Shown: positions 1 through 64,000, counted from the stretch's first letter. The stretch: DNA of 64,000 nt from Zootoca vivipara (GCF_963506605.1 NC_083285.1:7874001-7938000); one strand, 5' to 3'. Numbers and translations: made by a program. Notes: generated by a model from the letters alone, not told the origin.

Positions 1-1893
1 GAGTCAATTTTCACAAAACTACACATTGTTACCACTAGTTCGGTTTACAAAATTAGGCAACTGCTGTCAAGATTGCTGGACAAAACATAGAAAACAGCCT
101 TATATGCAGTTAAAAGACCCTCTAGTCCAGTCAGTATGGCATACACCAGTGATGGAGAAGCTCCGGCTTCCCAGATTTTGTGGAACCACAACCCCTACCA
201 TCCCTATTTTCCATACTTGCTGGGGCTGATGGGAGATCAAATGCCATAACAACGGCAGGTTACTTCTCCTTGATCAATGCCAACTGGCAGTGGCTATCCA
301 AGGTGTAAGACAAAATTCTCTCTCTGCCCTGCCTGGAGATTTCAGGAATTGAACTTGGAACCTTTTGGTGCAAAGCATATGCTCTGACGCTGAGCAGCAT
401 CTCAATTATTTATACGTAAACACCAGTGACAAAGGAAAGTCTGAAATATACTCCGAATAATGCTGCCCGGGACAAATATGGCAGCTGGTTTGTCACAGGT
501 AGCAAAGAGATTTAGATGTTGAGGTTGTTTAAAACATTAATGTTTTAGAGATCTGAATGTAAACACAAGCTGCCATGAACAGCACTGCTGGAAATCCTTC
601 CAGAGTATTGCACATGTTTTCTTCTTTCCCCTGCACTTTGCGTGGGGGCAGGAGGAGATGTGATTGGGAGAGTGAATTTATTATCGCAATGTTTATAAGT
701 TTCTTGCTGCCTCATCAATCAATCTGGGAACGGCATTGCAGGGGCAGGGTGAGGGATAGGAGTGGGGTCTAGCAAACCACTCCTCGACTTTTCCTCCCAC
801 TCTCCCGACCTAATTATTAAGCTCCCCAGGCTCCAGAAAGAGGCATATGGGTTTAATCATTAGGCAGCGAGGTTAGGGTATTACCGAGGGAAAAGTGGTC
901 CGCTGGTAAATAAATGTTGGTAAGTAAAGCGTTATGCAAGATGAAAGCATTCCCCTCCTGCTGTGACTATTGAGGCTTTCTGGAAATTAAGAAGGAGGGG
1001 AAAGATTTATAATTGAAAAAATAATATATATAGGTTGTGAATTCTGAGAGTTATTGCATGTGAAAGAACTCAAAGATAGCTAACACCAGGTGTTTAAAAT
1101 ACAGTCCGGGGGGTCTCAAAAGCATTAGGTCACCTGAAAGGGCATGAGAATGTTTTATAGAACAAAGCTTGCAGTCAGTCACACATACCCACACACACAC
1201 CTTGGCTTATCCAGACAACCTGTTCAAAGTGTGCCTTCACAATATTTTAGGCTTCTGAAGGATAATTCGGAAAGCCCTAATTTAAAGGCAGTGGCAAAAT
1301 ATCCCACCTGCACACACTGAAAGAAGAAATAGCTTTGGATCCAACCAGGACACAGCTTTGCTTGCTTCTGAGGAGAGGAGAGGCAGATAACCAGGCTCTT
1401 GTTTGCTCTCTCTTTAACAAGGTGATCTCAAGAAAGAGAGCACTTGACCTGTAGAGGAAAACTGCAGGGAAACTGAAGGGAACTGATTGTGAGGGGAGTA
1501 GTATCACTGGTGAAAATGGCCTATGTGCCTCAAGGTAAAGTCTGAACTTACAGGGTGAGAAACTGAGCCAAGACATGCCAACATTTTGAGACCAATCTGT
1601 TTTCGCTCTTGTGAGAATTGCCTCTTTGCAGGTCCACAACTTGTGTTAGCCACAGAACATGGTAGGAGTATGGCAAGGGAGAAGGAGCACTCATTATCAC
1701 TCCTGCTACTATTGAAAAGGTACATTGCACTTGAATAAATAGAAGGCACTCCAGATTGCAGTGGCCCTATTTAAGAGTTCCATTTCCCAATAAAAATTAC
1801 TATACTTACAATGCATTCCATCTCTGTCTTCCTCTCGTTTATTTCCAGAAAGTAACACACTATTTTCTCTTGTTTCATTGGCTGGGATATGAA

Positions 1894-2042
1894 GGGACGT
1901 GGGTGACGCTGTGGTCTTCTAAACCACTGAGCCTAGGGCTTGCCGATCAAAAGGTCGGCAATGGGGTGAGCTCCCGTTGCTCGGTCCCAGCTCCTGCCCA
2001 CCTAGCAGTTCGAAAGCACGTCAAAGTGCAAGTGTAGATAAA
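1894..2042 (+). mobile_element. Sauria SINE (Squam1-type), partial
   Basis: gggacgtgggtgacgctgtgg...cctagcagttcgaaagcac; homologous to 34735-35121. Confidence 0.85.
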
Positions 2043-2111
2043 GGCTGCAATCTTAGCCCCATTTAGCTGGGAGTAAGTCCCATTGAATTCAGTAAGACTC
2101 AGTTCTGAATA

Positions 2112-2731
2112 CCTGTTTCCCCTTTTTTAATACGTAGTCAGAAAGTAAGCCATGGCAGGGTTTTTAAGCATTTGAGAAATATAAGACATACCCCCAAAAT
2201 AAGCCATACTTCCGCTCCGCGGAAACCAACCCCCACAGGCACCTCCACTCACAGAGTCACTCCATACAGCTGGCACTGCAGGAGCGCGATCAGCTCTGAA
2301 GTGGCGCTCCAAGAGCTCCGCTTAACAGCTGATCACGCTCCCGCCTTGCTGGCTGCATCCCCGCGCTCCGCCTTCTCGTCCATCGCCGCCCTGCCGCTTG
2401 TGTGCTTGTCGCCACCGCTGGGCTCATTGCTTCTTCCTTGCCTGGCCTGGCCAAGGAGCTTGGAGCGCCCTGCAGCGGCAGGCGGAGCGCCTGAGCCAGC
2501 GGCCTCTGCCTGGCCCGGCCTAGGATGCCTGCTGCCCCGCCACCCGGAACCAGTGGCTGCTGCAGCGCCGAGCACTCAAGAGAACCGAGCAGCGCCCTGA
2601 ACCAGCGCCCTGAGCTGTAAAAACTGTACCGGTAATAAAAAAATTAAGACATCCCACCGAAAGTAAGCCACCCTGTGTTTTTTTGAGGAAAAAAAGTTAT
2701 AAGACGGTGTCTTAAAAAAGGGGAAAGACGG
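2112..2731. mobile_element. Tc1/mariner-type non-autonomous element with GC-rich interior
   Basis: TA flanks; CC(G)TGTTTCCCC...GGGGAAAGACGG termini; ends related to 16748-17399. Confidence 0.75.
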
Positions 2732-4132
2732 TAGGTATGTCAGTAAATGTGTTGCATGTAGGTAGAACTGCAAAGCATGGCTGGTCTTGTATTACTGTCC
2801 AAATGTGTAATTTGTAAGGGATCCTTGTAGACTAATATTTTTAAATAGGGGAAAGTGCAGTAAAGTTGAAACCACACATATTTTGCATTCCTGTGCTGAG
2901 AATGCTTTATTAGATGTAATCAATTCTTTTGTTCCACTGCCTTCACAACAAATGCATATTGTCTGTCCATTGCCCTGGGGGACATATAATTAGAATACTT
3001 TTACATTTAATTTAATGTATGCCCCTGCCTGCTATAAATTCCCTTCTCTGACTTTAGATGAGACAAATAATACTATCTCAGCTCATAAAACCACCATGCT
3101 GTGCTGTGAGGGTTTTATCTTTTCTGGATCAAACTCTTGGCTTACTAGCTATTTAGGAATGTTTCAGACAACATTCCCAGTGTTATAGCTTGTAGTTGGA
3201 GGAAAGAAACTGTTGTAACCTCCTGAATTCTACATCTGGTGATTTGATAATCTATGAACAAAGTCTGTTGGCTGGGAAGCATTACTGTCAATGGGGCATT
3301 TTTTAAAAACAAGTCTAAAGCTATGGTAATGATTTCAAATTATCAGCCAAGTCAGAACAAGAACCAGAACAGGACACAGATTTCCCATCCCACAGGAAAT
3401 TCCAACCTCTCAGTGACATAAATTATTTTGATTTGAAAAGGAGAAAAAAAGCTTAGCTTTGGGGTTGGTTTTAATCAGTTTTGTTACTGGGTTTTTTTAA
3501 AGGATACATATAATTTCAGAAGCAACTAGAAGATGCCATTTCCAAATGCAAAGGCCACCACAAGAGGCTACTCATGGAGAACTGTCATGGTGGCGTAGTG
3601 TGGCTGCAGTTCGTTGCAGATTCCCAGGCCTCATCGAGAAGAGTGAATTTGTAGTGAATTTCTACATATCAGCAAAGGACAAGACAGTTACCTTACAGAA
3701 GCATCATTTTGCTGGCTGGCAACCCATGCTTGAGTTGTATGAGCTCTGGGTTTCAGTCCCTGGCACCTCTAGGAATCAGGTAGGAGCAGCTGATGTGAAA
3801 AGCCTCTGCCTAAGGCCCTGGTGACCACTGCAAATCAGACTAGACAATACTGTATTAGGTTATACATACAAAAAACCTGACATGGAATAGCATGGTTTCC
3901 TGTGTTTCTAGCCCGACCATTACCTGTAGATTGGTTTTGGGTTGGGTCCAGGTGCAGTTATTAAAAACAAAATTGGCTTCCTATTGTACATAGGAAAATT
4001 AATGTCTCAATGACAAGATGAATCTAATTCCTATGGGATTAATCAACTAATCTAACTAGATAGGGATATAACATGGACTGAGATTTTGTCACGCAAACAA
4101 ACAATATCCCACTCCACAAATGTTTTAGCCAC

Positions 4133-4275
4133 ATAAACTGTAGAATCGTAGAGATGGAAGGGACCCAAGGGTCATCTAGTCTAACCCCCTGCAATGAAGG
4201 AATCTCAGCTAAAGCATCCATGACAGGTGGCTATCCAACCTCTGCTTAAGAACCTCCAGGGAAGGAGAGTCCATA
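4133..4275 (-). mobile_element. CR1 LINE 3' end fragment
   Basis: gaagggacccaagggtcatctagtctaacccc...aacctccagggaaggagagtcc; reverse of 56445-56630. Confidence 0.75.
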
Positions 4276-5625
4276 ACCATATCTTCTTACTCTCAAATAG
4301 AAACTCAATCGGTGGTGGTGTTTTGAGTCCTCTGCCATACAGTATTAAAACATACTGTATACTCTTTCCAAAGTGCATATGAATGCCGTTGATGTTTTAA
4401 GACATTGTACTAGATTAAATTGCAGATTTATTAGAGGAACATTTGTCACTATTAGGTGCAGCTAAACAGAAGCCCTAGCTGTCAGCATTAGTATGTGGTG
4501 CAGATGAGTTTTCTCATCCCTTGAGCTGGAAATACATCTGTTTTCAGTTGTGGGTGAATTTCAGATAGTGGTAGCCTCTGAAGTATGGCTGACTGTATTC
4601 CAAGCAATGAAGCATTTGGAAACAAAGAAAGGATAATTGTCTCAGTATGAGCATTGAGAGCTGATGGACTGTTTTACATGTTACTCAATGTGATTAAAAA
4701 AACCACATGTTGTGGAGTTTAGGCATGGCACCCTCATAACCCACTCTGGCCATTTGAAGAGAAGTATAATTTGGATTGCACGTGTAATCCGCCTACACCA
4801 GGTACCCAACAGATATTGTGGACTACAACTCCCCTCAACCCCAGGTAGCAGGGCCAATGCTCAAGAATAATGAGTTTTATAGTTCACAGCCGCTAGGGCG
4901 TCATATAGGCTACCACTCGTATGCATGACATTGCCCGATTTATGTATGACATACCAGATTAGCATAATCAAAGCACACCAGAACAAAGATAGATTGAAGG
5001 AAATCAGCAAATATTGAGCCTGCAATTTGGGATGGGCCAAATTAGCCAATTCCTTGCATATAGCTAAGTTCAGCTGACAATTCATAAAATGCTGCTATTG
5101 TTTCCATTTGATGACTATTGCTCCGCTTCTGCTATTCTGCTGATCTTGGTACTGATTGCACAACTGGACCCAACTCCCATCTGCCGCCGTTTCCACCATG
5201 GCCAACAGCCAGGAATGATGGGCTATGTAGTTCATCAACATCTGGATGATTTGCCAAGCTTGCTGTGGGGCTTAAACAGTTAAAATACCTTTAAAAGTAG
5301 CGCTCGGCTTCACTTCTCGCCTACTATGCCATTAATTTGTGCTAAAACAGTGAATTGTCCTAAATTGCTAATATGCTGTTGAGCTTATGTCCAGCTTGCA
5401 GGCACCCCACAGGCATCTGGTTGGCCACTGTGATAACAGATGCTGTACTAGATGGGCCAGTGGCCTGATCCAGCAGGCTTCTCTTGTGTGGTAATTTACT
5501 TTTTTAAAAAGGAAATAATAATATGCTTTTAAGTCATTCCTAGATGAAAATTTTAAATAGTTTCCTGCTGCCACCTAGTGTGTGAGAAGAAAACTATCCT
5601 TAAATTTCTAAATAATGGTGTGGCA

Positions 5626-5761
5626 CAGGTATCTCCAAACTCGGCCCTCCAGATGTTTTGGGACCACAATTCCTATCATCCTTGACCACTGGTCCTGCTA
5701 GCTAGGGATGATGGGAGTTGTAGTCCCAAAACATCTGGAGGGCCAAGTTTGGAGGTGTCTG
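5626..5761. mobile_element. Palindromic hAT MITE (~136 bp)
   Basis: Near-perfect hairpin; 8-bp TSD gtgtggca/gtgtagca. Confidence 0.85.
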
Positions 5762-5844
5762 GTGTAGCAAGCAAAGCACCATATATACTGTGGTGTACCT
5801 CATCCCTGCAAAGTACTGACCCCCATAAAGGTCAAGGACTAGCA

Positions 5845-5890
5845 CAGAAAACCACACATCACCTTAGATGTTATAATTATACAATTTATA
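5845..5890 (-). terminator. Candidate LAMB4 polyadenylation region (TATAAA variant plus GU-rich downstream element)
   Basis: TATAAA at 5890-5885 on the minus strand followed by ggtgatgtgtggttttctgtg. Confidence 0.35.
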
Positions 5891-5967
5891 AACTGTTCAT
5901 CATTACAAAGTGGTTGTGGAAAGCTCTTTGCTCATTTACAGTTATATTGTTAGATTATTAGACTCTT

Positions 5968-6107
5968 TTAACTTTTGCAAATAGCATATTTATTTGACTG
6001 CTGCAGAATCTCATCTTTGATAGCTGTGACTTGAACTTCCAGTTGTCTCAGCTGATCAGCCTTGTTTTGTTTAATCTGGTTCAGCTCCTGTATCTTATTT
6101 TCTAAAT
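5968..6107 (-). CDS. LAMB4: LAMB4 coding exon 34 (last; C-terminal Cys)
   Basis: [10 protein letters not shown]...KYAICKS-stop (TAA at 5970-5968); 140 nt. Confidence 0.95.
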
Positions 6108-9100
6108 CTGAAATTAAAAAAAAGAAAACATCATGTGGTTACATACAATTAAGTAAGTAAAATCCTTGTAAATCACTGCCCCCCAAAAAAACTGTAAGTT
6201 TCCAAAATTTCTTCTTTGAGGGACCTCTTTTTCATATTGGCTTGCCAGCCAGGGAACCTCTGCATTAGGGCTGCTATCTTGCAACCCAGACACCGGATAT
6301 GGGCCTTTAAATCTCCTGGTGCAAGGAGGGAGGCGGAATAATGCAGCTATAGTTCCTTTTCATTTCCCAGTCCTGTCATCCACACCTGCATCCCTCCTGC
6401 AGTGAGCAGAAACTCTGATCTGATGACATAAGAAGAGCATGCTGGATCAGGCCAATGGCCCCTCTAGTCCAGCATTGTGTTCTCACAGTGGCCACCCAGA
6501 TGCCCTAGGGGAGCCATAGGCCTCAGCTGTACATTTGTCCTGATATGTGCAGGTGATCCAGTGTATGGCCCAAGGGGTGCAGTAAGTACAGTGGTACCTT
6601 GGTTTACGAACTTAATCCGTTCTGGAAGTCTGTTCTTAAACCAAAGGGTTCTTAAACCAAGGCGTGCTTTCCCAAAGCAGCAGGGGACTCAATTTACGAA
6701 TGGAACACACTCAACAGGAAGCGAAACATGTTCTGCTTCCAAGGCAAAGTTCACAAACCAAAACACCTACTTCTGGGTTTTCAGCGTTCTTAATCCAAGT
6801 TGTTCATAAAACTAAGCTGTTCTTAAACCAAGGTACCACTGTAATTGGCTTTCTCCACTGAGCCACTATTTTGTACTTGGCTCGTATTGGTGCATCCCAA
6901 TATATTGCACAAGCGTGGAGTCTCTCTACCCCTGACCCAGAACATTCTCTGTGGCTGTGTATTGTAGGAAAAGACCAGTGGTCGCAGACAACCTATATTT
7001 CTGGGATGTTTTTCCACCATTGCTGATATTCTCATTGAGGGACCCCCGATAATTCACTGAGGAACATGCAAGAATCATTGAGTGCGTATGTAAATGCAAT
7101 ATATATACAGTACCTGCTATTCTTTTCATTTTCTTTTCAGTCTCTTTAGCCAGTTTCTCAGCCTCATTTTTCAACCGATTCAGTTTCTCTAAGGTTTCCA
7201 ATGGAAGGCCTTTGGCTTTGAGCTTTTCTTGTAAACTGGCATATTCTTTTTTAAGATTAGCAAATTCCTGTAACAACAATATTTCCCAATGAAAGGTGTT
7301 GTTGTTCTTTATACCTCTGCTAATAAATTTAGTTGTCTGGTTTTGTTTGCTTGCTTTTTAAAGGTTTAATCAAGTAACAATTTTTATGGCCAAAAAATAA
7401 ACATTGTCATTGAAGAAAAAAATACCACTATGGAAGAAAAATAAACATACTATTTCTGGCAGTAAAAAATAAATAAATCCCAATAAGTAATCCCACATGT
7501 TAAGAAAGAGGGAGAGTCCTATTATCCTATTTGACTTTCACCTTCAGACTTCATTAATGCTGTTATTATACATACATTAAAAAAAAACACCACAGAACAC
7601 CCTTCTGACTTTTATTCTTATGAATTCCAACACAGAGAGTAAAGATCTCAGGTCAATCAGAATCTGAATTAAATAAAAGTGGATTAATGATACACAGCTA
7701 ACATTTTATTCTTGCGGGGGTCCTGGCTTGTTTGCAAGGCCCGTGGCAGGTGTAGACGGGTGATGACTTTTTCATTTTTTTCTTCAAAAATTATTTTCTG
7801 TAGCACAAATGGATGAACTTTTGCCTATTAATGACTAAAATGAGGTATATTCCATTGAAATATTAGAAAAGGTTACGCACAAACCGTTTTTTTTTTGTAT
7901 GCCGTTTTACCATTTCATAAAATTGTATTAACAATTCTATATATATTCCGTATCAAATTTGAACACAACACCACATTCCACAATGGGGAGTGTTCTTAGC
8001 AACATAGGGTATACAAATGTCACACCTGTGCAAGGTAAAAGCCCCGTTTTGGGACCTCAAAACTCAGCCAGCAGACCCTGCCGGACATGCTGGGAAAAGA
8101 ACCTACAGGAGAGGTAGCAAAACATCGTCCTCTAGTGGTGTCTATACTGTTACTGCAGCTAAAAAAAGCTTCCTTGTGTGTTTGATGACCCTATATAATG
8201 TTGTATATATGTGACTCTAAAGCTTGGGTTCAATTTTATATCTGCTTACAGTGACTTCAAAAATGGTTTTAAAAAATGATAATTTTTTTAAAATCATTTT
8301 TTGCATGAGTTTTTTTTAGCAAATCTCTTTGAAAGTAAGATTTTATCTAATCTTTAACGAAAGCTCATCAAATTATGATACAGGGGAATGAGGTTGTAAA
8401 AAAGTCATCACCCTAGTAGACACTCTTCCTTTCCTGTCCTCTGCCATGATAACAGGTTGTGATTAGCATGTGATTGGTTGTACTCAAACATGGTATCCCG
8501 GCTTTTGCGCTTATTTCTTTCCACTAGGGATTATACAAGAGATGCTTGAGCCAATGGTATATCTGCCTACTTCATGAACTGATTAAAATATTTTATTTGC
8601 AACAAACCAAAATGGTGTTAGAGACAGGACAATATATAAGGCTTAAGGCCAATTGATATGTCAGTCCCCACCCCCATTTTTAGCCGCAAAATGAGCTCCT
8701 CCATTTGACATGTCATGATATGGAAGATTCTAGTCAATCCCATACTGAGACTATGCTTGTGTTGAACTCGTGATATCAGAAATTTGCAACAGGTTGAGGT
8801 CATTGACTTTTAAAATTCCCTTCACCCTAGGTTTGCTGGTGATCTGCATGTACAGTAATTCAGTGCCTTTGACTGTAGCATTTGTCTGTTTTTTTACACA
8901 GTTGCCAGGGTAAAGAACACAATTTTGGGTCTTCTTTAGGCGGGATTCTCAGAACATAACCCCTGCATGAATTGTGAGCTTACAGTATTACCTTATTAGT
9001 TGCTACAGCTTGATTCTGTGCTTTTTCTGCCTCTGATTTAGCATTGGTGACGTGGCCCCTGCTCATCTGCAATTTTGTCTTCAAGGAAGCGATTTCATCT

Positions 9101-10373
9101 TCCAGCTCTGACTGCTTTTCTGAAAAGTCCACTAATTCATCAACCGTCTTGTTCATTTGGTTCGCAGCCTGCAGAAGAATCATTATGTAATCAATGGGAT
9201 ACTTGTAACTCATTACCCAACAAGACAATTTTGGAGGAGACCAACTGAAATCAATGGGCTTAAGTTACTTAGGCCCAGTGATTTCAATGGGTCTGCTCAT
9301 TCGGATGCACAAAACAGACTAAGCAAGGATTCCATAGCTATACTCTAGTGTGGATAGGATACATTGTTTAAATAGCAAATCAAGTTAGCAAGATAATAAA
9401 TAAATGAACAGGGCATGGGGGATGTATCCTAAAAGCTGGCATGCTTTTTAAAAAATGCATTTAAAAATTGTTATAACCCATCCTGGTACCTGCTGGTGAA
9501 GGATTTTAAAAATGCAAAAATCACAGATTTATGTAGAAATGGGATAGAACAGACTTATGGAGGAGCACATATAAAACTGTCCTGGTATAAAAAATTGTTT
9601 TCCTCTGTCAGCACCAGTTTGGCTGGGGCCTGGGCAGATCAAGGGAAGGAACATTGCTATCTAAGCAACTCACTCCACCAGGCTTTCCCCACCCACCTGA
9701 CTGATATGACCCACAAAGTTTAGACAGGAATAGGTTCCAAAATGGGAATGGTAGGGCTTAATCAACAGGAGCCGTGTGGGAGTTGGCGTCTGGTCCACCC
9801 CACTACTATGCTGAAGTTCAAAGTTCAGAGAAATAACTGTGATAAAGGGAGTCTTTTGAAAGGGGAAAATACTTGGCAGCTTCATTCTGCCCTCCCCACT
9901 TTAAGACAGAAATATGTGAAAACACGTGGCAAAAAGAACAAGAGCAATTTTGTTATTTGCAGAAGCTGATAGGAATACATTGATGCAATACATCAATAAC
10001 ATTAAAAAGAAAAGCCCTCAGACTGCTTTGATATTGGGTTGAAGCCAACTGAATGAAGAACTGGAAGCCTAAGAAAATAAATGTTAGTGAAATTCTCTTG
10101 TTTGCACATTCTCTTTTGAAAAGTCTCTGATGAAAGTTAACTGTAAAGAGGATACCTTTGCAATTTTTGTTTTAGTTTCTTCTATTGTTCCATTTAACTT
10201 TGTAAAGTCATCTCTGGTTTGCCGTTGAATATTTTCAATGTCTTTCAAGCTGCTTATCAAGTCATCAGGGGTTGGGAGACCTTTTGCTACTTTCCTAAGC
10301 AATAAAAAACCCAGATCTTCTGAAGTATAAGAAAGGCACCGAGATATAGATAGATGGTTAGATATAGACATGC

Positions 10374-10412
<39 letters not shown>

Positions 10413-13400
10413 CTCTAACAAACAATAGGTTTTTGTCCCAAGGAGCTTACAATAAAAATAGAGGATGAAAGAGAGAGGCAAGAACATTAGTATAAGAATA
10501 TATTTATAGAATGTTTAGACGACTTAGTTCACATCGGTCTACCCATTGTGGGGCTGAAAATGCACTTCAGAATGTAAAGCAAAGGCAAACAGATATACAA
10601 TTTTCTATGATTTGGGGATAGTTTCCAAATCACAGACACAACACAGTGGTCCAAAAGTTAGCCAAAGGCTACCTGAGAGATTGTTGGGGGTGGCATGAAT
10701 GCTGTTCTACTGACTGGGTCATAAGCACAGCATTTATGTCCATGAAGGACCACCCGCTATACCAGTGGAAAACTCACTGGGATACATGTACCACTGGTGG
10801 TAGGGCCTGAAGCAGGGAGTTCCATGGGCCTGTTGAGGGCGCAGGATGGGGCTCCCTTGGATTTACAGGATCCAAAATACTCGTGTTCCTCGGATATTCC
10901 CGTGAATCAGAACTGAAAGTATGTCAGCCCTGGAGCTGTCATAGCTAATTTCCCTCCCACTGCAGTCAATGGGGAGGTGGAATGGGAAAAGGGACAAGTG
11001 AGAAAAAGCTACTCCTTCGTCTCCAATTCCGCCTGGAAGCAGTCAGCATGGCTTTGTGAAGCAGTTGCTCAGCCACATCCAATCTCTCCCACCCAATGGC
11101 AGGACTGCAAACTAAGACAATCTTGTACTTACTCAGCTTCTTGTGCTTTCACCAGTAATCCCTGTGCCTCTTTCATTTGCTTCCTTAACCCATTCACCTC
11201 TGTCGGGGAGACCTCGCAGTGTGCCATGAGGCTCTTGAGTTTGTCGAGCACCATGATTAGCTCTTGGGGAGATCCTGGTAACTGGAGGCCCAGGACATAG
11301 TTTGCAACTTTCTCTATGTCTTCTGGTGGGGCACTCTCCTCTTGGAAAAGTGGAGAAATAACTGTTTAAGTCCCAACACCCTTGGTCTATTATATAATAT
11401 GAATATACAGATATATCTAAGACAGGTGGATCAAAAAATGGGTTTCAAGCATACTTGCCTAAGAGAAAGTTCTTCATTCTCTTGATGAGCTCTTTGATGC
11501 TTTCTCCTTCCCTTTCTATTTGATCTTTATTTTTCTCCAGCTCTTCGTCCATCAGCAAGGCTTTCTTTATGGTATCCTCTGTCATTTTCCTTATGCTTTC
11601 AATCTGTGAGTGTGGATAGATATATAGACAGATATTTAAATAATGAACTGATCTCTTTTAAGTTTAACTTTCCCTGACAAAGCAAATTCATATTTCCCAA
11701 ACCTGTTTCTACATCTCACATCCCTAACTGATAAGATGGCTCCAGGGGCAGTTCACTGGGTGTAATAAGCCATTTGTTTTTGTAACTTCTGGGCCCATCT
11801 GAATCTGGAACTCTCTAAGCCATACTTAAGGAGCCTAAGGGTTGGATCGTTCATTTGTTCATTCATTCATTTTATTTGTATGCTATTTTCTCACAAAAAA
11901 CAATCATGCTCAAAAGCAGCTTACAACAAAGAAACAGGGGTGCATTTCTAACAAACACTACAAAAACAGAGTCATAATAAGATAGCAAAACAAAAATGTA
12001 AGTCATACAAAAACCTACATTTCAATACTGTAGATATAGTGAGATACTGGCATATCTTGGAAAAAATAGAATTTTGTAAAACCCTTTCATAGCTCAAATG
12101 TGCTATGTTCAATAAGTTTACATTGAAACACACAAGACTGCTGTTACATGCAGTACCTTATCTTCAGATCCTTGCATTTGGTTGGTCAAGTTCTTTAACA
12201 ACAGGACTGTCTGACGTCCTTCTCTGAAAGCTTTTGTAGAAAGAGGGAGTGCTCCATCACAGTTTGGGCCACCACAATGTCTGTTTCCCTGGCTATCTCG
12301 GCATAAAGCCCCACCACAATCTGATACACCGCAAGGAAAGCTTCCTGGCAACCCACATATCTGCATCGAAACAAATGTACTGATTGAAGGAAGCAATAAT
12401 ACACATTTCTAATACAATGAAATGTGCTAGAAGAGAACTTGAAAACATTACATTTGTATGCTATTCATCTGCCTCAGAAAGGTGAAATATGAAGCCTTCT
12501 TTTAAATTAATGGTTTTTCAAAAACTTTCTACCTTGAGAGAACCCTCCCCCATTGATTTGCAAAGCAACCTGAGATACAGATTAGGTAGGGCTGCCGTAT
12601 GTCAGAATTTTCCCGGAACTTCAAAGGCGGAATTGACGCCTGGGCAGGAACTTCCGCAAGGTAGTGCTTTGTCCTGGATCTTAGGCAAGTCAACAACAAA
12701 AATTGCATTTTTGTAGAAAAAAGCTCAACGACTTTCAGGGTGTGCACAATGTACTAACTAGCCTTGTTGTGCCTCATTGTAATCTAATGTGAATTGAGAT
12801 TTGCTGTGCAGCTGCATTTTGCAAAAGAAAAGAGAAGAAGTGTCACATTTAACTTGGCCCCGAGAACACACTTCAGAACACAACCAAGTTTCCCCTGCAG
12901 CAGAAGCTGTATGGTGGTAAATACCCAGCCATGTACCCATTGTAGACCCATTGAAGTTAACAGACATGACTAACTTACGACCGTTCATTTCAATCGTTCT
13001 AGGATGAGTGTTGGATACAACCTATAGGCCCGGATTCAACTAACCTAGCATGCTAGCGGAAGCCAGTGCAACAGGGCTTTCCCTTTCCCCTTCTCCCCAC
13101 TGTGTGCTCCCCACACTTCTTCCCAGTCTGCTCTGGAGGGTCAGGAGAAATCCTTGCACTGACAAAACAATGGGACGATTGTGATGTTGAATTCCTCCCA
13201 AAGTCTCTAAGGATAGCATTACTAATGTTTCCAATGATAAACCCTTTAAAAAGTTTCTATGGCACTCCAGAACACTGGACACAGTGATAAAAGCATTTTC
13301 TTCACTTGCAGACATTAAACCCTGTTCACACCAGACATGCATTCATGCCACAGCATCCCAGGAGAAACTGTGGAGAAGCATGTTATTTATACATTTCAAT

Positions 13401-14245
13401 ATGAACCACATTTACTACAGAATATGACTTGTTGGTTTGTCATTGCTTTTCTCCCAAGAAGCAGGCGTCTTTTAATTTCGTGACTGCTGTCACCATCTGC
13501 AGTGATCAAGGAGCCCAGGAAAGTAAAATCTCTCACTGCCTCCATTTCTTCCCCTTCTATTTCCCAGGAGGTGATGGGACCAGTGGCCATGATCTTAGTT
13601 TTTTTGATGTTGAGCTTCAGACCATATTTTGCGCCCTCCTCTTTCACCCTCATTAAAAGGTTCTTTAATTCCTCCTCACTTTCTGCCATCAAGGTTGTGT
13701 CATCTGCATGCTTCTTGGGAGAAAAGCAATGACAAACCTAGACAACATCTTAAAAAGCAGAGACATCACCTTGCCAAAAAAAGGTCCGTATAGTTAAAGC
13801 TATGGTTTTCCCAGTACTGATGTATGGAAGTGAGAGCTGGACCATAAAGAAAGCTGGACCATAAAGAAGGCTGATCGCCAAAGAATTGATGCTTTTGAAT
13901 TTTGGTGCTGGAGGAAACTCTTGAGAGTCCCATGGACTGCAAGAAGATCAAACCTATCCATTCTGAAGGAAATCACCCCCGAGTGCTCACTGGAAGGACA
14001 GATCCTGAAGCTGAGACTACAAAACTGGCCACCTCATGAGAAGAGAAGACTCCCTGGAGAAGACCCTGATGTTGGGAAAGATGGAGGGTACAAGGAGAAG
14101 GGGACGACAGAGGACGAGATGGTTGGACAGTGTTCTTGAAGCTACAAACATGAGTTTGACCAAACTGCAGGAGGCAGTGGAAGACAGGAGTGCCTGGCGT
14201 GCTATGGTCCATGGGGTCACGAAGAGTCGGACACGACTAAACGAC

Positions 14246-14279
<34 letters not shown>

Positions 14280-17200
14280 ATGACTTGTTGGGGTTTTAAT
14301 GGGGCTCACTTTCAAGCAAAAATGCAGAGTTCTGCTGCTGTGTTTTACAGGTTGGCTTTATTTGTTTTCACAATTTATGCCCCTCTTTATCCGGTCAAAG
14401 CCTTCCAAACTGGCTAAGAACATATTTTTTTCAGGGCAATTTACACAATAAAACAAATACATATGATGTCTTGCCAGCCATGCTGTGATGGTGGAATTAT
14501 TCATTCTGTACAGTAAAGTTATACTTTCTGCAAGGAACTAATACTTACCTTTTCATTTAGATGTTGAATATCTGAAGTGTTGAACAACTTCAGCTGCCCC
14601 AATGCAGCACTTTGTTTTGAAACTAGATCATCTAACATGTGAAATGTATCATTCCTGGTTTTTCCTCCGTGTGTTAGGACAGAATTTGAGCCACTGATTC
14701 TTTCTCCAGCCGACAACATTATTTGGTAATAGTTATTTATTTTGTTGAGGGAATCTGAATCAAATGACAATGTTACTTGCTTTGTTTCACTTGATATATT
14801 GAAGATTGGACCCACTGAAATAAATGGGTTCTCCTCTTTGAGATCCCACTGAAGGTAGTAACTGTGGCCAGGATCATGGTATGTGAGGAGGGAGTTTAAA
14901 CCCTTTCCTCCTCTATCACAGGATTGATGAAAATCACCCCCAGCCCAGAGCTGCTATCAGCCCTGGGAGAGAAGTTTCCTCTGGCACTCATGGAAATTCT
15001 TACTCCTGGGGTAATAGCAGCTTCAGAGAGAGAATTTTCCCAATACTGTGGCAGGAGGAGGAAAGAGTTAATCCACTTTCCCTTGCACCGCGGTTCTGAC
15101 AAAAAATGGGTTTTACAATAGCCATTGAGAGCGAAACACACACATATGCTTTTGTACACTTTATCTGCTTAAAAATAGCTAGGACATGCTCCCCTCCCCC
15201 AAACAATTCAGAGAAGAATGCATCAAAACATAATATTTCAATAAAAAAGACAGGATAGATGTGGATTGTGTACACTCCTTCCGAAACTGGTGGTGGATGC
15301 AAAGAAAACAGGAGTGTGTACACCAGGGGTCCCCAAACTAAGGCCGAATGCGGTCCAATCACCTTCTAAATCTGGCCCGCGGACGGTCCGGGAATCAGCA
15401 TGTATTTACATGAGTAGGATGTGTCCTTTAATTTAAAATGCATCTCTGGGTTATTTGTGGGGCCTGCCTGGTGTTTTTACATGAGTAGAATGTGTCTTTT
15501 TATTTAAAATGCATCTCTGGGTTATTTGTGGGGCATAGGAATTCGTTCATATTTTTTTTCCAAAATATAGTCCGGGCCCCCCACAAGGTCTGAGGGACAG
15601 TGGACTGCTGAAAATGTTTGCTGACCCCTGGTGTACACAGCCATGCACACACAACTTCAAGTGATGCATTTAAAGTAGATGCATTTAGAAACACAGAGCA
15701 GTATTTGCATCCATGCCTGGTGCCGCACTCACAGTGGGAATGACAGAATAATCTGAGACTCTTATTTGCTTTCGACCAAAACTCTTCAGGGGAAACTGAA
15801 GCTTACATGGGTTTCCCACCCGCACCCGCAATTCCAGTTGCGGTCAAGTGGATTACACCCAGAGCTGCTGACCTCTTTTGCTTTCAAAGAAATTCACTTG
15901 CAATGAAGGCTGCAGTCCAGTGTGAGGAACCCACACTCAACACAGTGGGTCCTACTTGTAAGCAATTATGCACATGACTGAATTGCACGGCTGCTCCTTT
16001 GCTCCTCAGTTAAACGGGTTTGCAAAGGACTAAACTGGATTGACATTAATTCCATGAGTGCAATTAACATCCACACTAATAAAATAAAATAAAAATGAGC
16101 TGCAGAGGGGTCTGAGCATTCCTGGGATCACAGGACCCAGGCAGAGGAAATGGGGACTTCTCAGATTTAGCTTGCAACTTCGTTAAATTTGGAATGACTG
16201 AAACTATATCGCTATGGGACATTTAAGCTGCTCAAGAGGACTAGTAAACGAGTTTTCACCTTGATAAATTAAGTGTTTCAATTTAAATATAAATTCTGAA
16301 GGTCTGAAACCTCTGCACTACAAGGGGTTGTGGTGATGTGTGTGTCCCCCCCCCCCCATGTTATAAAGATTAATTATTGGCCTTCCTACCTTGGAGGTGC
16401 ATGTAATTATTCCTTTGGTGCAGCTCAGACCTCTTTTGCAGGGTTTCAGACAGATGGTCAGCATCTTTCCTAATGCCTTCTATCATACTGTTGAGGTCAG
16501 GGAACTGATCCAGAAAGTCAGGTTGCCGATGCATTTGCGAAACCTTTTGTCTAAAAAGAACAACAGCAGATCAGCAGCCACCTAAGACTTAGGGTTAAGA
16601 ACCACATTTTGCCTAAATGTAGCATCCTAACCTAGTACACTAATAGGCTTTTACTAATCTTGACAATATTCCTGGGAAGTCACAGCATCTTGAACCCAAC
16701 AGTTTTTGGACAGAATTCTTGCTTTGAGCAGGGAGGGAGCTGCAATACCGTGTTTCTCACATTTTAAGACACCGTCTTATATTTATTTTACTCAAGAAAA
16801 TAAGCCTATGGCTTATTTTCGGGGGTGTCTTATTTTTAAAAAATTACCTCCTCTTCCTGCTGCGGCTTGGCGCCCGGAACTGGCTGCTGCTGCGCTGCTG
16901 GGCGCTTTGTTGGCGCTTCAGCAGGGCAAGCTGCTGGGTCCCGCCGGGTCGGGGCTCCAAGCGGTGCACACTGCGGCTCTTGCTGGGTCCCACCGCCGGG
17001 TTGGAGCTTGGCAAAGTGCGCGCTGCTGCCTTTGTTGGCTCCCGCTCAGTTGGGGAGCGGTGCGGGGCGCGCTGCTGCCCTTGCCGGGTCCCGCTGGGTC
17101 AGGACTTGGCACGGTGCGAGCTGCGGGTCACGCAGGGTCCTGCTGGGTCGGGGCTCGGCACAGGGCATGCTGTAGCTTCTGCCGGCTCCCGCTCCGTCTG

Positions 17201-20200
17201 AGCTCCACGCTTCTGGCAAGGACAGGCATCTTCCTTTTCCTGTTCCTTACGGAAGTGCCATCTGGACCTGCTCCCAGCACGGTATAGTACCGGTACCCCA
17301 GCATGTCTTATTTTGGGGGGATGCCTTATATTTTATTGCCTTGAGAAAATCGTGCCATGGCTTATTTTATAGGCACGTCTTAAAATGTGAGAAACATGGT
17401 AGATGGCTTCTAAGCTCCCTTCAAACTCCTAAATTCTAAATTTTCTGTTGTTGAATCCAGATGCACATCACTTTAGCTTGTTTTGAGGAGTGACATTCTT
17501 TTTTGTACTTTCTGTATTTGGCAGATTAAATATCTACATTGACATGGGTATTACATTAGGGATGGAAGCATCTGTCAGTTTCTGTCTTCTCAATTTCTCA
17601 TTTATCTTATCCTCTCATTTATCTTAAATTCAGCTCTCTACATTTCCGCAGCAATCTGCGATTTAGAAATAAATCCTCGTGAAAATTCTTCAGCATTTTA
17701 GTGTTAACTTCTCCTAATATGCACATCCTTGTATGCAGTTTTGACAGATGTGCAAATTTGTTGAGCAATTTCACCTAATATAGCGCATGCATGTTATTTT
17801 CATGAATATATTCATGTTTAGGCACAATTCCCCCTAATATATGTATTTTTGTTAACTCTGGTTTGAGAACTGCACCGCAAAATTCAGGAAAGCGCAAATT
17901 TCAAAGGATGGCGGTGTTTCAGTTTCTAGTATTGTTTTGGGAATTGCAAATTTGACCGATTCAGCTTTAAATGCAAAAAAAATGAATCGGGTTCTTCCTT
18001 TATCCCTACTGCACATTCAATTTAGCAATAGCTGTCTAATTCACTTTGGCAATATTTACAAGTGATGTGTCCCAGACTAAGAAAATTCATAGCATCAGTT
18101 GGAAAGGCAGCGCATGCTAAACGTAAAGAAAATGCCAGTTTGTGGCACCACAGCTGCCCTAAGATTGGAGGCAAGCCCCAAATATTTATAGGTCTCTTTC
18201 TGGAAGTGTGACATCCTCTGTTGACAGGTGGAGTTAAAAGCAGCACCTGGTGGGGGTGGGGGAACCCCATAAAACTTTTGTGTCAGTCTCCTACCATTCA
18301 GTGTTCCAGGTAGACCACAAATGAATTGGTATTTCTGGGGCATCTCTCCTTCATTTTGTGAAAAATAATGGTTTTATTTATCTTACTCTTCTGGCTTTTG
18401 GGTCAGTCCTACCCCCGTTAGAATGAACGTGAAAAAACAAAATTGACCCTGAAAAAGGTCACCTGAAGTTATTAGTTATCAGGTCTGCAGATGCTTAGCT
18501 TCATGTCAAGGCCCAGATGCATTCTGGGGAAATAAAGATGATGGCAGGTGCTGCGGCTGCTTTGCCCAGTGCTTTCGTCAGAGCACTGGGCCAGCAAAGA
18601 AGTTTTTTTTAATGTAAAGAAAGGCGACTGTCAGCTGTAGTGGGCCTTTTGGGGCCTATCATTTTAGCCTACCATACTGGGTGATGTAAAGGTAAAGGAC
18701 CCCTGACAGTTAAATCCAGTCGCAAATGACTCTGGGGTTGCGGCGCTCATCTCGCTTTACAGGCCAAGGGAGCCGGTGTTTGTCTGCAGACAGTGTTTCC
18801 GGGTCATGTGGCCAGCATGACTAAGCTGCTTCTGGCACAACGGAACACCGAAACCAGAGTAGCGCATGGAAATGCTGTTTACCTTCCCGCTGGAGTGGTA
18901 CCTATTTATCTACTTGCACTTTTTGGCATGCTTTCGAACTGCTAGGCTGTCAGGAGCTGGGACCGAGCAACGGGAGCTCACCCTGTTGCGGGGATTCGAA
19001 CCGCCGACCTTCTGATCGGCAAGCTCAAGAGGCTCAGTGATTTAGACCACAGCACCACCCCTGGGTGCTGAGGCCTGGTCAAAAGAGAAACTTTGGCAGA
19101 GTTCTTCCTCTAGGTCCCTCAGTTGCTCATTCCCATTTCCCTGTACCTTAGCTTTTGAAATGAATGAGCAACTGCTGTAAAAAGGCAGGCAAAAGACCCT
19201 GCTGGAGCTTTTGTTATTGTTCATGCTACAGGATGGGTGGATTAAGAAGCCCCTTTTATGCCTCAGCATGGGTGAAAGCAGCTGAACTGAGTATTTTTGG
19301 AGGAGGAACAAGATGTGCAGCATTTTAGGGAGCTGGATTTGGACCCCAAGCTTTCAGTAGCTTCTCCCCAGCCTGAGATCTGAGACCATGCTTAAAGAAA
19401 TATCTGTTAAATGATGAACTAATGAGCAACTCCTGTCTAAGGAACCCCGTCTCACCGAATGTAGTCATGTTCCTTCTTCATGCTCAACAGCACCTCTGGC
19501 AACAGGGTGGGGCTTTTAAGGATTCTTTCTATTTCATAAATTGTATCTTCATGGCCTTTGAGGTCAACATCACAGCCAGGCATTGTCTGTCTCTTATCTC
19601 CCAGCGTTGCGGCAAACCTCATTAATTTTTGGATTTTCTGAGACAGGGAAGTAATGGTGTTATCCCACTGATCAAAACAAATGTGGCAGCGGCGGCAGGA
19701 AGGAAATTCCTGGTTGTAGCCCCGAGCACACTGGTCGCAGAATCTTCCGGTGACCCCAACACGGCAGTTGCAAGCTCCAGTGTCTTTATCACACGCGGGT
19801 GTCAGAGTCCCATCCTTGCTACACTTACATGCTGGGGGGGGGGGGGAAGCGCAATATGTTATAATAGCTCATAATTGACTAATGAAGTTATTACAATTAT
19901 AATTATAATTACAATTACAATACATTTATTTCCCTTAATTCCCAATATGGTTTCTAAGCATGCAGAACAGACTACACAAAAAATATAGAGTCATACCTTG
20001 GAAGTTGAATGGAATTCATTCCGGAAGTCCGTTCGACTTCCAAAATGTTTGGAAACCAAGGCATGGCTTCTGATTGGCTGCAGGAAGCTCCTGCAGCCAA
20101 TCAGAAGCCCCGTTGGATGTTTGGGTTCCAAAGAACGTTCGCGAAATGGAAAACTCACTTCTGGGTTTGCGGTGTTCAGGAGCCAAAACATCCGAGTACC

Positions 20201-23200
20201 AAGGCATTCAGGATCCAAGGTAAACATGCATAATTAAAATACACAATAAAACAATTTCATCCAGACCTTAAAATAAATACCCGCAATTGAAATGTTTAAG
20301 TTATATGTTAGAGAAAGAGGATAGAAACAGAATAAGGTCATTTATTTATTTAGCATATCCTGCCTAATTTTTAGAGGAAACTCAGGGCAGCTTACTCATC
20401 AAAATCTGACAATATAACAATACACAGCAACCTCTAGAGCTAAACTCAATCAGAAAGTCAAAGTATTAACATAAAAAACCCTAAAAGAACAATACAAATT
20501 CTAAAATAGTCATCAGAATAATTATTTAAAAATCAGAGTAAACTAGCAAATAAATAATTAGGTTTTTAAACCAATATATGGAAGAAAGAAGTCCTTAATG
20601 TATCCAGGTCCCAAGCTGTTTAAGGCCTTAGAGGTCCACCACTATAGATCACACAAAACTAGCATGATGGAATAAAATTACATAGCACGTATAAGCATGT
20701 TGTACTGGTTGTCATTTCTGAATGGTTTTCATGGACAGTCCCTTCTGGAGTGCATTACAGTACTCCAGTCTGAAGGTTCCCTGAGACCATTCCCTACGTG
20801 GAAGCAAGACTGGAAGGAACTGAGATAATCAATTTCATCTGCAGCTTGTATTACAATCCACTCATTTGCTTGCCCCCCAAAAGAGCGGCTGGACATTAAT
20901 AATGATGATAATTTATCTCTCACACTTCCTCCCAAAGGAGCCCAAGGAGGCAAACATCAAAGCAACTAAACAATACAATTAAAAATAAAATAAAGACATC
21001 TATAAATATCTAAAACAATGCAATGATTGTTCAAATCTGAGGGGTACAAATATTCTGTTTTCAATTAAAAGAATGTTAGGATTTCTGCTACATACTACTA
21101 CTACTACTACTACTACAGTACTTACAAAAACAATGGATTTGAGAATCACCAAAATAATTTTCATCACATGTGTCACAACGTGTTCCAGTGTAGCCCTCTT
21201 TACATGGACATTGACCTGTGAGCTGCAAAAAGAGTCTACAGTGAGAAACGGGCTTAACTGACTCACTGCCTTCTTTGCAATTTATTTTTATTTATTTATT
21301 GTTTTCTCTATGCTAGTTAAACTGCTAACTCATATGTATGCAAGTGCTACTTTTCAGGGGTTTTTTCTGATCTCTTGCTCTGAAAAAAACCCTGAAAACT
21401 TGCTCTTATTTTTGCATTTCCATCAACAAAGCAAGAATAGTTTCTTTTCAGAATGTGTGTGTTTTCAGATTACTGTCTTAAAGGGCAGGTTTTTAAAAAT
21501 TATTAAAGATTTTCTCTGTTTACAAAAGTATGTGCATTGTTTCTTTTCTCAGGTTGCAAAGTCTTTTCTATATATCAGTTACATACATATGACGTGAGAC
21601 GTTAGTGTTGCATACAGAATAAGGTTGTTTTTGCCCACAGTGCAGTCCATAGCTGTTTCCCCCCCAGCCATTCGCATCAGCACTGCTTCATTAGTTTCCA
21701 TATGTGTACACACCAAGGGAGCGTTGACAAGCGAGGGGTGTCATTACCCTATGCAAAAGGTGTTCAGCAAATTAGGAACTGCTTAATTCAGGGGTCAGCA
21801 AACTTTTCCAGCAGGGGGCCGGTCCACTACCCATCAGACCTTGTGGGGGGCCGGACTATATTTTGAAAAAAGGAAAAAAATGATGCAAGAGCACCACGAG
21901 CCCCGGTGGCTGCTTACCTGTGTCTTGCGAGTGGCAGGGGCTGGCAGCGGCGGGACGATGAGCAGTGCGCGAAAGGGCTTAAGAGAGGGACTGCTTAAAA
22001 TGTCGGCCGCTCGAGTGCTGCTGCTGCTGGCACCAACAAAGCCCAGCCCCCTTCCTCCTCTAGGCAGGGCAGGGAGAAGCCAAGAGGAGGGAGGGAGAAG
22101 GCGCCGCTGCTGCCGTGTGAAGGGGAGGGAGGGAGAGGGAAAGAACACTGGCGATCGGCGATTCCCAGACTGTTTGCGGGCTGGATCCAGAAGGCAATTG
22201 GGCCTGATCCGGCCCACGGGCCTTAGTTTGCCTACCCATTGTTTAATTGGTGTGAAGGTAGTTTGAGACACATCAAACAGTAGTATTTTGTTATGACAGG
22301 ATACACACAATATTTGCATAACCTTGTGATCACAGATTAAAATCCCAGGACTGGAAATGCAGTGAGCGCACAGTAAACACATCCTGAGACACTGGTATGT
22401 AGCTGGCCTCTGTTTGCCGTAGGAATGTGGTCAACGTGCAACTTAAAGCAATCAAAGGGACAGTCACGGAAAGAAGCATTGGGCAGGCTGAGACATTGAG
22501 GCTCACCTGAAAGTTGGCCGTGGGTCCTGGCCCACTGTTTGAGAAACAGCGGGTAAGAGGAAATCCTTAAGACAGACATTAAAATTTAGCGACATTATAA
22601 TTTATGAATGGAGAATCAGCTCAATAGCCTTGCCTGATCACACAAGTTGTTCTGGGAATGTCTTGGATTGCAGTCACAGATGCGACACCCAGATCCCTGG
22701 ATCATGTTCCAGTAGCCAGCAGCACACTGGTCACACTTGGCGCCCACCACGTGAGGCAAGCAAGGGCATATTCCCGTCATCTGATCACACATGCAGAAGC
22801 CGTTTCCAGATGGGCATTTCATTGGGTCCACACCCAAAGGGTTGCAGTTACATTCTGTAAAGATAACAGTTAGTTATGGAAATAATCCTCTTTTTTTTAA
22901 AGCAATGTTCTACTAGGAATTTAAGTTACCTTAGGTCAGGCATCCCCAAACTTCGGCCCTCCAGATGTTTTGGACTACAATTCCCATCTTCCCCGACCAC
23001 TGGTCCTGTTAGCTAGGGATCATGGGAGTTGTAGGCCAAAACATCTGGAGGGCCGCAGTTTGGGGATGCCTGCCTTAGGTTGTAAACATCAATTTATCTG
23101 CAACTCTGTTCTCAGCTTGTTCTCTTCTTGTCTGTCTAGTTCTTTGTTCTTTACTTCCATCAGGGACAAGTTCCCCTCCGCTTTCATCCCCTTCTAGGGG

Positions 23201-26200
23201 AGTTCCTTGGGGTTCAGTTTTTGGTCCCTCTGCTGTTTTCTCTTCACGCCTCAGAATGGCACTCCTGCATCTTCTGTCCTTGACCAAAACCCCTTCCCCT
23301 CCGCTCAGCCCTAAATCTACACCTGCATCTCAAACATTTACCCTTGGGTGTCTCATTACCACCTCAGATGCAATATGTCCAAGACTGAAATTCTCTGAAA
23401 CTTTATTTCCTAGAGTGCCCTCTGTGTTCTTTGTTGTCATCACTATCCAGTCTGTCAACTAGGCATGAACCAGGTCAACAGGCTTCATCTCTGAGTCTTC
23501 CTGTCCTGCATTTCTTATATATCTGTCACTTCCGTTGGAATAGTGCTCCCTCCATAGCAGACAAATTTGTTCCCATGGCACAGTGGACCAGTGCATCTGG
23601 CTATTAACCAGAAAGTTGGTGACTCAAGCCCACCCAGGGATGGCTATAGTCAGAATTCATGCATTATGGGGGGTTGGACTAGATGACCCTTGGGGGTCCC
23701 TTCCAACTCTACAATTCTGTGAACTATATTAGAAACTGCCATGAAAGTGCCTATCCTGCAATGTCACTTCAGAGTAGGTGTCTTAAGCTCACAGGTGCAT
23801 GTGTAAACCAGGTACCTTCAAAACTGAATTCTCTGTACATGCCTTTTGACTCTCCCTATTAGCATTGGTCCTAGAACACCTTTAGCCAACTGTGTAAACT
23901 TCTTTCACCTTGCCATCTATTGCTCTACTCCCAAACATTCCACCTTATGCAATAATATTGTAGCCAGAATAAATCATGTTACTAAGGAGAATCCATTATG
24001 ATTTCATTAACGTGCATAATTTATTCTAGCCACACCTATTTTATTTTCCTTTATGTGCTCAGTCCTTGACTTGTAATCTATAAAAGTTGTTTGCTTACTT
24101 CTACAGTTTTGAAGGAGGGCTGATCCAAAGTAACCCGGTTTACAGAACTCGCAGTTTGGTCCATGGGTGTTGTGCAAGCATTTCAAACACTCCCCAGTGT
24201 CTTTGTTGCAGGAGTCTGGATCTGCCACATCGATATTATTATTACAGGAGCATGGCAGGCACTGGCTGGCTACTGCATTTGGATTCCTGTAGAACCCACC
24301 GGGGCATTCATCACACCGATCACCTAACAAACCAAAATTCACACACAATTGCTGGTGACAGTCAGACATGGCTCACCTTTCCAGAAATAACATTACACCA
24401 GCAGATTCCATAATATAATTATAAAGAACCCTAATTGTTAATAGTTAAATAGATAAATAAATATAGGTTAGTTCTATCCAGATATATAGAAGTTACATGT
24501 GTTTTATTGTTTAGTGACTGTTGATTTCAATCACCTTTTGAATTTTTTAAAAAACAATATTTTGTTTTCTATTGTTGTAAATTGCTTAGAGGTTTTTTTT
24601 TAAAACAATCAAGCGGTATATTAAATTTTGTTAAAATAAAGCAAACACACACACACAAATAATAAATATTTGGAAATAGTTGTGCTAGTGTTTCTCAAAC
24701 TCTTAAAAATGGTTTCTCCACTACCATACCTGGAAGGAATTTAACCATGCATTCCTATGCTGAACTCAGAAGTGAGTTCAGCAAGAATAATATAGGACTG
24801 CAATCTTAAATGTCACTGCCCCCAAACCTAGAAACTTCACCGAATACTGCATCTGTTTAGTTCCTGCATCAGTACTTGGGAACCTTTAGCCTGCGGTCCA
24901 CCACGCCTCCCCATTTGGCCTGTATATTTTGGGAGTTTGGGCCAAACCATGTCCTCCTACCCTATATCCCACAACACAAACTTTTTTTAAAGAAAGGGAT
25001 ACAGACGAATAGACAAAGTTAGAATGGATTGAGATTTTCCCCAGTCTGTGATAACATAAAACAGAAATCGTGAAACTCATAAAATATGTCATGTTCCCTA
25101 CCTGAATAGCCCACAAGGCAGTTGCAGACTAATAGCAAAGTCCAAGGATCTTGGTAACAGGAATGGGCAAAGTACCTACTGCTTGTTGGAGAATCTGGGC
25201 ACATGCATGGACGACATGGCTCTCCTTTGAGAGGGTTTCCATAATAACCATCTACACATCTGCCAAAAAGAACAGTGAATATGGAGAATAAGGCTATTGA
25301 AGGCTCCTCGTCATGATGGCTATGATCTTCTTCCAAGGTTGGAGGCAGCAATGCTTCTGAATACCAGTTGCTGGAAACCACAGGAGAGGAGAGTTCCCTT
25401 GTGCTCAAATCCTGCTTGCGGATTTCCCACGGGCATCTGGTTGGCCACGGTGAAAACAGGATGTTGGACTACATGGCCCCTTGGCTTGGTCTGGCAAGCC
25501 CTTCTTACGTTCTTATAAACCTATTTCAAACATCAGAGGACACAAGAACGTAAGGAGAGAGAGGTCTTTTGGATTTTGCCGAAGGGCACACCTAGCCCAG
25601 CATTCTTTTCTCAGAGTGGCCATCCATCTGGTAAGATTCCAACCAGCCCTCTCTTACTAGGAATCATACGGCCTCTGAACCTGAAAGTAGCATGCAGGGT
25701 TTCTATTCCATATAAAAAAAAAAAAAAACAGCAACAGTTCGTCTTTCCTCGTTTTGTGGCTGTGGCATTACTGACGTAACTGATGGAGTGGACCCCTGCC
25801 TATGTATGAGCATGTAGCTCAGCTACGCCCCTATCTGGACAGGGGTAGCCTAACCACTATGCTCTGGTAACCTCAAGGTTAGATTACTGCAACGTGTCAT
25901 ACGTAGGGCTGCCTCTGAAGACGGTTTGGAAACTTCAGCTGGTGCAGAATTCAGCGGCCAGGTTGCTCACTGGAGCAAGACGGTTTGAGCATATTACACT
26001 GATCCTGGTCCAACTGCACTGGCTACCAATTAGTTTCTGGGCCCAATTCAAAGTGCTGGTTTTGACCTATGAAGCCTTAAATGGCTCAGGACCGCAATAC
26101 CCCAAGAACCGCCTCTTTCCATATGAACCTACCCGGACCCTGAGATCATCTTCTGAGGCCCTTCTTCATGTGCCTCCTCCCCGAGAGGTCTGGAAAGTGG

Positions 26201-29200
26201 CAACACGAGAACGGGCCTTCTCTGCAGTGGCTCCCCGTCTGTGGAATGCTCTCCCCAGGGAAGTTTCCCTGGCGCCTTCATTATACACCTTTAGGCACCA
26301 GGCAAAAACGTTCCTTTTTAACCAGGTCTTTGGTTGATCTGATTGAAATCCTATGCCCTTTTAAAATGTGGCTCTTTTGGGGGGGGGGGTTGTTATCTGG
26401 TTGTTGTTTTTATTTTGATTATATATATATTGTGGTTTTATAGGTTGATCTTGTTCTGTGAACTGCCCTGAGACCTCCAGGTATAGGGCAGTATATAACT
26501 TCAATAAATAAATAAAAATATATGTGTGCATTTACACATAAAATACACATGTGTGCATGCACAAGGACAGCACAAAAGCCATCGTGGGGAATGTGAAATT
26601 GGTCTGCACCCCTATGGCCATCAAGTCCTCCCATAAAAATTATTTGCCCCCCAACCAAAACCCCCATCTCTGCTATTTTCTGTCCCTGCCACTTAAAGAT
26701 GTGCATTAATTTTGCATCTTCTAAATGTCCATCCACCCACACCTTTCACAGTTGGCTCCAGCTGTAAACCCTCTGCAGTCCAAGCATGCTCCAGTCTGTA
26801 CGTCACACAGTTCCGCAAAGCCATTGCAAGGGCAAGGCCGACAATGGGGAAATCCAAAATATCCAGCCAGGCATTGACTGCACCGTCGGCCTTCTGCTTC
26901 TGGCCGGCATGAACATTGCCCTGTCACCTGGTCACACAGAGCACTCACGGATCCTTGAGGATGGCAGTCACATGCTTGATGGAAAAGAAGCAGAGATGAT
27001 AGTTACCGGTACATGACAAATTGTTGCGTTATCTTAATATAAAGCCCTCAATGTGACATGGCCACGATCTCTGTATAGATAGATGTCGCTTGCTCTTTGT
27101 TGACCACATGATCAACAGTCCATACTCATTCTCATAGAGGGCAATGCGAGACCAGCCAGCCTTATCCCCATTTTACAGATGAGGAATGTTTGATGTGAAA
27201 TAATGACTTGCCCAAGACCACCCAGAGTGTTCACATTCATCAGGAGACTTCAGTTTGGGTTTCCCAGGTTCAAGGAAAACAAAAGTCTGCCCACATGACT
27301 TAAACATTGTTTTTCTTAAAAGGAAATAGCTTAAAATTTTAAAAACACAAAACCAAAAAAAAAACAACTGAAAGCAAGTACTTACAAAGACAACCTTGAG
27401 ACCCAAAACTATGGCTTCCGGCTGAGCATTTGTCACAACAGCGACCCATGACATTCGGTTTGCATTGACATTGACCTCCAAGTTTCTCGCAGTTAGAGTT
27501 TATTGACCCTTGTGGATGGCACCTGCAGGCTTTTAACAGAAACATACTTTCTCATACAAATAGATGATGCAACCAAACTCTATATTTATTAATTTAAATT
27601 ATTTACACTCTCCTCTTCTTCAAGGTAGTAAATCAAAAGGTAAAAAACCAACAACAAAACCTGAATATTTTTTAAAAAAACAAATAGCAGGAAAGCCGGA
27701 AAGCCAACCCAGACTGTTATGATCTTAGATAAGGTGAAAATGTAATTTTTAAAAACATGCTTTGGACTGCTTCCTTTTTGGCTTGCTTCAATTAACATGT
27801 AGGGATAGCCAATGCTGAGCTTTATCAGATTGGGAAGCAAAGGCAGAAGCTGCTACTGTAAAGATCTTGCTTCTTTTCCATGTGGATTTCACTGTGCAAG
27901 GTGTTGGCATCTTTAGCACTGCTTCCCCTGGTGACCTTAATGGATAGGAGGGATGGAAGATGCCTCTCTTGCCTTGCCACTGGTATCCCCCCAAAAACCC
28001 AAGATTGTCAGGTTCCCACCAAACTGGTGCCACACCTTTGCAATCGTTTTGTACTGTTTCATACTGCAAACCTCATGCTTTGTGAAAGGAAACAGCAAAT
28101 GGTCAAACCAAAAGCCAATACATTACAGAACTCTGTTATATACTGCGGTATCCTACTCAGCAAGGAACAGGCTGTTGAATTTTGTACCATTTGCAAACAG
28201 CTTTCAATGGCGCACAGTTAACACATGGAAAACAGTTTTAGTGTCTCTTAAAAATTTTAAGTTTATTTTAAAAAGCCAGAATGACAAAAGTTACTTTCAC
28301 TTTTGCTCCTCCTCAGAAAATACTGGCAGCATGCAAAAGCAGGAAGAGCCAGTGGCATTGATACTTACAAACTGCTCCATTGTGAATACGGGCAGACAGA
28401 CTTGCTATTAGTTTTTCACATGCTTCTGGTAGGATATGCGGTCCAATTTCTGAAGCTATTTCAATGCAGTGATACTGCTGGTACTCTTCTAAATCATTTT
28501 TGTTGCAAAGGTTTTCCACTGAACTGATTCTAGGAATAAGTCCAAGCTTCAAAATTGACAAAAGCGAAGAAGTTTTAAACAACTGCATAGAGAAGTATAG
28601 TTCAGGGCAGGGGGGATCCCTTTTAACAGTTGAATTAGATTTAATAATATATTTTACACTGGAGTTAATATTATTGGCCTAAGCAACCTTGAATTGCTTC
28701 CGCCTTCCTTTTCCAGTCTCCCTTCCTTTAGTCACTTACACTCCCCACTGTCTTAAAGGCACACAGCCTACAAAATCACTGATGTCCTATCCATTTTATT
28801 GATTAATGCCTGTAAGGGTAGTTGCTGGCCACCTGACAGGTAGGATATAAATAAGGGAACGGGTAGACAAATAGATGAACCAACCAACGTCCCAAGAAAA
28901 TGTGATAAAACGTCTGGGGTCCAGACCTTAGAATCTACTATGAAGCAGCTGCCTTCTGCTGGTTGAGGGAATGGTGTTTGTTAGAAAATGCAGATATATT
29001 AGACCTGGAAGGGTTCAACAATGTGTACGGATGGCATGCGTACTTATGGTATGATAAGGTTAAGAGTCACAAAGGCTTTAAGAACCATGTAATTAGAAAA
29101 TCGTTGTTGAATGTTTGGAACAAATATAAAGATTTATTAGAGAGGAAAACACCTCTTTGGATTTCACCGTTGGAAGCGAAAGCGCGAAAGAGGATAAATT

Positions 29201-32200
29201 TAGAGACCAAATGGCCTAAATATAGAGAAATTCTGGTGGAGGAAGGAGACCAGTTAAGGTTAAAGACATATGAGCAGTTAAAAGGTAATATTGATGACTG
29301 GCTCCAATACCACCAGATAAATGAAATGTTTAAAATAGATAAAAAGATTGGTTTTGGATTAGAGAAATCTAAGCTAGAGACAGAAATGTTAGATCCAAAG
29401 ACAAAGAATCTTTCCAGAATGTATGATTTATTGCTACAGTGGCATTTGAAAGATGAACAGACAAAAAAAGTGATGATAGATTGGGCGAAGGATGTGGGAC
29501 ATAATATTATGATGGAAGACTGGGAAAGATTGTGGGGGAAAAACATGAAATTTACCGCGTGCACTGTGTTAAGAGAGAATATGATGAAAATGATGTATAG
29601 ATGGTATTTAACACCAGTGAAACTTGCTAAGATTTACCACAAACAGGACAATAAGTGTTGGAAATGCCAAAAAGCAGAGGGAACATTCTATCACATGTGG
29701 TAGACCTGTCCACTAGTTAAGGATTTCTGGGAAAAGATTTATAATGAGTTGAAGAGAGTGTTCAGGAACACATTTATTAAAAAACCAGAATCCTTTCTAC
29801 TGGGCATGGTAGGAAAAGAAATACCTTTAAAGGATGTGAATTTGTTTTTGTATGCCACAACAGCTGCTAGAATATTAATAGCAATGTACTGGAAAACACC
29901 AAAAATGCCTACAGTGGAAGAATGGCAAATGAAGATGATAGACTACATGGAGCTTGCTGATCTGACCGGAAGACTACGCAACCGGGGAGAAGAGAAGATG
30001 GAGGAAGAGTGGAAGAAATTTCGAATTTATTATGAAAAATATTGTAAAATTGATATTTGAAGAGTAATTTAAGCAAATATGGATGCTGCAGGTTAATGAC
30101 TTAGGAATTTTTACTTTGGAAATTTAGAGTGATAAACGGACTTTGATAGTAAAATACAAGGGAAATTGAAAAATGTATACAGGGAAAGAAAATAGGATTA
30201 GAATCTGGGAGGTTTGATATACAATGAACCGATAGAGGGGGACCTCGAGGAGGTCCATTATAGATAAGATAGAAAATTTGAAATATGATTAATGGTTTTT
30301 TCTTTCTTTTTTGTTTTTTCTTTTCTTTTTTCTGTGTCGTTTTTGATGTTGTGATTTTTTTTTTTGTATTTTTCTGTATTTAAACTTTGAAAACCTTAAT
30401 AAAAATGAATCAAACAGAAAATGTGATAAAACACAAAAGAAAAGTTGCAACGCAGCACAGATACTTACTGAATCAATCAATATGGATGACCGGGTCCCTG
30501 GATCAGAAGCAGAAGACTTGGAAAAATAGACATCTACAAAATATTCTGTTCCTGGTTCAAAGCATACAGCAGTCGGTAGCAGCTCCATTCTGTTTAATTG
30601 AAAAGTCAAAACAAATTAAAGAATTCTGTCATTCTTTCCCCTAGGTTTTATGATGCTCATTTGCTGGAGCTATTTGTGTGCATGAGTAATAGAACAGTAA
30701 CAGAAGAGAAATGACCAAGTGTTGGAAGACATAAGGGGAAAGGATGGCTTCTCCTTGGGTCGCCCCCCCCCCCAAATATCTTCTTTGAAGAAACGAACAG
30801 GTAATATACAAACCTTGATGTATATGGTAGAGCAAGTGAGTGTGGTTCTTGCAGGGCTGCTGTTTTCCCACAGTGTTCGCTTTCTCTAGAACCTGAAGTC
30901 TTTACAGCTATGCTTGCTATCCAGTCTTCTAAAGTCTACAGTATGTGTTTGGGAAGAAAAAAAAGTTGGTTTTCATACAAAGTTGAAACATGCTTGATTC
31001 TTTCCGTGCCTATAAACAAGAACATCTTGAGTTTATCTGACCAGGGAACAAGGAAATCTAGCATAAATACTCCAGTTTAACCAGAAATTTACACTTGTAA
31101 ATAGCTGGTGACAACTAATCCCTTTCTGCAATACACATACATGGCGTCCATACAAATGCAGATCCTAAGATTTGGGGATTATGCAGTGTCTGCATCTACA
31201 GTTCTATGATTTTCATACATTGAGAAATGTTTGCACCACAAAACTAATGAGTGCAAGGCATGTAGTGGTGACTATTAAGATGACAAAGATAAATTTGAAG
31301 ATCAGGATAACTTTTGTGGGGTTTTGTTCAATTATATTCCACATACACAATTTTAATATGGTCCATATTTTGCTTTACTTTGAAGTCTTTGCTCTTTTTT
31401 GAGGATTCGAATATGAGTTGAAACTACCCTGGGAAAAGTATGAAGTGTAACAATTACCTCTGGCTCATAGCGAATGATGATATTAAAATCCATCAGGAAA
31501 GGGATGTTGTTGACTGTAAATCGTAACCCCGCTCCATTCCGGACTCTTGCAAAACCCGGCCCTGACCATGTCACAGGTTTTCCAGGAACAGACCCTCTAA
31601 TAACAACATCCAGAGCAGGGTTCCTGCCAAACAGAATTGAATCCTGAAAGGAGAGATTTGCGTTTTAAATATCACATTTATTCAGGAAACAAAGTGAATC
31701 CTGTCTTGAATCCCCTCTTAGCCAGCGTAGCCACGAACTCTTTCATTTCCCCTCTTCAAAGCCTATTCTTGAGTAGAAGGTCCCTGCCAGTCCCATAAGT
31801 CCTTTGTGAAAAGGGAAGATGAGTTAGGCCAGCTTCAAGTTCAACAGTAGTATGAATAATTGAAGTTAGGCCACTAGGGCTTCTTACTTACAATCAGGGC
31901 AGATCTACACTCTAAGTTTATTAATGTTAAAAATGTGTTATTAAAACGTGACACCAGAGGGCGTTGCAGAGCAGTGAGCCACCACCAATGGGAAACTGCA
32001 TGAAACATTTTAAGCATTATTAAATATAACGTTCTAGAAGATCAATGTAGATCCAGCCACATTCCAGGAAATGGCTCGGCCTGTCAGTGTCCACCTTAGG
32101 GTCAATGTTGCCTTTACAGAACTCAGCAGGGAAGGGGATGGGGGACAAAGTCAGTGGGCTATGCCTTCCATTGGCCATTGTTGGCCTCCCTGTCTTCTGT

Positions 32201-35200
32201 TCCACCATTCTCCGTGAGCACCAACCACTACTGAGTATAGGTAGACAAAACAAATGAGAGGGGTGGCAAAGATGAGCAGGGGTTCTGCCTCCATCTAAAC
32301 CTAAATGGATGAGAAACACGGACTCCATATCCTCGTTTGTTTTGACACCAGGTGTAGACCCATGCAGATTCTCAAACCTTTATTGGCATATGTACAAGAT
32401 TCCAGTAGTGTTCAATACAATTAAACACCACTCATTAAAAAAAACTACCCTGCATGTAACAGTTAAGTTAGTGTTGTATAGCATTCACAAATACAGTCAT
32501 ACCTTGGAAGTCGAATGGAATCTGTTCCGGAAGTCAGTTCAACTTCCAAAACATTTGGAAACCAAAGCAGCCAATTGGAAGCTTCAGAAGCCCCGTCGGA
32601 CGTTTGGGTTCCAAAGAATGTTTGCAAACTGGAACACTCACTTCCGTGTTTGCAGCGTTTGGGAGCCAAAACATCCAAGTACCAAGGAGTTTGGGATACA
32701 AGGTATGACTGTACTCATTGAAACCTGGCTACTATCTCCATCCAGGTTATCAGCAATAATCCTTATATCTCAGCAGACTAACACATAATCAGGAATATGT
32801 GTGAACTATGCAGAACATAAATAGTTTTTAAATTTTTATTTTACACCCTTGATGTCTTAGTATTTCAGGCCAACATGTCAGTGCATTATGGTCAGATTAA
32901 TTACATTTCTTTGAGATATCTTATGTCTTTTGGAAATGTTAACAGCATTCCGAAGTCTTTCTTGGCGGGGAGGGGGAATAATTGCATAGGATTGGAATGA
33001 ATTACAGGAATGTCCCATTCATGAAGACTGCAAAATATGAGAAAGTTATGTACACAAATCAGACCAATGGTCCATCTAACCAAAAGCTGTCAATCTTGAC
33101 TGGCAGTAGCGAAAGATCTACAGGCTCCTAGTCCTCCTACCAGAGATCCAGGGATTGAATGAGGAACTTTATACATACAAACCAAGTGTCGGTAAATTCT
33201 CAAATCCTCTCACCAATAACCTAAGAGGTTACTCATTGTTTTGCACAAGCCATAAGCTACAGATAATGTGAAGTGACTCAAATAAGGCACATATATTATG
33301 GTTCTCCAAGGATCCTACCCCAGACTTTTAAGAGATGGGTTTCCCTTCCTTGAAATCCCTTACAAACCAATTAATGGGACATTAGTGTTACCTGTCCAAC
33401 AGTTGCTTTTCTTATGCTTCGTTTCTTGTTTCTGTTCAATACGATCTTTCCATTTTCAATTTTGAAATCATAACCTTGTTGCCGAAAATAGACATCACAC
33501 CATGGTAAAGCTGTGGGCTGAACCTTATAAACAGGTGTTTTAAGTGGTGGAAGTGTAAAAACGCTGGTTTTATTTGGGTTTTTTTAGTTGACACACAAAT
33601 ACAATCAAACAATGGACAACTGGGAAAGCAGTGAATCTGCATAATTAGTAGTCTAAACCATATATTATTCTCCATGTCAAGGAACTTTGTACTACTAACC
33701 TACTTACAAAGAGAACTCTGCTTAACTTGGGGTGGGGATCTAAATCCAAGAAAATCAAACTTGCACAACTATTGATTAGCTATGAAGTTTCATAACTTTA
33801 GGGCAGTGGTGCTGGGTAGATAATTGTGCTGTTTCTATTGTTAAACAATTGGGAGTAAAAGAAAAGAAATAATACTTGCCTATTTATTGCAAATCACCCA
33901 GAGATTTACCAGTAGATCCAGATCTACCTTCTGCCCACTGCCAGATTCCAGCATGCAGGTTGCTCACCAGGGCAAGACAATTTGAGCATATAACACCAAT
34001 CCTGGCCCAACCGCACTGGCTGCCAGTTAGTTTCTAAGCCCAATTCAGAGAGCTGACATTGACCCATAAAGCCTTAAATGGCTCAGGACTGCAGTACCTC
34101 AAGGATCTCCTCTATCCATGTGAACTGACCATGCGATCATCCTCTCAGGCCCTTATTCACGTGCCTCCTCAAAAGGTCTGGAGGGTGGCAGCATGAGAAC
34201 GGGCCTTTTTTGCAGTGGCTCCCCATTTGTGGAATGCTTTCCCCAAGGAGGCTTGCATGGTGCCAACATCCTTTATATTTAGGCGCCAGGCAAAAACTCT
34301 CCTCTGTAACCAGGTCTTTGGCCTTTACCTATCTATGACTATTTAGAAGTGCGCGGGATGTTTCTAATGTATTTCCTTTCCCCTTGGTTTTAATGTATCT
34401 TGTGTGAGGTTTCCTGTCTGTCTGTTTGGTTGGTTGTAAGTTGCTTTGGGTTGCCCTGGACAAGATAAAGAGACTAACTAACTAAGTATCGTAACTAACT
34501 AACTAACTAACAAACAAACAGAAACACAACTGTGCTTAAAAGTACATCTTACTACATCCCATACACGGACGGATTTTTGCGGTAACATCGTCTATAAATA
34601 TTGTAAATAACATAAATTAAAATATACTGCCATTCAATCAGTGTCTTTCATTCTTCCCCTCTCACTTCTGGTTCTGCTCTGAATCCCCTCTTTAGTTTTG
34701 ATCTATATTACCACAACTGCACTTTGAATATGGGAAAGGTAAAGGTAAAGGACCCCTGACAGTTAAGTCCAGTCGCAAACGTCTCTGGGGTTGCGACGCT
34801 CATCTCACTTTACAGGCTGAGGGAGCCGGCGTTTGTCCGCAGACATTGTTTCTGGGACACGTGGCCAGCATGACTATGCTGCTTCTGGCGCAACGGAACA
34901 GCAAAACCAGGGCAGCGCACGGAAACACCGTTTACCTTCCCGCCAGAGCGGTACCTATTTATCTACTTGCACTTTTTTGGTGTGCTTTCGAACTGCTAGG
35001 TTGGCAGGAGCTGGGACTGAGCAACAGGAGCTCACCCCGTCGCGGGGATTCGAACCGCCGACCTTCTGATCGGCAAGCCCAAGCGGCTCAGTGGTTTAGA
35101 CCACAGCGTCACCCGCGTCCCCTATGAATATGAATATGGGAAGTAATGCCAATTAAAATACCAAAGGTGAAGATCCTGGGAGTGGCATCGAGTCTTCTGC

Positions 35201-38200
35201 TTCATATATATAATAGTCCAAAGGTAAGAAGAAGTGGCCTGGGGCTGGCTCAGAACACTGACGGCCCACAATGTTCGGAAGGCACTCACACTGGCCATTA
35301 GTAGGTGTGCACCTAGCAGAAAAGAGAGGAAGGCGAAACAGTACAAAATCTGCACAACCATGGACAAATGCTATACATCACAATACATTCTTTCTTTATG
35401 TTTGTATTATTATTGCCCTATATTAGCAGAGGAGTCCCTGCTTGAATCTTCTAATCCATAAATTCACTCTTGCAATTTCCAATGACTCTAATGGCAAAGG
35501 GAAAGAAGGGCAAGAATCTGCACCACTTTCAGTGGGAGTTTGTGGTACAACGTTTCTTAGATGTTAAATAAGACATTTGAAACGGGAAATCATAGACTTA
35601 CAAGTTATTGTGGGCACCACCAATGTCACAGCCACAGGGAGAACATCCGTGTAGATTGCTCCCAAGGCCCCAGTATCCTTGCTGTAGTAAAATAAAAAGG
35701 GAAACCAGTTAACCCCATTTGACATTAAAAACCGTTTTACTTACTGAACCTTTTGATTCCATTCTCCAGGGGTGGAGAACCTGTGGCCCTTCGGATCTCA
35801 TTAGGCTCCAGCTTCCATGATCTCCAGCCAGTATGGCCAATAGGGCTAGAAGATGGAAAATGAAGTCCAGCAATATCTGGAGAGTCATAGGTCCCCCACA
35901 CCTGCTAAGGAACATTGAGCGTATGAACAGATTAACATGGAAAGGCATGCAGGTGGGCGGCACTTGCTGGGTTGAATTTCCCGGCTTTCAGTCCTAGAAC
36001 AGACTCCCACCCTCTCCAAAAGTGGCATGTCCAAAACCCATAACCTAGCAGCAAACCACGTTTCTTCGTTTCCCTCTATGGCAGTACACTAACTCTGATC
36101 CCTGTTTCCTTAGCAATTTGTAAAAGACAAAGAATTCTCAGATGAATACCACGGATTGCCACTTTGACCTTTGCTTCATCACTTCCACAGCAGAAGAGAT
36201 TTCTCAAAAGGCAAAAGACAAACCCACAGGAACCTTTGTCAACACATAATACTGCAGTATCTGTCTCTGAAAATCTCGCAGGTACCTACAGGGCATTCCT
36301 CGCAATGTCGCCCACTGGCAAACCGCTGGCACAGACACTCTCCAGTCACTGGGTTGCAAGCAGAGAAAGACAAGCTTCCTGAAGGGTTGCAGTTGCAGGC
36401 TGAAAGGACACAAAGCACAATCGCCATCTCCGTGAGGCTCGCTTCACATGCAGCGGGGATGAGCCCTCAGTAGAAATAAACCTTCTAAGGCGGAAAATAA
36501 TAATAATAATTTATAATAATTATAATAATTATTTATTATTTATACCCCGCCCATCTGGCTGGGCTTCCCCTGCCACTCTGGGCGGCTTCCAACAAACATT
36601 AAAATACATCAAATATCACAGATTATTAACTTCCCTAAACAGGGCTGCTTTTAGGTATTTTCTAAATGTCAGGTAGTTGTTTATCTCTCTGACCTCTGAT
36701 GGGAGGGTGTTCCACAGGGCGGGTGCCACTACCAAGAAGGCCCTCTGCCTGTTCCCTGTAGCTTTGCTTCTCGCAGTGAGGGAACCGCCAGAAGGCCCTC
36801 GGCGCTGGACCTCAGTGTCCGGGCAGAACGATGGGGGTGGAGACGCTCCTTCAGGTATACTGGACCGAGGCCGTTTAGAGCTTTAAAGGTCAGCACCAAC
36901 ACTTTGAATTGTGCTCGGGTTTCCGGGTCACCTTCAAAGGTAGCCCCACATAGAGCGCATTGCAGTAATTCAAGTGAGAGATAACCAGAGCATGCACCAC
37001 TCTTGCGAGGCAGTCTGCAGGCAGGTAGGGTCTCAGCCAGCGTACCAGATGGAGCTGATAGACAGCTGCCCTGGACACAAAATTGACCTGTGTCTCCATG
37101 GACAGCTGTGAGTCCAAAATGACTCCCAGGCTGCACACCTGGTCCTTCAGGGGCACAGTTACCCCATTCAGGACCAGGGAGTCCTCCAAACACTGTCTGC
37201 CTCCAGTGACCTTCATTCCAAGGACAGAAATCCCAAGGGATGTGCTGGCAGGACACCTGATCTCAAGAAATGGGTGTACATAACAATATATCGTTTTGAA
37301 AAAGCCATGGAATACAGTGGACTTCTATTTGCTATGTATTTCCTGTGGCTATTCATGACACTTTTGCAAATGGCAGCTAGGGTAATATGCACAGCTACCG
37401 TAGGGGATGTAAAAGATCATTTCCTCCCTTAATTTCCTCTGAGTTTTATAATACAGCTTTTGCTTTAAGGACGGGGAGGGGGGGGAGTTCTACAATCCCT
37501 TGGTTGCAGTATTGAGCCAATGAAGTCACTGTGGCCTGGTTAAACCATAGTTTGCAGCAAGCCATAGTTCAGTGCGAATGAGCTGCATACTAGTGTGCTC
37601 CTTCTCTTTGCCTGCAACACCACAGTGAAACAAGCAAGAGTCTGGCTTTTTGTATTGCCTTGACCTGGGCTTGCAGTTTCTCCTGCAGGAGCAGGGGAGG
37701 AGTACCACGGGAACTCTAGAGCAGTGTTCACCAGCATGCTTGCGTTTGCCAACACCTTGAACTAAGGTTTATTTCAAACTATGGTTTAATGTGACGTACA
37801 GACTGAGCCACAGTTTTAAGGCAGGTGTGTTCTGATAATCAAAGCCTTTAATGGGGGGGGGGAGAGAAAGAAAGAAAGAAAAACATACGCTGACAGCCAA
37901 GAGGATCACTTCCACTCAGCCCATAGTAGTTTGGCTTGCACTTGTCACAATGAACTCCTTCAACGTTTTCCTTGCAGTGGCATCGGCTGGCAATGGTTCC
38001 AAGAAATGGGTCTGTACGATCCTCGCACAGCCCACTGTACAATGTACCTTCAGGGTCACATTCACAAGCTATGGACATAGATAGGCAGTCACAGATGTAA
38101 GTGGAAAGCAGTTAAATGGCAGCATTCACAGGCTGGAAATGTTAGCGAGTATTGCAATAGTCAGCTTTGATACAGCTAAACTTACCCCTACACCCTTTTA

Positions 38201-41200
38201 GTGAAAAGCTCAAATTTAATATATGCTTGCTTAGGGAAAGGCTCTGAAACTAATATGATAGAGCAGTCGACTCCTTGACTGTAAGAGAATATGAAGCGGC
38301 ACAATTGTGAGGAGTGCAAGTTGTACACATTTTTATACTTCTGTGGAGTCAGACCTCCAAATCCAAAACGGGATGAATATGATGAAACAGGGATAATTTG
38401 CCAGAAAAAAAAGATCGAGTGTGGAATGAAAAACATGGTAGGGCAGTGCATAGAGGCAATACTTTCTCCCTTTTCTAAAGAGGGGTGCATTAGGGCCTAC
38501 TTTGTTCTCTTAAGAAAAGAGGGGCCCTATTCAGGTAATACAGCCACAAAGGAGCAATATAAGTACAGAGATGGGGTGGGAATGCATCCTTAGCTTCTTC
38601 CATCGCACAGCTCCTTCCAGTTTATCTGTGTGCTGTAGCGGGGAGCCTTTTCTATTTGTGAAGGATCCATGTGAAATGAAGAACTCTGGAAGATTGCAAC
38701 GCTTCATAACACAAATGGCAGAAAGGGCTCTCTACTGCAGAAGCGGCACTAGAATATGGGGCAAGTAGAAGAAGCTGTGTTATGATGGAGCCATGCCCCA
38801 CTCTTGAATTTTTCCACCTGCGTTGGGCGCTCATGGCTAGAGGGGATGTTGTCCTATGTCTTTCTCCCAGAACTCATTTTTTTGGTACTCTGCATCTTAA
38901 AAGGTCTTTAAGAGCAGAGGTGTTTCCCATTGCATATATGCCTGATCATTCCTAATGCAGTTCAGATTTTCCACATTTTCTAAATCAACTCCTGCCCATC
39001 GTATACAACTTGCTGGTCTGGGCCACTGTTGCTTAGCATCTTGGATCACCGATACGAAATACTTGATTTGTAAGCAAATACCATGAGTTGGGTCCAGACT
39101 CTGCAAACTGAATTTAGATCCCATTGAGATCAATGGGAGGAGCAAATCGTTGCTTTCAGTGGGAATGCCATTCGACTAACTGAGGCCTGGATCCAGCTCT
39201 AGGGGTCATCAACTAGGAAAGGTTGCACACTTACGGATACATGCATGAGGGTCCGAAATTGTCCTCTGTGGGTCTTGATAAAAGAAAAGCTTGCAGCGAT
39301 CACAGTGGTGCCCCATGGTATTATGCTGACAAGCTTCGCATACCCCACCACTGATGCGGTTATTAGAAAGGTACACAGCCATATCAAAGTGGCATTTTTC
39401 AGAATGACCATTGCACTCACACTCTGAAACAGAAGACAAAAACAGAGGTATGATGTAGACAGGAACAGGGACACCGCGAACCCAATCCCTTAACAGTACG
39501 TTCATCCAAGTACGTATACTAAAAACAGACTCTGAATTCTACTGTAGCTTCAATAACTTTGCACGAGGAACCGTGGATAGCTCTTAAGAGGAAAGGCACT
39601 TTCAACAGAGAGTTCAGCCTATGAATGCAAAGCACTTCAAAGCACCGCACGGCGATGGCCAAATGCTATTCACAAGACTGATAACAACGAAGTAAATCAC
39701 TTGGAGGTACTTTGGCAAGCGTTTTCCTGCGACCCTTCTGCTGGCCTCCAGGGAGCATCATTGTAGAAATCTTTGCACCTCTCACAGGATAAGCCATCTG
39801 TGTTGTGCTCGCAGAGGCAGCTCCCATGGACCTGTCAACAACAAATTTAAAACACGGAGTTATCATCCGTGCTTTTCTTTTCTGGGATGTGATTCAACAG
39901 AAATGTCTCTCGTCCATGTCCTGCAGAAATTAACTGGGTGTGCATAGCTCAGTTGGTTAGAGCATGGTGCTGAGAAACCAAGGTTGCAGGTTCGATCCCC
40001 GAATGGGACAGCTGCATGTGCCTGCATTGCAGGGGGTTGGACTAGATGATCCTCAGGGTCCCTTCCAACTCTATGATTCTAAGAGTGATCATATATTACT
40101 GTAAGTGCACACTTGTGCACACACTTGTATCACTTATTATTATTATTTTTTAAAAATCTAGCTTGTAAAATATATACAGTGGTACCTCTACGTACGAATT
40201 TAATGCATTCCGAACACACATTTGCAAGTCGAAAAAATTGTAAGTCGAATCCCATAGGAATGCATTGGGAGAAAAAATTCGTAAGTCGAAGCAACCCTAT
40301 CTAAAAATTCGTAAGTAGAAAAAATCCTATCTAAACCGCATCCAAGATGGCGGACGGAGCTCCATTTGTAAGTAGAAAAATTCGTAAGTAGAGTTATTTG
40401 TAAGTAGAGGTATCACTGTATTACCAGTAGTCAAATGAGGGTGGAGAGCCCTGCGCACAGTCTGGGAAAGGATAAGAAGTGAGCACCTAATGGGTCACAT
40501 GTTGCTCAGAGGCTCACAGGGCAAACAGATACATGTCTTCTTCAGAAGTAACCCCCAAGGAGTTTAATGGGGCTTACCCCCACAAAAGTGGGTACAGGAT
40601 TGCAGCCCCAGTGATGACAGGAAGCCAGGCTGAGTGATACCACTGCAGCTTCTCATTGTACTTGTGCTTGCAGCCTAATACAGGAAAGCACATTTCATAG
40701 TAGTGGGGGGAGAAGGAAGGAAAAAGCCGGAAAAATATGAGGTTTTATTAATTTGTTTAATAGAAGACCTTTTCCCCCTAGTGCAGCTCCCAAGGCAGCT
40801 CACAGCAACTAAAACACACACGATAAATATAAAGAAATAAATAAGTAACTCTCTTAAAAACTGTGGGATGCATCATCACTGAAGCAGTCAAATACAACAT
40901 TTCCTGTTGCCTAGAGTGGACACACGAGGAAATGTTGCTCCAGGCAGGGAGGACTTCCTGTCATACCTGCTCTGGAGCATCCTCCCCATGTGTGACCAGG
41001 TAGATGGGCATGATACTAACAGACACTATAAAAGGGCTAGTCACGCAGCCATCTTCCTTTTTTCAGCTTACGGAGAATAGAAGCCACAAGGTTGAAACTC
41101 TGAGGCCTAGCTCAGACTTCTTTTCTCTACAAACGTAATTGTAACCACAGGATAAAGCCTACCTTCGGGAAACTACTGTGAACTGAAGACTGTCACTCCT

Positions 41201-44200
41201 GACAGTGAAGGCTGTCGTTAACAGCCATCTACAGGTTTACCACTCCCATCAGCCCATCACCCATTCCCGTCACCCCCACCCTCTGAATATACATAAGGGT
41301 TTGGTGGATTCTGTTTCAATGTATCTGACGAAGTGTGCATGCACACGAAAGCTCATACCAAAATAAAAACTTAGAAGGAATTTTTTTATTTTGCTTCGAC
41401 TCAGACCAACACGGCTACCTACCTGAAGACTGGATTGCTCAACTTAAATGATTCTAACGAATCCATCAACTTGTTTCCAGCAATCTGCAAGGGAATGTGT
41501 TCTGCTGCTTGCTCACTAGCGTGAGTGAGGAGGGATAATATTTACAGTAACCAATATATCCTCTCCTACTTTCCTCAACGTTTCAACAAAAACAACACTT
41601 AAAACCATTTAAAAGCATATGCGAGCACACAGAAGTACAACACCCGCTCTCTGAAGGCCCTGCCACAACGGTCAGTTAGTGGCAAAAATCCTGCCTTTGC
41701 ATGCCTGCAAAAGGAAAATGGAGAGCCCAGCCTCCTGTGAAAGGAATTCCCCAATTCTGGGAGCAGCAACTGAACATAGCTGCCAAGTTCCGGCCTGAGA
41801 AATAAGGGACTGGACCGGAAGTAGCAGACCAGAAGTAGCGCTGCCGCCATTTTGGAACTGGGCGGAGCATGCTCAGAAGCTACTTTTGATGCTGCTCTGC
41901 CCTGTTCCAAAATGGCTGCCACACCAGAAGTCATTTTGGAACTGGGCAAAACAGTATCAAAAGTCACTTATGAGCATGCTCTGCCCAGTTCCAAAATGGC
42001 CGCCGCACCAGACTAAACCAGGGAAAAACAAAAAAAATCCGTTTTTTCGGCTGGGGACAGCTGGAAAAACTGGGATTTCCCGGGGAATATGGGAGACTTG
42101 GCAGCTATGCAACTGAAGGTGATGGGACTGGGAGAAAGACCTCCCAAGAAGATCTCAAAGATATGGGACAGGCTTCAGCAGAAGTGTTCTACTTTCGCAC
42201 AACACACCTTCTGAGCAAGAGACATCTATCCAAGCGACATGATCTTGGCAATTTAGCAGCAGTGCTCTTAGACGTCCACAAGGATTTGTGCCAATTTTTC
42301 TCACCCACAAAAATGGAAGGTTTCCCAGGGTGAGGAACCTCGTGGATTACATTTGTCACATACTGTTCACTGCTTACACGCAAATGCTTCTTACCCAAAT
42401 CTTTATTGTCTTTTTTTTATAAAAGCGACTTCTTCCTAAGGTAATCAGCCCAATCTACACTCACATAGGATGCATCATAATTGGGGAATTCCAAGATCTC
42501 TGCTGGATCACAGTCAGCTCTCAAGTTCTGGCAGCTAATTGGATTAAAAGGGGAACTTCTCACCTTATTGATGTAAACCTCCAAAATGTATTTTGTATAG
42601 TTAAGTTTCTACCTCTATCTTCAGTACATTTTATATTATTTTATTGCTATGGCTAGTGGCTGATGCAAATAAAGATTCTTCTGATCTGATCTGACCATCA
42701 ACACATACAAAAAAGGGTCATTATCAGCAAGGTTGGAGAACCCGCCCCCCGAGGTTTGCAGAAGTACAAAATGGTGGTGTTGGGGGATGACCCCAAAACA
42801 GTCCAATAAAAAGCAAGCATGACTGGGGCCCACAGAATGCCAATTTAGGCTGCATACATGCCATACTTTTAAACCACATACAAAGCACCATTTTCTCCCT
42901 GTACAATACAAAGCACTGTAGTTTTTTTCTGGGATGCTGGGACTGGAACTGTGAGGGGTAAAATTATAGTGTTCAGAATTTGGCGGGGGGTGGGGGAGTA
43001 GAGAAATAGGCTTTCAATGTGCTTCAAAGGAACAGTGCAGACACAATCTTACTTTTAGTGACAGTGTTAGAGAAGCGAACAGAAAAACATAATAAATGGA
43101 ATGGAATATGTTGGGAGAGGGCATTAGTGACTGGCTGGCACCATGAATAGGGGCATTTCCCACAAGAACATTTTGCTGCAGGTTGCATTTGTAGAGGAAT
43201 AATTTTTACATTTTTCAATCATTGGTCACTTCCCTCTCTCTTTCTTTCTTATACAAGCTACTCTAGGCAAGTTAAGAATTATTGCATTTATCTATAGAGA
43301 AACAATTCAAGTGTACACACAGCACTGGCTATTAACTGAATTATATCCGCATAATTACAGCTGTGGCATTTTCCTGCTATTAGCCAAATGTGATCTAATT
43401 ACTCTTAGGAATATCGCTGCAGTACCTTACAGAAGCTGGATTCTTTTTGCCTCTAATAAAGTATCAAGAATTAGAAGATTTGTGACGTACCATTCCAGGC
43501 TCATGGAAAACATCACCCCTCAGATTTTGCACAGGCCCACAATAGCTGGCATGACCATTGCAAAAACAGCTTCCGCGAACAATCATCTCGTAAAGCGCAT
43601 AGTAGTATTTTTCCAGAGGATCACGCCGCTTTTGTCCGAGTAAAGTATCGCCAAGCGTGTGAAGCTTAGTAAAGTTTATTCTCAGATTTGTTAAGGTAGT
43701 GAGCTCTGTGAGCAAGGGACAATAAATAATTGGTTAATTGACCTCAACATTGAGTTGATGCAATTCAAGCGCAGCAACAGAGATCATTCAGGGTATGACT
43801 TAAGGGTTAATTCTGTTCTTAAATGGTGGAGGCAGAGGTGTTGCTTAGCAACCAGGTGGAGTGGCATGATCTTTGCTGAGCTAGCACATGTTCTGATTGG
43901 ATGTCTCCCCGCTATGTACAAGGTCTGAACTGAGAAAGGCAAAACCTCTTTGCTTCTTTCTCCTCAAGTTCTACGCCGTTTTTATTCAGTTTTGCGCAGT
44001 AAAGTGGGTTCCCCCCCTTTCTCTCTGAACTGTCTGTTTTATTTAGGTGATTTGCTAACAATATGAACATACAATGCTGCCTTATATATCAAGTCAGACA
44101 TTTGTCCCCACCATGCCTAAGATTGAATACTTCAGATGGCCATGGCCCTCCAGAGTCTTCTCCACCCTCTCTACCTTGCTCCATCACAAAATTCAACTTG

Positions 44201-45487
44201 GTACTTTCTATGTGTAAAGCAGGTGTAGGGAAAATTTGGCCCTCTTGTCGCTGAACTACAACTCCCATCAGCCACAGCAAGCATGACCAATAGCCATGGA
44301 TGATGGGAATTGTAGTTTAGGTTCATCACGCCCAGTGTAAAGCATCCTTTGCTACTGAGCTTTGGCCCTTTCCACTTAAAATACCCAAGTACTGTATATT
44401 AGCTTTACCATAGATGTAAACATGCCAATTTTCACTGCAGGCAGCAGACTGCCATGATAGTATACATTTAGGGGTAGCCAAGGTGGTAGCTTCCAGATGT
44501 TGTTGAACTCCAACTCCTATCAGCCCCAGGCAGCCTAGCCAGCGGTCAGGGAAGATCAGAGCTCGAGACCATCAATAGCTGGATCTTGGCTATTTCTGCA
44601 TTAGTATTTTGTATCAACGCAAAAGAATTTTTAAAGGCATTATGAAACTCCAAACTACCTTGGATGTAGGGGGCGTAGGGATCTTCTATTTCAAAGCTGG
44701 GATCCAGAGCTTTAAAAACAACCTGTAGAAATGCAATGAAGATTTATACTGCCGTTGTAAAAGTAAATGACTTAACTGGAATACAGTGGTGCCTCGCTAG
44801 ACAAAATTAATTCGTTCCACGGGTCTTTTCTTATAGCGAAAAATTCGTCTAGCGAATCCCATAGGAATGCATTGAATTTTTTTTGAATTTTTTTTGCCCA
44901 TAGGAACGCATTAATTGAATTTCAATGCATTCCTATGGGAAACCGCAATTCGCTAGACGAATTTTTCGTAAAACGCATTCGTCTAGCGAGGCAACCTCCG
45001 CTCGAAAAATCCTTTCGTTAAGCGGAAATTTCGTTAAGCAGGGCATTCATTAAGCGAGGCACCACTGTATGTTCTTACATAAGAAATGCATCACACTGAA
45101 GCCTAAATAAACAATAAGACTAAATCCTTACGATGAAATGAACTCAAAGAACAGGCATACCTCCCCTTCAGTGGAGGGCTCAATATCTGAATATCTTGAG
45201 TCACAAACGACATCTCCAACAGTTGTGGCTGGCCTCGAAGGAATATCGGGGAAAGAAGTAGCACAGTTTTGCGCAAAATATCGAAATACTTTCCAGGTTT
45301 GACCATAATCTGTGGAGCGCTCCACCAACATTGCTGCAGGTCGAAATGTCTGCAAAGAAAGAGAACGTCATTCAGATCAATCTGTGGACTCCCAGATGTG
45401 TCCTCATTTATGGTAAGCTTGTCTTGGGCAGGATTTAGATTTTGACACGCCACTACAAATGTTTCTCGAGCATTTACAATGGCATAC

Positions 45488-45542
<55 letters not shown>

Positions 45543-48500
45543 TATGCTTATCAGTGGATGCACATGACTGGCTTGACATAGACTGCCCATGGTTGGAACT
45601 CATCAGGGATTTCATTTGTTTCTTTGTTTAGCATTACCTGCTTCTCAATAAACATTCTTCAGAAAACTGTGTTACAAAATACACATCAAAACATAACCAA
45701 TAAAAACAGAATTCAAAGCCACTTAAAACATCTATTTTGTAATACCAATAAAAGCCAGCAAAGGGGGGGAATAGTCCAGCATAATTTAAACATACAAAAC
45801 AAGATCACAACACCATTTCGACATCTCAGGTTACAGTTCACCACTGAATGCCATGAGAAGAAGTTGTGTCTTCACAATACTTGTAAGGATTGAGGGATGG
45901 GCTTCTCTGGTTTCACCAGAAAAAGGCCCTATTTCATGTGCCTGTCAGCCTAATTTTCTTTGTTGAATACAGTACTGCAAAACATGAAGATTAACAAACT
46001 AAAATCTCTGAAAGTATCTGAATCGCGATGCCGGATTCTCTGTTGAATAATGTTGAATAATTTTCTTTGTTGAATAATGCAAAACATGAAGATTAACAAA
46101 CTAAAATCTCTAAAAGTCTCTGAATTGCGATGCCGGATTTACCCGGTAGAGAACAAGCTGTGAAGCTTTGTAATTGGCAATGTCCAATATTGATGTCCAA
46201 CTCTGAACTCTGCAGAACAGTGTTTCCAGATAGCAACTACTGTTTTGTTGAATTCTTCATCAGCCAAATTAGTTCAACAAACACTCATAAGTAGAACGAT
46301 ATGCAATTTCAATATGCAACCTTTTGAGCTTGGTGTGTCAAAATTCGCCAAAAAACCGAGCATAACTCGGGTGGTGTGTCACTTCAAGAAAAAAACCATA
46401 ATTTTGCGATATTTATAGTTTAAATAACAAAAATGTATAATTGTAATATATAACTGTATTTAATAAACCAAAAACTAATTATTTAACCAAACCAAAAACC
46501 GCTTATTTATCACAAAGTGCCCAGAATTGTTGAGCTTTTTGGGGGGAGCTGCTAACCAAAGTTTTGGAGGTTTTTTTGGGGGGTGCAAAAGTTGCTTTTG
46601 GGGGGTGCCCCAAAGCTGCTGCGCTTTTTGGGGGGTGAAAGAGAAGAGAAATAAATGACGAATAATACATTTGCTGGAACTAACACACAGCACCGACATA
46701 GTTTGCCAAAGTGCCAAAAAACCCAGCACAGCACGGGTTAAAAAACGAACGCTGTTACACCCAATCATAGTCTGCCAAAGCGCCAGGAAAAAACAGCACA
46801 GAAAGGGTTAAAAAACCAATCTCTGGCTACCAGCAACAGCTGAGAAAAGCTGTAGGAGACAAGCTGGAGGAGTGGGAGAACAAATTGGGGGGGGGGGACG
46901 ACAACAACAACAGCGCAAATGGGCCGATGGGGTGTGTGCCAGCAGTGAGGGCTCTGCGTGTCACGTCTGACACGCGTGTCCTAAATTCGCCATCACTGGC
47001 CTAGACTGTGTGGAAAATGAACAAAATATTTTAGCTGCAGTTCATTCATTTTCAGCACTGTATTCTACTTATAAAAAAGTGCACCTAGACATTCCGCTGT
47101 TGCACCCACAACCTCGGTTTAAGGTGCCATTTAGCTCCTAGCTTTCATGTCTCAGTTTCTGCCCCACACAGAGCACATTGTAGTAGTCAGGCCTGGCTAT
47201 CACTAGTGTGTGGATCACTGAAGCTGAAGCTGATAAAAACCAACCCAGCTACTGCTGTTGCCTGTTAGCCTTGAGCTCAACAGCACTGCTAAAATGCAAA
47301 TTTGATCCTTGGGGGAATATACTCATCACAACCCTTCATCTGGGTTTTCCCCACCCACAGCACTTCCATCTTATCTGGATTAATCTCAGCTTCCAACCCA
47401 AACTTGCCTCAAGGCGCCAATCCAGAAGTTCAACTGCCTCTTTAGGATGAGGAGATGAAAAACAGATGCAAAGTTGAGTGTCATCTGCATACTGATGACA
47501 TTTCAACCCAAACCTCCAGATGACTTCCTCATTAAGATTAACAAAGTACGAAGATTTGAAGTTCAATATCTATCAAATAATAGCCAATCCACGTAATAAC
47601 CAATGCATCTATCTGACAGTTACTTAAACTCTAAAGGACAGCATATGCAAGGATTATACTTATCCTAAAACAACACTCTGAGGTAGTCTAAGCTCAGAAA
47701 TAGTGATTTGTCCCCAAATCACCCCTGGAGCTTCATAGGCAGGTGAGGATTTAAACACAAGTACTTTTGCCACAACACACATATAGCACATTAAACAACA
47801 ACATACACTGCACATCTGTGAAACTCCTTGGACACATTTCCTAGTCAACAATTCAGACAACTTGATTTTCCAAAGGAGTTTTCAGTTTACATGGTTTAAT
47901 TAAAGTCACTAGTCTGTAAATCAATTTAAATATTATATTATTATGTAGTTATGTGCAGGGTACCTTGAAGGTCAGGATAAGGTGGCTGAACTGAAACAGA
48001 TTTTCTAAATCCAGCCTAATGCTGACATGGTCAACACCTGAAATAGAATGGAAAAAAGCATTAAGTAGTATGAATTGTCTATTTTATCTGATGAGTGTAG
48101 GATGTGGCAAACTGTATGAAAGAACGTTAGGTGGAACACGGCTGGATCAGACCAAAAGCCTATCTTGGTCCACAATCTTGTTTTTCACACAACCAACCAG
48201 ATGCATATGGGAAGCATAGCTGCAAAGTTCTCCCTTTTTTTAAGGGAAATTCCATTATGCTGAATAGGCTTCCTCGCAAGAAAAGGGAAAACTTGGCAGC
48301 TATGATGGGAAGTTCAGGAGCAGGAAGTGAGGGCAAAATAACTCTCCACTGTTGTAACCCAGCAGAGGCACCAGCTTATGAGGGTGATGGGGGAGCCTGA
48401 CGTTGTACAGTGGTACCTCTGGTTACGAACTTAATTCGTTCCGGAGGTCCGTTCTTAACCTGAAACCGTTCTTAACCTGAGGTACCACTTTAGCTAATGG

Positions 48501-50582
48501 GGCCTGCCGCGTGATTACTGTTCTCATCCTGAGGTCAAGTTCTTAACCCAAGGTACTACTTCCGGGTTAGCAGAGTCTGTAGCCTGAAGTGTTTGTAATC
48601 TGAGGTGTGTGTAACCCAAGGTACCACTGTACATGTGACATCAGGACATTGGGAGGAGTGGGGCTGGAGCCAAACATGGCAGCCAAGCCACTATGAGCAG
48701 AAGGCTGCTCCGATCCTCCCTCCCCTCCATGGCAGGAGAAGGGAGAAGGAGACTTTGTGTTTTTTTGAAATTGGGGGAAGGGCTGGCTCTGACCCCAAAA
48801 ACATGGGGGGGGCACGCCATAAAGGGCTTGGCCTCCTGGAGCTGGCGCTCCTGTTACACAGTGACTGGGATTTAGAGATCTACTTCATATTAAGGGCAAT
48901 TTCCCCAACAGGACAGAACTGGAACAAAGATGGACATTTTCTAGCACACCAGTCACTAATTTTCATAGGCCGTAGCATAAACTTCCTAATCCCTCTCTTT
49001 CTATAACAATTAGAAGGAACAGTCAGAGCCATAGCTGCCAAGTTTTCCCTTTTCTTGCGAGGAAGCCTATTCAGCATAAGGGAATTTCCCTTAAAAAAAA
49101 GGGAGAACTTGGCAGCTATGGTCAGAGCCACTGCAACATAGTGCCTTGTGTTTTTGATGCTTCTGAGCTGCTCTTTGAAAACAATCTCAAGATCGGTCTC
49201 TCCCACCAGGACAACTGAGAGTTCTCAGGATTAACAAACTGCCCTGCTTCAGTCCTGCCACCCGAAAACTGGGGATGGGGATTTGGGAATGATAAAAACA
49301 GCTGCTCGATCAAGAACTTACCTAAATATCTGCGCATATGCAAAAAAAAAAAAAATGCAATATTATGCTCTGTTCAGACCACTTGTTTGCACAGCAATGA
49401 ATCCATAAGGGTCATATAAAAACCGAACCTTAACGTGATTTTTAAAGTTTAGCAGAATGCTTGCGGGTGAATGGCGCGTGCTCTTTCTTCAGAGGAAATG
49501 AGTAATTGGCACCTTGGATTCGGGAAGATGGGGGTTATAAACTGCATTCTGCTAGTGAATGTTACACATGTGTGTTTTCTTTACCAATACCTGTGCTTAC
49601 TCTAGGTCAGGGGTTGGCAATTTTTTTTAGCCGCGGGCTGGTCCACTGTCCCTCAGACCTTATGGCGGGCCAGAGAAGCGGCACCAGGGGGGGGCTGGAA
49701 GAAGAGACGAGGGGGGCAAGTAGTCCTCATTCCCCAGTCCCCAGCCCCAGCTGCTGCGCTTACCTTCCCAGGGGCTACCACCACCACCACCACCGCCACT
49801 GCTGCTTCTCGTGGGTAGGCAGAGCGAGCTCGTCCGCTCCGCTCTCTGGCCCACAGGAGCACCAGGGCGGCAGCGGCAGTGGCAGCGGAGGGAAGATGAG
49901 CAGTGCGAAAGGGCTGGCTCTGGAGAGGGGCTGCTTAAAATGGTGCTCAGCCAGCTCAGCCCAGCCCCCTTCCTCTCTAGGCAGGGCGGGGAGAAGCCAG
50001 GAGGAGGGAGGGAGGAGGCACCGCTGTGGTGTGTGTGTGTGAGGGAGAGGGGGGGAAATGAAATGGCGTAGGGGGGAAAATGGCACAGCCCGAAAGGACA
50101 GAATCCCCACGCCGATCCACGGACAGTCCGCGGGCCGGATCCTGAAGGCAATTGGGCCTGATCCGGCCCCCAGGCCTTAGCTTGCCGACCCCTGCTCTAG
50201 GTCAAGAAAGCTGTTGAGAAAGCTGCTTTTTCCAGAAGGAAAGCAAATCGTTTCAAGTCAGGACAGGGAAGAATCCAGAGTTAGTGTACCTGGGCCTCAG
50301 GCAATATGGGTTCACCCTTGCATTCCCAGTAAAGCAATGGTTGCTTGAGTCCTCACTGCCTCTCTTTAGTATGTGTACTAAATGTGTACTATTGTATGGG
50401 TGAACAACATGATAGCATCTTCATAGGTATGAATTCCTGCTGAAGATAACTGAAATCTGCCTTAGTTTCCTATGTGTTTCTTGAAGAGAAATGCTGTTGA
50501 GCTTTGCTTGACATCAGTTTTCAAGCTATGAGCTGGTTTTATCAAATAATCTCAAAATCTCATTACAAACAGATATAAACTC

Positions 50583-50627
<45 letters not shown>

Positions 50628-53600
50628 TTTCAATTTTATACATTTCAATAATTTTACAATCATGGTTAACATTTCGAAACTCGACTTCCTTCCCCCTCTT
50701 TCTGCGGTTCCTTAAATTTATTTTTTTTATATTTTCTGCATATTCAAAACTAACTTAACTTAATCATTTATAAATCATTTATTCGTCTACGTTCAGCTTC
50801 ACTGAGATTCTGGCCGCTCTTCTCATGATGTGGGCGAGCAGTTTAAATGGATTTGCCACTCGCCTAACAACAAACCTACTGCCACCCCCCTCCCCGACAA
50901 TCTGAGTTTTTTGTGGTGTGGAAATGCACTGGGAAGCCTGGGATAACTATTTAACATCCTGCAATCTATAAAGAAATCAGAATCAATGCTCAATAAACAG
51001 CTGATGTAGAATAACCTCCTTGTAAAACTTTGTGCAAACAAATCAGGATGAATGCTCCATAAACAAGTCATCTGGAAATGACCTCTGGCTGTTTCCAGCC
51101 AGGTGTTTATGGTGAGTTTATGCTCACGTATGCAAGGTTTCTTTTTAATATCCACTCCTTTTGAGCATAAACATGGGAGCCTCCCTTCAGCTTTAATCAA
51201 GATTTACCCTTTCTGTGGAAAAAAGAGAGATGTTTTTCAAAAAACCGGTTTCCAATTAGACCTACTTGTTTGCAATATCTGAATGACCCGTTCACAATAT
51301 TAACCCCCCCCATTTTGAACCCCACTCTATAATGCAGCTGGAGGTTGCAGTAAATTCAAATTAGGCTAAGAAAAGAACATGAATGAGAAGTCACTCACCA
51401 TTTTCAGACTGCCACCACTTCTTTCGATCTGGCTCAAAAGTTGTGATAACATTTTCAATTAAGTGACTCTCAGCCTGGAAGACTGGATTATACGGGTATC
51501 TGGAATCACAGGTGAAACATTTCTGCTCATCCTAGAAAAATAAGGGTGGGCAAGATGAATGATTATTATGGCTACCAGTAACTTGTGCCCGGTGGACAAC
51601 TGAAACAGCTGTACGGGATCGGACAGCAAGCAACACCAACTACTGCCATAGATGAGATGCTATTTCGAGAATTGGGAAGCATCTAAGTTATCTCTGAGCA
51701 TTGGAGATCCTTGGAACAAGGAATGGGGAGATGGACCGTACATAGCGGGCTTCCTAGATTGCAAACAGAGGCAAGAGGTTGCTTTAAGTGTTTGGGGTGG
51801 GTGGGGCTAATCGGCCTTCTAGAAAAAAGGGATAAATCTGATCAACACTCCCTCCACCCCCTGCAGTGAGAGAAGGGGGCATTGAAGCTCAGATAAGAGA
51901 TTAGACCGATGCTTGTTCACTAATTCTCCTTTCTCCAGTACTGATTTCTGTGCACCGGCCTGTACAGAGGGAAGTAGCTTAGCTGGGGATATTTATCTGC
52001 TGCCAAACAGTGTAGGAAATACTGAAATTTGTTGCTTGGAGTTCATAGGGAAAGTTCCATTGTATGCAATGGGGCTTAGTACTGAATGAGCTTAAAGCTA
52101 CAGTCCTATGCACACTTACTTAAGTGTGTATGCTGAAACCAATAGGGCTTAATATTTCTGCATAAGCATGGATGAGATCAGGCTGCAAACAGCAACAGCC
52201 TCAGTTACTTGACCTCAGACAGGCACTCTGAGTCCTGATTACAACTTGTTATATGGAAAGGGGCAGGGGAGATGCCTATATTGTAGCTGAGGATGAAAAA
52301 CCTTCAGTGCTCCTAGTCCAAACAGGAAAACTAAGGATATGTCATAAGATCAACTATTCTTATCTCAAATTTCTCTCTCTCTTTTGGAAAGAGTTAAAAG
52401 TTTAAAGTGGTGACAAATGATTGAGTGTCGGACCACGTAGGAAGCCACTTGCCTTGAAGTCAGACAGAGTTTAGAGAAGAAATTCCTTTATGACAAATTA
52501 AAAGCATTCAAGGATGATTAATGTGATGCGGCAAAATTTATTTTTTTTTTTTAAATATTTTTATTAATTTTCCAATTAAAACCAATTATATCACATTCAA
52601 TATTTCAAATTATACACATATATATATCAATCAGACCGAATGTTATGCCAAATCATCTAAAGAATTTTTTATTTGGGTTCCCATGCTTCAAGAAATTGGG
52701 AATTCCTCGCAACTGTCCACTGCCGTCTTTTTTCTAAAGTTCAAATCGTCCTTCAAGTTCATAATAATCCAGATCTTCCCCTTACAGTCACATAGATGTT
52801 TTCCACTTTCACGATTGTTTCCCAGCTGCTGATATAAATATCAAACAAAGTCTCACAGATGTTCTTTCTCCTGTGTGAGTTAATCAGTCCAGCCTCCCCA
52901 TAAATCTTCTTAATGGAGCTCCTGTTGCGTTGAAGCAATTCGAAGTAGCGCCATCTTAAAAAGCTCAAATCACTTTCGCTTTTCTCTCATAGCCATGAAG
53001 ATTTACGATCATTATAGAATTTACAGCTTTTCCAGGCAGGAGACCCAAACATCAAACCATAGACTCTTGGTAAATTAATGGATCTCCTTGCCCTATAGCT
53101 GAACTTAGCTTCAGGTCGCTGCTCCAATTTAAAGTGCGTCACAGCTCATAAATCCTCCGAACGCATTCAGAACTCCTTCCGTCCGACTAGGGGGGGGCTT
53201 TTCTCATCGGCAACTCCACATCTTTAAAAAAATATGCTCAGTAACAACAGTTATAAGGTTCAACTCACACAGTCTTTTGCTTCTCTTTCACTCCAAACAA
53301 GCCAGGACATCGCGTCCGGGAAGGTACGAGGCAACAATATGAAGAAAAAAAATAAAATAAAAACTCACTCCCCTTATCGCTCCGTCCCCATCAATCCTTC
53401 TTCCAGATGCAGTACAATCTTTGACTCCTCTCACTCGGCAGCATAAATTTCTCAGCAGTAAACAGCGCTTCTTTCCCTCCTTCTGAAGTATGTCCATAGA
53501 TTTAAGCCTAATTATCTTCTTTAACCATGGAAATCCCCGCCATGCAGATTAGCGTCCGGGAGTCCTGGCCCTTGTAAGTGCTCAGCCCAAGCTCCCCCCA

Positions 53601-56600
53601 CTCCAAAAACAGTCGGAGTGGGTCTGGGGGCATCGCGGGCCAGCGGCCCCTCTCCGTAACCCCCGGAGAGGGTAGGGGGTTGCCATTTACTCCCCTAGCA
53701 ACCGCCAAATTCCTTACAAAGGTCAGAGAGATGGAAAACAGGTCCGCCATTCCTGCAGGCGGAAACCGGAACCGGCAAAATTTAAATGTATGGATTATTC
53801 AGGGATGAATGAACCGAAAGCCTCTTTAACAAGTTTAGGCTTTGATTGTCGAAATGCCTTCTAGATAATTGTTTTAATCATGCAAGCACCAATATCATAT
53901 TTACAAGTACGGTTCTGATTTAGTGGTTTTCATGATTACGCTGAAAATTATCCGGTATTAAAGGAAAAAGACTATATAGGATCCTGCGTGGTCCGTGGAG
54001 CCTTTATGGCAGGGGAAGCCAACATGGTGGCCTCCAGATGTCATGGACTACAATCCCCATCATTCCTGGCCGCTGGCCATGCTAACTGGGGCTGATGGGA
54101 ATTGTAGTCCAAAAAACCTGGCGGGCGCCAAATTGCCCTACCCCTGCTGTATGGAGCTTTGGAGCCCAGTGAATATATTTCAAGGTTTGCATATAATCAA
54201 AGTACTCAACAGTTTGTGTGTGTCAGGCCTAGGCTGGCTAGATGCAAAAGAGGCAAGCAACCCACACCTGCTTAAATTCCTGCTTCAGCACAGATATTAA
54301 ACGTGCAGGAGTCTTGTCCTCTTTTGCAACTGGTCGCCCTTATTCAGGGATTAATTTAAATTCAGCCTTAGCTTCAACCAAGGTTGGGGAAGTCACTCCC
54401 TTTTAGTTTCAGTTCTTCTGTCTAAACCAGGGATGGGGAACCATTGGCTATTGCTAGACTCCAGCTCCTATCAGAAAAGGTCCATGACTAACAGTCACTG
54501 AAAGTCTTACCTGCAACGAATTTATCTAGCCCTTTTTAAAAGCTGTGTAAGCTGTTGGCCATCTCCACATCTAGTATCTCACGCTAGTATCTCCATATAC
54601 TAGCATGAAATAGTACGACGTTTCCTCTGTTCTGAGCCAACTGCCCATCAATTAAAATGGGTGCACTTGAGACATCACATTTTCTGACAGCAAATGAATT
54701 GATCATTAGTAGGTTTGTTCTTTTGGGAAAGATTGAGGGCACTAGGAGAAGGGGACGACAGAGGACAAGATGGTTGGACAGTGTTCTCGAAGCTACCAAC
54801 ATGAGTTTGACCAAACTGCGGGAGGCAGTGGAAGACAGGAGTGCCTGGCGTGCTATGGTCCATGGGGTCACGAAGAGTTGGACACGACTAAACGACTAAA
54901 CAACAACAACAACAACAGGTTTGCTCTTTAAGGGGGGGGGGAATCACACTTCAAAGAACTAGTGGTGCTCTTCCCCCCGCCTCCTTTTTCAGGTTAATTT
55001 AGGTAATATGCGTGCACAGCATATGTTCCCATGGGCTATTGTATTCGGCGTGTACATAAAACTCAGTGCGTTGAAAACAAACATTAACACAGAGCCTCGA
55101 GTGCTGTAGGCACAACCCGGCCATGAGACGTATTGCGACTGCCTCTTGCATTTTTAGGTTTTCAGCCCTATTTATAGGACTGAGACACCAAATGAGCATT
55201 TGCGTAAGGTGGAGTCCCTCAGCTTGCAGGTGTGCATAGACAGGTATTACCTCGTGCTACCTCCTTCTAAGCAAAAGGTAATGTGACAAGCATCTGCATG
55301 CCTGCTTAGCAAAGTTTACCAGGTAGCATTGATTCCTGAGCTCACAAGTCCTCCCCCAAATGTTTTGTTTTCTTTTGCTCTTTTAACCACGCTGAAGGGG
55401 GGGGGAATCAATACAAGGTTTTAATCTAGCAGAAGAAATTATAAGTTTCCCACACCCATAATCCAGAAGCTCTAATGCATATGCAAGTTCAGCGCTGTAG
55501 ATGGAGCTTTTCACTTCGAAGAAAACTCTGCAAGTATTCCAAACCGCTTCAGCAGTTTTTGGTCACAACACTGCGTACTTATGAATGATGCAAAATAAAT
55601 AGGGATTTCAACAAAGCATCGAAACAAACTGAGCAAGACAAGGCAAGTTGTCAGGCAGGTTAGTGGAAGCAGTGAGCATTTTCCCGACCAAACTCAAGAA
55701 GCTCCCTGCTGCATGCTCTTAGAAAGCCGGTTTAAAGAAGGCGTAAACTGGAAGAGGACTCTGGCTGGATGTTACAGACTCTCTAGGGCTATTTCCAGCT
55801 TAAACGTTGGAACAATATATAAAATAAACTCACCTCCAGGTAGCCGATAATGCAGTATTTTTGAGGCTCAAACAGTCCGCATGTGGATGAAGCTGTTAGG
55901 CTGCCGCCACGACCCACAAGCAGGTCTCCGACAGGCTGGCGACAGAAACCATTTCCACAGGGATTCTGGCTGAGCAGGAAGTCTGTCAGCAGGCCTGTCC
56001 ACAAAAACAAAGATGAAACATAGTAAATGTTATATGGGCTGCCACTTATATGACAGCAAGGAGCAGAGGCAAGGGCTAGCCAAGCTGGCACACGTCTTTA
56101 TGATAATTTCCTCTCCGGGCAACCTCTAGCCATCAAGGCGTTTCTTGTGCGCGGTTGTTGAGAATCCACCTTTCAAAGCAAATGGCTTTAGGCTATGGGA
56201 AATAAGATCATCAATCTGATAGCTCTTTGGTCTCTGCGTTGGAATCTCAAAGGAATAATAAGAAAGCCTCAAATTCTGCACACCCAGCATATACCTTTAA
56301 AGCACTTTCAAAGAGGTGTTGAATTTTTGGGAGATTGGATAGTTACAATGCTATGGTCTCGGGGTTGGGGTACACATTTTATTCTTATTTATCTATTTAT
56401 TTATTAATTACTTTGTGAAAAGGGAAAGGAAAAGGAAGAACTTTCTGACAGTAAGAGCTGTTCGGCAGTGGAACAGACTCCCACAAGAGGTGGTGAGCTC
56501 TCCTCCCTTGGAGGTTTTTAAGCAGAGTTTGAATGGTAATCTGTCATGGATGCTTTAGCTGAGATTCCAGCATTGCAGGCATTTTGACTAGATTACCCTT

Positions 56601-59600
56601 GTGCGTCCCTTCCAACTTTATGATTCTATGAAATCTCAAGGGGTCTTTTTGTGCGGTGTGTGTGTGTGTGCCAAACACATTTAGTGTGCTTTTTTTTAGC
56701 CTTCAGCAGTCTGTGAAGGGCACTAGGAAATGTTTTTTAAATCTCCAAACAAAGCTCAAAAGCTCAGTCTCATATGGAGAGAAATACCGTATTTTTCTGT
56801 GTACTAGACGAGGTTTTTTGACCAAAAATCATGTAAAAATGCTGCGGTCGTCTAATACACAGATAGTGGCATGGGGCGAGAAGCGGCACACCTGCCAGCC
56901 AGCCAGTTGGCTGGAGCGCAACGATCTAGGGAGTGTTTCCTACCCACAGCTGCGTGGGGGGAGAAGCTCAACAATTTTGGGCCATCTTCCCTCATTTTCT
57001 TAAAATTGAGTCCCCCAAAATAGGGGGGTGTCTTATACATGGGGGCGTCTTATAGATGGAAAATGCGGTAATAAGCCACAGTTTAGTACTTTACATGTGC
57101 TTTAACAAACAAACAAATGTACATGGAATTAATCTGATATGGTCTTCCCTATAAGGTAGCTAAAATATGCAAGTATGTGGTACCCTCTGCCTTCTGATCT
57201 TTCTAAATAACCCCTGCACCCATGCCTGATTTATCATTACGTATGACAGGGATGAGGAACCTGTAGCTCTTCAGATGTTGTTATCCTTCAACTTCAAAAC
57301 ATCCCCAGCTAATGGCCAGTGTGAAGTCTACAATGAAGTCTGGGCTCTGATCTTCAACGAGGAGGAAAATAAATACAGTAAACCTCAACCGTTAAGATTT
57401 CCGGAGATGTGAAATGTAATAAATGGCATGACAACAGCTTGATGGCAAGTCTACCATTCCTAAGGCTTCAACCAGTTCTAACTGAACCCGATAAATAGCC
57501 ACATTTTTCACACAGTGATCAAAGTTGGGAGAGCCCAGAAAAATGGAATCTAGTTGCTTTGGACAAAGACCTTGCCTGAAATGACTTTGAGCATCCCCCC
57601 ACCCCCACTGAGCTAACTTTCTTTTCAGGGATTCTGCTTGTTGAAACATGTTCTCAGCTGAAACACTGAACAGGTTTGGGGCCTTTACAGACTTCTTCTT
57701 CTTAGTGCTTCTCGGCTCAGCTTGTTATGATGGGGCATGTGAGTGTCTTAGAAGTTTGTACAGGCTGCAAGGAAATCTAGAGATGTTTTGCATACAGTTT
57801 TAGAAACAACTGCTCCACGCTTATGATGAGGTAAGCACGGAAGCTGCCAATTATTTTGTTTACTTCTCAAGACACACTTCTAAAAGTCAACACTATTTCC
57901 CACTGCATGTCTATTTGGGAGTCAAATACATTTTCCTGCTTTTTATCCATCTAAGGCCAGTTTTAATGCCAGGCGGCCTCATCTGGCTCACAATACAGTA
58001 GTTGCAAAGTTTTTTTAGTGTGAAGTCACTCTCCTCCACCCATATGCAGGTAGTCACTGCACAAGAATATTATTACTGCAAAGAGGATAGATGCAACAGA
58101 ACTGAAATGATATAGAGGGCAGCACCTAAACATTAATATTCAATTTGAAAAAGGATTCTGCTACACATATAACAAGAAATGAAACCCAGGGTGTGGAATG
58201 GAAAGGGATGAATAAAGCAAGATAGATAGAAGCTGGTTCAGTTCTATGCAGAGCAAGGAGAGAAATTTGATGCAGCTTGCATTTCAAGGCAAACCTACCT
58301 AATTTGCACCTTCCAAAACAATACATTAGCTAAAACAGAACTATCTTTTGAAATCTGCACACTTTTGAATTTTGCAATCCAATTCCTCGGCCAATTAATT
58401 TGTACAAAAATGCATATACTAGGGTAAAGTGTGTACAAAATGCATCTATTTGTGAAAATAATGTATGATGCATCTTATCAAGGAAAGCTGGTTTGCAAAA
58501 AAAATGTGCATATTAGGCAAAGTTTTGTAGGAAAATGTGCATTTTAGGAGACATTTGAACTAAAATGCTGATTAAATCTCTTGATGACTTTTTCTTTCCT
58601 TCCTCTCTCTTTTAAATAGCAAACAGATGAGGAAATGTGGAGAACTGAGTTTAAAATCAAAAGAAATGAAGAACTGAGAAAAACTGGACAGATTTGCCCA
58701 TCCCTAGAATAGGACAAAGAACTTGGTTGATGGAAGGCAATGCCTGACCCTCTTTCCAGACCCAGGGATCACTTGCAAGGAAGCCGAGGGGACATGAATA
58801 CCAAGAAAGCAGTACGAGGTAAGAGGAGACTGGAAGAAGCAGCCAAAATCTTGGGCTGCAGACCTCAAGGGCTTGACAGAAACGGATCCCACAACCAGTT
58901 TGATAGGCGGAGGAGGTCAAATGTTGAGCTTTTTTAAGGGGAGCCACAGTTGTTCAGCTTCTTTGGGGGGAGCCAATGATCTACCAGTGATCTACCGCAG
59001 ACATCCGGTGATCTACCGGTAGATCACGATTTACCTGTTGAACATGCCTGGAACAGAGGATTGACAAAAAGAAACTACATAGCAAGATCCCAAAGAGAGT
59101 AGATATTACCATTTTCGATAAGTGTGTGCCACAGGACCAAAGTATGAAGGTTATCTGGGCTACTGCGTCAGGGAACGGGCAATGACACAGTGTGGGATAG
59201 GCAGGCAAGAGCACATGTCTGAGCACAGCATAGCCAGGTCCAAGAGTTCTCCTGACCCTGTTCAGTTGCGCCACAAAGCCCTGCTCTCTGTGCCCGTTGT
59301 AGCAGCCATCAGTAAGTTACAGCATGGCGGGGGAGGGGGTGTCACCTGACCTCCCAATGTCTGAGTGGCTGCTGCTTACCAGGAAGGAGAGGGGCAGGGG
59401 CAAAGTGGCAGGGAGGTGACTTCCTGGTAAACAGCAGTGGCTCAAGCGTTGGGAGGTGAGATGCGTGCCCCTCCCACCCTTGGTTAGTGGCATCCATGCT
59501 GCGGGCTGGTCACCCATGTTCCGAAGGAGTTGCAAATGGAGAGATAAGTGGGGAAATGACGGAGCGTATTTAAAGTCCTTGAACTTACAGAGTTTGAAAA

Positions 59601-59634
59601 GGACGGTCAGCGGAAGCCATTTCTTGGTGGGCAT
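5968..59634 (-). CDS. LAMB4: Laminin subunit beta-4, full gene span (34 coding exons, 5439 nt, 1812 aa): signal peptide, LN, LEa, LF, LEb, coiled coil with L-beta knob
   Basis: Exons assembled by hand with AG/GT(GC) boundaries and consistent phases; summed length is divisible by 3 with no internal stop. The C-terminus [46 protein letters not shown] and segments such as [18 protein letters not shown] and [14 protein letters not shown] match LAMB4 as I recall it rather than LAMB1/2/3. No YIGSR motif. Confidence 0.95.
6589..6841. mobile_element. Tc1/mariner (Tigger-like) MITE
   Basis: TA-CAGTGGTACCTTGGTTTA...TAAACCAAGGTACCACTG-TA. Confidence 0.9.
7114..7267 (-). CDS. LAMB4: LAMB4 coding exon 33 (coiled coil)
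   Basis: [15 protein letters not shown]...KMKRIA; 154 nt. Confidence 0.95.
7758..8413. mobile_element. Unclassified non-autonomous DNA transposon
   Basis: 15-bp TIR GGGTGATGACTTTTT...AAAAAGTCATCACCC; AT-rich interior. Confidence 0.7.
8992..9168 (-). CDS. LAMB4: LAMB4 coding exon 32 (coiled coil)
   Basis: [12 protein letters not shown]...QAVATNK; 177 nt. Confidence 0.93.
10156..10294 (-). CDS. LAMB4: LAMB4 coding exon 31 (coiled coil)
   Basis: [20 protein letters not shown]...TKTKIAK; 139 nt. Confidence 0.9.
10375..10410. repeat. (AC)n microsatellite
   Basis: Direct inspection. Confidence 0.97.
11133..11340 (-). CDS. LAMB4: LAMB4 coding exon 30 (coiled coil)
   Basis: [21 protein letters not shown]...LLVKAQEA; 208 nt. 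Confidence 0.94.
11459..11603 (-). CDS. LAMB4: LAMB4 coding exon 29 (coiled coil), GC donor
   Basis: [10 protein letters not shown]...KRMKNFLL; donor G|gcaagt; 145 nt. Confidence 0.92.
12157..12360 (-). CDS. LAMB4: LAMB4 coding exon 28 (L-beta knob)
   Basis: [38 protein letters not shown]; 204 nt. Confidence 0.96.
13434..14279 (+). mobile_element. BovB (RTE) LINE, 5'-truncated with inverted 5' segment
   Basis: 13434-13709 is a minus-strand RT piece ([15 protein letters not shown]...); 13710-14248 is the plus-strand 3' end ([10 protein letters not shown]...RTRLND); (AAC)n tail; TSD atgacttgttgg. Confidence 0.92.
14549..14754 (-). CDS. LAMB4: LAMB4 coding exon 27 (coiled coil)
   Basis: [11 protein letters not shown]...DIQHLNEK; 206 nt. 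Confidence 0.93.
15324..15630. mobile_element. hAT MITE (OC1/Charlie-like) with ~71-nt internal tandem duplication
   Basis: CAGGGGTC...GACCCCTG termini; perfect TSD gtgtacac. Confidence 0.88.
16390..16550 (-). CDS. LAMB4: LAMB4 coding exon 26 (coiled coil)
   Basis: [31 protein letters not shown]...HLQ; 161 nt; phases 2/1 fit. Confidence 0.9.
16748..17399. mobile_element. Tc1/mariner-type non-autonomous element with GC-rich minisatellite interior
   Basis: TA-CCGTGTTTCTCACATTTTAAGAC...GTCTTAAAATGTGAGAAACATGG-TA. Confidence 0.88.
17557..18008. mobile_element. Non-autonomous DNA element (TAGGGAT...ATCCCTA termini)
   Basis: Short TIRs; inverted homolog at ~58203-58707. Confidence 0.6.
18687..19060 (-). 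mobile_element. Sauria SINE (Squam1-type), near full length
   Basis: tRNA-like head (ggggattcgaacc B box on reverse) and acctttac tail. Confidence 0.9.
19456..19831 (-). CDS. LAMB4: LAMB4 coding exon 25 (last LE, start of coiled coil)
   Basis: CKCSKDGT...[23 protein letters not shown]...HDYI(R); 376 nt. Confidence 0.95.
19988..20222. mobile_element. Tc1/mariner MITE, right end truncated
   Basis: Homolog of 32494-32711. Confidence 0.8.
21093..21115. repeat. (ACT)n microsatellite beside the exon 24 donor
   Basis: Direct inspection. Confidence 0.9.
21126..21222 (-). CDS. LAMB4: LAMB4 coding exon 24 (LE)
   Basis: [32 protein letters not shown]; 97 nt. Confidence 0.95.
21789..22240. mobile_element. 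hAT MITE (OC1/Charlie-like) with GC-rich interior
   Basis: CAGGGGTCAGCAAAC start; TSD gcttaatt/gtttaatt; homolog of 49608-50194. Confidence 0.85.
22634..22854 (-). CDS. LAMB4: LAMB4 coding exon 23 (LE), GC donor
   Basis: [14 protein letters not shown]...NNLCDQ; donor CAG|gcaagg; 221 nt. Confidence 0.92.
22937..23072. mobile_element. Palindromic hAT MITE
   Basis: CAGGCATCCCCAAACT...AGTTTGGGGATGCCTG; perfect TSD ccttaggt. Confidence 0.92.
24099..24323 (-). CDS. LAMB4: LAMB4 coding exon 22 (LE)
   Basis: [15 protein letters not shown]...CNNNID...GSALLQNCR; 225 nt. Confidence 0.95.
25102..25259 (-). CDS. LAMB4: LAMB4 coding exon 21 (LE)
   Basis: [21 protein letters not shown]...CNCLVGYS; 158 nt. 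Confidence 0.95.
25290..25515 (+). mobile_element. CR1-tail/SINE 3' fragment
   Basis: gggcatctggttggccacggtg...ggactacatggccc...cttcttacgttctta; related pieces at ~5400-5487, 6428-6510 and 48120-48214. Confidence 0.55.
25830..26520 (+). mobile_element. L2 LINE 3' fragment
   Basis: [44 protein letters not shown]; (AAAT)n tail. Confidence 0.88.
26743..26974 (-). CDS. LAMB4: LAMB4 coding exon 20 (LE)
   Basis: [20 protein letters not shown]...GANCE(R); 232 nt. Confidence 0.95.
27386..27529 (-). CDS. LAMB4: LAMB4 coding exon 19 (LE)
   Basis: [34 protein letters not shown]; 144 nt. Confidence 0.95.
28369..28546 (-). CDS. LAMB4: LAMB4 coding exon 18 (end of LF)
   Basis: [14 protein letters not shown]...[18 protein letters not shown]; 178 nt. 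Confidence 0.95.
28912..30415 (+). mobile_element. L1 LINE, 5'-truncated (ORF2 C-terminus plus 3' UTR)
   Basis: ORF2 Cys-rich end [17 protein letters not shown] (premature TAG at 29701); AATAAA near 30398; 17-bp TSD agaaaatgtgataaaac at 28895 and 30416. Confidence 0.92.
30469..30589 (-). CDS. LAMB4: LAMB4 coding exon 17 (LF)
   Basis: [22 protein letters not shown]...ILIDS; 121 nt. Confidence 0.94.
30814..30935 (-). CDS. LAMB4: LAMB4 coding exon 16 (LF)
   Basis: [40 protein letters not shown](R); 122 nt. Confidence 0.9.
31458..31643 (-). CDS. LAMB4: LAMB4 coding exon 15 (LF)
   Basis: [14 protein letters not shown]...[10 protein letters not shown]...IRYEPE; 186 nt. Confidence 0.94.
32494..32711. 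mobile_element. Tc1/mariner MITE
   Basis: TA-CAGTCATACCTTG...CAAGGTATGACTG-TA. Confidence 0.88.
33392..33523 (-). CDS. LAMB4: LAMB4 coding exon 14, extra symmetric exon with polybasic insert
   Basis: ttataag|GTT...CAG|gtaaca; 132 nt, phase 0/0, open: [44 protein letters not shown]; both flanking exons are phase 0; absent from the ORF track in this frame. Confidence 0.8.
33945..34520 (+). mobile_element. L2 LINE 3' fragment with (TAAC)n tail
   Basis: Homologous to 25960-26340. Confidence 0.8.
34735..35121 (-). mobile_element. Sauria SINE (Squam1-type), full length
   Basis: Reverse strand begins gggacgcgggtgacgctgtggtctaaacc; (acctt t)n tail. Confidence 0.92.
35162..35312 (-). CDS. LAMB4: LAMB4 coding exon 13 (LE5 to start of LF)
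   Basis: [50 protein letters not shown]; 151 nt. Confidence 0.95.
35602..35681 (-). CDS. LAMB4: LAMB4 coding exon 12 (LE)
   Basis: [26 protein letters not shown]; 80 nt. Confidence 0.94.
36290..36399 (-). CDS. LAMB4: LAMB4 coding exon 11 (LE)
   Basis: [36 protein letters not shown]; donor CCT|gtaggt (alternative donor 4 nt further); 110 nt. Confidence 0.92.
36500..37200 (-). mobile_element. L2 LINE 3' fragment with internal deletion
   Basis: [12 protein letters not shown]...[15 protein letters not shown]; [15 protein letters not shown]; AAT-rich tail. Confidence 0.88.
37889..38068 (-). CDS. LAMB4: LAMB4 coding exon 10 (LE)
   Basis: [15 protein letters not shown]...DPLGCQ; 180 nt. Confidence 0.96.
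39235..39423 (-). CDS. LAMB4: LAMB4 coding exon 9 (LE)
   Basis: [17 protein letters not shown]...DPHACI; 189 nt. Confidence 0.96.
39711..39831 (-). CDS. LAMB4: LAMB4 coding exon 8 (LE)
   Basis: [40 protein letters not shown]; 121 nt. Confidence 0.95.
39936..40084 (+). mobile_element. tRNA-derived SINE with CR1-type 3' tail
   Basis: A box TAGCTCAGTTGG, B box GGTTCGATCCC, then gggttggactagatgatcctc...ttccaactctatgattc. Confidence 0.85.
40177..40418. mobile_element. Tc1/mariner (Tigger-like) MITE
   Basis: TA-CAGTGGTACCTCTAC...GTAGAGGTATCACTG-TA. Confidence 0.9.
41195..41425 (+). mobile_element. Penelope-like element terminal (pLTR) fragment
   Basis: ctgacgaagtgtgcatgcacacgaaagctcatac...aataaa...cagaccaacacggctac, the layout I recall for reptile PLE ends; left boundary approximate. 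Confidence 0.75.
41321..41358 (+). ncRNA. Minimal type I hammerhead ribozyme motif (PLE-type)
   Basis: Stem I GUAU/AUAC; CUGACGA(A) core; palindromic stem II GUGUGCAUGCACAC; GAAA; palindromic AGCU stem III; CUC cleavage triplet. Confidence 0.75.
41775..42109. mobile_element. hAT MITE (CATAGCTGCCAAG termini) with internal direct and inverted repeats
   Basis: Perfect 8-bp TSD caactgaa. Confidence 0.88.
43491..43705 (-). CDS. LAMB4: LAMB4 coding exon 7 (end of LN, start of LE1)
   Basis: [15 protein letters not shown]...[22 protein letters not shown]; 215 nt. Confidence 0.96.
44659..44722 (-). CDS. LAMB4: LAMB4 coding exon 6 (LN)
   Basis: [21 protein letters not shown]; 64 nt. Confidence 0.95.
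44784..45067. mobile_element. Tc1/mariner (Tigger-like) MITE
   Basis: TA-CAGTGGTGCCTCGCT...AGCGAGGCACCACTG-TA. Confidence 0.9.
45161..45349 (-). CDS. LAMB4: LAMB4 coding exon 5 (LN)
   Basis: [19 protein letters not shown]...[15 protein letters not shown]; 189 nt. Confidence 0.96.
45488..45541. repeat. (AAT)n microsatellite
   Basis: Direct inspection. Confidence 0.97.
45951..46139. repeat. Local ~85-nt tandem duplication
   Basis: taattttctttgttgaata...gcgatgccggatt at 45951-46037 and 46058-46139. Confidence 0.9.
46316..46998. mobile_element. hAT non-autonomous element, Myotis hAT1-like ends, left TIR truncated
   Basis: gcaaccttttgagcttggtgtgtcaaaattcgcc...tgacacgcgtgtcctaaattcgccatcactg; right flank gcctagac. 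Confidence 0.75.
47040..47530 (-). mobile_element. Degraded L2 RT fragment
   Basis: [10 protein letters not shown] motif on the minus strand. Confidence 0.7.
47964..48037 (-). CDS. LAMB4: LAMB4 coding exon 4 (LN)
   Basis: [25 protein letters not shown]; 74 nt. Confidence 0.95.
48215..48304. mobile_element. 90-bp hAT MITE (CATAGCTG termini)
   Basis: Perfect TSD atgggaag; inverted twin at 49030-49120. Confidence 0.88.
48408..48629. mobile_element. Tc1/mariner (Tigger-like) MITE
   Basis: TA-CAGTGGTACCT...AGGTACCACTG-TA. Confidence 0.9.
49030..49120. mobile_element. 91-bp hAT MITE (CATAGCTGCCAAG termini)
   Basis: Perfect TSD gtcagagc. Confidence 0.88.
49608..50194. mobile_element. hAT MITE (OC1/Charlie-like) with GC-rich interior
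   Basis: CAGGGGTTGGCAA...TTGCCGACCCCTG; perfect TSD ctctaggt. Confidence 0.9.
50585..50820 (-). mobile_element. (AT)n tract abutting a probable L1 3' UTR fragment
   Basis: (AT)n at 50585-50624; adjacent gacttccttccccctc motif resembles the reverse of the L1 3' UTRs at ~30240 and ~61495. Confidence 0.55.
51399..51531 (-). CDS. LAMB4: LAMB4 coding exon 3 (LN)
   Basis: [16 protein letters not shown]...RKKWWQSEN; ag/gtgagt; 133 nt. Confidence 0.95.
52541..53772 (-). mobile_element. 1.2-kb non-autonomous L1-mobilised retroposon
   Basis: 12-bp TSD cggcaaaattta (52529, 53773); poly(A) tail and AATAAA on minus; CpG-rich 5' end GTTCCGGTTTCCGCC...ATGGCGG; no long ORF. Confidence 0.8.
54724..54916 (+). 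mobile_element. BovB 3' fragment
   Basis: [18 protein letters not shown]...RLND; (CAA)n tail; TSD aggtttg(t/c)tcttt. Confidence 0.92.
55834..55994 (-). CDS. LAMB4: LAMB4 coding exon 2 (start of LN domain)
   Basis: [32 protein letters not shown]; ag/gtgagt; 161 nt. Confidence 0.92.
56445..56630 (+). mobile_element. CR1 LINE 3' end
   Basis: gagctgttcggcagtggaacagactccc...ttggaggtttttaagcagag...tccaactttatgattctatg. Confidence 0.82.
56787..57068. mobile_element. Tc1/mariner MITE (CCGTATTTT termini)
   Basis: TA-CCGTATTTTT...GAAAATGCGG-TA. Confidence 0.8.
58203..58707. mobile_element. Non-autonomous DNA element, inverted homolog of 17557-18008
   Basis: Shared gaaatgtggagaactg / cagctctctacatttcc blocks; CATCCCTAG end. 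Confidence 0.6.
59589..59634 (-). CDS. LAMB4: LAMB4 coding exon 1 (start of signal peptide [15 protein letters not shown]); exon incl. UTR 59589-59699
   Basis: TACTAAC branch point plus ttttccattgcag acceptor at 59700; ATG with A at -3; T|gtaagt phase-1 donor joins exon 2 to give [28 protein letters not shown]. Confidence 0.8.
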
Positions 59635-59949
59635 CTTTCAGATCTAGACCGTTGTCCTTGTGACGTCCCCCTTTGCCTGAACGTCGGTGGTGGTGGGACC
59701 TGCAATGGAAAATGTTAGTATGTTTAAGGCTTCCCAACATTATCATCATGTGTTCAAAATCAGCGCTACTTTTCTAGAAAAAGCGGTTCCGGAACTCACC
59801 ATGAACGCCTCCCTCGTTCTCTTAAAATGGCAATGGCGCCCACCTGAGAAGTGCCGGAACCGAGTTCTGTTCCATCCCAGTGCTCTGTCTATTTTAATTC
59901 CCCCCCCACCTCTTTTTGCTGCTATTACCAAAATTGGTAGCCTCTAAGA

Positions 59950-60086
59950 CAGGCATCCCCAAACTTCGGCCCTCCAGATGTTTTGGACTACAACTCCCAT
60001 CTTCCCCGACCACTGGTCCTGTTAACTAAGGATCATGGGAGTTGTAGGTCAAAGTATCTGGAGGGCCGCAGTTTGTGGGGTGCCTG
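59950..60086. mobile_element. Palindromic hAT MITE
   Basis: Near-identical to 22937-23072; TSD ctctaaga/ctctagga. Confidence 0.9.
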
Positions 60087-61199
60087 CTCTAGGAGGACCA
60101 GAAAAAATTGCTTGGGTCCTCAAACTGGGAGTTAGCAGCTGTTTAAATGACAGTACCGGTAATTATTATTTCTGTTTTAAATGATAGCAAATGTATAAAT
60201 GTGTGTACAGTAAACATACAGATTAATTTTATGCAGATTTATGTTTATGCCTGAAATCTTCTAAGTACCTAGCTAAACTGCTGCTCGACAGTCAGCCCCA
60301 CTGAGTTCAATGGAGCTTACTCCCAGGAAAGTGTAAGATATAGGAGCTGGGTTAGTACGTTGATTTTGTGCCTGCAAATTCTTTTGTCATCTGCTTTGAG
60401 GTTTTCTAAAATCAAGCGGTGTATAAATTTTAGGACATAAATAGAAATAGGTAATAATAGCTCATCTAAAAGATGTAAATATGAATTGGACATCATGTTT
60501 AGTTTGGCTCACATTTATTCAGCTCCACACTGTCACTGCTTTTTCTCCCATAGAGGTTTATATTGCATGGATATAGATGGATTTCTGCACTGTTGGAAAG
60601 GGAGCTCTTTTGCACACACAAACAATGAGCCATGTGGCCCAGAAGTTATCCCTGGAAGTCTCACGGAGCTTGTACATTGTAATTACTCAAATGTCTGCCC
60701 CACCCTTCCTAAGCAAGCCTGCGGCTGCCATCCAAGACAATTAAAAGCATTACAAAACTTTAAAACACTTAAAAACACATTTTAACACAGCAATATTATC
60801 CAAGGGCAGCGGTTCTAAGCTAGCAGGGAACCCATGGAAACTGGGTGAACAGAAATGTATTCAGGTGCCTGAGATGGGGACAAACACAGCTCACCAGGGA
60901 GGAAGTCCCATCATTGGGGTCTCACCACGGAGAAGGCCCTGCTGTGGGTCACAGCTCCCTAGGCAACATCCATTAGGCACATTACTAGTGGATGCCGTGG
61001 CCATTGGTGGCATGTCACATGACATTTCACACAATGACACCAAATCACTTGTCTCGCCACTTACAAATATAACCGTGAACCCAAGGAAGAGGCTAGTTCT
61101 TTCAACATGCAGCTCTCTTCAATTTAATAGTAAAATAGCCTTATTATTTAATCTTACTAGAAAATCATCCCATTCTAGGCATGAAAGTGTTCAAGGATC

Positions 61200-61581
61200 T
61201 GGTCCCAACTAAAGAGGCTTGGCAACTTAAGTTGGCAGAATATGCACAACTTGCAGATTTAACATATAGACGAGAGCAAGAAGAACATATGTTTAAAGAA
61301 GACTGGAAAACATTTATTGAGTACAGTATATGGAAAATGACTGTGTACAGCTGAAAACGCTGGCAGCAGCATTAAGATCAATTCAACAGAGTAAAGAATT
61401 CTTGACGGATGTAAAAGTGGAAAATTGATTTGAATGGTTATACTAAAATATGCAAGGATGTAGGATATGTAAAACGAACCATGTAAAGAAAAGGAGGGAA
61501 GTCATTGGATATTTTAAAGTTTGTAAAATGCTTATTTGAAACTGTAAAGCAGAAAATTTAATAAAAATTATTATAAGAAAA
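61200..61581 (+). mobile_element. L1 3' end fragment
   Basis: End of ORF2 (FKEDWKTFIEY), AATAAA, 17-bp TSD gaaagtgttcaa(g/a)gatc. Confidence 0.82.
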
Positions 61582-61874
61582 GAAAGTGTTCAAAGATCGC
61601 TCAGAAGCAGAATGGGTGTCAATAAATTTCAAGCGAGGGAAACAAATCCACACACAAAATATTCATTATTGTATATTGAAACAAATGGAGGAATTGTTCT
61701 GATGGGGAACCATGCAAATGCTTGAGGGTCTCAAGCCGAGAACTGATAGATGAATCAGGATGGCAATACTAAAGGAAAAGCAGTGCTATTAATTACAGTG
61801 ATACAATGCTTCCGGATCACACAAATAGAAAAATGCAAAATGACCACTGTCAAAGTCGCATGTGATGGATAGCA

Positions 61875-62119
61875 GAAGAAGAGGAGTTTGGATTTGATAT
61901 CCCGCTTTATCACTACCCTAAGGAGTCTCAAAGCGGCTAACATTCTCCTTTCCCCTCCTCGCCCACAACAAACACTCTGTGAGGTGAGTGGGGCTGAGAG
62001 ACTTCAGAGAAGTGTGACTAGCCCAAGGTCACCCAGCAGCTGCATGTGGAGGAGCGGAGACTCGAACCCGGTTCCCCAGATTATGAGTCTACCGCTCTTA
62101 ACCACTACACCACACAGGC
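61875..62119 (-). mobile_element. tRNA-derived SINE (Squam3-like)
   Basis: Reverse strand has A box gtggtgtagtgg, B box gggttcgagtc, CORE-like gggtgaccttgggctagtcac and CTT tail. Confidence 0.85.
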
Positions 62120-62507
62120 ATTTCTAAGTGAACTCCAGCTTCTTCTGCAAGTTATGTACGGTAGCTCTTGGGAACTCCTGGCACATTAATAAACAGGTTA
62201 ACTTTGTTCAAAAGGAAGCAAAAGATTCTTCCAGGAAACGTACTTTTCAGTGGAAAGAAATAAGGACCACCACAAGAAAATATTTATTTATTTATTTATT
62301 TTGCATCCTTGCTCAAATAAGTGCACAGGATGGGTGCTAAGAATATAATACTTTCTTCCAATGTTTCTTTTATTTTTCTTTGTGGTGGCAAGAAAAGTAT
62401 TAAAAGAAAACATGAGAACTTTATACACTACTAGACTTTTCACTATCACAAAACCACTGAGCACTAATGGTAAAATTGCATTCGACAAAATAATGAGATC
62501 TCTACAA

Positions 62508-62685
62508 CACTTATCTTCAGCTGGTGGGTCAGAACCCACAAGTGGATCTTGGCCTGATGCAAAGTGGATCACGACAGAAACACTACTCACCATGCAAAGA
62601 TATGGTAAAAGTTTAAGAAACGGGTCCCCAAATGCATGTTTGGGTTAAAAGTGGGTTTGGGGTCTGAAAAGGTTGAAGACACCTG
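62508..62685. mobile_element. hAT (Charlie-like) MITE
   Basis: Perfect TSD ctctacaa; degenerate CAGGTGTCTTCAACC TIR. Confidence 0.8.
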
Positions 62686-63116
62686 CTCTACAAGATTTAA
62701 GTTTTGAATCATTTTGGTTGAAGAGTCCTCATAGCACCATTTCTAAAGGAAGTTTACAGCTGTTGTGGCTAGTAATATTGAAACATAGCAAAGGTTCCCC
62801 TCATAAGCTGGAAATCCAAAGTAAGTAAGACCTGACACTTTGTGCAGGACCACAACTGAACAACGTGGCAACGTTAGAAAGCTTGGTATGTCAGCTGTAA
62901 CAAGAAGTTTCTGCTATCTCGCTATCTTAAGCTGACATTTGACATTAAGATTCTTGTACGTCTAACAATACTTAGAATACAGCACAAGCTGGTGGCCGTC
63001 AAAGAGTTCTCTCTCCTTATAGGAGAAGCTAGCTTAGCTGGCGTAATGCAGATATCAGCAGACATCCCATATTCCAACAACTCGGGAAGAACATTGAAGC
63101 TTATAAAATGTCTTAC

Positions 63117-63199
63117 CTGGTCTTTGAATTATAAGCGATTGCAGAAACAGGTACAGCAAAATGAAGGCAGGGAAGGAAAGTCTTAAGTCTCAGATAGAG
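63117..63199 (-). other. LAMB4: Probable non-coding 5'-UTR exon of LAMB4
   Basis: ttttctttcttttag acceptor, 83 nt without ATG, strong CAG|gtaaga donor; non-repetitive and upstream of the ATG exon. Confidence 0.55.
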
Positions 63200-63743
63200 C
63201 TAAAAGAAAGAAAAGTGTTTTCCCCTCAGGCACCTGGGTGTAGATGAAAATGAGAGCTAGCCTAAAACCTGCCAAAGAGGTGATTTGTTAAGCTATCCTG
63301 CCTGGATTTTTTTTTTGGCAAAAGCAGATGCATGTATTGGAGACGGCATCAGATTCATCTGTAGGTAAAGTGGGGGGGGGGTGTCATTACTTTCACTTAG
63401 TTACAGAAGTAATTAGGGGGAAACACTACTGAAGCATGTGAATTAAGGTTTTCAGAACAGCACTAATAAATTTATAGCATATCATTCGCTAACAGCCTCG
63501 AACCCGGCATTGCTCATGAAACACCCCAAAAATATGTTTTGAAATCAGTGGTTAAAATCAGAGCACCCTGAAAGGTTCAGACCGTCATTGTGACTCAAAA
63601 CGGCATCTATTTGACACAGATTAAAATCTGCTCCTTGATCTCAGGAATCATGATGCAAACTTTGGTTACCATCTCTTTAAGAGGTGTCCAAATGCTTAGC
63701 GAACAAACAAAAAGCTTTCCAAAACCTATAGTAGATATGCATC

Positions 63744-64000
63744 TGTTGTTGTTTAGTCGTTTAGTCGTGTCCGACTCCTCGTGACCCCATGGACCATAGC
63801 ACGCCAGGCACTCCTGTCCCGCACTGCCTCCCGCAGCTTGGTCAAACTCATGCTCGTAGCTTCGAGAACACTGTCCAACCATCTTGTCCTCTGTCGTCCC
63901 CTTCTCCTAGTGCCCTCAATCTTTCCCAACATCAGGGTCTTTTCCAAAGATTCTTCTCTTCTCATGAGGTGGCCAAAGTATTGGAGCCTCAGCTTCACAA
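63744..64000 (-). mobile_element. BovB 3' portion (runs to window edge)
   Basis: [28 protein letters not shown]...RTRLND; (CAA)n tail. Confidence 0.92.

What the first reader, a model, noticed from the sequence alone, without database searches (positions are those of the whole stretch)
33392..33523. Extra LAMB4 exon with a lone cysteine and polybasic convertase-like site: possible shedding of a netrin-4-like LN-LE fragment
Seen: a 132-nt phase-0/0 open exon (aa 572-615, [44 protein letters not shown]) with a CTTAA branch-like motif, AG acceptor and CAG|gtaaca donor. It sits between ...[14 protein letters not shown] and DSILFGRNP..., at the start of the LF domain, and can be skipped without frameshift. 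Recalled, not verified: human LAMB4 joins the equivalent exons directly, LAMB1/2 have no such insert, and teleost Lamb4 has a similar Arg-rich insert. Established: proprotein convertases cut after dibasic or R-X-X-R sites, and netrin-4 (beta-type LN-LE) binds gamma1 LN and disrupts laminin polymers. Inference: KKR|S (604-607) or RSIR (606-609) could be cut to release or loosen a ~600-aa LN+LEa short arm, giving a splice-switchable regulator of basement-membrane polymerisation lost in humans. Cys580 has no obvious partner and could cross-link. The site is not a strict furin R-X-K/R-R.
Basis: partly seen in the sequence, partly recalled or inferred. Interest (0 to 1): 0.8.

Follow-up and report, generated by a model that had tools for sequence, protein, structure and literature searches.

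The report
Conserved LAMB4 exon, already annotated
The 132-base stretch is a real, expressed coding exon of the lizard laminin beta-4 gene, but it is an ancient exon already annotated from sharks to many mammals (absent from primate gene models), and nothing found here supports the idea that it lets the protein shed its tip.

Summary
Observation confirmed. Window 33392-33523 (minus) is a 132-nt phase-0/0 exon. Spliced transcript contigs from three studies join it to the neighbouring exons at exactly the predicted GT..AG borders, at the depth of the flanking exons. No skipping joint was seen.

It is not "extra". The window is Zootoca vivipara LAMB4, and RefSeq isoform X1 (1812 aa) already holds this peptide as residues 572-615. 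The same 44-residue exon is annotated in squamates, a turtle, birds, frogs, lungfish, sharks, rays, teleosts, marsupials and many placentals. Primate models and many other mammalian models lack it. Horse and chicken have both forms annotated.

It inserts into the beta1-beta2 loop of the LF domain, next to the Ca2+ ligands. The cysteine is present in every exon-bearing sequence aligned, and a LAMB4-specific cysteine (C772) is a candidate partner.

The basic cluster is conserved outside mammals. Strict furin motifs occur in teleosts and frogs but in 0 of 20 squamates. AlphaFold gives a weakly confident helix-hairpin followed by a low-confidence basic tail.

A cut there would nick a folded beta-sandwich, as furin does in laminin alpha2 LG3, rather than release a netrin-4-like arm. 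Cleavage is untested. Interest is low to moderate.

The parts
35162..35312 (-). Upstream LAMB4 exon: the end of LE5, LF strand beta1 and the Ca2+-ligand motif YEAED, ending ...PLPGSSPL.
   Evidence: PF00053 EGF_laminin; aligns to 5LF2 beta2 chain residues 19-58. Spliced contigs.
33392..33523 (-). The 132-nt exon (aa 572-615 of Zootoca LAMB4 isoform X1): [44 protein letters not shown].
   Evidence: both junctions in transcript contigs. One search shows an exact match in RefSeq P0319, P0315 and P0318. Searches show the orthologues.
33524..33525 (-). AG of the acceptor. A second AG 6 nt inside the exon (acceptor at 33517) is used in one Ensembl Podarcis muralis model.
   Evidence: P0199 lacks the first two residues, VQ.
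33390..33391 (-). GT of the donor (CAG|gtaaca).
33497..33499 (-). Codon of Cys580, present in every exon-bearing sequence in the alignment.
   Evidence: Cys in 57 of 57 aligned sequences with residues at that column, including the three non-LAMB4 beta chains..
33407..33433 (-). Basic cluster R602-K610 (RNKKRSIRK). It holds KKR, RSIR and the only XBBBXXB pattern in the protein.
   Evidence: The AlphaFold pLDDT is about 40 for the equivalent stretch.
31458..31643 (-). Downstream LAMB4 exon: LF strands beta2 onward ([17 protein letters not shown]...IRYEPE).
   Evidence: 5LF2 chain residues 63-115; PF21199 LAMININ_IV_B, E 9e-15. Spliced contigs.

Best explanation
SHOWN: this is an ordinary coding exon of laminin beta-4 (LAMB4) of the common lizard Zootoca vivipara. 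It was included in every transcript contig examined. It is conserved from cartilaginous fish to many mammals and is already in RefSeq. It adds 44 residues to the beta1-beta2 loop of the LF (laminin IV type B) beta-sandwich, directly after the Ca2+-binding Glu-x-Glu motif. Laminin beta2 has 4 residues at that point; lizard beta-4 has 63.

INFERRED:
- The first ~27 residues ([24 protein letters not shown]) form a small helix-plus-hairpin module on the LF surface.
- This module is probably stapled by a disulphide between Cys580 and the LAMB4-specific Cys772.
- The last ~17 residues ([15 protein letters not shown]) form a flexible, exposed polybasic tail.

My preferred reading (about 45%) is that the tail is a docking site for sulphated or acidic ligands, such as heparan sulphate or sulphatide. 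It matches the XBBBXXB heparin-type pattern in most sauropsids.

A proprotein-convertase nick at KKR|S or RSIR|K is possible (about 30% in lizards, more in teleosts and frogs). It would leave the two halves held together by the sandwich and probably by the disulphide, as in furin-cut laminin alpha2 LG3. It would not shed the LN-LEa arm.

Mammals have lost the charge, and primate gene models lack the exon.
For: - Exon reality and constitutive inclusion.
- Identity with RefSeq Zootoca LAMB4.
- Orthologue distribution.
- Position in the LF fold: alignment to 5LF2; PMC5338690: Glu573 and Glu575 are in the beta1-beta2 loop; LE5-LF-LE6 is compact and buries about 1600 A2.
- Selection: the exon core is 79%, 92% and 74% identical within squamates, birds and mammals, against 73%, 85% and 70% for the rest of LF.
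- Cysteines: Cys580 is present in every exon-bearing sequence. LF has six Cys, four of which match the two beta2 disulphides, leaving C580 and C772.
- Charge: mean K+R in the 24-residue tail is 7.0 in squamates, 5.9 in birds and 8-9 in fish and frogs, against 2.7-3.5 in mammals.
- XBBBXXB occurs in 45 of 57 sauropsids, occurs once in the whole Zootoca protein, and has a chance rate of 0.0012 per 24-mer.
- Snakes keep lysines while losing arginines (KKIKKKGIGK). This favours charge over a protease motif.
- AlphaFold on the Bombina orthologue: LF core pLDDT 83-89; insert helix 590-596 and hairpin 601-610 about 60; basic tail 611-630 about 40. The same elements appear in the poorer first model.
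- Precedent: alpha2 LG3 RRKRR sits in a long loop of a beta-sandwich, is cut by a furin-like protease, and the cut lowers heparin affinity (PMC2755686).
Against: - No biochemical data of any kind. Ligand binding, the disulphide and cleavage are all inferred.
- C772 is missing in 4 of the 54 exon-bearing LAMB4 sequences in the alignment that keep Cys580 (Myotis, Erinaceus, two sharks). It is kept in exon-less primate models, so the pairing is not proven.
- The near-invariant KKR-x-[IV]-RK register across birds, turtle and lizards is stricter than a mere charge patch needs. That could point to a protease or another specific reader.
- Contigs cannot exclude a minor skipping isoform in this lizard.
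Confidence: 0.5

Rival explanations
1. Convertase nick without release. Furin, PACE4 or PC5 cuts the exposed tail (KKR|S or RSIR|K in sauropsids, RX[KR]R runs in teleosts and frogs). This gives a two-chain beta-4 that stays assembled, and the cut tunes ligand binding or flexibility, as in laminin alpha2 LG3.
For: Strict R-x-[KR]-R occurs in 3 of 4 teleosts and 2 of 2 frogs. R-x-x-R occurs in 35 of 36 birds and 16 of 20 squamates. The tail has low pLDDT and is probably exposed. The register of KKR-x-[IV]-RK is conserved. There is a precedent in alpha2 LG3.
Against: 0 of 20 squamates and 1 of 36 birds have the strict furin motif. P4 is Asn or Ser at the KKR site, and P1' is Lys at the RSIR site. 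Crotalus and Liasis lose the arginines but keep lysines. There is no protein evidence.
Confidence: 0.3
2. One reading: cleavage at the basic site releases or loosens an LN+LEa fragment of about 600 aa that acts like netrin-4 on laminin polymers, switched on or off by splicing.
For: The exon is skippable in frame, and both forms are annotated in horse and chicken. A basic cluster is present.
Against: The site lies inside the LF beta-sandwich, after strand beta1. LE5 packs on the LF helices and on LE6, burying about 1600 A2. A candidate C580-C772 disulphide would bridge the cut. No skipping was seen in the lizard contigs. Squamates have no canonical furin motif.
Confidence: 0.04
3. A structurally tolerated loop expansion with no specific function of its own. 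The charge and cysteine are kept only for folding or secretion of the LF domain.
For: Mammals have lost the charge, and many mammalian models drop the exon without losing the gene. Other beta chains carry unrelated inserts in the same loop.
Against: The exon core is at least as conserved as the rest of LF across the whole range from cartilaginous fish to mammals. The Cys is present in every exon-bearing sequence aligned. The XBBBXXB pattern is far above chance.
Confidence: 0.15

Closest known systems
RefSeq laminin subunit beta-4 of Zootoca vivipara (XP_034982369.1, isoform X1) and its vertebrate orthologues
   Same: The three exon peptides of the window occur letter for letter in this protein. 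The exon is residues 572-615. Orthologous 44-residue exons occur from sharks to horses.
   Different: Nothing differs. The window is this gene. Primate and many other mammalian models, and chicken NP_001186242.2, lack the exon.
Laminin beta2 LE5-LF-LE6 crystal structure (PDB 5LF2; PMC5338690)
   Same: The same LF fold, the same Ca2+ ligands (E-x-E after beta1) and the same two LF disulphides by alignment.
   Different: Beta2 has 4 residues in the beta1-beta2 loop where lizard beta-4 has 63. Beta2 lacks Cys580 and Cys772.
Furin-type cleavage loop RRKRR in laminin alpha2 LG3 (PMC2755686)
   Same: A polybasic stretch in an unusually long loop of a laminin beta-sandwich domain. Processing there changes heparin affinity. 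By background knowledge, the processed chain stays assembled.
   Different: A different chain and a different domain (LG rather than LF). The alpha2 site is a strict furin motif and is shown to be cut. The beta-4 site in squamates is not strict and is untested.
Netrin-4 (beta-type LN-LE protein that disrupts laminin networks)
   Same: Its domain make-up resembles the LN-LEa part of a beta chain (established knowledge, not tested here).
   Different: Netrin-4 is a separate gene product. No evidence was found here that beta-4 yields a free LN-LEa fragment.

Membership tests
Laminin beta chain LF domain (laminin IV type B, PF21199) | Profile match of the LF sequence | tested here: met
   The downstream exon matches PF21199 with E 9.1e-15 and 55 bits against a cut-off of 27. 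It also matches 5LF2 beta2 with E 1.3e-6.
Laminin beta chain LF domain (laminin IV type B, PF21199) | Truncated LE5 followed by the beta1 strand and the Ca2+-ligand E-x-E motif | tested here: met
   The upstream exon aligns to 5LF2 residues 19-58, including the EAE motif. The ligands are named in PMC5338690.
Laminin beta chain LF domain (laminin IV type B, PF21199) | The two conserved LF disulphide pairs | tested here: met
   C699/C727 and C785/C801 fall in columns that are invariant in 62 of 62 sequences.
LAMB4 orthologue group | Exact or near-exact identity to annotated LAMB4 | tested here: met
   All three exon peptides are contained in Zootoca RefSeq LAMB4. Lacertid relatives differ by 1-3 residues.
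Cassette (alternatively spliced) exon | Length a multiple of three with the frame preserved on skipping | tested here: met
   132 nt, phase 0/0.
Cassette (alternatively spliced) exon | Both inclusion and skipping junctions in the same species | tested here: inconclusive
   Only inclusion joints appear in three contig runs, and the raw-read run had no LAMB4 reads. All Zootoca RefSeq isoforms retrieved carry the exon. Both forms are annotated in Equus and Gallus.
Proprotein convertase (furin-type) substrate | R-x-[K/R]-R consensus at the site | tested here: not met
   Zootoca has [10 protein letters not shown]. Counts are 0 of 20 squamates and 1 of 36 birds, against 3 of 4 teleosts and 2 of 2 frogs.
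Proprotein convertase (furin-type) substrate | Minimal motif ([K/R]-R or R-x-x-R) in an exposed flexible segment | tested here: met
   KKR and RSIR are present. The equivalent tail has pLDDT of about 40 between confident LF strands. This is a prediction of moderate quality.
Proprotein convertase (furin-type) substrate | Demonstrated cleavage product | not testable with these tools
   No protein-level data. The searchable literature held no paper linking LAMB4 and furin.
Netrin-4-like released LN-LE regulator | A free LN-LEa fragment not tethered to the rest of the chain | not testable with these tools
   Structural context argues against release, but no direct test was possible.

The most novel reading that the evidence does not exclude
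The LF domain of ancestral gnathostome laminin beta-4 carries a dedicated, disulphide-stapled polybasic processing or docking loop. It is a strict furin site in teleosts and frogs and a weaker KKR-x-[IV]-RK site in sauropsids. The loop regulates how beta-4 laminins bind sulphated ligands or are nicked. It has decayed in mammals and has been dropped from primate transcripts. That would give the enigmatic LF domain its first assigned function.
Probability: 0.25. Interest if true: 0.5.

Novelty: already known. Interest (0 to 1): 0.25.

Why it matters
As a sequence feature it changes nothing. The exon is in the public annotation of this species and of most vertebrates.

Its modest value is comparative. 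It shows that the primate form of LAMB4 is the derived, exon-less one. It also shows that the LF domain, whose function is called enigmatic in the structural literature (PMC5338690), carries in beta-4 a conserved cysteine-bearing module and a polybasic tail at the Ca2+-site loop.

That gives a concrete handle for testing LF function: the exon present or absent, K/R>A mutants and C580S. The obvious model for such tests is a non-mammal, or a mammal that keeps the exon, because rodents lack the gene (PMC13615688).

Tried and rejected
- **Chance ORF.** The intron holds 40 comparable open AG..GT candidates, so sequence alone proves nothing. Rejected by the spliced contigs and the orthologues.
- **Exonised repeat.** Contig depth over the exon equals that of the flanking exons, unlike the neighbouring repeat at 34616-35151 with depth up to 1.5e5. 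The exon is also conserved to sharks. Rejected.
- **Known domain in the 44-mer.** Pfam gives nothing. PDB gives only a spurious Pcc1 hit with E 0.011.
- **Homology with inserts at the same loop in other beta chains.** These are shark "beta-1", eel and lamprey "beta-2-like", which share a Cys and some Arg-rich stretches. A profile built from 93 LAMB4 inserts finds nothing in them, so homology is not shown.
- **Extra conservation of the exon between the two lizard labels.** My first reading was 0 differences. That was wrong: the exon contig has 3 other letters in 134, similar to the flanking exons.
- **AlphaFold on the quail fragment P0004.** The result was poor (mean pLDDT 51), partly because that gene model is flawed inside LF. 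I repeated it on the Bombina protein.
- **Raw-read RNA run X19.** It had no LAMB4 coverage, so no junction counts were obtained.
- **Joined gene model.** Searches were done exon by exon by reference, and the database protein P0319 served as the full-length sequence.
- **Human sequence.** No human sequence or contig was fetched or compared. The primate statement rests on non-human primate cluster representatives.

Full report
**What is there.** The minus strand of the window carries a laminin beta-type gene running from about 56000 to below 10000. The window contains no N runs. It is preceded by ...ttataag and followed by gtaaca. The neighbouring exons end at 35162 (...[14 protein letters not shown]) and start at 31643 (DSILFGRNP...).

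**Is it more than chance?** Not on sequence alone. The 3518-nt interval between the flanking exons holds 40 open, phase-0/0 AG..GT candidates of 90-300 nt.

**Transcript evidence.** The decisive evidence comes from transcripts.
- In run X8 a single 4050-nt contig runs 35312-35160, then 33521-33391, then 31642-31458. The skipped stretches have CT..AC ends on the + strand, which is GT..AG on the gene's strand.
- In runs X1 and X5, which carry another organism label and come from two other studies, contigs of 1696 and 1660 nt carry the 35160>33521 joint.
- X1 also holds the exon as a 134-nt contig at depth 71, against 74 and 53 for the flanking exons.
- No contig shows the skipping joint 35162>31643.
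- Contigs drop rare variants, and the one raw-read RNA run laid (X19) had no reads on this gene. A minor skipping isoform therefore cannot be excluded.
- An early impression that the exon was unusually conserved between the two organism labels was a misreading. Its contig differs at 3 of 134 letters, much like the flanking exons.

**Which gene and whose.**
- The downstream exon matches Pfam LAMININ_IV_B (E 9e-15), and the upstream exon matches EGF_laminin.
- I searched the downstream exon against the 50%-identity representative library. Word searches then started from two of the representatives it returned, and cluster look-ups followed.
- All three exon peptides occur letter for letter in RefSeq "laminin subunit beta-4" of Zootoca vivipara: P0319 = XP_034982369.1 (1812 aa), and also P0315 and P0318.
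The exon is therefore already annotated in this species.
All searches were exon by exon by reference, and P0319 served as the full-length sequence.

**Distribution of the exon.** The same exon lies between YEAE and the TW[ST]G motif in annotated LAMB4 of the following groups:
- about 20 squamates;
- a turtle;
- more than 30 birds;
- two frogs;
- a lungfish;
- six sharks and rays;
- four teleosts;
- three marsupials;
- about 20 placentals, including horse, cats, fox, bats, pangolin, armadillo, hedgehog and hippopotamus.

All six primate cluster representatives lack it (Papio, Callithrix, Eulemur, Propithecus, Carlito, Otolemur). So do many other mammalian models and a few older or Ensembl-type bird and reptile models.

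Where the same genome has several models, the exon behaves as a cassette. Equus isoform X1 is 1791 aa and X2 is 1747 aa, differing by exactly this exon. Chicken XP isoform X1 has it, and the curated NP_001186242.2 lacks it. All Zootoca isoforms retrieved carry it.

Tetrapod beta2 has no insert, teleost Lamb4 has an Arg-rich homologue, and primates lack the exon. But the exon is the ancestral state, not an addition. I did not fetch or compare any human sequence.

**Conservation.** Within each clade the first 27 residues of the exon are at least about as conserved as the rest of the LF domain, and more so in amniotes.

| Clade | Exon core identity | Rest of LF identity |
|---|---|---|
| Squamates | 79% | 73% |
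| Birds | 92% | 85% |
| Mammals | 74% | 70% |
| Fish and amphibians | 50.5% | 50.8% |

The basic tail is a little less conserved. The cysteine is present in all 57 sequences that have residues at that alignment column.

**Where it sits in the fold.**
- The upstream exon aligns to residues 19-58 of the laminin beta2 LE5-LF-LE6 crystal chain 5LF2, ending at the EAE motif.
- The downstream exon, from its residue 10, aligns to chain residues 63-115.
- Beta2 thus has 4 residues where lizard beta-4 has 63. These are 10 from the upstream exon, 44 from this exon and 9 from the downstream exon.
- According to the structure paper (PMC5338690), the two glutamates of this motif are Ca2+ ligands in the beta1-beta2 loop of a 10-stranded, CBM35-like sandwich.
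- The same paper reports that LE5 packs against the LF helical region and against LE6, and that about 1600 A2 is buried.
- The insert is therefore a surface excursion of a folded domain, not a linker between domains.

**AlphaFold.** I ran the Bombina orthologue with 101 aligned sequences (mean pLDDT 71).
- The LF core is confident (pLDDT 83-89).
- The insert is modelled as a short helix and a hairpin at pLDDT of about 60.
- The basic tail has pLDDT of about 40.
- A first, poor model on a flawed quail fragment showed the same secondary-structure elements.
- Coordinates are not returned, so distances could not be measured.

**The cysteine.** LAMB4 LF has six cysteines. By alignment, C699/C727 and C785/C801 are the two beta2 disulphides. 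The remaining two are C580 in the exon and C772 (VENLC). C772 is LAMB4-specific and absent from beta1- and beta2-like chains.

A C580-C772 bond is the obvious hypothesis, and it would bridge the basic site. It is not proven. C772 is replaced in Myotis, Erinaceus and two sharks that keep C580, and it persists in exon-less primate models.

**The basic cluster**.

| Clade | Mean K+R in 24-residue tail | R-x-[KR]-R | R-x-x-R |
|---|---|---|---|
| Teleosts | 8.2 | 3 of 4 | 4 of 4 |
| Frogs | 9.0 | 2 of 2 | 2 of 2 |
| Chondrichthyans | 7.8 | 1 of 6 | 4 of 6 |
| Squamates | 7.0 | 0 of 20 | 16 of 20 |
| Birds | 5.9 | 1 of 36 | 35 of 36 |
| Placentals | 3.5 | 0 of 20 | 1 of 20 |
| Marsupials | 2.7 | 0 of 3 | 0 of 3 |

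- In mammals acidic residues replace the basic ones.
- Rattlesnakes and a python replace arginines with lysine, glycine or asparagine (KKIKKKGIGK, KKNGIRK, KKKGIRK).
- The sauropsid motif N/S-K-K-R-x-[IV]-R-K matches the heparin-type pattern XBBBXXB in 45 of 57 sequences.
- That pattern occurs nowhere else in the 1812-residue Zootoca protein and has a chance rate of 0.0012 per 24-mer.

**Mechanism.** The exon's reality, its age, its place in the LF loop and its conservation are shown. The rest is inferred.

I favour an exposed polybasic docking loop for sulphated or acidic ligands, carried on a small cysteine-stapled module (about 45%). A convertase nick is a serious rival (about 30% in lizards, higher in teleosts and frogs).

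The two readings need not exclude each other. In laminin alpha2 LG3, an RRKRR sequence in an unusually long loop of a beta-sandwich is cut by a furin-like protease, and the cut lowers heparin affinity (PMC2755686).

The site lies after strand beta1 inside the sandwich. LE5 is packed on LF and LE6. A probable disulphide spans the site.

**Literature.** Full-text searches found the LF structure paper and recent LAMB4 papers. None mentions this exon, LAMB4 isoforms at this site, or LAMB4 processing. This scan's earlier notes hold nothing on this exon.

**Verdict.** This is a correct observation of an already annotated, ancient exon. The shedding idea is unsupported. Novelty: already known. Interest: low to moderate.

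Noticed in passing
window 34616-35151: A very high-copy repeat in the intron directly downstream of the upstream exon's donor. Summed contig depth in the transcript runs reaches about 1.5e5, and there are many variant letters. It looks SINE-like to me from memory. ARAGORN finds no tRNA in it.
   Followed up: partly
window 32472-32739: A second, moderately repeated intronic element, with contig depth up to about 2400.
   Followed up: no
window 33517-33523: Tandem acceptors 6 nt apart (ataag|gttcag|ccc). One Ensembl Podarcis muralis model (P0199) uses the inner one and lacks the first two residues, VQ. The contigs here use the outer one.
   Followed up: partly
window 36732-37324, minus strand: Long open frames with a reverse-transcriptase-tail-like sequence (...[18 protein letters not shown]...) in the intron upstream. 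Probably a LINE fragment.
   Followed up: no
P0012 (Heterodontus 'laminin beta-1'), P0047 (Anguilla 'beta-2-like'), P0040 (Petromyzon 'beta-2-like'): Other vertebrate beta chains carry inserts in the same beta1-beta2 loop of LF, each with one Cys. The shark and eel inserts also have long Arg-rich runs. A profile of the LAMB4 insert does not detect them, so common origin is open.
   Followed up: partly
P0177, P0180, P0169, P0324 (Elgaria, Tiliqua, Erythrolamprus, Anolis carolinensis X1): Some squamate models carry 5 extra residues (VPVYK, VFEYK, ASVYK) just before the exon. This suggests an acceptor 15 nt upstream in those species. Zootoca has no AG at that place.
   Followed up: no
Zootoca LAMB4 residue C772 (exon outside the finding; P0319): A LAMB4-specific sixth LF cysteine (VENLC). 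It is present in 54 of 62 aligned chains and absent from beta1- and beta2-like chains. It would be unpaired in exon-less isoforms.
   Followed up: partly
window 41321-41358: The scan's index holds a first-reader note of a minimal hammerhead ribozyme in a Penelope-like fragment in another intron of this gene. I did not examine it.
   Followed up: no
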